NCBI GenBank assembly: GCA_038087875.1
Contig: CM075989.1
Coordinates: 23,994,001 to 24,058,000 of the forward strand
Reading direction: 5' to 3'
Origin: Malacoraja senta
Taxonomy: Eukaryota
Length of the DNA stretch: 64,000 nt
Made by a program: the position numbers and the translations under genes
Part shown: positions 1-64,000 of the stretch, piece after piece
Position numbering within the stretch: position 1 is the first letter of the stretch
How the letters are laid out: every line of letters begins with the position of its first letter
Notes under the pieces: generated by a model
Database searches by the model: none
What the model saw: the letters and a program-made list of their open reading frames with translations, nothing else
Told to the model about the DNA's origin: nothing

Positions 1-12668: not shown

Positions 12669-12807
12669 CAGTTATAAAAACATTCTTACCTTCTCATATT
12701 TTCACCATCTTTCCCCACCTCTCATTGATATGAGATCTAGTTTTGAGGAAAGCATTGGCCAATGTTACAGGGATTTTCAAATACCAAGTTTGACTTAAGT
12801 TTTAGAA

Positions 12808-13093
12808 GCGGCACGGTGGCGCAGCGGTAGAGTTGCTGCCTTACAGCGCCAGAGACCCGGGTTCGATCCTGACTACGGGCGCTGTCTGTACGGAGTTTGG
12901 ACGTTCTCACCGTGACATGCGTGGGTTTTCTCCAGGCGCTTCAGTTTCCTCCCACACTCCAAAGTCATGTAGGTTTGTAGGTTAATTGGCTTCTGTAAAT
13001 TGTGGCCAGTGTGTAGGGTGGAACGAGTGTACGGGTGATGGCAGGGCAGCGCGGGCCGAAGGGCCTGTTTCCACACTGTACCTCTCAAACTAA
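12808..13093 (+). mobile_element. tRNA-derived V-domain SINE (HE1-like)
   Basis: A/B boxes (tggcgcagcgg; ggttcgatcc), V-like core gttctc..cgtg..tgcgtgggttttctcc, and a CR1/HER1-like tail gggccgaagggcctgtttcc. Confidence 0.85.
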
Positions 13094-13194
13094 AGGAAAT
13101 TTGCAAAGTGGAAGTTGACAGAAGTCCAGTAAACAGATAATATGCAGATAACAAGCAGCAACTTGCAATCTAACGATCTTTATCTTGTCTACAG

Positions 13195-13353
13195 GCTTCG
13201 TTCCGGTATCACATGCGTCTGTTGAAGGAGTGGAGGCGGACCAACCAGAAAGTTAAATTGCTTATTCCACGTTCACAAGTGGTGGTGAACAACTTGCCAA
13301 GCCTTCTAGCCCCAAACACAAGCATTATTGTTTCCAAAGAAACCATCGTCTGA
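13195..13353 (+). CDS. MARCHF3-like: MARCHF3-like terminal coding exon, PDZ-binding C-terminus ETIV
   Basis: tctacag|ASFRYHMRLLKEWRRTNQKVKLLIPRS...SKETIV*. The four exons sum to 756 nt (251 aa plus stop). AATAAA at 13675 and 14068. Confidence 0.95.
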   Translation, partial: ASFRYHMRLLKEWRRTNQKVKLLIPRSQVVVNNLPSLLAPNTSIIVSKETIV

Positions 13354-15127
13354 CTTCAGAAGGAACTGTCTTGAATCCTCTGCAGCTGGAAGAGGGACCA
13401 ATCTTCCAAGTTACAGCAAATAATAATGGAAAAATGGGTTAATAAGGTAGAACGAGCAATTAAATACCATGACCTTTCCATGAATACTGCTCCTTCTTAA
13501 ATATTCTGCTACCTGATTGCAGACTATTCAGCATTATCATATAACAGCAACAGAACAAAGATGAATATTAAAACTGGTGGTAAACTAATACTTCTTTGTA
13601 CCTGTTATTCAGTTTTCCTCCTTGAGAGTTCTTGTGCTGCTTCTCAAGGCTAATTACCTGAGCTGTCAGGTATAAATAAAGCATCGTTCTCATGGTGGAA
13701 ATTAAAATGACCACTCGCAACGAACTCTCTCAAGGTCTCTCTGTTAGACGACATCTGTTTCAGGTGAATCTTGCTGCATTTGATTCATTGTCTTGTAGGT
13801 TTAGCAACGGTCAGAATGCCACTAAACCACACAACCTGTGGCGCTATTGCAAGGTCGATTGTACGGCACTTTAAACAATGAGCAAAAACATTGGTATAGG
13901 TCACCACAAAAATTAAAAACCCTAACTATACTTAGTTTGATAAATCATTAATACAGAGGCTCAAAATATTATTTTAATATAAACTGAGAGAACATCTAAC
14001 ACAATGTTTCATTTTTCATTGTAATTTTGGTTTCATTTTTTTTTGAGTTGCAACAGTTTGATAAAATAATAAAAGTTGATTTTACTGCCTATTAACATTT
14101 TGAGTAAAGATGTTGAAATTGATACCTTTGTTAAAGAATAAAATAAATGTGGGACAGCTCAATATTTTGTGAATTTTAAGTGGAAAGTGTGAAATACAGT
14201 TATTTTTAATAGCATGTGAATTTAAAAAGTGACATTTTCAATTTCAAATCAATGTTTAGACTGGAAAACAAATTCTTGAATCCAAATATTCCATCTATAG
14301 GTGACATGGTGCAGGTTTAGATCATAGAGATAAACTAAAGGCTTTCCTACATTAAAAGTAATTTAATGNNNNNNNNNNNNNNNNNNNNNNNNNNNNNNNN
14401 NNNNNNNNNNNNNNNNNNNNNNNNNNNNNNNNNNNNNNNNNNNNNNNNNNNNNNNNNNNNNNNNNNNNNNNNNNNNNNNNNNNNNNNNNNNNNNNNNNNN
14501 NNNNNNNNNNNNNNNNNNNNNNNNNNNNNNNNNNNNNNNNNNNNNNNNNNNNNNNNNNNNNNNNNNNNNNNNNNNNNNNNNNNNNNNNNNNNNNNNNNNN
14601 NNNNNNNNNNNNNNNNNCCATTGAACTTTCCCCAACAGGAGGGGCTTAAGCAATTCCCCATCAATCAACCAACCAAGTTATGAATGACTGAGTTTGATCC
14701 AATGCCCATAATCTGCACGTAACCCTCCTCCATTCACTGTTTCCTTCTATGGAGTAGTAGGTATGAGCTTTAAGGAGAGGTTGGACAAATGTGGATGGCT
14801 TTGGTGTGTCAGAGACCTGCAAGTCATGAATACAATATGAGTGGTTTAGCATATGAAGATCAACTGTGTCAGTCGTGGCTTTTAATCAGACACATGGATA
14901 TGTGTGGATGGTGGAACTTGGAGCACGTGCAGCAGAGGAGGGCAGTTGTACTTGGCCCCATGTTTGGCATGGACATTGTGGGCCTGTTCCTGTGTTCTAT
15001 AGAAATTAGGCTTCTTTTATTGGGAAAGGTTGGTGCTTTTTATTTCCTTTGCACCATAAACAGGCGTGTGTTCTCAGTAAATTTACTTTAATAGCTAAAG
15101 GACAGTTTTCTGAATTCCAGCAAAATG

Positions 15128-15478
15128 AGTGTGTGTGTGTGTGTGTGTTTGTATGTGTGTGTGCATGCGTGTACGGGTGTGCATGCGTGAGTGTGTATGT
15201 ACGTGTGTGTGTGTACGTACGTGCGTGTGAGTGTGTATGTATGTGTGTGTGTATGTGCGTGTGTATGTACGTGTGTGTACGTGCGTGAGTGTGTGTGCAT
15301 GTGAGTGGATGTACGTGTGTGTGGGTGCGTGAGTGTATATGTACATGTGTGTGTGTATGTGTGTGCGCGTGAGTGTGTGTACGTGCGTGTGAGTGTATAC
15401 GTGTGTGTAGGTGCGTGTGAGTGTATGTACGTGAGTGTGTGCGGGAGTGTGTGCGTGTGAGTGTGTACGTGAGTGTGC
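15128..15478. repeat. Degenerate (GT)n microsatellite
   Basis: gtgt/gtac/gcgt mix. Confidence 0.9.
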
Positions 15479-15735
15479 TGAAGTTATTTTCTGTTCATTT
15501 TCTTTTAATCCAAGGCCATCATTGTAGGGGAGGGAGTGGAGAGGTCAGGGGTCAAATGACCGGCTGACAGTTTTAAAAAAATTGCAAGGAAGTGAGGGAA
15601 AAAAAAGAAAAATGTGTCATTGAACAAAGAATTGTTTTCTGATCTTAATCCCACTAGGAAGACTGTAACCCGGATTTAATCAGAAGACCTTGAATCTTCA
15701 AACAAGAAACCTAGTCAAACATAGGGATTAAATGT

Positions 15736-16040
15736 GGGCGGTCACGGTGGCGCAGCGGTAGAGTTGCTGCCTTACAGCGAATGCAGCGCCGGAGACCCGG
15801 GTTCGATACCGACTACGGGTGCAGTCTGTATGGGGTTTGTACATTCTCCCCTTGACCTGCGTGGGTTTTCTCCGGGTGCTCCGGTTTCCTCCCACAATCC
15901 AAAGAGGTGCAGGTTTGTAATATATTTGGCTTCTGTAGATTGTCCCTAGTGTGTAGGATAGAGCTGGTGTACAGGTGATTGCTGGTTGGCATGGACTCAG
16001 TGGGCCGAAGGGCCTGTTTCCACACTGTATCACGAAACTA
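15736..16040 (+). mobile_element. HE1-like SINE
   Basis: Same head, core and tail as 12808. Confidence 0.85.
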
Positions 16041-18396
16041 AAAAAAACAATTAGCCGGTTCTTCACAATCGTGGTTCCCCTTTAAGAGAGTGAATAACAA
16101 ACTGTTGAGTTACGAAATATTTTGAACAATGACTTGTTATTAAGTTTAAATTCTACTCTGGCAGTCAGTATTGACAATGATCCATGAGAAATTTTGGACC
16201 TGAAGAAAATACATGAATCTAATTCTGGCAAGATGCAGGGAAAGGAGAGACATGGACTATGTGGAGGCAGAGCAGATTAGTGTACCTTGGCAGTATATGT
16301 AACACAGACATTGTGAGCCGATAGGCCTGTTCCTGTGCTGTACCTTTCAGTTCTCTGTGGAATAGGTCTCTCGTTCGAGCTTGGCATACAATTTTAAAGC
16401 GGTTGTGCTAAATTGACATTTGAGATCAGGCAAGAAAGAAAAAAACATGTCCTCTCAGATTGCCAATGATCAACAAAGTTGTTGAAGCAACTCAGTTGAT
16501 TTCTCCCCACTAAATTTGAGGTACGTGTACACACAAGCTAACATGATGTGCATGCACAGGGTAACAGATACAACCACTACTTTAGGTTTCAAGTCTGCAT
16601 TTGTTCATGAACAGCAGTCGCGGGGTTGAATAGACTTTAAAAATGCAATTTATATGATTTATTTGCAGGAACAATAGATGCATCGAAATATTAGATTCTA
16701 ACCTTAAATCAGAACAGCAGTAAAAACCCAGACACATAATTGGGAGGGGGGGGAAAAAAACGAGTAAAAAGTTTGAGATTTTGGTCGGTAATACTTAGCA
16801 GACGAGCAAACAAACGTGAGAACAGGGTGAAAATAAAACACTTGCATTTACACATTTATTCCCATTGTAACAAGCTAAGTGGAGCTTTACTGAAGTGTGT
16901 TCTGTCTCTGAAATCGACCTTAATGGAATGGATTTCAGAAGGAGACTTCATAAGGGATTTACACTACCTACCATACAGTGTTTGTTAGCCCTACTGACCA
17001 AGTTCTCATTCTAGCATTGATATCTGAAAAAAACGACATTGAAAAAAATAATAGCAATTTAATAAATCTTGACTTTAACACGAGATAAATAATTTTGACA
17101 AAAGAATGAATTGCACAGGATTGTGTCAGAAGGAACTGCAGATGCCGGTTTACACGGAAGATAGGCACAAAATGCTGGAGTAACTCAGCGGGACAGGCAA
17201 CATCTCTGGATAGAAGGAATGGTAACATTTCGGGTTGAGACCTTTCTTCAGACTGATTGAAGGGTCTGAAGAAGGATCTGGACCCTAATTCCTCTGCCCC
17301 AGAGATGCTACCTGTACCCACTGAGTTACTCCAGCATTTTGTGTCTACCTTCAAATGAATTGTACACATCTAAAGCAATTTCTAAATATCAGAAACAAAA
17401 GTAAAATTAGTGAGACAAAACACTTTTAAAGGTCACTTCTATTAAATGTTCAGAGTTTCTGCATAATTTCTCCAGCGTTTATCATGTTTCTGCCAAAGCA
17501 ATTAACATTTTATTACACATATATCATATTTATTTACACAGATGCCTAAATGAATTAAGTAAAGAAAACTGCAGCATTTCAACAAAATTCCATGGGGCAG
17601 TGAGCTCGTTATAGAGAACACCACACTGATGGGGAGTTATTTGGAGAGATCAATTTCTCTCGTTTTCGAAATGAAAAGATTGACAGTTTATATTAAGCAG
17701 AAACAATTTAGATTGGTGTAGAGTTGATTCCATTCCAAGTCTTCAATGTAATTGAACCAACATTGGATTTATGAAGTTTCAAATCAAGGTATCCAAAATA
17801 CACTGCTGTTATCTTCATAAATAAACAAGACCTCTTCAAAATTAGTAAATGAAGTATAAATTAAATATATTTTATTTTAAGTAGAATGTGAAACCTTCAT
17901 TGTTATTCACACGCTAGCCAACTCAACTACTGAGTCGTGTAGGAAGGAACTGCAGATGCTGATTTAAATTGAAGATAGACACAAAATGCTGGAGTAACTC
18001 AGCAGGACAGGCAGCATCTCTGGAGAGAAGGAAAGTGTGATGTTTCGGGGAAGGGTCTCGACCTGAAACGTCACCCTTTCCTTCTCTCCACAGATGCTGC
18101 CTGTCCTGCTGAGTTACTCCAGCCTTTTGTGTCTACCTTCAATTACCGTGTCCTTGCATTTTCAAAAGGTGCGTGAAGAACAGTGGATATTTACCATTGT
18201 AGGGTTTGGAATCAACAGAAACCATCTGATAATATGATTATTTCACTTAAAGTGCCACTTGTAATAAGCAGTTTTTAAATTCAAATGCATTTCTGCTAAA
18301 ATAAATATTTCAGCATTCCAAGTCAGTTACATTCAATAATCATTAAAGTGAACTTGTCACTATGATGTTCATCTGCTGGAGGATTCTTCTCTGACG

Positions 18397-18438
18397 TCAC
18401 ATTATGGTGCACCCCGAGTCTTCATTCCCAGCATGACT
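18397..18438 (-). CDS. lmnl3: Lamin LIII terminal CaaX exon (LIIIa-type), SHAGNEDSGCTIM*
   Basis: ggtttccag|AGT CAT GCT...TGC ACC ATA ATG TGA; CaaX box CTIM, resembling the recalled amphibian LIIIa ending (SHQSVDPSCSIM). The full CDS from 58305 is 1827 nt (608 aa). AATAAA on - at 17871-17876. Confidence 0.88.
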   Translation of the reverse strand, partial: SHAGNEDSGCTIM

Positions 18439-18655
18439 CTGGAAACCAAGTAGAGCGTTGTCATTCAATGGTTTACTTTAATTTAGTTTTAGAGGTACAG
18501 CATTAAACAGGCCCTTCGGCCCACCGAGTCCGTGCCGACCAGCCATCACCCCGCACACGAGCACAATCCGAACACACTAGGGACAATTTACAGTTTTACC
18601 GAAGCCGGTTAACCAACAAGAAACCCGAGCACCCGGAGAAAACCCACGCGGTCAC

Positions 18656-19045
18656 AATAGACAATAGGTGCAGGAGTAGGCCGTTCGGCCCTTCGAGCCA
18701 GCACCGCCATTCAATGTGATCATGGCTGATCATCCCCAATCAGTACCCCGTTCCTGCCTTCTCCCCATGACTCCGCTACCTTTAAGAGCCCTATCTAGCT
18801 CTCTCTTGAAAGTATCCAGAGAACCGGCCTCCACCGCCCTCTGAGGCAGAGAATTCCACAGACTCACAACTCTCTGTGTGAAAAAGTGTTTCCTCGTCAC
18901 CATTCTAAATGGCTTACCCCTTATTCTTATACTGTGGCCCCTGGTTCTGGACTCCCCCAACATCGGGAACATGTTTCCTGCCTCTAGCGTGTCCAAACCC
19001 TTAATAATCTTATATCTTTCAATAAGATATCCTCTCATCCTTCTA
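18656..19045 (-). mobile_element. CR1 3' fragment adjoining/interrupting a SINE
   Basis: ORF 18730-19095 contains ESRTRGHS...FFTQRVVSLWNSLP. Confidence 0.85.
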
Positions 19046-19644
19046 CCAAGATCAAACTCTTGGTCCCTCTTTGCCGAGTTCCTACGTGCTCCCATTACTC
19101 AGAATCGCAAACATCTCAGGTAATTCTATCAACCTCTTCCTTTCATTTAATACCATCTTTAACTCATTTGGGGAAGTTTGTTTTTGCAATTTATGCATTA
19201 TTTCTTAAGATGCTGCCAACTGTCAAATAGTTCAATCTATTTTCCACTGTCACTCACCACTAACTCTTCCTTCATCTCCATGTGGTTTATTGTATTTAGG
19301 ATTAGGACTCCAGTTTGTGATGGAATTATATAGGTCAATGAAATTCTATTTTTGCCATTCTTATTATGTTAAATAGAATTATTGCCCTTTTCCTGCTTGG
19401 TTCCTCAATATATTGATTTAAAAACATCATCTTATTATTTTCAATATTCATATATTATATTCAACATTCATATTTTCAATGAATTTATGCTCCCTCTCAT
19501 TGTTGTTCATTTAAAGTGTTCAGTCCATGTCTTTCCCCCCATCAATACCATATTAATGGTCTCACTGATTTCCAATTACCTGATCTTTGCCATGCCCAAT
19601 ATTACAACTGCTATTTGATGTCCCCAAAATAATTCAGAATAATG

Positions 19645-19957
19645 GAGTCCAGAACCAGGGGGGTCACAGTTCAAGAATAAGGGGTCGGCCATTTAGGACT
19701 GAGATGAGGAAAACCTTTTTCACCCAGAGAGTTGTGAATCTGTGGAATTCTCTGCCACAGGAAGCAGTGGAGGCCAATTCACTGGATGTTTTCAAGAGTT
19801 ATAATTAGCTCTTCGGGCTAACGGAATCAAGGGATATGGGGAGAAGGCAGGAACGGGGTACTGATTCTGGATGATCAACCATGATCACATTGAATGGTGG
19901 TGCTAGTTCGAAGGGCTGAATGACCTACTCCTGCACCTATTGTCTATGTTTTTATGT
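19645..19957 (+). mobile_element. CR1 3' fragment
   Basis: FRTEMRKTFFTQRVVNLWNSLP plus CR1 3' UTR. Confidence 0.85.
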
Positions 19958-22900
19958 AATTCCTGAGTGCTTTGGCCATGTGCTATTTCTTTAGATCCAA
20001 ATTGATTCTAATTCTCCAATAAGATCATCCTAGCCAAGATAATTTCTTACCACTGCATTGTTTTCCCCACCCCTCCTCCCCCTCTTTATTAATAATGCTA
20101 CAATTTTTATTTTCTCATTTTTGCCTGTTCTTTCTAAACTAACTTTCTTTGAGTCAGTCTCCCTCTCCCAGCTTTGCCCAATCTCAACCATATTTCTGCC
20201 ATGGCCATTTTGTCCTACTATTGACCTTTGTGTATGCCATTAGTTTATCCAGCTTGTTGCGAATGCTCCAAGCATTTAGAAGATGCATACCACTATCTTG
20301 CCACGTCTTTGCTTGTATTCATCTTGCTTCCTATTTTTCTCGCCTTCCAATTGCTGTATTTTATTCTTCCTGTATTTCCCCTCATGGTTCCCATTTCCTT
20401 GCCAAAGAGAATACTCAACGAAAGTTTAAGAAGGAACTGCAGATGCTGGAAGAATTGAAAGTAGACAAAAAATGCTGGAGAAACTCAGCGGGTGAGGCAG
20501 CATCTGTGGAGAAAAGGAGCAGGCGATGTTTCGACCTACTCCTTCTCTCCACAGATGCTGCCTCACTCAAAGAAAGTTAATATTTAGAGAGAACAGGCAA
20601 AAATAAAGATAATTTGTAGCTTTATTAATAAGCAGTGCAGTAGCAAGAGATGGTCTTGGCTGGGATGATCTTATCAGAGAATTAGAATCAATGTGGATGA
20701 AGCTAAGAAATAGCAAATGGCTAAAGCACTCATAGGTTCACCCCCTTCCCGATAATACCTGTCCCCCTCTCCCACCAAAGGGTGTTGAGTGTTCACAGCG
20801 AGATGCAATGCATTCAATTGGTACGGGTTCCATCTGCCCACAAACTAGGTTTAATGCTCACACTCCTGCACATTTCTGTACATTAGTGTTTGGCACTGGA
20901 GATATTGCTGAAATGACTGCGCTTGATATCCTGATTTTTTAATCACTTTCATCACCCATTAAACTACAGGAGCTCATTCATCTCTTTACCTGTGTCGATG
21001 GTCTCAATACTGATGACTGAATATGGTCCCAATAGAGGAATCGGAACCATCCTACCAGCAACTAGAGAGCTGTAATGACTTACTATCGACTTCATTGAAG
21101 ACCCTTTGACTATCTTCAATTAGACAAAGATAGACACAAAAAGCTGGAGTAACTCAGAGGGTCAGGCAGCATCTCTATAGGAAAGGATCTATAGAGAAGT
21201 TTCGGGTCGAGAATCTTCTTCAAGTAGATACGGGTGAGGTGGCGGTTTTGGATGGCAGATGGGTGGACAAAGCCATGCTATGACGAGGAGACAAGGTGTC
21301 AGATAAGGAGAGAAGTGGGTGAAATGTGAAGCTGGAGGAAGGAAGAGAGATGGAAGGGGGCGGGGCGGAGGAATTAAATTGATAGTTATGTGGAAAATGA
21401 AAGTGAAAATGTTTAGACACGTTGCCTGACAGAAGGTGGGGAAGGGTCTCATTCGGAAAAAGAAATGATAACAGATTTGGCTCAGAACAGTTTGGAAGAT
21501 TCCTTTAATACAAAGAAAGATGAGTAACTGAAATGATATTTACCACAAATGTAACAAATGTATAAATGCTGGCCTTCTTATCTCAAAACAATTGTGATTA
21601 TTTAAGCTGATTAAAAGGTGGTCTTTCATTCTAACTATAAATACTTGGACTTATTTATACTGTCGGAATGCAAGGAAGATGTTCCTATTGACGATTCAAG
21701 GACCAGTTCAGTGTAGTTTATTGTCATGTGTACCGAGGTACAATGAAAAGCTTTTGTTGGCTGAGCAAAAGAGTTATTTTTAACATCAGAGACCAGTGTT
21801 GATCTGCTCACTTGCCAGGAGTGGTGGTGTCAGTATCAATCGGTGCCTCCCCACAAATGAACCTGATGGGCTTGGGAATGAAAATCACGTGCAGGGCTGG
21901 AGGGGACAGTAAGAGTGCACTATGAGGAGCTGCCATGGACTCGATGGGCTGAATGGCCTCCTCCTCCTCCTCCGCCGCCAGAACAATTCTACTCATGGGA
22001 GATTTGTTTTTAACCAAAACCACACAGATGATTAGTTGTAAAAGTGCCCACAATGCAGAACAGTGCAAAGAACAGGCAGCTTATTGACTTTTAGTTTCCA
22101 TTTAAGTTGTGGCTTTCAAATATTCAGGATTTCACAAGTGCTCCAAGACCAAGGAAATACTTCTGAAATGTCGTAACGCAGGCGATTGCTGAAGCCAAGG
22201 TTTCGCAAACGCCAATGAGAAATGTCCAGGTGACAATTTTAGGAATGTTCACTGCTGTGGAATGTTGGCAAGGAGACCGGGAAAATCTCCCACATCATTT
22301 TAAAGAGTGACTATATATTTTTGCAAGTCTGGGCCAGAACTTGAACATCTCAACTAAAGAGACTGGACCTCCGACTGACCTGAACCCAGGCAGTCCCACG
22401 AAGAGGGCAGAACATCAATACAAGCCTTGAATGGCAACAAGGATGGGCTAGACATGTGGATGGAATGATGAGGAGAGAGGATGAGTTCAGAGATCCTGGA
22501 AGGAATGACAATGGACAATAGACAACAGACAATAGGTGCAGGAGTAGGCCAATTCAGCCCTGCGAGCCAGCACCGGCATTCACTGTGATCATGGCGAATC
22601 ACAGTGAATGGATTAAGATCAAAGACAAGAAAGCTTTTCTCCATGTGTAGGAAGGAACTGCAGATGCTGGTTTACAGTAAAGATAGACACAAAATGCTGG
22701 AGTAACTCTGTGGGTCAGACAACATTTGTAGGAAGGAACTGCTGATGTTGGTCTAAACCGAAGATAGATACAAAAAGCTGGAGTAACTCTGTGGGTCAGA
22801 CAACATCTCTGGAGAGAAGGAATGGTTGATGTTTCATGTCGAGACCCTTCTTCAGACTGAGAGTCAGGGGAGAGGGAGTCTAGAGATATGGAAGGGTAAG

Positions 22901-25900
22901 GTGTGAAAAGGACATCTCAAACATGATATCAACAGCAGTCGACCTGCGTCATTCACATGTACACTAAGTTCCTTGGCTCCCTTCATAGTCTGGAAGTCCA
23001 CGCTACAAGCCACTTTGATCATTGGGAAGACACAACAGAGACTTGCTGGAGTCTAGGTGCCTGAACAGCCAGCAAACATGCAGGAGATGTATACAGCTGG
23101 AGTCCAGAATGGCAGCCTGCTCTCTGCCAAGATCATCAGAAGTAAAACTGAAAGGGAGACAACTCAAATAAAAAATCACTGTTGTCCTCAGACAGGAGAA
23201 GAAATGGGCCATGTTATATAAACTATTACAAAATGAAATCAGATTTCTGAATAAACTCCTTCACCTAAATCATAGTCTAAACATGAAAATGTGGCAGAAT
23301 CTATTGAATAGGATGTTTATACAACTGGTGAACAGGACATCAGGCAACGCGAATCCATCATTTGTTACTAGTTAGCGTTACTCATTATAGAACCATGTCT
23401 TCTCTCCATCATTTGTATTATGTCCACCAGTGATTGCAGCCCCGGCAGGCTTGCCAGAAATAATGTAGAATGTGTTCATACACCAGATCAGCTTCCTTCT
23501 TTAATCACTGCTGCAGTTGTTCACACCTCACCTACCTTCTCGTTCAAAGGTGAGAGTGTGACTTCCAAGCCAAGTAGTCAAGCTTGAGTAGCAAAAAGAA
23601 ATCCATGGAATGAAACCAGACTTTCACTCCGTCCCCCTCCCCCGTCACGGATCTGCTGCTGCTGTTGTTACAAAAAACTCTCAACCTTTCAGAATTTCAG
23701 ATTCAACTTGGCGCGGTTTACAGCACTGGGTGGAAGCACTCTTGCAGAAACAAGGAACTGCAGATGCTGGTTTATCAAGGAGAGATGCAAAATGCTGGAG
23801 TAACTCAGTGGGTCAGGCAGCAAAACGCTGGAGTAACTGAAGGAGTTTGAAGAAGGGTCTCGACACAAAACATCACCTATCCATATTCTACAGAGATGCT
23901 GCCCGACCCACTGAGTTACTCCAGCACTCTGTGAAACGTCACCTATCCATGTTCTCCACAGATGCTGCCTGACCCACTGACTTACTCCAGGACTCTGTGA
24001 AACATCACCTATCCATGTTCTCCAGAGATGCTGCCTGACCCGCTGAGTTACTCCAGCACTCTGTGAAACGTCACCTATCCATGTTCTCCACAGATGCTGC
24101 CTGACCCGCTGAGTTACTCCAGGACTGTGTCCTTTATTGAGCTGCTTGCTGAGTTTGCCCCTTGGTCAGGGTTGGTAGACAGGTGGTGTGACATCGGTCC
24201 CGCCGCTCCATGTGAAGTCCAACAAGAGATGGTGATCACAAGTGGTATCTGAGAATCCGCCTTTCCCCCTGCACATTGATCCAATCTTCCTACATTTCAC
24301 GAGCCATGTTTAGGTGTGCGGAGGAGAGACAGCAGCTGGCTGATGGAGAGGACAGAAGAGGTCAGGGAGGGTTGAGAAGGCTCGGTGGACCGAGGGACTG
24401 GGAGAGAGTTGGAGATGTCAGACGCCAGGAGCAAGGGCCAGTAGGAAGGTAATGTCTCCAGCGCCTTCGAGGTCAGCTGGCGGTGGTGCCCTGCGACACA
24501 AAGATGGCTGGACAATGAGATGGACGTTGGTTCATGGGAAATGCTCCTGTACATCGAGCGCGCGGGCCGACCGGACTTTGGACACGGCAGCAGTTTGGTG
24601 GCGCCGCATGTGTAGATGTGTAAAACAAACTTCACTGTGCAGTCACACATGTGATGTATAAAGCATCATTACACCATTGTGTAGGAAGGAACTGCAGATG
24701 CTAAATAACACCGAAGATAGACGTAAAATGCTGGAGTAACTCAGCGAGACAGATAGCATCTCTGGAATGGGTGACGTAGACCTGAAGCATCACCCATTCC
24801 TTCTCTCTAGAGATGCTGTCTGTCCCGCTGAGTTACTCCAGCATTTTGTCTCTGCCATCATTGACCCAATGATCCCAGCAATGGAGACCATTTGCTTACG
24901 GTGAGATTTACGAATGAAATCAGTGGAATGTGGAATTTTTAAAAATCACTAATTTATAATGGAATCAAAATACTTAGAAACCACATTTCCACCAGCCACA
25001 CTGCTGCCCTGTTGGACTGACAATGCATGATATGCAATTAGATAGAAAATTATACTCTGGCTTTTCAATCATTGCTTTAGGTTTTAATTCCCCAATGATT
25101 GGGGTGGAAACAAACAGGTACCTGATTCAAAATTGATTGTAAAACACGCCGAGAGTTGTGAATCTGTGGAATTCTCAGCCACAGAAGGCAGTGGAGGCCA
25201 ATTCACTGGATGTTTTTCAAGAGAGGGTTATATTTAGCTTAGGGCTAACGGAATCAAGTGATATGGGGAGAAAGCAGGAACGGGGTACTGATTTTAGATG
25301 ATCAGCCACGATCATATTGAATGGCGGTGCTGGCTCAAAGTGACGAATGGCCTACTCCTGCACCTATTGTCTATGTTTCTATGTAATGCGTCAGTGAGAG
25401 TTGCTTTATCCCAGTCATGGATTACTGAGTTTCCCAATCAATTAACTATACTCAACAGGCCCAATCATGTTCAATGTGTAGGAAGGAACTGCAGATGTTG
25501 ATTTAAACCAAAGATAGACACAAAATGCTGGAGTAACTCAGCGGGACAGGCAGCATCTCTGGAGAGATGGAATGGGTGACGTTTTGAGTCGAGACCCTTC
25601 TTCAGACTGAGAGTCAGGGGAGAGGGAACCAAAATATATAGACGGTATATAGAACAAATGAATGAAAGATATGCATATAGCAACGATGATCAAGGAAGGG
25701 GTGGAGCCCACAATGGTCCATTTTTGGCTGTGGGCTAGATGAAAACGAGTTATACAGACAATGAAACTCAACAGACGACAGTGAAACTAGTACAATGACA
25801 AGTGGGTGGGGGGCGGGGGGAGGGACGGAGAGAGAGGGGATGCAAGGGCTATTTGAAGTTAGAGAAGTCAATGTTCATACCGCTGGGGTGTCTGCTGCCC

Positions 25901-26280
25901 AAACGAAATATGTGGAGCTCTTCCTCCAATTTGTGTTCATCAATTTCTTTATTTTATTCTGGAAGCTGCTACTATCTATCTATTCTACACACTAGCGACA
26001 ATTTACAGAAGCCAATTAACCTACAAACATAGAAACATAGAAAATAGGTGCAGGACTAGGCCATTGGGGCCCTTCGAGCCAGCACCGCCATTCAATATGA
26101 TCATGGCTGATCATCCAGAATCAGTACCCCATTCCTGCTTTCTCCCCATATCAGTCATTGGAATGTGGGGGGGAAACCCGAGCACCCAGAGAAAACCCAT
26201 GCAGGTCACGGGGAGAACGTACAAACTCCGTACAGACAGCACCCGTAGTCGGGATCGACACTTTGCATTATTAGAACACT

Positions 26281-26343
26281 TCATGATTTTGAACAGCTCA
26301 GTTTCCTGTCTCTCCCCTTGAAATTCCTCTTCTTGGCTCCAAT
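26281..26343 (-). CDS. lmnl3: Candidate alternative terminal exon (LIIIb-type, polybasic plus CaaX-like CSKS)
   Basis: ttactag|IGAKKRNFKGRDRKLSCSKS* in phase 0, 342 bp after exon 10. Polypyrimidine tract is weak. AATAAA on - at about 25953-25958. Confidence 0.5.
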   Translation of the reverse strand: MGAKKRNFKGRDRKLSCSKS

Positions 26344-26685
26344 CTAGTAAACCTCTGCATCTATTGCAGCGGCTGGTCACTCCCCCTACAATGCAATCAT
26401 TTGCCCTGGGAAGGTGACTTGAAGACTAACTCTGCGTGGATGACACAAACACCTTGTGATACCAAGTCTATTTATTGCTCAGTTTTACTCCCAAATAGAA
26501 ATACTGTTTTGGATCAATTGCTTGTTTTCCATTGCAATAGACACTAAAATGGTGGTTGATATATCTAATCTGTTTTGCACATGCATTCAATGCATTATTC
26601 CATTTATTTTGCATAGAAATATATTCTCAGGGCACTTTAGGCTTGTATTTTGTCCAACAGGTGATGAGGTTTTGAACATTCATAC

Positions 26686-26799
26686 CGTTGCACTATATTC
26701 AAGTCCACTTGTGCCCTCAACAGGACCATCAGACCCCTCTTCCCTAGATTTCCCTTCCAATGTTCCAGGCATTTGCACGGCAGTCCAAGTAGACATCTC
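26686..26799 (-). CDS. lmnl3: Lamin LIII exon 10 (114 nt)
   Basis: ttctacag|EMSTWTAVQMPGTLEGKSREEGSDGPVEGTSGLEYSAT|gtatga; phase 0/0, correct position. No long acidic run, unlike lamin B1/B2. Confidence 0.8.
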
Positions 26800-28365
26800 C
26801 TGTAGAATCAACATCACCGTTAGTTGCAAAATGGATCCTCGGCCAAAACTCTTGTAATCATCAGAACCATGACAAGACTGATGGGGCTCCCTCAATATGT
26901 TATTATGCAGAATCTCAACATTTTGTTAAATTATTCTACAGGAATTCCTGTGTTTTATATTCATCAATGGACGGGAGGCTTATTTCCATCGATAGCTGCC
27001 TGTCACGGCAGATTTATAACATAATTTTAGTTTTAAACATTTAACTCTGGCCTTGAGCAATTCATTCATACACCACAATATTTATTCTCAGACATCAAAT
27101 TATGCAAAGGAATTACATATTAGGAATTGCATAACTTCTCAAACATTTGTTTCTCTTTGTAGAAATTCGCAACCTTTACAAATATTTTTTTCCTTGACTT
27201 AATGACCGTAGTAAATAAAACAGGCTTCTGGTACAAGTTATCCAATAAATATTAAACTTGTTTTCGCATCAAAACTTACTTTCTTGAGCAACCTCTCTGG
27301 TCAGTTAACCTAATAGTCTACTTGATACAAGCTAAATTGTATTTGACAGTGTTGCAGTCGTGTGCTTCAGTATGGTTAACCAAGTCAAAAATATATGGGA
27401 AAAAATTGTGCATGTCATGTGAAAATGTGGAACCCAAAAATGGCACACAAAAACCAACCAGAAAATATTGCAGGATTCAAGATTCAAATTAATAGCCTTC
27501 CTCTGTCCGACAGAAGGTAAAAACTTATCCATCTCTTCAAACGAGGCATTATTGCTTTGAATATCCAACTAAGTCAGGTCTAATTTACCAGGGCTTATTT
27601 TAAACTAAAACTCAATCAATTATGGCAATTTTTAGAAAATAGTAACCTGATGTAAACTGTGCCTTCTGCACAAATTCAATTGTTATTTTCCAGCTGCTTT
27701 AGACATTAGTTTCCAGCATTTTGGACAGCAAGAACTTCTTGTTCATACTTGGTAAAAGATATCTCCTTCCCACATCCCACACCAAAATAAATGCCTGATG
27801 ATACCTCGGGCTTCTCCTTTTAACAAGCTGTGAGATAGCGTGCTGATTAAACTTAGCTTTTTCACGTGAAACTTTTGACTCGATTTCTCCAGTATGATTA
27901 ATGCCTCGTAGAACTCCCCATTTCATCTATGCCCCCTTGCCGCATGGCTGTCACCCAGTGAGGGTGGGAAGAACTACCTCAAAGTTACACCGAGTCCGTC
28001 ACATAATCTCACCGCCAGGCAAAAAAACAAAACAGGAATCAAGCAGAACATTTGTTAAAGAATTGACTCAGGACAACTGCATTGATATGTCCTCAGCAAA
28101 GCCTTCATGCACTTCACTACAGCAATTACATTTGTAAAGGAGTCTGTCAAACATTTTACGACCCCATTAAAATGCCAACAAAAATGATAAGTCTGTTGGG
28201 ACACTAAGTGAGTGAAATGCCACACTAAATTTAGTGATTGACAAAGTGGGCATTAAAATGGGACAGCGCAACTTTTAGTACTTAAGATGGACGACTATGT
28301 ACCTCATTGGACCCTTGGACAATCCTTGATCAGACATTGCCGGCTTTACCTTCCACTATCATGTA

Positions 28366-29979
28366 CAGTGGCTTGTGAAAGTTTTCAAACCCCTTGAACT
28401 TTTCCACATTTTGTCACGTTACAACCACGAACGTAAATGTATTTTATTGGGATTTTATGTGATAGACCAACACAAAGTGGTGCATAATTGTGAAGTGGAA
28501 GGAAAATGATACATGGTTTTCAATTTTTTTTACAAATAAAAAACTGAAAAGTGTCGCGTGCAAAAGTATTCAGCCCCCCTGAGTCAATACTTTGTAGAAC
28601 CACCTTTCGCTGCAATTACAGCTGCAAGTCTTTTGGGGGTATGTCTCTACCAGCTTTGCACATCTAGAGACTGAAATTTTTCCCCATTCTTCTTTGCAAA
28701 ATAGCTCAAGCTCAGTCAGATTGGAGAGCGTCTGTGAACAGCAATTTTCAAGTCTTGCAAGAGATTCTCAATTGGATTTAGGTCTGGATTTTGACTGGGC
28801 CATTCTAACACATGAATATGCTTTGATCTAAACCATTCCATTGTAGCTCTGGCTGTATGTTTAGGGTCGTTGTCCTGCTGGAAGGTGAACCTCCGCCCCA
28901 GTCTCAAGTCTTTTGCAGACTCTAACAGGTTTTCTTCCAAGATTGCCCTGTATTTGGCTCCATCCATCTTCCCATCAACTCTGACCAGCTTCCCTGTCCC
29001 TGCTGAAGAAAAGCATCCCCACAGCATGATGCTGCCACCACCATGTTTCACAGTGGGGATGGTGTGTTCAGGGTGATGTGCAGTGTTAGGTTTCCGCCAC
29101 ACATAGCGTTTTGCATTTAGGCCAAAAACTTCAATTTTGGTCTCATCTGACCAGAGCACCTTCCTCCACATGTTTGCTGTGTCCCCCACATGGCTTGTGG
29201 CAAACTGCAAACGGGACTTCTTATGGCTTTTTTTCAACAATGGCTTTCTTCTTGCCACTCTTCCATAAAGGCCCGATTTGTGGAGTGCACGACTAATAGT
29301 TGTCCTGTGGACAGATTCTCCCACCTGAGCTGTGGATCTCTGCAGCTCCTCCAGAGTTACCATGGGCCTCTTGGCTGCTTCTCTGATCAATGATCTCCTT
29401 GCCCGCCCTGTCAGTTTAGGTGGATGGCCATGTCTTGATAGGTTTGCAGTTGTGCCATACTCTTTCCATTTTCGGATGATGGATTGTACAGTGCTCCATG
29501 AGATGTTCAAAGCTTGGGATATTTGTTTATAACCTAACCCTGCTTTAAACTTCTCCACAACTTTATCCCTGACCTGTCTGGTGTGTTCCTTGGGCTTCAT
29601 GATGCTGTTTGTTCACTAATGTTCTCTAACAAACCTCTGAGGCCTTCACAGAACAGCTGTATTTATACTGAGATTAGATTACACACAAGTGGACTCTATT
29701 TACTAATTAGGTGACTTCTGAAGGCAATGGGTTGCACTGGATTTTATTTAGGGGTATCAGAGTAAAGGGGGCTGAATACTTTTGCAAGCGACACTTTTCA
29801 GTTTTTTATTTGTAAAAAAATTTGAAAACCATGTATCATTTTCCTTCCACTTCACAATTATGTGCCACTTTGTGTTGGTCTATCACATAAAATCGCAATA
29901 AAATACATTTACGTTTGTGGTTGTAACGTGACAAAATGTGGAAAAGTTCAAGGGGTATGAATACTTTTGCAAGCCACTG
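28366..29979 (-). mobile_element. Tc1/mariner DD34E transposon, Passport/Eagle-like, full length (1614 bp)
   Basis: TA target duplications at 28364-65 and 29980-81. About 213-bp TIRs (CAGTGGCTTG...CAAGCCACTG) with inner direct repeats. Transposase ORF inside. Confidence 0.95.
28588..29600 (-). pseudogene. Tc1 transposase, intact for 294 aa then two frameshifts
   Basis: MKPKEHTRQVRDKVVEKF...WSDE...QQDND-(34 aa)-E. The tail NLTELELFCKEEW...KRLAAVIAAKGGSTKY* continues in shifted frames after lesions near 28722 and 28636. Confidence 0.9.
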
Positions 29980-30172
29980 TATCTATACACTGTAAATGGG
30001 TTGATTGTAATCATGTATTTTGTCTTTCCGCTGACTGGATGGTACACAACAAAAGCTTTTCACTGTACCTCGGTGCACGTGACAATATAGTAGACGTGAA
30101 CTGAGTGCACACATTCACATTTGGCATTTACATCAACATGCAGTGGGACAATCTACCAGTTTGTACACTCAC

Positions 30173-30292
30173 CGCTCCAGTGGCGTTGAGAAGGACCAGT
30201 CTCACATCATCTCCACTTCCCCATGATCTCTGTTCCTTCCACACTAAGTCTACAGAAGAGCACGAGGCACCATCGTGATTTGCAGCCCAGAT
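30173..30292 (-). CDS. lmnl3: Lamin LIII exon 9 (120 nt)
   Basis: tgtccag|IWAANHDGASCSSVDLVWKEQRSWGSGDDVRLVLLNATGA|gtgagt; IWAA...DLVWK.Q.SWG.G LTD motif. Confidence 0.95.
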
Positions 30293-30934
30293 CTGGACAA
30301 GATCATAGTTACATTAAAGGATGTTTCATCAAGACTTGGCACACAAAATATATTACAATGGGACGCAAGGAACTGCAGATGCTGGAATCATGAGTAAAAC
30401 AGAGTGCTGGAGGAACACAGCAACTGTGGTAGGAATGGATTGGTGATGTTTTGGGTCAGGATCCTTCTTCAGACTGATTGTAGTAAAGGGAAGAAAACTG
30501 GAAAAGAGGTGGAGACAGGACAAAGCCTGGCAAGTGATATAATATAAAATATATATATATATATATACAAAATGCTGGGGTAACTCAGTGGGTCAGGCAG
30601 CATCGCTGGAGAATATGGATAGGTAACGTTTCAGGTCGGGACCCTGCTTCAGATGTGACTTCAGTCTGAAGAAAGGTCCCAAAGGTGCTGTTTGGGAGCA
30701 AAAGTTTTATAACTTCCTGTTGTAGTAAGTTTGTAAGTTGCTTGTCGATCATTGGATCATGCACAAATTGATATGATTAGTGCAGGTGGGGAGAAGGCAG
30801 GAGAATGGGGTTAGGAGGGGAGATAGATCAGCCATGATTGAATGGCGGAGTAGACTTGATGGGCTGAATGGCCTAATTCTGTTCCTATCACTTATGACCT
30901 TATGAAATTACTCAATTTCCAGGTGCGTACTTAC

Positions 30935-31042
30935 AGTTACAGTTTGTTTGGCTTTAAGGGTAAAATGTGCAGGGAATCTGTATACAATCTGTGTCAAATC
31001 TTCAAATGTTCTCCTTATCATCCACCCTTTTAATGGTTGATC
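30935..31042 (-). CDS. lmnl3: Lamin LIII exon 8 (108 nt)
   Basis: tttgtag|DQPLKGWMIRRTFEDLTQIVYRFPAHFTLKAKQTVT|gtaagt; lamin tail domain (LTD) motif. Confidence 0.95.
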
Positions 31043-31107
31043 CTACAAATATAAGAAGCAAATTATTTGTCAAGTATTTAAAAAGTAACAAATTTTATCA
31101 AGTAGAT

Positions 31108-31411
31108 CGGCACGGTGGCGCAGTGGTAGAGTTGCTGACTCACAGCGCCACAGACCTGGGTTCGATCCCGACTACGGGTGCTGTCTGTAAGTAGTTGGTA
31201 CGTTCTCTCTGTGGCTGCGTTTTCTCCGGGTGCTCCGGTTTCCTCCCACACTCCAAAGACGTACAGGTTTGTAGGTTAATTGGCTTCGGTAAAAGTGTAC
31301 ATTGTCCCGGGTGTGTGTAGGATAGTGCTAGTGTACGGGGATCGCTATTCGGAGCCAATTTCATGGGTTGACGGGCCTATTTGCCCACTGTATCTCTAAA
31401 CTAAACTAAAT
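31108..31411 (+). mobile_element. HE1-like SINE
   Basis: Full head to (ctaaa)n tail. Confidence 0.85.
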
Positions 31412-34400
31412 TCAGCGGGTCAGGCAGCATCTCTGGAGAACGTGGATAGGTGACGTTTCACAGAGTGCTGGAGTAACTCAGCGGGTCAGGCAGCATCTCT
31501 GGAGAACGTGGATAGGTGACGTTTCACAGAGTGCTGGAGTAACTCAGCGGGTCAGGCAGCATCTCTGGAGAACGTGGATAGGTGACATTTGGGGTTAGGA
31601 CCTTAGTTCAGACTGAAGTCGCATCTGAAGAAGGATCCAGGACAAATTTGGGCTGGCAACAGATGCTGTTCTTCCAATTTGTGTGTGTCCTCTCTCTGGC
31701 AATGGAGGAGGCCCAGGACAGAAAGGTCAGGGTGGGAATGGGAAGGGGAGTTAAAACCCAAGGTAACTGGGAAGTCCAGTAGGCCTTGGTGGACCATCAT
31801 CCCCATCCTCCCCCTCTCCACTTCCTCTTTCATTTCCTTTGAACTGTTCAGTGTCACGAGCCCATCAACTCCAGTCTGATTGTCCTGTCACTTACCAACG
31901 CGAGGGATAATTTACAGCAGTCAGTTATTCAGGTTATCTACCTAACATCCAGCCTGTCTTTGAGATGTGAGAAGAAACTGGAGCTCCATGGATGTCCTTG
32001 CAGAAACAGGGTGACTGTCCATGCTCCCTGTAGCTAGCATCCAAACTCAGCATCAAACTCAGGCCACAGTAGCCACACCCAATCCAAGTTGACTTATCTG
32101 ACTTTAACACTGAGAATGAATGAGATATATAAGGGGGTAAACGAACAAGGAAAACCCAACGTGTGGGAAGGAACTGCAGATGCTGGTTTACACTGAACAT
32201 AGACACAAAAAGCTGGGGTAACTCAGCGGGTCAGGCAGCATCTCTGGAGAAAAGGAATATGTGACGTTTCGGGTTCAGACCCTTCTTCAGACATTCTCGT
32301 CCCGCAAATTGGGGACCTGCCCAGAACATCGGCTTTGGCGGCGGTGCAGCGCTGGAGCGCTGTCGTGGAGCGGGCGATGCCTTTCCTGGGTCGCCGCGCT
32401 GGAACTCCAGTATGCTGGGACCGCCGATGAGAACATCGTGGAGCCGCGGTTCTGTGGAGCGGCCAGCTGCGACGCTGAACGTTACATCCCGGAGTCTGGG
32501 ATCTCTCGCTGAGATCGCCAGTGTGTGGGGCTCCGTCCGGCGCGGTCTGTTGGCTTGGAAGCCGCGGTCTCCGGTGGGAATGCGGCCGTTCCTGGCACTT
32601 CAAGCCGCTGGGGGTTCTCCCGACGCCGGAGCACCATCACCCGGCGAGAACATCGGGCGCCGTGGCGGCGACTGTGGAGGCCTCAATAGGCCCGACTCTG
32701 GGTGGACAAGAGGATGGGGACTGGACTTTGTGCCTTCCCCCACAGTGGGGGGATGTTTTTGTGTTTTGGTGTTGAACTTCTTTTTGAATGCTATGTTGTA
32801 TTTTTATTGGTGTGCTGCAAGGACATCTGAATTTCCCCTGAATAAGGGGATTAATAAAGTCTAATTCAATTCAATTCAATTCAATTCAAATGTTGGTTTG
32901 TGAGCAAACTGTCTGGTTTGTGAGTAATTTCCATCTCAAAGATTTAATTTGGTCGTAGATGAGAAGGTCATTAAGGGAAGGAAGCAATGTTTGTTACAAC
33001 TCTCTATCCTACAATATACCAACGACAAAGTCTGAAGAAGGGTCTCAATCCAAAACGTCGCTTATTCCTTTTCTCCAGAGATGCTGTCTGACCCGCTGAG
33101 TTACTCCAGCTTTTTGAGTCTATATTCAAGGAAAACCCAATCCTAACCATACTTCACCACCAGACACAAGCATGCCCCAGTAAAAACAGAAAATGCTGGA
33201 AATAATCATCAGATCAGACATCAGAACGAAGCCTAAAACAATAACTCTCTTTCCCTCTACAGAAGACGCCGTCTGACCAGCTGAAGATCTCCGACGTTTT
33301 AGTTTTAGACGTCTGGTTTAGACGTATTTTGGTTCCATATTTACATCAAGTGCAGGTCTCTGTATGGAAATGAGGAGCAAGTACTATACAGTGTTTGTGC
33401 AAAACAGCACTAATCTTCAACAAAGAATGGCAATGTACACACGGGACTGAAACCAGGATTGCCGTGGACGAAATGGACCTACTTAGGAGATTGAACAATA
33501 AACATATTTGCATTTGCGCTAATTTTTGCTCTTTGTAAGATGACACAAGTGCTTGATCTGGCCATGCTTAAAGAATGCTTTCTATTCCATTATAGACCGA
33601 GACATCATGCACGGCCAAGAATTAAGTAATGAGCAAGAATTTAAAGAAAAATTGGCCAACTCATCACTCAAGTACATTCCGTATTCCTGAAATCCACCCT
33701 ACAAATTGTGCATTTGGCAGAACATTAATCACCATTAGTTGCTTTATAAATGGGCCACGTTTCAGATGGTATTAGTTATGGACATCGTCAATGAGCACAG
33801 GGGTGGCCAGAGAACAGGTCTCATTCAACATACACACAACATGGAACAGTAAGGCACAGGAACGGGACCTTCAGCCCACAAGGTTTGTGCCGTACACCAA
33901 GTTACACAATCTGATGTGTCAGTACATGATGCATATCTCTATACTCCCTGCATTTTCACACAGCTTTCCAAAAGCCTATATTAATACATTTTAGAACATG
34001 GTCAGAAAAAAAAAATCAGCAGGTGCACTAAAGAACTAAGCCCATCCTACCAACAACTAGAACTACTATCTACCTCATTGGAGACCCTTGGACTGACAAT
34101 CTTTGATCGGACTTTTCTGGATTTTATCTGGCACTCAACGTTATTCCCTTCATACTGTATCTATACATTGTGGATGGTTTGATTGTAATCATGTATAATC
34201 TTTCCACTGAGCACACAGCAAAAGCTTTTCACTCCACCTCGGTACACGTAAAAATAAAATAAATTTAAACTCAAAACCAGGAGATAACAAAGACAAAAAT
34301 AAGAATTACAACAGGTCTGAGACAAAATTAGATTATAGAAATAGACAGTTTAAAGTATTACATTAGATGGTCAACATTAAGATGATTTATTTCTTCACCG

Positions 34401-34567
34401 CTGTACATTTACTCATCATTCACGGTGGTGCAGCGGTAGAGTTGCTGCCTCACAGCGCCAGAGACCCGGGTTCAATCCTGATCTCGGGTGCTGTGTGTGC
34501 AGAGTTTGTCCGTTCTCCCTGTGACCTGCGTGGGTTTTCTCTGGATTCCTCCCAGAACCCAAAGACA

Positions 34568-36356
34568 TAGGCTGTGGGCCGAGGAGCTTTATTCCAGTGT
34601 TTCGTGACCCGTCACCAAACTACATGAAATTTTCACATATTGTTTAAAAAAATCATACAAATCACCCCTGAAACTCGTCATGAACAAGACTTGCGCATTT
34701 TCATTAAATTAGAGAAAAAACGGAAAATTTCCGGGTATTTTTAGTCCAATCAAAGCAGGTTTAACATTGAGTTGTATGCCAGTTGGCCAATCACGCGCTT
34801 TGTTTCAGGCTAGCTAGGCAGGGAGCACTGAGAGGGCTTCACTGATGCCTGTTTTACTGGAGATTCCGCTGAAGAGTTTTTCTAGTTCTGTGGAATACAT
34901 GTCGTGGAAACTTGCAGCAGGGTAATTGAATTTAGTGAGAAAAGCATGAAGAAGTCTGAAGAATGTGCAGCTAAATGGAATAAAGTCTTGAAAGCAATGT
35001 CCCTGCCTGAGGTGCTGCTGTCATATTTTGTGAATCAACTGGAACTGAAAAGGTAAGATCTAAAGTCTGAATTTATGAAAATTAATCTGTATGCACTTTA
35101 ATTAATTTAATTGCACCTTTATAATGTGAGAAAATGAGATTTGGAGGCTGTACATTCACTCATTCATTCACATTCATACATTCACCTGTTGCTAGCTGCC
35201 TCCGCCTTCAGTCCGGTACCTTTTTGTTTTTTTGTTATGTTTTTGTTATGTTTGAAGAGCGTTTTTTGTGGGTTTTAAAAAAAAATGTTTTTATGTGGGG
35301 GAAGAGGGTACGGTAAGGGGGATACCGTCCTTCAGTCGCTTCCTTGAGAGGATGCGAATATTATTCGAGTCGCGTCCTCGCCCCCCCCCCCCCCCCGGCA
35401 GCAGCGGAGCAACGTTGGAAACATCGCGGGGTGGGCAATGCCTTACCGGGGATTGTCGTCTGGAGCTCCGGAGTTTTGGGCCTGCTGCACCGACAGCGCG
35501 GAGCTGTGGTTCGCGGAGCTCCCAACGCGGGCGGCGCTGACCAACATCGCGAAGTCCTGCCACTCCACCCGGCTCGGCCTGCGGACTCCGGTGGGAGGTG
35601 ACTGATCTGGAGGTCCGGGCCCTCTCGCCGGGAACGGTGGAACCCCGACGCCGAACCCCGACGGAGGTCCGGGCCGCTGAGGATGTTCTCCGTCGGGGTT
35701 CGGCGTCGGGGTTCCACCGTTCCCGGCGAGAGAGCCTGAGCATCGGGCCGGCGACTGTGGGTGCTCGGGAGGCCCCGACCACGGGTGAACATCTGGGAAG
35801 ATCGGCGGGGAGGCTGGCTGGACTATGGTACCTTCCTTAACTTTGGTGCCGCTGTGGGATTATGTTGTGTGTGGACTTCTGTGTTTGTGCTTTAAAAACA
35901 AAAGTTTATTTATTTATTATTTATTTTTATGTTACTTGACTGTAAGGAAAATCCATTTCGTTGTCTCTAAAATGAGATAATGACAATAAATTGAATACAA
36001 CAACAACAATTCACCCACTCACTCATTCACTCGTTCATTCACTCATTCATTCATGAAGTACATGAACTACATATATATATATATAGGTATAATCATATAT
36101 AGTTTAAATGGACCGCAACACGGAAATAGGCTGCCCATGGTGTAATATGGGCATTGGCCACTAGATGGCGCTTACTTTCCCAATCTCATTTTCTAATTAG
36201 TTTAATTAATTAATGTGCAGCCTTTGGCAATGACGAGTTATGACTTCCTTCTCACTTATATTTCATCTAAATCTGTGGAAAATTTCATGTAGTTTGGTGA
36301 CTTGGGTCACGAAAACTGGATTCTAGACACATTTCTGATGCTCGGCCCACAGCCTA
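34568..36356. mobile_element. Non-autonomous TIR DNA transposon (TAG...CTA ends, 3-bp TSD; Academ-like) inserted in a SINE
   Basis: taggctgtgggccgag / ctcggcccacagccta plus about 50 bp of further imperfect IR. ACA duplicated at 34565-67 and 36357-59; the SINE halves rejoin as caaag-aca-tgcagg. Confidence 0.75.
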
Positions 36357-36949
36357 ACATGCAGGTTTGGAGGTTAATTGGCCCTAGTGTTTAGGGAGTG
36401 GGATAATATAGAATGGATGTGTGAATGGATGATTGATGGTTGGCATGGACTCATGGGTCAATGGGCCTGTTTCTAGGCTGTATCTTTCAATAAATCAATC
36501 CTTCAATCAACCTTCAACCCCGCTACTCCCGCCCGAATTGCGGGGTTGAAGATGACCTGGAGCGGGGTCTTACATCGCCCGGCGCGGCTTTAATGGCCGC
36601 GGGACTTGTTAGCGCCCGCCAGGGGCTCCAACATCAAGACCCAGAGTGCGGCCTTGCATCGCCCTGAATGGCCGCGGGACTTACTTACCATCGCCCGCCG
36701 GGGGCTTTGACTTTGACATCGGGAGGAGAATGGGGAGTGCAGGGGAGAGACAAGACTTTGCCTTCCATCACAGTGAGGAGGAGATTCACTGTGATGGATG
36801 TTTGTGTAAATTGTGTTGTGTCTTGGTTCTTTTCTTGTTGTATGACTGCAGAAACCAAATTTCGTTTGAACTTCATTTGAGGTCCAAATGATAATAAACG
36901 GTATTGTATTGTATTGTATTGTATCAATTCAATCAGAAGCACATTTTTT

Positions 36950-37215
36950 AGTTTAGTTTAGAGATATAGCACGGAAACAGGCCCTTCGGCCCACTGTGTA
37001 CGCACTGACCAGCGATCCCCGCACATTAACATTACCATACACACATAATTTTACATTTATACCAAGCCACTTAACCAGCAAACCTGTACGTCTTTGGAGT
37101 GTGGGAAAACCCAAAGATTTCCAGAGAAAACCCACGCGGTAAAAAGCCCGTACAAACTCTGTACAGACAGCACCCGCAGTCAGGATCGAACCTGGGTCTC
37201 TGGCGATGTGATATA
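36950..37215 (-). mobile_element. HE1-like SINE
   Basis: Reverse-complement copy. Confidence 0.8.
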
Positions 37216-37314
37216 GCTACAAAGTCATGAACTACATGGATGAGTCTCTAGTACAGAGAAGGGTGATGTTATGGGGCACTGATGTAGTTTGCGGGAGCAA
37301 TGAAGGACCTTTAC

Positions 37315-37528
37315 CTTATTGGAAATATTCCTTAATTTGACAAATTTTCCTTCATTGTCAATTTCATCTAATATAACTTTCCCTTTCGAATGTGTGTGTT
37401 CCTTTTTTTCATAATTATAGGCGGCAATCTCCGTTTCAAACAACTTTCTTTTCTTCCCACAAGGGGTGGAGACGTGGCTCGGTGAAGCTACCACGCTCTG
37501 GACCAAAGAGCGTGGAGTCAAGTCTAGC
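37315..37528 (-). CDS. lmnl3: Lamin LIII exon 7 (NLS KKRK, start of Ig-fold tail)
   Basis: gacag|G LDLTPRS...CGKKRKLFE...EHTHSKGKVILDEIDNEGKFVKLRNISNK|gtaaag. Confidence 0.95.
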
Positions 37529-38513
37529 CTGTCATGTGGGAAACAAGCAGATACAAGTCATGCATATTTCATGCTGCATGCAAGCAGAACAACTCCGCAC
37601 TCCACCGGTTGCATATTGAGACATGTAGGAAGGAACTGCAGATGCTGGTATACACTGAAAATAGACACAAAAGGCTGTTTATCCATGCTAGATCACGCCA
37701 CACACCATCTCATGTGTTGGGTTGGGCCACCATATATTTCCAAACCTTGTCTTCTTTGCTTTAAAATTATTCATAATCATCCTCAACTCACCCTCAGCAC
37801 CGACTTGAGATCAATTTTATATATTGACCACAAAAAATAAATGTTCTAGTCTTTAGTTTTAGAGATACAGCGCGGAAACAGGCCCTACAAACTAAAACTC
37901 TCAAAGAGCCAAAGATGGAACAGCATGTAATGCAGAAAGTAGAAACGAGGAACTGCAGATGTTGCTTTACAACAAAGGTTCAAAGTGCTGGAGTAACTCA
38001 GCAGGTCAGGCAGCATCTGTGGAGAACATGGATAGGTGACGTTTCAGAGTGCTGGAGTAACTCAGCGGGTCAGGCAGCATCTGTGGAGAACATGGATAGG
38101 TGATGTTTCAGGTCGGGACTGATTGTGGGTGGGGGTCGACTAAGAAAGCTGGGTGAGAGGAGGGGCAAGACAATGCAGAAAAGTAGTGACCATTAAATTT
38201 ATTCCAGTGAAGATAGATTATCAAGTGGCAAAACTTTGTTGCAGTCAAATAAACACAACATACATAACTCTTCCATCTCTCTTCCCCCCCACTCCTTCAC
38301 TGCATCTAGTCAGTAGAAGTGTCCTGACCTGGAACGTCACCTATCCATGTTCTCCAGGGATGCTGCCTGACCCACTGAGTTACTCCAGCACTCTGTGAAA
38401 CGTCACCTATCCATGTTCTCCACAGATGCTGCCTGACCCGCTGAGTTACTCCAGCACTCTGTGCTTTTCCTTGGTAAACCATCGCCTGCATTCCTCGTTT
38501 CTACAAAACATAC

Positions 38514-38734
38514 CTTTGTTCCTCTCCCTCCAACATCTTCCTGTAAGCATTAATTTCCAGGTCCAAGGCCAGTTTCACGTCGAGCAGTTGCTCGTATTCC
38601 TCCAGCTTCTCCTGCGCCTTCTTGCGTATTTCCCCAATGACCTCTTCCTTGGCCAACATCCTCTGCTGCCAAGTGGCCCGCTCACGATCCAACAACATCT
38701 CCCGGTCCTGAACACTCGCCTTCAGCTCAGAAAT
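38514..38734 (-). CDS. lmnl3: Lamin LIII exon 6 (221 nt), coil 2B end
   Basis: tttcag|ISELKAS...[31 protein letters not shown]|gtatgt; intermediate-filament helix-termination signature. Confidence 0.97.
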
Positions 38735-38756
38735 CTGAAACGTCAGGAGTTTCACA

Positions 38757-39011
38757 TTAGTTTAGTTTAGAAATACAGCGTAGAAACAGGCCCTTTGACC
38801 CACCGAGTCTGTGCCGACCATCCTACACACGAGAGACAATTTACAGAGGCCAATTAACCTACAAACCCGCACGTCTTTGGGACGAGGAGGAAACCGGAGC
38901 TCCTGGAGAAAACCCACGTGGTCACAGGGAGAACGTACAAACTCCATACAGACAGCACCCGTAGTCAGGATCGAACACGTATTGAAGGAAGCAACCCTCC
39001 CGCTGTGCCAC
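38757..39011 (-). mobile_element. HE1-like SINE
   Basis: Reverse-complement copy just upstream of the lamin exon 6 acceptor. Confidence 0.8.
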
Positions 39012-39195
39012 ATTCTAGTCCATTCCCTCCACAGATGCTGCCTGACCCGCTGTCTTTATTTTCCTGTGCTTCCCCCCGCTTGTGTTTGTCACGAAGTTCC
39101 ACATTGAATGCACGTGACTGAGGTTGGATTTCTGCTTGTGATATTGAAAACTTTCAACATTTGAATGAGCCCCGCTAGATAAATGGAGACGTTAC

Positions 39196-39321
39196 CTGAC
39201 GTCTGCAGTGTTGGAGCTCAGACACCAGGCTCTGGGTTCTCACTTTAGCTTCTGCTGCTTCTTCCTTAGCGGCACTGGCAAAGTCGCTGTCCTTGGCTGA
39301 TGCCAACAGCGCATTCTCCAG
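39196..39321 (-). CDS. lmnl3: Lamin LIII exon 5 (126 nt)
   Basis: Long CT tract, then gatag|LENALLASAKDSDFASAAKEEAAEAKVRTQSLVSELQHCRRQ|gtaacg. Confidence 0.92.
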
Positions 39322-39329
39322 CTATCACA

Positions 39330-39412
39330 GAAAGAGAGAAAGAGAGGGAGGGAGAGGGAGGGGGAGAGGGAGGGAGAGAGGGAGAGGGAGGGAGAGAGGG
39401 AGAGGGAGAGAT
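39330..39412. repeat. (GGGAGA/GA)n purine tract, acting as the polypyrimidine tract of lamin exon 5
   Basis: Directly upstream, on the - strand, of the exon-5 acceptor. Confidence 0.85.
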
Positions 39413-40150
39413 GACGAGAGCTGTCGAGATGAGTCATCCTTCTGAAGGTAACCTCATTCTATTTCTTTAAAGAGCAGACGCCTCAATCGTTTAGTTTAGT
39501 TTAGTTTAGAGATACAGCAGGGAAACAGGCCCTTCGGCCCACCGAGTCCACGCCGACCAGCGATCCCCGCACATTAACACTATCCTACACACCATTTACA
39601 GAAGCCAATTAAACTACAAACCTGCAGGTTCTTGTGAAACCGGAGCACTCGGAGAAAATTAAATTATAGTTCATCATTGAACAGTACAACTTTACTTTAG
39701 ACATTAGAGAAACCTTTTCACCCACAGAGTTGTGAATCTGTGGAATTCTCTTCCACAGAAGACAGTGGAGGCCAATTCACTGGATGTTTTCAAGGGAGAA
39801 TTAGATAGAGCTCTTAGGGCTAATAGAATCAAGGGATATGGGGAGAAAGCAGGAACGGGGTACTGATTTTAGATGATCAGCCATGATCATATTGAATGGT
39901 GGTGCTGGGTCGAAGGGCTGAATGGCCTACTCCTGCACCTATTTTTCTAAATTTCTGTGTTTATATGATAACAACTGGGAAGAAACTCTCCCTGAATCTG
40001 GAGGCGTGCGTTTTCAAACTTCTGTACTTCTGGATCTTATGTTAACGTTTGCAAATGGAGTTCTGAATGTATATGGAGTCAGAAAACATTACTCGAGGAA
40101 ATGTAGAAGTTGAAAATTGCTGATTTTACACTCCCACCCACCCCTCGTAA

Positions 40151-40455
40151 GGCACGTGGTGGCGCAGCGGAAGAGTTGCTGCCTTACAGCGTCAGAGACC
40201 CGGGTTCCATCCTGGCCACGGGTGCTGTCTGCACAGAGTTTATATGTTCTCCCCGTGACCGCGTGGGTTTCCCCCGGGTGCTCCGGTTTCCTCCCACACT
40301 CCAAAGACGTGCAGGTTAGTAGGTTAATTGGCTCGGTAAAGATTGTAAATTGTCTCTAGTGTGTTGGATACTGCGTGTGTACGGGGACTGCTGGTCGGCG
40401 CGGACTCGGTGGGACGAAATGCCTATTTCAGCGCAGTATCTCTTAAACTAAAACT
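40151..40455 (+). mobile_element. HE1-like SINE
   Basis: Full-length copy. Confidence 0.85.
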
Positions 40456-40614
40456 ATTAACAATAGCTAACATTTAAAAACATTTATGACAAATATATAT
40501 TTCTTCAAAGCATGAAAACCCGAATAGAACAAGTGTTCCAAGCACAACTAACAAGAAAATATAAGGAGAGATAAGAAAAGGCTTATAATCTTATCAAAAA
40601 GAGCTGTAAGGCAG

Positions 40615-41189
40615 GTTAATAACTGGAAAAAAGTTAATCCTAAAATTCTGGAAAAACGCTCCAATACCAACTATAAACATGTGGATTTCAAATATGTTTG
40701 AAACATTACACCTAGAAGAGATAAGACTCCTCCTGGCAGGTAAACCAGATCACTTCCACCTGACGTGGTCTGCATTTATAGAATTATTACAAGTATAGGG
40801 TGCAAAAGTACTTTAAAAAAACTGAGGTCAGGTAAAGGGGGATGAAAGCTGGAGAGTTGGTATGTCCCATTTACGTGATGCTTATAACAAAGTATTTGTT
40901 TTTCTCTTTTTTCCTCTTTCTTTTTTTTCTTCTTTAGGGTCTATCTCTTAATCCTTTCTTCTTAATTTCTTTTCTACAGGGTCTCTGTTCTTTCCTGTTG
41001 TCACGTTTTTTCACCTTCACTATTTTCCTTCACTTTCTCTTTTTTCTTAATCTCAACCTTTCCTTTTTATCAGTGTAAAAAATGATGGAGTACATTAATT
41101 GTAATAAGATATACGTGATGAGTACTAATGTAATTGGTTGTAATGTAATGTACTTCTAATAAATAAAAATAAAAATAAAAAAAAATTAA
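40615..41189 (+). mobile_element. L1/Tx1-like LINE 3' end with A-rich tail and 19-bp TSD
   Basis: LILKFWKNAPIPTINMWISNMFETLHLEEIR...FHLTWSAF* ORF2 C-terminus. TSD aaaaagagctgtaaggcag at 40596-40614 and 41190-41208. Confidence 0.8.
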
Positions 41190-42939
41190 AAAAAGAGCTG
41201 TAAGGCAGAGTGATGGGGCATGTAAAAAAATGACAAGTGGACCGAGATGTTGATAAGGAAACGCAAGGTGTAATGTGGGAGCAATTTACCAAATAACATG
41301 AAGACAGACTGTGAAAACTTCTGTAGATATGCAGAAAGGATAAAGGTTAACGACAGCTAATATATATCCCTTACAGACATCCAGGAGGGATTATTCTGGG
41401 GAACAAGGAAATGGCTGAGAAATTAGACAAATATTTTATGTCTGTCTTCATACAAGACTCAGGAAAAATAACGGAGGACAGCAGGTAAAAGAATGTGTGA
41501 GCAGCTGAAAAGTATTAGCACCATTTTTTTTTTTTAAGTATTAGAGAAATTTACATGTCTGAAAGTTGTCAAATACCAGAACCTGATGAGCTGTGTTCCA
41601 ATGTTTAGTTGAGTGGGAAGGAACTGCAGATGCTGCTTTAAACCGAAGATAGACACAAAATGCTGGAGTAACTCAGTGGGACAGGCAGCGTCTCTGGCGA
41701 GAAGGAACGGGTGACGTTTCGGGTCAAGACTCTTCTTCAGACGGAGAAGGATCCTTCTGAAGAAGAATCTCGACCCGAAACGTCACCCGTTCCTTCTCGC
41801 CAGAGATGCTGCCTGTCCCGCTGAGTTACTCCAGCATTTTGTGTCTATATTCAGTGTTTAGCTGAGTTTAGTTTAGAGATACAGTGTGAAAACATATATC
41901 GAGTCCGCACCGACCAGTGATCCCTTCACACTAACACTATCCTACACACACTCGGGACAATTTACAATTTGAGAACGTACAGACTGCACCCGTAGTCAGG
42001 ATTGTACCCGGGTCACCGGCACTGTCAGATAGCAACTCAACCGCTGCGTCACCGTGCCGACCTCTTGTTGCCCAGCTAATTCTGATCAATGGTTCACACC
42101 AAAGAACTGATCCAAATAAAGCAAGTATTATAACTAAATTGACAGAACGAGCTAAGAATAGCACATTATTATCAGTTAACCAGCAACCATATAAATGACA
42201 ATGGCTCATGGTACTATAGGCATTAACATTTTTCTAGGATTTTGTGTTATTGATATCAAGTGACGTTGCATACAAGTAAGACCATGATCTTGGAAGGTAC
42301 TGGGCTCCTCATTTTTCTTTCATATTAATTTTAAAAACTTCATCCTTATGGTATGCAGGTCTTGGTGGATAAACGCCAAATAAATTCCTTTCCATTGTGG
42401 GAAACCACAGATGGAGACGAGAGGATTACACAGCGGCCAAACTTTCCACTTGGAAATCCTAAGTGCATGAGGCAAGTGGATCTGCACAGTAGTAGAAGCA
42501 GAAAGTCTTGAAATACGACCAAATACCTCTCCCCAGTATTGACAATATGTTCTGGGAGGCGTATAGACAGGAGAGACAGATCATCTCAGCATATTATTTA
42601 ACGGCATAAAACACAGAAAATGAATCTTCATTTCAAACGGACTCTGACACTCCATCTTCAAACCACAATAGTTAACACTGTGGCGGGGTCGAGGAACGAG
42701 CGTTCACGTCGCGGCCCTGATTCCACCAATCTTTCCACCACCAAGCACAAGAAGCGCAAGGCAGACACCATTGTATGCAGATGTCGAGAAGTGTGTTCAA
42801 CTCTGGCTGAACAACTTCTTACCTTGTGTGTGGACTCGACAAGAAGAAGAAACCTGTGGCACTAAAATTAATCTTACTCCAAATGGATCTTGATCCGTTT
42901 AAAGCCTTTAAATAAATTAAAAACAATCCTGTCTAACAA

Positions 42940-43345
42940 TAGAAATATAGAAACAAAGAGAATAGGTGCAGGAGTAGGCCATTCGGCCCTTCAAGCCATT
43001 CAATATAATCATGGTTGATCATCCAAAATCAGTACCCCGTTCCGGCTTTCTGCCCATATCCCTTCATTCCGTTAGCCCAAAGAGCTAAATCTAACTATCT
43101 CTTGAAAACATCCAATGAATTGGCCTCCACTGCCTTCTGTGGCAGAGAATTCCACAGATTCACAACTCTCTGGGTGATTTTTTTTTTCCTCATCTCAGTC
43201 CTACATGGCCTGCCCTTTATTCTTAAACTGCGACCCCAGGTTCTGGATTCCCACAACATCGGGAACATTTTTCCTGCATCTAGCCTGTCCAACTTTACAT
43301 GTTGATCCCCTCTCATCCTTCTAAATTCCAGTGATTATAAGCCCA
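42940..43345 (-). mobile_element. CR1 3' fragment
   Basis: ORF 43095-43316 contains RLDAGKMFPM...QRVVNLWNSLP. Confidence 0.85.
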
Positions 43346-45172
43346 GAGATGTAACCAGGTGATAAATTAGATTATTTCATAATACTTCATCATAATTCTG
43401 TAATCCCTAAAGTGACAGGGTTGTAACAGGGCCGTTACCAATAACACCACAATAGTCCAAATCAGCAGCTCACCATCACTGGTCAAAAACAATCAAGGAA
43501 GGAATCAAGCATGTACATTGCTGATGACTATGGTTAACAATATATATATTTTAAGTCAACAAAGTGAAAAAGCTCTTGCCACAAGGAACTTGCTCAGAGT
43601 AGTCATAGAACATAGAAAAGTATAAGGTAGACACAAAATGCTGGAGTAACTCAGCGGGACAGGCAGCATCGCTGGATACAAGGAATGGGTGAGATTTTGG
43701 GTCGAGAGCCTTCTTCAATCTGATAACAGATTCCAGAGACTCTGCCTGTCCCGTTGAGTTACTCCAGCATTTTGTGTCTACCTTCGATTTAAACCAGCAT
43801 CTGCAGTTCTTTCCTTCACATAGAAAAGTATAACACAGGAACAGGCTTCTTCAGACTGAAGAAATGGTCTCGACCCGAAACGTCACCCATTTTCTCTCTC
43901 CAGAGATGCCTGCTGTCCCGCTGAGTTACTCCAGCATTTTGTGCCTATCTTTGGCATCTGCAGTTCCTTCCGACACAACAGGCCCTTTAGCCTGCCATGT
44001 CCGTGCCGAACCTGATGCTCAGATTAACTAATCCCCTCCGCCTGCATGCGATCCTCACCTCCTCCATTACGTACACATCCCCGTGCCTATCTAATAGCCA
44101 CTCAAACGCCACTACGGTATCTGCCTCCACCACCACCCCTGGCAGCGCCTTCCAGGCACCATAACCTTTATCACCCTATTTTAAAAGGTGTTTCTCCAAA
44201 ATGGTACCAGTTCCTTGCTATGAACCTTGTCCATTGGGTTGTACGGATGTTGAACGTTACCTGACCTGTTTTTGATCCTCATGCACTGTGTGTTTTTCTT
44301 GGTCAAGATTCCAGCATCTGCAGTTCCCTGCAGCCCGGCCACCCTGACTCCATAAACACCACAAGCCTTGATCAAGGCAGGATGAGCAACCTTGCCTGAG
44401 GAATTTGGGGAAGGTGCTCTGGGTGGCCCCGAGTTCCCAGCAGCCGAGCCAACATAAAAAGCTATTTTTAAAACGTATTATAACATTGATAATGAGCATC
44501 CCTTGTAGAGAGAGACAGAGTGTTGAGTTTCAGATACAGCCGGTGACTAAGTGATAGACCCTGGCAAAGCTACACTCACTGTTCTATATTTATGCATGGC
44601 ATAAATTCTCTGGAAACTTCTGCCTAATTGTTTATATATTATCATGCCCGAGTCACCCCAGTGAAGATCACAAGGCAGTCATTTATAAGTTCATAAGTTA
44701 TAGGAGCAGAATTAGGCCATTCAGCTCATCAAGTCTACTCTGCCATTCAATCATGGCTGATCAATCTTTCCCTCCTAACCCCATTCTCATGCCTCCCCCC
44801 CCCCTCCCCCCCATAACCCTTGACTGTGCTAATCAAGAATCTATCCATGCTTTAAAAATATCAATTGACGGCCTCCACAGCCGTCTGTGGAAATGAATTC
44901 CACAGATTCACCACCCTCCTCATCTCCTTTCCAAAGGTAAGTCATTTTATTCCAAGTTGTGCCCTCTGGTTCAAGACTCTCCCACTGGTGGAAACATCCT
45001 CCCCACATCTACTCTATCCTGGCCAATATCTCCCTCTCCCCTGACTCTCAGTCTGAAGAAGAGTCTCGACCCGAAACGTCACCCATTCCTTCTCTCCAGA
45101 GATGCAGCCTGTCCAGCTGAGTTACTCCAGCATTTTGTGCCTATCTCCATACATTTTGGGATGGTACGTTAC

Positions 45173-45343
45173 CTTGGTGTGGAAGCTTCTCTCCAGCTGC
45201 CCCCTGTACTGTTTGATTTGCTCAGACTGATCTCCCCTCAGTTTCTGAAGAACCTCACTCAGCTGCCGCTCATTTTCCACCTGATGAACAATTTCCGTTT
45301 CTTCGCGCCTCACTTCGTGCTTTCTCTTGACTTCAGTAATTTC
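45173..45343 (-). CDS. lmnl3: Lamin LIII exon 4 (171 nt)
   Basis: ccgcag|EITEVKRKHEVRREETEIVHQVENERQLSEVLQKLRGDQSEQIKQYRGQLERSFHTK|gtaacg. Confidence 0.92.
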
Positions 45344-47695
45344 CTGCGGACATCACAAAGTAGTCAATCAGCTGGTTAATTCAACTGCGGGATGTACATA
45401 TTTAAACTGAGCATAAAACCACAACGGTGGCGCAGCGTTAGAGTTGCTGCCTCACGATGCCAGAGAACCAGGGTCGATCCTGACTAACGAGGGCTGTCTG
45501 TATGGATTGTACGCAGGTCACGTGGAGAACGTACAAACTTCGCACAGACAGCACCCGTGGTCAGGATCGAACCTGGGTCTCTGACACTGAGAGGGATCCT
45601 GAAGGTGGCCTGACAGGATGGGCACTGGTTTTGAAAGGGTTAATGAGGAGAGGGCATCTCTGGAAGGAGAATCTAGAAGCAGGGCGCATTGCAACAAGGT
45701 TTATGGCAGGTATACCTTTAGTCGCATAATGTCATGAGCCTTTAGAACTCTCTCCTTCAAAAGATTGCAGTGAGTCCACGAGTGCTTAAGGTGAGTTGAG
45801 TTCATTGTCACGTGAACCAAGGTACAGTGAAAAGCTTTAGTTGCGTGCTAACCAGTCAGCAGAAAGATAATGCATAATTACAATTGTGCCGTCCACAGTG
45901 CATTGATACAGGATAAAGGAAATTATGTGAATAACATTTAGTACGTTCTCAAGAGAGAGTTAGATTTAGCTCTTTGGGGCTTAAGGAATCAAGGGATATG
46001 GGGAAAAAGCAGGAATGGGGTACTGATTTAAGATGATCAGCAATAACCATATTGAATGGCGGTACTGGCTTGAAGGACCAATGGCCTATTCCTGCACCTG
46101 TTGTCTATGTCTCTATGTTTCTATGAAGCCAGTATAGTCCGAGGATCTCCAATGTGGTAGAGAGTAGTTGTGGGCCGCTCTCCAGTTGGGTTGATCCTTC
46201 ACTGGCATCAGGAGATATAACCAGTCAGCAGAGAGACAATACATGATTACAATCGAGCCATCCACAGTGTACAGATACATGATGAAGGGAATACTGTGAA
46301 TAATGTTTAGTACTAGATAGAGTCTTATAGTTTAAGATAAAGTCTGAAAGTAGCGATAGATAGATACTCGTTGAGCAAGGGGTGAAAGCTTATCGTGGTC
46401 GTCAGGGATGTCCATCTGAGGTTACAATCAGTTCACTCACAATCTTATTTGTATGTAACTTCCCCCAGTGGACATTGATGTTTGCTTGTACTAATGGTAT
46501 CTTAACCTCTACCACTGAACAAAGGAATGTAGAGTATTCATTCAGCATTTGTTTAAAACATTATAGTCCCACCTGTGTCCGTCGCTCATGGGAGAACATT
46601 TCCCTTGACTAATGTTTTTCTCAATATACAGTCCTACCAATGTTTAATATGGTCAGAAGGATTCTTTACTGAGAAGATGACACTGACTATTTGTCAGTAA
46701 TGCAAACAGCCATTACAAAGACACTGCTTAAAACATNNNNNNNNNNNNNNNNNNNNNNNNNNNNNNNNNNNNNNNNNNNNNNNNNNNNNNNNNNNNNNNN
46801 NNNNNNNNNNNNNNNNNNNNNNNNNNNNNNNNNNNNNNNNNNNNNNNNNNNNNNNNNNNNNNNNNNNNNNNNNNNNNNNNNNNNNNNNNNNNNNNNNNNN
46901 NNNNNNNNNNNNNNNNNNNNNNNNNNNNNNNNNNNNNNNNNNNNNNNNNNNNNNNNNNNNNNNNNNNNNNNNNNNNNNNNNNNNNNNNNNNNNNNNNNNN
47001 NNNNNNNNNNNNNNNNNNNNNNNNNNNNNNNNNNNNNNNNNNNNNNNNNNNNNNNNNNNNNNNNNNNNNNNNNNNNNNNNNNNNNNNNNNNNNNNNNNNN
47101 NNNNNNNNNNNNNNNNNNNNNNNNNNNNNNNNNNNNNNNNNCTCTCTCCACCTCTCTCTCTGTGATTTAACACTGCCACATTTAGACAAAGACAACAATA
47201 CTCTCCACATACAGTAATAACGATCTAAGATATACCATCAGAAGTATTGGGCCTTTGCCATTTAATTCCACAATATCATTGGAATGAACAAAACAAACCA
47301 GTAACATTTTGTTATCAATTACATTTATCGCTATAATAGTCCAATAATAATAATATTTATCACAATAAATAGTCTAATTTTGCTCATTTGGGTAACCAAT
47401 AACAACTTTTATTGCTAACTATTTTATTATCACTTAAAAAAAAAAAATCTCTCCCTTTAATTTTATGTTAATTCTCAATATGTCAATTTATTGAACTTTC
47501 AGGTTGCAGAATATCAAATTTTGCATCAAATAAGCCTTTTAGCTTGGAATTGTCACTAATGTTTTTTAGCTGCTCAAGATTGGTACATGATGGAGTTTGA
47601 TCCTTTTAAAGGGTGCAGCATAACTTGTGTTAAGCGTGTAAATTAGAAGGTCATGATTATATTTTTTAATATTTGGAATTTTACTCAACTTTTTT

Positions 47696-47967
47696 TAGTT
47701 TAGAAATACAATGTAGAAACAGGCCCACCGAGGCCGCACCGACCACAATCACCAATACATTAGTTCCATCCCACACACTAGTGAGAAGCCAATTAACCTA
47801 CCATCCTGCAAGTCTTTGTGTGGGAGGAAACGGGAGCCCCTGGAGAAAACCCACACGGTCACGGGGAGAACGTACAAACTCCGTACAGACAGCACCAGTA
47901 GTCAGGATCAAACCCAGGTCTCTGGCGCTGTGAGGCAGCAACTCTACCGCTGCGCCACCATGCTGCC
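47696..47967 (-). mobile_element. HE1-like SINE
   Basis: Reverse-complement copy; further copies at 48201-48460 (+) and 48890-49125 (-). Confidence 0.8.
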
Positions 47968-49330
47968 AAATGTTTTCTATGCACTCTGAACCAAATAAGC
48001 AAAACCTTCCTGGAATGGCTGCATCACCTTTGAGTTCCTTAATCTTATTTTCTCTCCTGCACGTCTCAAATCCTGTCTAATTTTGAGGGTGTGCCAACAG
48101 GCAGAGATTTCACTTATTTTTCTTTGCATTTTCAAATGCTTCATTTGACGGGCCCTTTTCCTCAGACGGGAAAAAACCTGCTCTACCCAGCAGTGTTACA
48201 GGGTGGCACAATGGTAGAGTTGCTGCCTCACACAGGGCCAGAGACCCGGGTTCGATCCCGATTATGAGTACGTTCTCCCAGTGCCTGTGTGGGTTTCCTC
48301 TGGGTGTTCCGGTCTCCCCCCACATCCCAAAGGCAGTCAAGTTTGTAGGTTTATTGGCCCCCGTGTGTAGGATTGAACTAGTGTACGGGTGATCGCTGGT
48401 TGGCGTGGACTCGGTAGGCCAAAGAGCCTGTTTCCAAGCTGTATCTCTAAACTAAACAACACTAAACAGCGACCAATCTGACAAGAACACAGCCCTCCCA
48501 GTGGGATGAGTCATGCCATCTATCGGCTCTGGAAATCACGCAGCGTCTCAGCTGTTCAGGGCTCTGGGTAAAGAGAACCACATTCCACTGAAGTCATTTC
48601 TTTCAACACTCGGCATAACCTTCTGAGTATTACATGCTTTAAATTATAAATGAATCCTGTGCGTGGAAGGATAATCACACCTCTTTATTGTGTTCGATGT
48701 GCCGCACACTATTAGCACAATTATTTGGGAAGGACATCAAGTCTCTCTCTGCGTATTGGCACAGGTTACATTATAAAGTTCAATATTTCACCAACACATT
48801 CTGCTGTTTTCTGCAAGATTCTCAGATAGTTAATTGTGATCAATACCTTTCTTACAATGTATTTCAAACAGAAGAAATCAGACCATACCAGCAATCCCCA
48901 CACACTAACACTGTCCTGCACACACTAGGGACAATTTACAATTGGCAGAAGCCAATTAACCTACAAAATTGCACGTCTTTGGAATGTGGGAGGGAGCCGG
49001 AGCACCCGGGGAAATCCCATGCAGGTCACAGGGAGAACGTGCAAACTCCGTACAGACAGCACCTTTGTTCAGGATCGAACCCGGGTCTCTGGTGCTGTAA
49101 AGCAACAACTCTACCGGTGTGCCACCCATCAACAGCATTGAAGATGGTTTTAAATGGGCACATGGATATGCAAGGAATGGAGGGATATGGATCAGGTGTC
49201 GTGGAGATTAGTTGAACGACATGATGTTTGCCACCCACACTGTGGTCTAAAGAGCTTGTTCCCTGTGCTCTTTGTTCTACCTTCTACGCACTATGAAGTA
49301 TTTGGGATTCCCCGTGATTTCAGTACATAC

Positions 49331-49456
49331 CTTCTCGTGGAGGCTTTTCTGGAAATCTAACTGCACCTGCAATGCTTGCGTTTTGTTTTCCAGGTCACAT
49401 CTCCGTAACATTTCATCTTGCAGCTGTGTTTTGGTGTCATGGACGATTGCATTAGC
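49331..49456 (-). CDS. lmnl3: Lamin LIII exon 3 (126 nt)
   Basis: cctag|ANAIVHDTKTQLQDEMLRRCDLENKTQALQVQLDFQKSLHEK|gtatgt; the DEMLRR.DLEN motif is lamin-typical. Intron 2 is 90 bp. Confidence 0.93.
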
Positions 49457-49546
49457 CTAGGTTAAAATAGAAAAGACAACGCAGCTCTGAGCGTTCGTTC
49501 CTTCTGACGAGGATGGGGATGAACGTGGCCGATACAGAGTGCCTAC

Positions 49547-49703
49547 ATTAGCCAGCTGAGCTTGGACTTCCAGCAGTTCACTCTCCAAATGCCTCTTCTC
49601 ACCCAGTGATGTGGACAGCTGCGTCTTGTTGTAATTCAGCGCCAATTCCCGCTCTCTCAACAGCGTTAAAGCAGATTCCAACTCCGACTCCTTTTTTGCA
49701 GTT
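49547..49703 (-). CDS. lmnl3: Lamin LIII exon 2 (157 nt)
   Basis: ctttcag|A TAKKESELESALTLLRERELALNYNKTQLSTSLGEKRHLESELLEVQAQLAN|gtagg; canonical lamin exon-2 length and phase. Confidence 0.93.
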
Positions 49704-50399
49704 CTGAAAGAATATAATATTACTTTCAGTTTATTTGATTTTCACTTCAACTTTCCCCACTCAAACTAGATATCGGACACCCTTTAAAAATTAATTTGAT
49801 ATGAAAACACACATGCTGCTTTTGGAAGGATCTGTGGCAAAATCATTTAAAGCAAAGGACTCTTCACAATTTGATTAAAATAAAACAGCAGGTGGCAGAA
49901 ATTGAAACTACAGCTGAAGCCTGCTCCCTCTTCTTTTCCAGTTTATACAATCCCTTCTCATAATTCCACGCTTCTGGCAGCTCCTGATGGTACCCTGCCC
50001 TGCACTGCTGAAAGTAGAACCTCATTAAACACCATTAGACCAGTTGTTGAGGCAGCAATACCTCAACATTCTGGGCCACACCACCCTGGCCTCGCGCCCA
50101 TTCACTCCTGCCATTGCGAAGAAGGTAAACGGCTTCTTCTTCCCTACAACGATCAGGCCATTAAACACTATAACTTCCAAATGAGTTCCAAACTACATAG
50201 ACTTTGGGCATTGTTTATATATAATGTTGGGGTGGGAGATTGCAACCTTCACGTGGTCCGCCTTTCAATGAATGCAATCAACCTGGCGTGCACAATCAAA
50301 TAAGATCATATAGAACAAGTTGTCCTCCAACTTTAAGCTGTGCACGCCATACGCAAGAAGAAGATACATAATGTGTGTGTGTGTGTATATTATATATGT

Positions 50400-50720
50400 A
50401 CATAGATACATAGAAAATAGGTGCAGGAGTAGGCCATTCGGCCCTTCGAGCCTGCACCGCCATTCAATATGATCATGGCTGATCATCCAACTCAGTATCC
50501 CGTACCTGCCTTCTCTCCATACCCCCTGATCCCTTTAGCCACAAGGGCCACATCTAACTCCCTCTTAAATATAGCCAATGAACTGGCCTCAACTACCCTA
50601 TGTGGCAGAGAGTCCCAGAGATTCACCACTCTCTGTGTGAAAAAGTTTTTCCTCATCTCGGTCTTAAAGGATTTCCCCCTTATCCTTAAGCTGTGACCCC
50701 TTGTCCTGGACTTCCCCAAC
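50400..50720 (-). mobile_element. CR1 3' fragment, same subfamily as 1500-3180
   Basis: GKSRTRGHSLRIRGKSFKTEMRKNFFTQRVV. Confidence 0.9.
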
Positions 50721-50741
50721 GTGACGTACAAACTGTATACA

Positions 50742-51290
50742 TATCATCATCATCGGCGGTCACTCGAAATGAGTATGACTGCCCTCTCCTCTCCATAGGG
50801 TCGTCTACTTGTGGGTCTGCAGATGTCTGTAGAGGCCGATCCGCGATCCACGCACCTTGGTGCAACGTGGGCAGTGGAGACTGGCGGTGGTTGGTAGTCG
50901 TCGAGCTCCCTTCTCTCTCTCCTTACGGTGCTGTCGCTTTGTCTCTGCGACACGGCGTAGTTCCGTTTCGTGACGTGCAGCTCCTTCCTGCACGGATTTC
51001 CTCCAGGAGCTCCTGTCCAGTGCAATGTGCTCCCAGTTGCTCGATGTGATGTGGGATTTCTTCAGACTGTTCTTGACATTGTCCTTGAAGCGTTTCTTTG
51101 GCCCACCGGGGGCTCGCCAACCTTCCTTCAGTTGAGAGTACAGGATGTGTTTAGGGAGACGTGTGTTGGACATGCGGATGACATGGCCAGTCCATTGATG
51201 TTGGTGCTGCATTGTTGTGGTGGTGATGCGGGTCATGGTGGCTTCCTCCAAAACGCTGACGTTGGTGCGTTTGTCCTCCCAGCTGAATAC
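50742..51290 (-). mobile_element. RTE-clade LINE 3' end
   Basis: W.GHV.RM...RLPK.ILYSQL..G.R..GGPKKRFKD, a C-terminal CPRC...H zinc-finger-like motif, and a (GAT)n tail. Confidence 0.85.
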
Positions 51291-51622
51291 TGTATTCATA
51301 TACACACGCACACACACTCACACAATGCGTAGGAAGGAACTGCAGATGCTGGTTTACACTGAAGATACACACAAAATGCTGGAGTAACTCAGCGGGACAG
51401 GCAGCATCTCTGGAGAAAAGGAATGGGTGACGTTTCGGGTCGAGACTCTTCTTCAGATTGAAGTGTTTCGCATAAGGTTCCAGCATCTGCATTTCATTTT
51501 GTGTTTTCACTTATAAAAGGGCTGACACAAAGAACAGACTTTGTTTTGAAGATGGGTCTTGAGTCGACCCGAAACATCTCACAGAGTCTCTCACCTGTTT
51601 TGGGAAGAATTTCTGGCTGTTT

Positions 51623-51843
51623 CTGAGCTGCCAGCCCACCAGGCCTGAGTGACTGAGCTGCCAGCCCACCAGGCCTGAGTGACTGAGCTGCCAGCCCACC
51701 AGGCCTGAGTGACTGAGCTGCCAGCCCACCAGGCCTGAGTGACTGAGCTGCCAGCCCACCAGGCCTGAGTGACTGAGCTGCCAGCCCACCAGGCCTGAGT
51801 GACTGAGCTGCCAGCCCACCAGGCCTGAGTGACTGAGCTGCCA
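51623..51843. repeat. 30-bp minisatellite, 7.4 perfect copies
   Basis: ctgagctgccagcccaccaggcctgagtga repeated. Confidence 0.95.
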
Positions 51844-52566
51844 CCCAAGAATCCATTCGGCCCACAATGTCCATACTAGCCCTCTGGAAACCAGTCCCTT
51901 CGGCCCACAACACCCATACTAGCGCTCCAGAATCTTTTAAAATCTTTTCCCTGTATGGAGGACCCGACCTTTCCCTGTCGGGTCCGTTGTCGTTGGGGCC
52001 TAGCACCGTGGAGAGGCCTCCAACCGGAATGACCTGGGGCTCCAGTCGCGGTGCCTGCGGACTACTCACCATCGCGGAGCTGGCCGAGTTCGGAACGTGG
52101 AGAGCTGTGGTGGCGCGCGGCTGCGACCCGACCCCGGAGATTCGGAGGCTCCAGCCGCAGGCCCGGTGGACGGTAACATCGGGAGCTCGCGGGTCCCTGG
52201 TGGGAGACCGCTTTTCGGAGCTCCCGCAACGGCAACTTCTCCCGCCCGAGTTGCGGGGTTGAAAATGACCTGGAGCGGGATCTTACATCGCCCGGCGCAG
52301 CTTTAATGGCCGCGGGACTTGCTAGCGCCCGCCGGGGGCTCCAACATCAAGACCCGGAGCGCGGCCTTGCATCGCCCGGCGCGGCTTTAATGGCCGCGGG
52401 ACTTATTTACCATCGCCCGCTGGGGGCTTTGACTCTGACAACGGGAAGAGAATGTGGAGTGCAGGGGAGAGATAAGACTTTGCCTTCCATCACAGTGAGG
52501 AGGAGATTCGCTGTGATGGATGTTTGTGTAAATTGTGTCGTGTCTTGGTTCTTCTACTTGTTTGTA

Positions 52567-52744
52567 TAATAATAATGGATTGGATTTATATAGCGCCTTT
52601 CTAATACTCAAGGCGCTTTACATCGCATTATTCATTCACTCCTCAGTCACACTCGGTGGTGGTGAGCTACTTCTGTAGCTACAGCTGCCCTGGGGCAGAC
52701 TGACGGAAGCGTGGCTGCTAATCTGCGCCTACGGCCCCTCCGAC
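52567..52744 (-). mobile_element. L2-tail SINE/LINE 3' end with TGTA duplication
   Basis: Minus strand reads ...tgtaaagcgccttgagtattagaaaggcgctatataaat...(att)n. It splits a GC-rich repeat that is contiguous in the copy at 36520-36925. Confidence 0.65.
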
Positions 52745-54928
52745 TGTATGACTGCAGAAACCAAATTTTGTATCAGAAAGCCCCCCCCCCCCCCCCCACT
52801 GGCCAACAATATTAGAATTGGTGGAGAGGTGGAATATTGCGTTGGGGGATCAGCCCTCCTGTGTGATGCTGGGACCCAACGGGTCCCACTTAGTCTAGTA
52901 AGTAAATAGTTTTAACCTGCAAAATGTATCTGTGTGAAGCTATTTTTAAATCTTTACATTGACACTAAATGCCCCACAGCTTCTTACGCCGACAACTACA
53001 AAATCCCTGTTGTTCTTTCCAACTCAATGGCTGAATCAAGCGTTCTGAAGAGACAATGCTGACAAAGACCAAGAGTCCCGAATGAGAGACTGGAGATTAT
53101 TTATGAACATTCACGAGATGTATTAAGTTTCAATTTATACTTCTTGTGTTTATAGTTAAACTGAGAACAAGATCCTAGCAGCAACTGTGTTGATGATTTG
53201 GCAAATATGGGACCAGCCAGTGATATCTAGATTAATTTATCATGCAAATGTTTCCTGTGAGCATTCCTTCCACATTATAAATTCCTCTGATTATATTTAC
53301 AATGCCACTAACTTTCCTGAACTTGTCACACTTTGGAGACATGTTGTGTTCAGAAAACAAACTGCTGGACCACATAGACAGCATGTAACAATTACTAAAA
53401 CAAAGCAGTTATTTCAAACCAAAGATAATCAAATATTTAAAAAATATAGCAGAATTAATTGCCCGTGTTCAAAGCTATTTAACCATTAATTAAATTAATT
53501 TTTTTCAAAAACCAGATGTGAAATTGAAAGATGTCTGGAAAAACCAAACAATAGTTACACCAACAACCTCACAAATAATAAAGTCTTTCTACATTCAGCA
53601 GCTCTACATCAGGGCGGCACAGTGGCGTAGTGGTCGAGCTTCTGCCTCACATTTCACTATTGTCACAGCGCCAGAGACCCAGGTTTGATCCCGACTACGG
53701 GTGCTTGTCTGTACGGAGTTTGTACGTTCCCCCGTGACCTGTGTGGGTTGTTTTTTCTCGAGATCTTCACTTTCCTCCCACAATCCAAAGACGTCCAGGT
53801 TATAGGGCAATTGGCTTGGTATAAATGTTCTATCCAACACTTGCAGGGTAATGTACAGAAGCCAATTCATCTACAAATGTGGGAGGAAACCGGAGAACAC
53901 CTACGTGGTCACAGAGAGACCCACGCAGGTCATGGGGAGATAGATAGATTCTTGATTAGTACAGGTGTGAGATTATGGGGAGAAGGCAGGAGAATGGGGT
54001 TAGGCAGAGTATGAATGGTGGAGTAGACTTGATGGGCCGATGGGGGGCTGAATGGCCTAATTCTATTCCTATCCCTTATGACCTTATGAGAACGTACAAA
54101 CTCCGTAGAGACAGCACCCGCAGTCAGGATCGAACCCGGGTCTCAGGTGCTGTGAGGCAGCAGCTCTACAAAAAACACGATCTCTGGCTGAATACATGTG
54201 AAAAAAACATCTGGCTGCGTCTGGAAGACCCGTGCCTTCCAGATGTTTTCTGTAAAGTCCATGTTTTTGTATGCATTGGTGAAGAAGTCGACGATGACTT
54301 AAGAGCTCAACCTCTGTATTTGCACATCTGCACGTGGCAGCTGTGAGCCAAGGAGTGCACTGAGATGAACTGGACTCTGGAGTGGAAATTGCAATGGTAA
54401 GTTAGTTATAGCCTACACTACCTTATAGGGTAATGTTAGTGTGCGGGGATCACTGGTCGGTGTGGGCTTGGTGGGCCGAAGGGGCTGTTTCCGAGCTGTA
54501 TCCTTAAACTCAACTTGAAGATAAACATCACGCCTGCCGCAAGTCACTGACTTACTGCAAGTTTAAACGGTAACCAGAGAAGAGAAGAAACTAAAGTTGT
54601 TTTTTAAATCACAAAAAAATCTCTAAGGCCATGGCAAAGGTCATTTGCTCTGAAAAAAATGATCTTACTGCCAACAGAAATGTATTTTATAAGTTCACTC
54701 GATAAGACTTTGGCGATTTGTATAATCATTAATGTCAGTGTCGTTATCACTCTGCTACCCTCCTGATGAAAATGCAAGAAAAGTCTGCAACCAGTTTAAA
54801 TGAAATACAAGAAATTACTTTGAAAAGAACAGCTTTAAGATTGGCTTTATAAGAACAGATTTTTTACTGATAAACACAAAGTGCTGGAGTAACTCAGCGA
54901 GTCGGGCATCATCTCTGGAGAAAAAGGA

Positions 54929-54964
54929 TGGGTGACGTTTCGGGTCGAGACCCTTCTTCAGACT
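54929..54964 (-). ncRNA. Minimal hammerhead ribozyme-like motif (Penelope-type)
   Basis: Reverse complement reads gtCTGAAGAagggtctcgacccGAAACgtcacc. Confidence 0.5.
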
Positions 54965-55804
54965 GAAGAATTCAGACGGAATTCACCCATCCTTTTTGTC
55001 CAGAGTTTCTGCGGGTCAGGCAGCATCTCTGGAGAAAATGGATAGGTGACATTTTGGGTCAAGACCCTTCTTCAGTGATGCTGCCTGACCTGCTGAGTTA
55101 CTCCAGCATTTTGTGCCTATCTTTGGTACAAACCAGTATCTAAGGCTCCTCTTTATTACATTATAATACAATGTTTTATTACGTTCAGTTTTCCAACTGT
55201 AACTAACACTGTATTAATGACAGTGGATTTATTCCATGGAAAACAATAACTCAATCTTCACATGATCCAACAGTTATTTTTGACAGCAAAGATCTTAACA
55301 CGCTCAATGCAAAACAGATGGCAAATGTGTGTCAGCCTTGAAGATATTCAGAGAAAACACTGTCAGTTCTTCAACAAATGAGTATAGTGAGAGGTGAAAT
55401 AGTGAGGTGTAATTGAAAGAAGAACACAATATTCTCTGCAGAGCTTGCTATAAATCAACATACATTTCTAGAAAAAATAATGTAGCTTTGACAAGTGATA
55501 ATTAAAACATTAGTAAGAAATTGCAGGAACGCCCCCAGTTCGATATGAAGGCGATTGAAGAAAAGGAACATTTACTGATCGTTTATGGAATTGGCGGGTA
55601 TTTGGAAGTTTTAAGAAAATAAACCAAAGGGGAACATGCCATTTAAAACCATGTTTTGAAAGGACCATGTACAACTTAATTCATTATGGACCTGGCTATC
55701 GTGCAAAACCACTCGCATCTTAGCATCCAAGAAAAACCATAACCCATTCTATTAATAAATACATTTTTCATGACCCAATTATTAAACTTACATAAACCAA
55801 ATTT

Positions 55805-56125
55805 TAGTTTAGCTTATTATTGTCACGTTTACCAAGGTGCAGTGAAAAGCTTTTTGTTGCATGCTAACCAGCCATGATCACATTGAATGGAGGTGCTGGC
55901 TCGAAGGGCCGAATGGCCTACTACTGCACCTATTGTCTATTGTCAGTCAGCGGAAAGACTATACATGATTACAATCAAACTGTCCACAGTGGACGGATAC
56001 ATGATAAAGTCTGATTAAAGATAGTCTGAGGTTCTCCATTGAGGTAGATGGTAGGTCAGGCCCTCTCTCCGGATGGTGATGAGATGGTTCAGTTGCCTGA
56101 TAACAGCTGGGGAAGAAACTTCCCA
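55805..56125 (-). mobile_element. Rex1/Babar-like LINE 3' end
   Basis: Minus strand encodes SFFPAVIRQLN followed by the recurrent 3' UTR (...cttttcactg.acct.ggta.acgtgacaataa). Related copies at 4000-4240, 5600-5870, 34040-34270 and 56345-56600. Confidence 0.6.
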
Positions 56126-56991
56126 TTTACTCAAAGACCAATATAGTTGTTCAGATAATTCTCTGCTGGGCAGCATCCAATAAAATATTCTACTTGATAA
56201 GGCATTCAGACGAATATTTGCTATACCATAAAGATAATTATTAGTTTCTGAAAAGGAGTTAACAAACACAACAACTTATTTTACTCTAAATCTTACCTCC
56301 ACCCTTCTGTGGAACATGATGTCTCCTGATGTCACTTAAGGGTCAACGGTCCTACCAACAACTAGAGAGCTGTCCCGAGCTTCTATCTATCTCATCGGAG
56401 ATCCTCGGAATTTCTTTGATCGGATTTTACTGGCTTTATTTTACACTAAACATTATTCACGTTATTCCCTTCATCATGTACCTGTACACTGTGGATGGCC
56501 GATTGTTATCATGGATTGTCTCTCCATTGACTGGTTAGCATGCAAGAAACGCTTTTCACTGTACCTCAGTACACTTGACAATAAACTAAACTCAAACTCA
56601 ATATAACGTTTGATTAGTTCACAAGACCATACAAGCCAAGTCCAAGTTCTCACCATCATTGATCCACGGTTAGATATCTACTCAAACATTTATTTCATGT
56701 GAAAACAAGTGGACGGGCGATAGGAGTGAGGGTGTTCACAGGAAATGGGATCATGGGGAGAATGGGAGTCGGAGGGGTGGGGACAATGGGATTGGGTGGG
56801 GGAGCTGGGATTTATGGGGTGAATAGGAAATGGGAGAAGATAAGTTGGAGAGAGGTCTTGGGGGAGGGGGGAGGAAATGTGGTTTGGGGAGATGATTTAG
56901 GGGTTGGAGGCAGGCTTGGAATGGGGAGAGACGGGATTGGGGAGGATAGGGGATGGGGAGACTGGACTGGATAGCGGTGAGACAGGTGCGG

Positions 56992-57884
56992 GGCTACATG
57001 TCCCCCAGTGTGCGCTACCTGTCCCCCAGTGTGCTCTACCTGTCCCGTTTGTGCTACCTGTCCCCCAGTGTGGGCTACCTGTCCCCCAGTGTGGGCTACC
57101 TGTCCCGTTTGCGCTACCTGTCCCGTTTGCGCTACCTGTCCCCCAGTGTGTGCTACCTGTTCCCCAGTGTGTGCTACCTGTCCCCCAGTGTGTGCTACCT
57201 GTCCCCCAGTGTGTGCTACCTGTCCCCCAGTGTGGGCTACCTGTCCCCCAGTGTGGGCTACCTGTCCCGTTTGCGCTACCTGTCCCGTTTGCGCTACCTG
57301 TCCCGTTTGCGCTACCTGTCCCCCAGTGTGTGCTACCTGTTCCCCAGTGTGTGCTACCTGTCCCCCAGTGTGTGCTACCTGTCCCCCAGTGTGTGCTACC
57401 TGTCCCCCAGTGTGCTCTACCTGTCCCCCAGTGTGCGCTACCTGTCCCCCAGTGTGCGCTACCTGTCCCCCAGTGTGCGCTACCTGTCCCCCAGTGTGCG
57501 CTACCTGTCCCCCAGTGTGCGCTACCTGTCCCCCAGTGTGCTCTACCTGTCCCCCAGTGTGCGCTACCTGTCCCCCAGTGTGCGCTACCTGTCCCCCAGT
57601 GTGCTCTACCTGTCCCCCAGTGTGCGCTACCTGTCCCCCAGTGTGCGCTACCTGTCCCCCAGTGTGCGCTACCTGTCCCCCAGTGTGCGCTACCTGTCTC
57701 CCAGTGTCTCTACCTGTCCCCCAGTGTGCTCTACCTGTCCCCCAGTGTCTCTACCTGTCTCCCAGTGTCTCTACCTGTCCCCCAGTGTGCTCTACCTGTC
57801 TCCCAGTGTCTCTACCTGTCCCCCAGTGTCTCTACCTGTCCCCCAGTGTGCGCTACCTGTCCCCCAGTGTGCGCTACCTGTCCC
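56992..57884. repeat. Minisatellite of 21-bp units (18/19-bp variants), about 43 copies, containing the exon-1 splice donor
   Basis: Unit ctacctgtcccccagtgtgcg; 43 occurrences of ctacctg counted between 57001 and 57880. Confidence 0.95.
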
Positions 57885-58305
57885 GCAGCAGGCGGTTGTC
57901 CTCCCGCACGCTGCCCAGATCCACCTGTATGCGGGCCCGCTCCGCAGCCGCGGCTTCGCGCTGTCCCCGCCAGTCCTCCAGTTGCTGCTCCAGGAGGCTG
58001 CGGGTTCCCTCCCGCTCGGCGCTGTGGGCCAGTCGCCGCCGCAACACCCGCCGCTCCGTCTCCAGCCCGCAACTCTGCCCGATGCAGGCGGCCAGGCGGT
58101 CGTTCAGCGCCCGCAACTGCTGCATCTCCTGCAGCCGGCTGATGCGGGCCGGGCTGGGGCTGATGCGGGCCGGGCTGGGGCTGATGCGGGCCGGGCTGGG
58201 GCTGATGCGGGCCGGGCTGGGGCTGATGCGGGCCGGGCTGGGGCCAGACCCGGGCTCCGGCGACCCATAGCCCCGCCAGTAAGGCGTGGAGCTCCGCCAG
58301 TCCAT
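57878..58305 (-). CDS. lmnl3: Lamin LIII exon 1 (head, coil 1A, start of coil 1B); alternative in-frame ATG at 58356
   Basis: MDWRSSTP...(PSPARIS)x5 RLQEMQQLRALNDRLAACI...ERARIQVDLG...LLRD AG|gtagcg. Contains the LNDR helix-initiation motif and a phase-2 intron as in lamin intron 1. GC/CpG-rich. Confidence 0.88.
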
Positions 58306-58400
58306 CGGCCGCAGCCGCTCTCCTCCGGCACCGGGGCTAAGTCCCGACCGCCGCATCTCCGAACAGCTCCTCGCCCCGCACTGTGTCTCTCCCGCAGCAG
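57880..58400. promoter_or_regulatory. CpG-island-like region over lamin exon 1 and 5' UTR
   Basis: Very high GC and CpG density against an AT-rich background; coincides with the first exon. Confidence 0.6.
58138..58242 (-). repeat. Coding 21-bp tandem repeat x5 (PSPARIS)
   Basis: gctgatgcgggccgggctggg at 58138, 58159, 58180, 58201 and 58222; perfect copies. Confidence 0.95.
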
Positions 58401-58509
58401 CTCCCAGTCCCGCAAAATCTCCCCCAACACCAGGACAGTTCCAGAGATACGTGCGCCTCCAAACAAAGATAACAGAGATATTCGCCTTAATTGAATCATA
58501 AAAGTCCAG

Positions 58510-60525
58510 GGAGGCTCATCAAATGAAATAAGTATAAAAATTAAAGCGAAGAAGTACAACGTAGCAAAGATGAGCGGGAAGCAAGAGGATTGGGTAATGT
58601 TTAAAGAACAACAGAAGATAACCAAAAAGACAATACGAGGAGAAAAGATGAGGTATGAAGGTAAGCTAGCCAAGAATATAAAGCAGGATAGTAAAAGCTT
58701 CTTTAAGTATGTGAAGAGGAAAAAATTAGTTAAGACCAAAGTTGGACCCTTGAAGACCGAAAAAGGTGAATTTATTATGGGGAACAAGGAAATGGCAGAT
58801 GAGTTGAACAGGTACTTTGGATCTGTCTTCACTAAGGAGGACACAAACAATCTTCCTGATATAGTAGTGGCTAGAGGATCTGGGGTGACGGAGGAACTGA
58901 AGGAAATCCACATTAGGCAGGAAATGGTGTTGGATAGACTGATGGGACTGAAGGCTGATAAATCCCCAGGGCCTGATGGTCTGCATCCCAGGGTACTTAA
59001 GGAAGTGGCTTTAGAAATTGTGGATGCAATTGGTGATAAATTTCCAATGTTCTATTGACTCAGGATCAGTTCCTGTGGATTGGAGGGTAGCTAATGTTAT
59101 CCTACTTTTTAAGAAAGGCGGGAGAGAGAAAACAGGGAATTATAGACCAGTTAGCCTGGCCTGACATGTGGGGAAGATGCTGGACTCAATTATAAAAGAT
59201 GAGATAGCCGAACATTTGGTTAGCAGTAACAGGATCAGTCCGAGTCAGCATGGATTTACGAAGGGGAAATCATGCTTGACTAATCTTCTGGAATTTTTTG
59301 AAGATGTAACTGGGAAAATGGACAAGGGAGAGCCAGTGGATGCAGTGTACCTGGACTTTCAGAAAGCATTTGATAAGGTCCCACATAGGAGATTAGTGGG
59401 CAAAATTAGGGCACATGGTATTGGGGGTAGAGTGCTGACATGGATAGAGAAGTGGTTGGCAGACAGGAAACGAAGAGTAGGGATTAACGGGTCCCTTTCA
59501 GAATGGCAGGCAGTGACTAGTGGGGTACCGCAAGGCTCGGTGCTGGGACCGCAGCTATTTACAAAATACATCAATGATTTGGATGAAGGGATTCAAAGTA
59601 ACATTTGCAAATTTGCAGATGACACAAAGCTGGGTGGCAGTGTGAACTATGAGGAGGATGCTATGAGAGTGCAGGGTGACTTGGACAGGTTGGGGGAGTG
59701 GGCAGATGCATGGTAGATGAAGTTTAATGCAGATAAATGTGAGGTTCTCCAATTTGGTAGCAAAAACAGGAAGGCAGATTACTATCTAAATGGCATCAAG
59801 TTGGGAAAAGGGGAAATACAACAGGAACAGTCTATGAAAGTAAGCATGTAGGTACAGCAGGCAGTGAAGAAAGCGAATGGCATGTTGGCCTTTATAACAA
59901 GAGGAATCTAATATAGGAGCAAAGAGGTCCTTCTGCAGTTGTACAGAGCCCTAGTGAGACCACACCTGGAGTATTGTGTACAGTTTTGGTCCCCTAATTT
60001 GAGGAAGGACATTCTTGCTTTTGAGGGAGTGCAGCGTAGGTTTGCAAGGTTAATTCACGGGATGGCGGGACTGTCATATGCTGAGAGAATGGAGCAGCTG
60101 GGCTTGTACACTCTGGAGTTTAGAAGGATGAGAGGATATCTCATTGAAACATACAAGATTGTTAAGGGTTTGGACACGCTAGAGGCAGGAAACATGTTCC
60201 TGTTGTTGGGTGAGTCCAGAACCAGGGGCCACAGTTTAAGAATAAGGAGTAAGCCATTTAGAACGGAGACGAGGAAACACTTTTTCACACAGAGAGTGGT
60301 GAGTCTGTGGAATTCTCTGCCTCCGAGGGCAGTGGAGGCGGGTTCTCTGGATGCTTTCAAGAGAGAGCTAGATAGGGCTCTTAAAAATAGCGGAGTCAGG
60401 GGATATGGGGAGAAGGCAGGAATGGGGTACTGATTGGGGATGATCAGCCATGATCACATTGAATGGCGGTGCTGGCTCGAAGGGCCGAATGGCCTACTCC
60501 TGCACCTATTGTCTATTGTCTATCG
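58510..60525 (+). mobile_element. CR1-clade LINE ORF2 fragment, 5'-truncated, frameshifted
   Basis: ORFs 58570, 59168 and 59939 carry RT motifs; 3' tail (ctattgt)n. Confidence 0.95.
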
Positions 60526-60661
60526 TCTAAACGCCGCCAGCACAGTAAACCAACATTTAAAGTACAATTTTATTTTGAGTTTGAATTTGAGCTGTGATTT
60601 TAATGCTTACATGGTGTTTTATTTCCTGCTAGTGTTACCTCAACTTTATTTGAAGCAGAGT

Positions 60662-60862
60662 GCACACCTGTATACACACACACACATCTGTACATGCCTG
60701 AACACACACACACACACCTTTACATACACCTGTGCATACATACCTATAAACACACCTGTATACACCTGTACACACACACCTGTATACACCTGTACACACA
60801 TACACCTGTACACACACCTGTACATATACTGACCTACACCAACACTTATCTGCACACACACA
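60662..60862. repeat. Degenerate (AC)n / acacctgtat repeat
   Basis: Visible low-complexity array. Confidence 0.85.
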
Positions 60863-63512
60863 TCACTGTTGCTCTTGGGTAGTGAATGGCCTTTCTCTGA
60901 TGTCAGGTTACCCACAGGAATACACTCCTACATCATGGTACAATGGACTCTTCATTATCACGGGTACCAAGGTACAGTCTTCTTCTTGCATGTGGCGTGC
61001 ACAGCCTAAAGTTGTAGGACAACTTGTTCTATTTGATCTTATTTGATTGTGCACGTCGGGTTGATTGCATTGGTCGAAACAGGATGGACCACGTGACGGT
61101 TGCAATCTCCCACCCCAACCAAGGTCCAGTGAAATACTTGTTTTGCTCACAGCTCAGCCAGACTATCACCAGACATGTGCTCAATCCCCTGGTTAGTCCA
61201 GAATGTAATTGCTACCAGCAGCTTATAAACAGAAAATGCTGGAAACACATGGCAGGTCAGACCGCATCTGTGGGAAGAGAAATAGAGTTAACATTTCAAG
61301 TCAATGAACCTTTGTCAGAATAAATATGTTCATATCTAAAGGGCAGTCTATAACGCTGAGATATCGTACAGCTTGCTCCTCGAACCAGCTTTGTATCTCA
61401 TGTAGAAACGTACCATTTATTGAAGAAGGGTCTCGACCTGAAACGTCACCCATTCCTTCTCTCCAAAGATGCTGCCAGTCCCGCTGAGTTACTCCAGCAT
61501 TCTGTGTCCATCTATCATGTATTGACATTATTGTTATTGCAAATTTCATAAAGGTGTGCATTTCCGCAGGTTCAATAAATTTCTTGCTCTTAATAAATGA
61601 AGACATTTTCGTGCTCAGAAACAAAAATGTAAGCCATAAGAAGGGCCCAGCACATGAACACAATGTTAGTCTGTTAGCTTCAGTTCATGAACTATTTCTG
61701 CACCTCAGGTCCTCACTAAAAAATATTCATACTAAAATATTCACGTATAAATATTATAAAATATTCATGTACAAATATTATAAAATATTCATGTACAAAT
61801 ATTATAATATATTTATGCCTATGAAAGACTTGTGTATGCCAGAGTTTGCGTTCTAAGTCCTCCATTACCAAGCAGTTGTTACAAAAAACTTTAAAGTGTT
61901 TCTCTATAGTTTGTAAATCATAAAACATCATGGAAGTTATCAGTAGCAACTCTCTCAAGTGTTATAATATTTACAGATGATTCATTATTAGTCAACAAAT
62001 TGTATTCAGTCTGTAGAAACAAAAAATGCTGGTTTATACCAAAGATAGACACAAAGTGTGGAGTAACAGTGGGGCACGCAGCATCACTGGAGGAAAAAGG
62101 ATGGGTGACTTTTCGGGTCGGGACCCTTCTGCAGATCTAATAATATAAATACATGTATTTGTGTGTACATATAAAATACATATTTATATGCACATGTATG
62201 TATTAAATATTTATACATGTTTAAATTGTATTCAGTCACTTAATGAATAAAATGAAATTGGTGATAAAAATATTGGGAACATTATGGATCAAATATATAT
62301 TGATCTATTGTAACCCAGCGGTATGAATATTGATTTCTCTAACTTCAAGTAACCCTTGCTTTCCCTCTCTCTCCGTCCCTCCCCCACCCTAGTTCTCCGA
62401 CCAGTTTCATTGTCCTCCTGATTAAATATTACTGATTGTATGCCTCGTTGTCACCTTCCCCTCAGCCAACGAGGACCCATTCTACATTTCCTTGATCATC
62501 GTCTGCTTTGATCAGCCATCATCTTCTTCTTACGTTTGAGGCAGCAGAGGTTATGTAACGTCCTCCTGGCGCTGTAGCCAGCCCTGTCATTTTCACACCT
62601 TACCCTTCCATATCTCTAGTTTTCCTGTCCCCTGACTCTCAGTCTGATGGAGGGTCTCGACCAGAAACGTCACGCATTCCTTCTCTCCAGAGATGCTGCC
62701 TGTCCCGATGAGTTACTCCAGCATTTTGTGTCTATCTTTGGTGTAAACCAGCATCTGCAGTTCCTTCCCGCACAATTGATCAGAACGATGTGATTTTAAG
62801 AAAGAAAGAGAGAATGCAATATCTACACATTCATCCATTTGGTTCCATGTCACTGTAGTGATTTTGCCTCAAGGTTTCTCACTTTCTGAACTTTACCAAC
62901 CTCTCCACACAGTACCAGCTGCTTTTATCATTCTGCAGACCACCTGGAATAACTAGCTTCTGACTCATTGTGCACTAATGGATTACAGCTGAGTTTAGTA
63001 AAATGTGGTAAAAGCTGACCCAAGTTAATTGCACGCTCGGTAATGTTACAGCTAGCGGGAATCACAGTACCATGAGCAGAGAGTTTATTAAAGTCACGGC
63101 AGGCACCAGGGCTCCAGCCTTTGCATTTAAAACAGCATAGAATTGCTTAGAATAACACTATTTTAAATAACCTTCAAAATATTTTAAAGTAACTGGAAAC
63201 ATATTCTCATTTACAACTCTGTAAATTAACCTGTCACGGTTAAAATTAGTGTCACATTCAGTGCAGTGTTCTCTCGTGATATATTGCAGAACAGGCATTT
63301 GTTTTCAGACCGGTGAGGCTAAAACTCTCACTGCAAATAACGTTTGGTGTTACACTACCGTTGATTTCCTAAGAGGGAGTTTAATGATAAAAAGAAGATG
63401 CCAGTGTAACTTGAAAATCCTGCCAGATATTCAAGATTCAAATTTTCCAACGGGCACCAAAACAGTTAATGACCTGGTATCCAGCGGCTCTGGTTTCCTC
63501 CCACGTCCCAAA

Positions 63513-63820
63513 GGGTGGCACAGTGGCGCAGCGGTAGAGTTGCTGCCTCGCAGCGCCAGAGACCGGTTTCAATCCCGACTACGGGTGCTGTACGTACGGA
63601 GTTTGCACGTCCTCCCTGTGACCGCGTGGGTTTTCTCCGGGTGCTCCGGTTTCTAAAGACGTACAGGCGTACAACGTTATTGGCTTCTGTAAATTGTTCA
63701 TAGTGTGTAGGTTAGAATTAGTGTATGGCCGATCGCTGGTTGGCGCGGACTCGGTGGGCGAAGGGCCTGTTTCCACGTTGTATCTCTAAACTAAACTAAT
63801 CTTAACTTAACTTAACTAAA
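63513..63820 (+). mobile_element. HE1-like SINE
   Basis: Full-length copy with (ctaaa)n tail. Confidence 0.85.
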
Positions 63821-64000
63821 CTTGCAAGTTGGTAGTTCAATTGGCCTCTGTAAATTAGTGCCGGTGTGTGGATGAATGGTGAACTGATGAGAATGTGGAG
63901 AAATATACAATGGGATTAATGTATAATTGGTGTTGATGGGAATGGAAGAGAATGAATCATGTGTAGGCAGATGAGGATTTTCTTGGCATTATGTTTGGCA

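What the first reader, a model, noticed from the sequence alone, without database searches (positions are those of the whole stretch)
56992..57884. The lamin exon-1 splice donor itself is amplified into a ~43-copy minisatellite
Seen: the unit on the sense strand is GGGGACAG|GTAGCGCACACTG. The first unit is the authentic, weak donor (CAG|GTAGCG), and about 42 near-identical donors follow over about 0.9 kb. Reading through the first donor hits an in-frame TAG (57874-76), so any distal donor yields a premature stop after head plus coil 1A. Most units also carry a G5 run on the pre-mRNA. Inference: this is an array of competing 5' splice sites/U1 sites plus G-quadruplex or hnRNP-F/H motifs. It could act as a copy-number-dependent NMD rheostat or a telescripting element for a germ-line lamin.
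Basis: partly seen in the sequence, partly recalled or inferred. Interest (0 to 1): 0.7.

Follow-up and report, generated by a model that had tools for sequence, protein, structure and literature searches.

The report
Splice-donor minisatellite in skate lamin LIII
The first intron of a skate's egg-type lamin gene begins with a real 21-base repeat that copies the exon-1 splice donor 43 times; it is shared with two other skates but is a kind of repeat already known from human genes, where normally only the first donor is used.

Summary
On the minus strand, a 21-bp tandem array (56993-57888, about 44 units) starts in the last 11 nt of exon 1 of a lamin-L(III)/B3-like gene. It repeats CAG|GTAG 43 times, plus one decayed CAT|GTAG.

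The first copy (exon end 57878) is the homology- and frame-correct donor, joining exon 2 at 49703. Every read-through meets the TAG at 57876-57874.

The array is not an artefact. Its words are 5-15 times deeper than exon 1 in raw-run contigs. Orthologous arrays sit at the same junction in Leucoraja erinacea (about 41 units) and Amblyraja radiata (about 18). The sawfish Pristis has a single donor.

All seven RefSeq isoforms of the two skates use the first donor.

The functional reading (NMD rheostat, telescripting, G-quadruplex) has no support:
- No RNA data could be reached.
- The G5 run is species-specific.
- No canonical G4 motif exists.

Published cases (F7, IFI6, CBS, PDGF and human lamin B2) show the first donor, or the first two or three, being used.

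My best reading is a slippage-born, concertedly evolving intronic VNTR whose extra donors are mostly silent.

The scan's notes list similar donor arrays in other genes of this same genome. I did not check those notes.

The parts
56993..57888 (-). 21-bp minisatellite, about 44 units. It begins in the last 11 nt of exon 1, and each unit carries CAG|GTAG. Unit order by type is AABCDCBDC AAAADAADAAAAAD EEFEGGGHH EEFEGGHH IDJ.
57878..58356 (-). Coding part of exon 1 of a lamin-L(III)/B3-like gene. ATG is at 58356-58354. It encodes the head, coil 1A, the linker and the start of coil 1B, and ends in phase 2 (AG|A = Arg).
   Evidence: lamin A/C 6jlb, E 1e-12; 83% identity to L. erinacea XP_055516981 from residue 1
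57876..57877 (-). GT of the first (working) donor, CAG|GTAGCG.
   Evidence: The junction LRDR|TA.K matches the annotated orthologues.
57874..57876 (-). TAG in the exon-1 reading frame. It is read if the first donor is skipped, so every distal donor gives a premature stop.
   Evidence: frame 0 reads R* at once
49547..49703 (-). Exon 2, 157 nt, after the acceptor ttctttcag. I recall from memory that human LMNA exon 2 is the same length; not checked here.
57058..57399 (-). Two higher-order blocks of units (EEFEGGGHH, then EEFEGGHH). This is the mark of unequal exchange inside the array.
56974..57000 (-). Decayed last unit (CAT|GTAG) fused to the remnant of the ancestral intron start (GCCCCGCACCTG...). 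In A. radiata and L. erinacea this end still reads CAG|GTACCGC(A/G)GCCG, matching the single Pristis donor.
   Evidence: alignment A2

Best explanation
This is a donor-reiterating intronic minisatellite (VNTR). A short segment spanning the exon-1/intron-1 junction of the lamin LIII gene was duplicated in an ancestor of skates, probably by slippage between the CTG at exon position -11 and a CTG about 25 nt into the intron. It then lost about 12 nt and expanded by slippage and unequal exchange. It has since evolved in concert, giving 18-44 copies and species-specific unit variants.

The ancestral intron start now lies at the far end of the array. The splicing machinery uses the most upstream copy, which is the first transcribed, is cap-proximal and is flanked by the exon. 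The downstream copies are pseudo-sites that are silent, or at most leak at the second or third copy. Leaked transcripts carry the TAG and would be NMD targets.

Shown here: the array, its position, its conservation and turnover, the stop codon, and annotation at the first donor in the orthologues. Inferred: the mode of origin, the silence of the distal donors, and the absence of an adaptive role.
For: - The array and the junction are shown.
- The exon 1/2 junction and phase fit lamin homology.
- The same 21-bp array sits at the same junction, bounded by orthologous flanks, in L. erinacea (L001 3511-4373, 40.7 copies) and A. radiata (L002 3427-3797, 17.7 copies). Pristis pectinata has one donor and no array.
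- The distal end of the array keeps the Pristis-like GTACCGCGGCCG.
- Array identity between species is 84-88%, against 90-94% for unique intron 1, and each species has its own unit variants. Higher-order blocks are present. These are the signs of concerted turnover.
- All 7 RefSeq isoforms of the two skates join at the first donor (ends at L001:3521 and L002:3437).
- Precedents are reviewed in PMC1557585. F7 (37 bp x5-9), lamin B2 (100 bp x10-15) and PDGF (81 bp) use only the first donor. IFI 6-16 (25 pseudo-sites) and CBS (31 bp x15-20) also use the next two.
- Scan notes list further donor arrays in other genes of this genome (unchecked). That fits a mutational rather than a gene-specific origin.
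Against: - No RNA evidence for this species or its relatives could be reached, so the use of distal donors is unmeasured.
- The distal donors equal the first in the 9-mer and in predicted U1 pairing. The 21-nt spacing is nearer to the leaky human cases (IFI 6-16; CBS, 31 bp) than to the silent ones (37-100 bp).
- The array has survived in three genera with an unvaried CAG|GTAG core among the 21-nt units (0 of 13 variant types). This could reflect constraint.
- Gene annotation pipelines rarely report NMD isoforms, so their silence is weak evidence.
Confidence: 0.65

Rival explanations
1. The 43 donors compete for U1 and for the acceptor at 49703. Distal choices give PTC-bearing mRNA, so array length sets the productive output of the oocyte lamin (an NMD rheostat), or the U1 sites protect the long intron from premature polyadenylation (telescripting).
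For: The donors are identical in the 9-mer and in predicted U1 pairing. An in-frame TAG follows directly after the first donor. The array is retained in three skate genera. The short 21-nt period resembles the leaky IFI 6-16 and CBS cases.
Against: - No junction reads are available.
- All annotated isoforms use donor 1.
- F7 minigene work shows that identical downstream sites do not compete, even when strengthened to a consensus value of 91.
- Copy number differs 2.5-fold between species without any visible compensating change.
- Intron 1 has 8 AATAAA/ATTAAA against about 6 expected, the first 300 nt beyond the array, so there is no special need for telescripting.
Confidence: 0.12
2. The array is kept as an intronic enhancer. 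A dense row of G-runs (hnRNP F/H sites) and U1 sites just downstream of a mediocre, promoter-proximal first donor raises use of that donor or raises transcription.
For: A G-run starts 14 nt after every donor, and GGG is kept in all three skates. The donor lacks consensus at +4 to +6. From general knowledge, not tested here: G triplets near 5' splice sites and promoter-proximal 5' splice sites can enhance splicing and transcription.
Against: The G5 run is specific to the window species. There is no canonical G4. The same G-run would help each pseudo-donor equally. Pristis manages with one donor of weaker predicted U1 pairing (-5.7). Similar arrays in unrelated genes of this genome point to mutation, not design.
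Confidence: 0.12
3. Assembly artefact: the array is an over-expanded or mis-joined repeat.
For: Short-read unitigs break at the array (table 8), and no spanning long read was seen.
Against: Contig word depth in the array bin is about 15 times the exon-1 depth in a run of the same species, and 5-8 times in two relatives (table 2). Two independent assemblies of other skates carry 18 and 41 units at the same junction. Exact copy number stays unverified.
Confidence: 0.02

Closest known systems
Human F7 intron 7 37-bp VNTR (Borensztajn et al. 2006, PMC1557585)
   Same: The first monomer spans the exon-intron boundary, so the authentic donor is followed by identical pseudo-donors. The array is intronic and varies in copy number.
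   Different: F7 has 5-9 copies of 37 bp after an internal exon. Here there are about 44 copies of 21 bp after the first exon. Use of only the first donor is shown by minigenes for F7 and is untested here.
Human interferon-inducible 6-16 (IFI6) intron 2 minisatellite (Turri et al. 1995, as cited in PMC1557585)
   Same: Many reiterated donors (25 pseudo-sites) with a short unit.
   Different: In 6-16 the two nearest pseudo-sites are used constitutively. Here any extra unit brings a TAG, so leakage would give NMD substrates rather than protein variants. The original paper was not held.
Human CBS intron 13 31-bp VNTR (Yang 2000 and Lievers 2001, as cited in PMC1557585)
   Same: The VNTR lies on the exon/intron border, with 15-20 donors and copy-number variation.
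   Different: For CBS, two pseudo-sites are used and allele length was associated with enzyme activity. No such data exist here.
Human lamin B2 intron repeat (de Stanchina et al. 1997, as cited in PMC1557585)
   Same: It also lies in a lamin gene: a repeat that reiterates the exon/intron junction, with only the authentic donor used.
   Different: The unit is 100 bp in 10-15 copies and covers most of an intron. It is in a different lamin paralogue, so the origin is presumably independent; which intron it occupies was not checked here.

Membership tests
Donor-reiterating minisatellite (F7 / IFI6 / CBS / LMNB2 / PDGF type) | Head-to-tail array of units of about 10-100 bp | tested here: met
   Period 21, 43.8 copies, 93% matches.
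Donor-reiterating minisatellite (F7 / IFI6 / CBS / LMNB2 / PDGF type) | The first monomer spans the exon-intron boundary, so the authentic 5' splice site is repeated in the intron on the sense strand | tested here: met
   The array starts at 57888 and the exon ends at 57878. The boundary is fixed by lamin homology, by phase and by orthologue annotation.
Donor-reiterating minisatellite (F7 / IFI6 / CBS / LMNB2 / PDGF type) | Variable copy number | tested here: met
   Between species there are about 44, 41 and 18 units. Variation within a species was not tested.
Donor-reiterating minisatellite (F7 / IFI6 / CBS / LMNB2 / PDGF type) | Only the most upstream donor (or the first two or three) is used | not testable with these tools
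   No RNA run holds the locus. The 7 RefSeq isoforms in two skates use donor 1, which is consistent.
Lamin L(III)/B3 gene | IF rod plus lamin tail, in the lamin exon pattern, with closest relatives named lamin-L(III)/B3 | tested here: met
   Exon 1 matches lamin A/C. Nine exon matches to lamin-L(III)-like proteins (PF00038 + PF00932) run from 58356 to about 26670. The joined protein was not built; exons were searched by reference only.
G-quadruplex-forming array | Four G-runs of 3 or more with loops of 1-7 nt | tested here: not met
   No canonical motifs were found; loops are 13-16 nt. The G5 run is G3 in the other skates.
Unproductive-splicing (NMD) regulatory element | Measurable use of the PTC-introducing splice sites, responsive to NMD | not testable with these tools
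   Only the sequence potential (the TAG at 57876-57874) is shown.

The most novel reading that the evidence does not exclude
Skate genomes may be unusually prone to seeding minisatellites at 5' splice sites; the scan has flagged several genes in this one genome. In lamin LIII the array may have been retained across at least three genera, with an unvaried CAG|GTAG core, because a row of U1 sites with in-frame stops tunes the output of the oocyte lamin through unproductive splicing.
Probability: 0.1. Interest if true: 0.6.

Novelty: new member of a known kind. Interest (0 to 1): 0.3.

Why it matters
With 43 identical donors at 21-nt spacing after a first exon, and natural alleles of 18, 41 and 44 units in three species, this is one of the largest natural test cases for how a 5' splice site is chosen among equals. 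Candidate rules include order of transcription, cap proximity and steric exclusion of U1.

It also shows that the working donor can be a derived copy, while the ancestral intron start is pushed 0.4-0.9 kb downstream.

It does not by itself reveal a new mechanism. The same kind of repeat is documented in human F7, IFI6, CBS, PDGF and lamin B2.

Tried and rejected
I then laid the part with 9 units plus exon 1, as the tool advised. All four runs behaved as DNA unitigs, so no splice junctions were obtained.
- The look-up of sequencing runs found no RNA holder.
- The word search with the exon-1 peptide gave only distant lamins, at most 45% identical. The full-library search gave at most 50% identity over the lamin rod but supplied the shark LIII protein P0038. 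That protein led to the skate orthologues.
- Exact look-ups of isoform X2 proteins failed; the X1 isoforms worked.
- Look-ups of the read-through ORFs (exon 1 plus Arg, then stop) of the window and of L. erinacea found nothing.
- The Chiloscyllium locus has an assembly gap 16 nt after its donor. I left it unfilled, so it is uninformative.
- A per-position variation test put 0 of 13 variant types in the core, naive p = 0.005. I reject it as evidence of constraint for four reasons. ACACTG is equally invariant. The +5/+6 CpG is a mutational hotspot. Edge units with core changes were excluded. Variants are not independent events.
- RNA folding gave z = -5.1, but the first and later donors are paired alike, so it explains nothing.
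- The Turri 1995 paper was not held.
- MaxEntScan tables are not available. U1 duplex energies were used instead, with the 11-nt U1 5' end typed from general knowledge.

Full report
**1. The observation**

On the minus strand the window reads ...CTGCTGCGGGACAG|GTAGCGCACACTGGGGGACAG|GTAGCG....
- Tandem Repeats Finder reports one array at 56993-57888, period 21, 43.8 copies, 93% matches, score 1372.
- Splitting at GTAG gives 43 CAG|GTAG sites and a final CAT|GTAG. By type they are 19 GTAGCG, 11 GTAGAG, 9 GTAGCA and 4 GTAGCC. Units are 21 nt (32), 20 nt (5) and 18 nt (6) long.
- The 12-mer core occurs 53 times in the window against 0.16 expected. The ten hits outside the array are a different word (GGGACAGGCAGC and one other) belonging to dispersed repeats.
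- Unit types run AABCDCBDC AAAADAADAAAAAD EEFEGGGHH EEFEGGHH IDJ. This includes a higher-order duplication of about 170 bp, the footprint of unequal exchange.

**2. The gene and the authentic donor**

Gene identity:
- The open frame upstream (ATG at 58356, end at 57878) encodes a lamin head, coil 1A and the start of coil 1B. It aligns to human lamin A/C residues 8-120 (6jlb, E 1e-12), ending at ...VREEFKEL.
- The best full-length relative found through the library search is lamin-L(III)-like of Carcharodon (P0038).
- The closest relatives are lamin-L(III)-like of Leucoraja erinacea and Amblyraja radiata, 83-92% identical per exon. The window therefore comes from a third skate.
- Nine exon matches run from 58356 down to about 26670.
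All searches were exon by exon or with database proteins.

The junction:
- Exon 1 ends in phase 2 (GAC AG|).
- Exon 2 begins at 49703 behind ttctttcag and is 157 nt long. The split codon AG|A gives ...LLRD-R-TAKKESE....
- I recall from memory that human LMNA exon 1 ends in the same phase at the same place and that its exon 2 is the same length. This was not checked here.
- The first unit's donor is therefore the correct one.
- If it is skipped, the frame reads AGG TAG (57876-57874). Every distal donor yields a premature stop.

**3. Is the array real DNA?**

- No RNA run holds the locus.
Laying 57690-60600 showed that all four runs are DNA-like unitigs.
- Two runs of the same species match exon 1 without differences. 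Their word depth in the array bin is about 15 times that of exon 1 (53.6 against 3.2-3.8 in X2).
- Two relatives, about 93% identical in exon 1, show ratios of 5-8.
- Unitigs stop one unit into the array, as expected for a 21-bp repeat with 31-mers.
- Together with the two independent assemblies below, this excludes an artefact. The exact copy number remains unverified.

**4. Relatives**

| Species (locus) | Array at the exon-1 donor | Unit or donor |
|---|---|---|
| Window species | 56993-57888, about 44 units | CTGGGGGACAG\|GTAGCGCACA |
| L. erinacea (L001) | 3511-4373, 40.7 copies | CTGTGGGACAG\|GTAGCACACA |
| A. radiata (L002) | 3427-3797, 17.7 copies | CTGCGGGACAG\|GTAGCA(C/T)ACA |
| Pristis pectinata (L003) | none; single donor | GAG\|GTACCGCGGCCG |

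- In both other skates the 21-bp array also starts in the last 11 nt of exon 1.
- The arrays lie between orthologous flanks. Unique intron-1 DNA is 90-94% identical between the skates, while the arrays are only 84-88% identical and each species has its own unit variants. This is concerted evolution.
- At the far end of the A. radiata and L. erinacea arrays, the last donor reads CAG|GTACCGC(A/G)GCCG..., followed in A. radiata by GCCCCGCACCTG (alignment A2). The ancestral intron start has therefore been pushed to the distal end, and the working donor is a derived copy.
- In the window species about 12 nt of that end are lost, and the last site is CAT|GTAG.
- The unit can be read as exon -11 to intron +3 joined to the GCCCCGCAC-CTG segment. 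This suggests slippage between two CTGs, followed by a 12-nt deletion and expansion. That origin is an inference.
- A shark locus (Chiloscyllium, L004) has an assembly gap 16 nt after its donor, so it is uninformative. I did not fill it.

**5. Which donors are used?**

Only indirect evidence is available.
- All five RefSeq isoforms of L. erinacea and both of A. radiata share the junction LRDR|TAAK. This is the first donor, at L001:3521 and L002:3437. They differ only in later exons and in the C-terminus.
- Annotation seldom lists NMD isoforms, so this is consistent with the reading, not decisive.
- Predicted pairing to the U1 5' end is -7.7 kcal/mol for the unit donor and is the same for every GTAGC copy. 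The gene's other eight donors range from -4.0 to -11.3, and the single Pristis donor gives -5.7. The donor lacks consensus at +4 to +6 but is not unusually weak for this gene.

**6. The functional ideas**

- G-quadruplex: there is no canonical motif, since loops are 13-16 nt. The G5 run is G3 in the other skates.
- Telescripting: intron 1 (8174 nt) has 8 poly(A) hexamers against about 6 expected, the first 300 nt beyond the array. This is unremarkable.
- RNA structure: the start of the array folds better than shuffles (z = -5.1), but the first and later donors are treated alike.
- Constraint: among 21-nt units of the three species, none of 13 variant types falls in CAG|GTAG. I treat this as inconclusive. 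ACACTG is just as invariant, the variable +5/+6 is a CpG, edge units with core changes were excluded, and variants are not independent events.

**7. What is known**

Borensztajn et al. [quoted passage not shown]

| Human gene | Array | Donors used |
|---|---|---|
| F7 intron 7 | 37 bp x5-9 | first only |
| Lamin B2 | 100 bp x10-15 | authentic only |
| PDGF intron 4 | 81 bp x16-18 | first only |
| IFI 6-16 | 25 pseudo-sites | first, plus the next two |
| CBS intron 13 | 31 bp x15-20 | first, plus the next two |

[quoted passage not shown] They propose a 5'-to-3' scan.
- The skate array is a new and large member of this kind. It has 43 donors, a short 21-nt period and a first-exon position, where cap-proximal U1 recruitment may add to the bias (general knowledge).
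- Because the documented leaky cases include a short-period array (CBS, 31 bp), some use of donors 2-3 is plausible here. It would give TAG-bearing NMD substrates rather than protein variants.

**8. Context from the scan**

- Notes on this same genome list donor-seeded arrays in ZBTB16, FUT11, GNPTG, SRCIN1 and an NKp30-like gene. These are unchecked AI notes.
- If they hold, the phenomenon is recurrent in this genome. That favours a mutational origin over a lamin-specific device, and it raises a separate question: why skates seed repeats at donors.
- The neighbouring note on the coding 21-bp head repeat agrees with my alignment: 5 copies here, 7 in L. erinacea and 3 in A. radiata.

**9. Verdict**

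The regulatory part is unsupported and runs against the experimental precedents.
- Best reading (about 0.65): a slippage-born, concertedly evolving intronic VNTR whose extra donors are mostly silent.
- Novelty: a new member of a known kind.
- Interest is modest. It would be a good natural model for 5' splice-site choice, and it is worth a junction-read test in ovary RNA.

Noticed in passing
window 58137-58244 (-): A perfect 21-bp coding repeat in the lamin head gives five SPSPARI copies of the CDK1-type SP.R site just before coil 1A. L. erinacea has 7 copies and A. radiata has 3 (alignment A1). It has the same period as the donor array, but the sequence is unrelated. The scan already reported it (s1-140426).
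   Followed up: partly
window 51623-51847; L002 8874-8949: A second minisatellite lies in intron 1: 30 bp, 7.5 copies at 99% identity. The same unit is present in A. radiata with only 2.5 copies, so it is another orthologous VNTR.
   Followed up: partly
window 58474-60531: A very high-copy dispersed repeat starts about 120 bp upstream of the lamin ATG. Contig word depth is 10^5-10^7 in all four runs laid, with hundreds of variant joints. The upstream region to about 58870-59000 is nevertheless alignable to both other skates.
   Followed up: no
window 57990-58140 (-): Coil 1A departs from the intermediate-filament consensus. It reads LNDRLAACIGQSCGLE where lamins have LNDRLAVYIDRVRSLE. The same change is present in all three skates, and exon 1 is only 44-57% identical to shark and ray LIII. 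This points to a fast-evolving N-terminus in skate LIII.
   Followed up: partly
window 1163-1508 and 6945-7290: Identical repeat hits spaced 5782 bp apart (TRF rows at 1462 and 7244; 12-mer hits at 1163/6945 and 1292/7074) suggest a tandem segmental duplication of about 5.8 kb near the start of the window.
   Followed up: no
window 11517-11710, 23868-24130, 31412-31590, 37979-38111, 38333-38463: A 66-bp unit (…CTGAGTTACTCCAGCA…) recurs as short tandem arrays of 2-4 copies on both strands. It is probably the tail of a SINE-like element common in this genome.
   Followed up: no
L001 and L002 proteins (alignment A1, columns 590-638): The annotated skate LIII isoforms end either in the CaaX box CTIM or in short alternative tails without it. 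Some skip a rod exon or Ig-fold exons.
   Followed up: no
same genome, other pieces (scan notes s1-197975, s1-191407, s1-187610, s1-206945, s1-197993, s1-140429): Several other genes of this skate genome are noted as having minisatellites grown from their own splice donors. A genome-wide census against other vertebrates would show whether skates are enriched.
   Followed up: no

Follow-up and report, generated by a model that had tools for sequence, protein, structure and literature searches.

A lamin LIII gene on the minus strand of the window

The window analyzed here, a 64,000-nt stretch of contig CM075989.1 from the skate Malacoraja senta, carries a lamin gene that could be modeled as 11 exons on the minus strand, from position 58356 down to 18397, all with GT-AG splice sites and together giving 1878 nt and a protein of 625 amino acids (Table 1). 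Exons 2 to 11 were located by tblastn with the great white shark lamin-L(III)-like protein and their splice sites were set by eye and by script. All 11 exons match the white shark LIII protein in the same order.

Table 1. Features of the lamin LIII locus of M. senta (positions within the window)
Feature	Position	Strand	Remarks
Exon 1	57878..58356	-	Two ATGs, head, coil 1A, linker L1, start of coil 1B; donor AG/GTAGCG after 57878
Candidate ATGs in exon 1	58356-58354 (first); 58305-58303 (second)	-	
Coding minisatellite, (PSPARIS)x5	58138..58242	-	Five identical 21-bp units; residues 39-73 of the 625-aa model
Intron-1 minisatellite	57000..57888	-	21-bp unit, about 43 units, opening at the exon-1 splice donor
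Exon 2	49547..49703	-	Coil 1B
Exon 3	49331..49456	-	Coil 1B
Exon 4	45173..45343	-	End of coil 1B, linker L12, start of coil 2
Exon 5	39196..39321	-	Coil 2; left out of A. radiata isoform X2
Exon 6	38514..38734	-	Coil 2 end with conserved 11-residue motif
Exon 7	37315..37528	-	Tail TP/SP sites, NLS KKRKL, start of Ig-like lamin tail domain
Exon 8	30935..31042	-	Lamin tail domain
Exon 9	30173..30292	-	Lamin tail domain
Exon 10	26686..26799	-	Acidic tail
Exon 11	18397..18438	-	SHAGNEDSGCTIM + stop, CaaX box CTIM

Exon 1 alone matched the Pfam Filament family with an E value of 7.7e-10 and 39.3 bits, the cut-off of 40 being set for the whole protein and exon 1 being a fragment, and it aligned over both head and rod with the human lamin A/C chain 6jlb (E = 1.2e-12). 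Rod motifs are legible throughout the model (LNDRLA at the start of coil 1A, YRKMLEGEE at the end of coil 2), and exons 7 to 9 are 59 to 73% identical to the lamin tail domain of protein P0015. The coil 1B of lamins is six heptads longer than that of the cytoplasmic intermediate filament proteins of vertebrates; in a comparison made up of lamins, the M. senta coil 1B aligned without gaps with Xenopus, Latimeria and shark LIII. Over its full length the model is 93% identical to both of the skate LIII proteins, which carry PF00038 and PF00932.

A profile search with exon 1 against 1.8 billion representatives clustered at 50% returned only lamins, none above about 50% identity, the top full-length match being the great white shark lamin-L(III)-like protein. 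The named proteins nearest to the M. senta sequence are without exception lamin-L(III)-like or lamin-B3-like. In a maximum-likelihood tree the M. senta protein is sister to the LIII proteins of Leucoraja erinacea and Amblyraja radiata, within well-supported skate (100/100), chondrichthyan LIII (100/100) and LIII (100/99) clades; the LIII clade excludes the A-type and B2-type lamins in this tree, which was built without any B1-type lamin. The full exon set, the tree and the named neighbors all agree with the original prediction that the gene encodes an LIII-type lamin. In a word-based search with the skate head, the only matches were the two known skate proteins; together with the matches of the profile search, this indicates that the locus has no annotated M. 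senta protein.

The gene is under selection as a functional copy. Using orthologous exons taken from two public skate loci, we found the open reading frame intact and ending in CTIM in all three skates, with a whole-gene dN/dS (Nei-Gojobori) of 0.19 to 0.24 among them and of 0.10 to 0.22 over the part of the rod encoded by exons 2 to 6. Since a dN/dS of about 0.2 denotes purifying selection, the gene is not a pseudogene; a decaying copy is ruled out by these values and by the intact reading frame in three species.

The unusual coil 1A of the skates, which reads AACIGQSCGLE in all three species versus AAYIERVRSLE elsewhere, was likewise considered as a sign of decay and rejected, the Tyr-to-Cys change being common to all batoids (it is also found in sawfish and stingray) and hence a feature of the lineage. 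At the coil 1A codons for AACIGQSCG (58080-58092), batoid LIII has Cys versus Tyr in nearly all lamins, while the replacement of IERVRS by IGQSCG is seen in skates only. The lamin A counterpart of the batoid Cys, Tyr45, is reported to promote disassembly as a target of Src (PMC8362257). In linker L1, the skates are without five residues that are present in all other aligned LIII proteins.

The coding repeat of exon 1 and its variation among skates

Within the head-coding part of exon 1, Tandem Repeats Finder detected a repeat of period 21 at 58137-58244, with 5.1 copies, 100% matches and 0 indels (score 216). Read on the minus strand, the codons from 58242 to 58138 give PSPARIS five times, each 21-bp unit being CCCAGCCCGGCCCGCATCAGC, letter for letter. 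The array is in frame because 21 nt make up seven codons, and a perfect in-frame repeat of 5 x 21 bp is far beyond chance. The translation thus reproduced, at exactly the positions first given, the five perfect in-frame units of the original prediction. The translation around the array is GSG-(PSPARIS)x5-RLQEMQQLRALNDRLAA, the end of the array being directly joined to RLQEMQQLRALNDRL, the start of the predicted rod helix. Each of the five units carries one S-P-A-R site and an extra S-P arises at each unit junction, so that the 35 residues comprise four S-P sites at junctions in addition to the five of Ser22 type. Every unit also contributes one arginine, and the net charge of the head is about +5.

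An AlphaFold2 model of exon 1, for which the alignment input consisted of 13 LIII heads, left residues 1 to 73 without secondary structure (pLDDT about 44 to 51) and started a single long helix at residue 74, the Arg of RLQE. According to this model, the array is part of a predicted disordered head and touches the first rod residue, and the two prolines per heptad would keep it extended and flexible.

The original prediction had also considered a translation start downstream of the repeat, but both candidate ATGs (58356 and 58305) precede it. In the alignment, the second stands opposite the start Met of other batoids (MDWRSSTP versus MEPRSSTP), and the next in-frame Met is found within coil 1A, from where translation would yield a headless lamin. 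The upstream in-frame ATG (58306-58356) is common to the three skates and adds 17 residues (MRRSGLSPGAGGER...) before the batoid-type Met.

Sequencing reads were examined as Logan contigs of k = 31, which break in a perfect period-21 array and cannot count its units; the count of five is that of the assembly together with a rough k-mer depth. In two DNA runs from the same organism and different samples, 91 to 98% of the sampled exon 1 words were present. The contigs of run X2 cover 57860-58166 and 58215-58559, and a contig of run X1 covers 58215-58545, all ending about 30 nt into the array; both runs were taken to be DNA because their contigs extend into the intron and the upstream region. No RNA run of M. 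senta came up in a search for such runs. Breaks from both sides imply a perfect repeat of at least two units, as a single unit could not give this pattern, and in X2 the word depth summed within the array was about three times that of the flank. Similar breaks were seen in a relative about 93% identical (organism C), in which 6 nt are inserted, in frame, immediately N-terminal to the array. In another related skate (organism G), a 240-nt contig of the RNA-labeled run X17 joins 58136 to 58221, skipping 84 bp or exactly four units, and represents a single-unit form. This may reflect a one-unit species, a short allele, or a contraction during reverse transcription or assembly; splicing inside the array was rejected as the source of the skip, there being no GT..AG ends on the coding strand. 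By their variants, neither C nor G is L. erinacea or A. radiata. Taken together, we regard it as very probable that the array is real and translated.

The number of units differs among the skates: 5 in M. senta, 7 in L. erinacea and 3 in A. radiata (Tandem Repeats Finder copies at the same place of 5.1, 7.6 and 3.1, respectively). The L. erinacea units read SNPARVS, PNPARVS, PSPARVS and then PSPARIS four times, the latter four differing only by a synonymous ATC/ATT; those of A. radiata read PSPARVS, PNPARVS and PSPARIS. Length differences among the three species are always multiples of 21, preserving the frame. Across their 15 units, the P-A-R, the final Ser and each junction S-P are constant, unit position 6 is Ile or Val, and the Ser22-type acceptor is Asn in three. 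A single unit was found in Pristis, Hypanus, Carcharodon, Scyliorhinus, Heptranchias, Callorhinchus, Xenopus, Latimeria, Gallus and Lepisosteus, and the S-P of the last unit with the S-R that follows is constant in all 13 aligned LIII heads.

Among 239 lamin-like sequences, a 7-residue tandem repeat in the head was seen only in the three skates, the other repeat signal being a small 5-residue duplication in one bird LIII. L. erinacea and M. senta have five full S/T-P-x-K/R sites in the head, and the other sequences 0 to 3, usually one; only skates reach 12 to 13 S/T-P. The comparison of LIII exon 1 proposed with the original prediction gave 3, 5 or 7 units in skates versus one in sharks and chimaera, and its premise that lamins normally have a single such site is in keeping with the usual count of one outside L. 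erinacea and M. senta. On this sampling, the array is skate-specific and variable in length. Its occurrence in three skate genera implies that it predates their split, i.e., that it is at least as old as a divergence corresponding to a dS of 0.11 to 0.16 among the three skates. The five identical units of M. senta, where older variants have been replaced, point to recent homogenization. Hence, the proposal that a coding minisatellite has multiplied a unit of the head is sustained by the 21-bp units, their differing number and the preserved frame; that of a recent expansion stands in part, the array itself being old (3, 5 and 7 units in three genera) and its homogenization to five identical units recent.

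A second minisatellite of equal period lies in intron 1, outside the coding repeat, and marks the locus as slippage-prone. Its unit includes the exon-1 donor (AG/GTAGC...) and bears an in-frame TAG, so that splicing from a decoy donor further downstream would give a truncated protein. The same minisatellite has 41 units in L. erinacea (L001, 3511-4373) and 18 in A. radiata (L002, 3427-3797). By eye, unaligned, its unit bears no evident similarity to the coding unit.

On the other side of exon 1, some 200 bp before the lamin ATG, 58531-59060 is a very high-copy interspersed repeat with a plus-strand open reading frame (58570-59058) that, read by eye, is putatively reverse-transcriptase-like. 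Summed over contigs, its word depth reached 1e5 to 2e6 in three DNA runs; in the RNA-labeled run it was at most about 2e4. Elsewhere in the window, three 300-nt stretches of 308-2059 recur at 6089-7841 with 100% identity and a spacing of 5781 to 5782 bp, which suggests that about 5.78 kb has been duplicated in direct orientation; because the copies flank an N gap (3635-3834), the duplication may have arisen in assembly, around this gap.

A multiplied CDK1 site and its possible consequences

In the alignment with lamin A/C (6jlb), SPARISRLQE stands opposite SPTRITRLQE, the last unit being aligned with Ser22-Pro-Thr-Arg25 just before coil 1A. By alignment, PSPARIS is the positional homologue of lamin A residues 21 to 27 (LSPTRIT), which hold Ser22 and Arg25. 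The heptapeptide had been singled out as a Ser22-type CDK1 site, a reading that fits both the alignment to L21-T27 of lamin A and the full S-P-x-R consensus of each unit. When CDK1-cyclin B phosphorylates Thr19 and Ser22 of the lamin A/C head, the two phosphates additively abolish the ACN interaction, the head-to-tail contact of coil 1A with the end of coil 2, and Arg25 and Arg28 have been proposed to bridge to Glu330 in an ionic network that the phosphates disrupt (PMC9400090). Expression of LIII in oocytes and early embryos has been documented for Xenopus (PMC2200128, PMC8869099).

The explanation that we favor overall, with a probability of roughly 0.6, is that of a real, skate-specific array that copies the Ser22-type site, with the extra sites phosphorylated and their number tolerated. 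Slippage in replication or unequal exchange would make the array grow and shrink within a GC-rich, minisatellite-prone exon 1 and intron 1. In M phase, active CDK1-cyclin B would phosphorylate several, if not all, exposed SPAR sites, including at germinal-vesicle breakdown if the skate gene is oocyte-expressed as in Xenopus. Phosphorylation would thereby turn the charge of the head from about +5 to net negative, and the added phosphates would reinforce the known charge competition that breaks the contact between coil 1A and the coil 2 end. Copy number would probably be weakly constrained, that is, tolerated and not finely tuned. For the phosphorylation of the extra units by CDK1 taken by itself, the odds seem somewhat better than even.

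The most serious competitor, to which we would give perhaps half the weight of the reading just outlined, is that the array is translated but functionally silent: slippage in a GC-rich exon would produce near-neutral length variants of a disordered head, without meaningful effect on assembly or disassembly of the lamina, and the last unit alone, in its ancestral register, would work. The presence of 3, 5 and 7 units among close relatives, and perhaps of one unit in another, is what such drift would look like, as is the change of the acceptor Ser to Asn in 3 of the 15 units. The adjacent head (residues 1 to 38, before the array) seems to be under weak constraint, with a dN/dS of 0.6 to 2.4 that rests on very few changes, a noncoding minisatellite of equal period lies 250 bp away, and the lamin heads of other animals range in length from 30 to over 100 residues. 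Neutrality accounts less easily, however, for the constancy of P-A-R-[I/V]-S and of every junction S-P in 15/15 units, or for the purely synonymous differences among the four PSPARIS units of L. erinacea. Moreover, an exposed, optimal S-P-x-R next to a bona fide CDK1 site is unlikely to escape phosphorylation, and phosphates on the lamin A/C head act additively (PMC9400090).

We consider it improbable that arginines and added length, rather than phosphorylation, are the main means by which the extra units act, strengthening or respacing the contact of the head with coil 2 and thereby tuning head-to-tail polymerization of an oocyte lamina. The arginine gained with each unit, its constancy in 15/15 units, the head charge of about +5 and the Arg25/Arg28 network with Glu330 in the lamin A/C model (PMC9400090) would suit this idea, but only the last unit can have the ancestral spacing to coil 1A, and the two prolines per heptad are predicted to leave the array extended and flexible. 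Least credible of all is an artifact, i.e., a copy number distorted in the assembly by collapse or expansion, or an array left untranslated by a downstream start of translation or transcription. Perfect repeats are error-prone in assemblies and the k = 31 contigs cannot count units; yet the array is short (105 bp), unit-to-unit words occur in two DNA samples with a roughly 3-fold depth in X2, and arrays occupy the same place in two other, independently assembled skate genomes. Against lack of translation stand the position of both ATGs upstream of the array, the alignment of the second with the batoid start codon, the headless product of a start at the coil 1A Met, and the preservation of frame by all indels between species.

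Within the favored reading of phosphorylated extra sites in tolerated number, it is a separate matter whether the number of units itself matters. Judging from the sequences compared, weak constraint is more plausible than fine tuning, since copy number varies freely and the acceptor Ser has been lost from 3/15 units. Distal units may contribute little, since the last unit alone has the ancestral register beside coil 1A. We accordingly view an adaptive, tuned effect of unit number as unlikely. The original suggestion of an "ultrasensitive" germinal-vesicle breakdown, taken as adaptive, fares slightly worse, its odds being lowered by the variable copy number, the S-to-N units and the weakly constrained neighboring head. 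Also unlikely is the specific proposal that the number of Ser22-type sites might determine at what threshold, or how fast, the lamina comes apart at germinal-vesicle breakdown and in the early cleavages of the very large skate egg.

Significance and comparison with known systems

Lamina disassembly has its textbook switch in the CDK1 site of the head, which in animal lamins hardly varies and usually occurs once; here it is multiplied, in a number that differs among related species. Two annotated skate proteins that bear the repeat are already public, and full-text literature searches found no paper on the repeat in skate lamin or on skate lamins in such a sense; what is new is an LIII lamin in which a coding minisatellite has multiplied the putative polymerization switch. 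The locus illustrates that a slippage-prone coding repeat can carry even a motif central to the regulation of a structural protein. With the skate series one can ask whether the effect of extra phosphates on the head-to-tail contact is additive or cooperative, a question otherwise approached through engineered mutants. If the threshold reading were true, the skates would provide a natural allelic series (1, 3, 5 and 7 units) of a multisite switch tuned by minisatellite slippage. If functionally silent, the array would still be a useful length marker in skates and a caution when comparing lamin heads.

The M. senta protein belongs to the same family and clade as Xenopus lamin LIII (lamin B3, lmnb3), fish lamin L3 and bird LAML3, and shares with vertebrate LIII the rod, NLS, Ig-like tail and CaaX box as well as the head motif SP-x-R-[IL]-S-R-[LM]-Q-E before coil 1A. 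It departs from other LIII proteins in having the head motif five times instead of once and, like the other skates, in the extra in-frame ATG 17 codons further 5', the divergent coil 1A and the 5-residue deletion in linker L1. With human lamin A/C it has in common the S-P-x-R CDK consensus, the equivalents of Arg25 and Arg28 and the same position in the head; lamin A/C, however, has one Ser22-type site plus Thr19, whereas five Ser22-type and four junction S-P sites are predicted in M. senta.

Tandem coding repeats that multiply proline-directed Ser sites are known from the KSP repeats in the tails of neurofilaments H and M, themselves also intermediate filament proteins, and from the YSPTSPS heptads of the RNA polymerase II CTD. 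Both lie in disordered regions, and their copy number varies between species and, for NF-H, between alleles. Unlike these C-terminal arrays of tens of units with established functions, the skate array has few units, lies in the N-terminal head, at the putative polymerization switch, and occurs in a single ray family only, and its resemblance to the KSP and CTD repeats is one of analogy only, without sequence homology.
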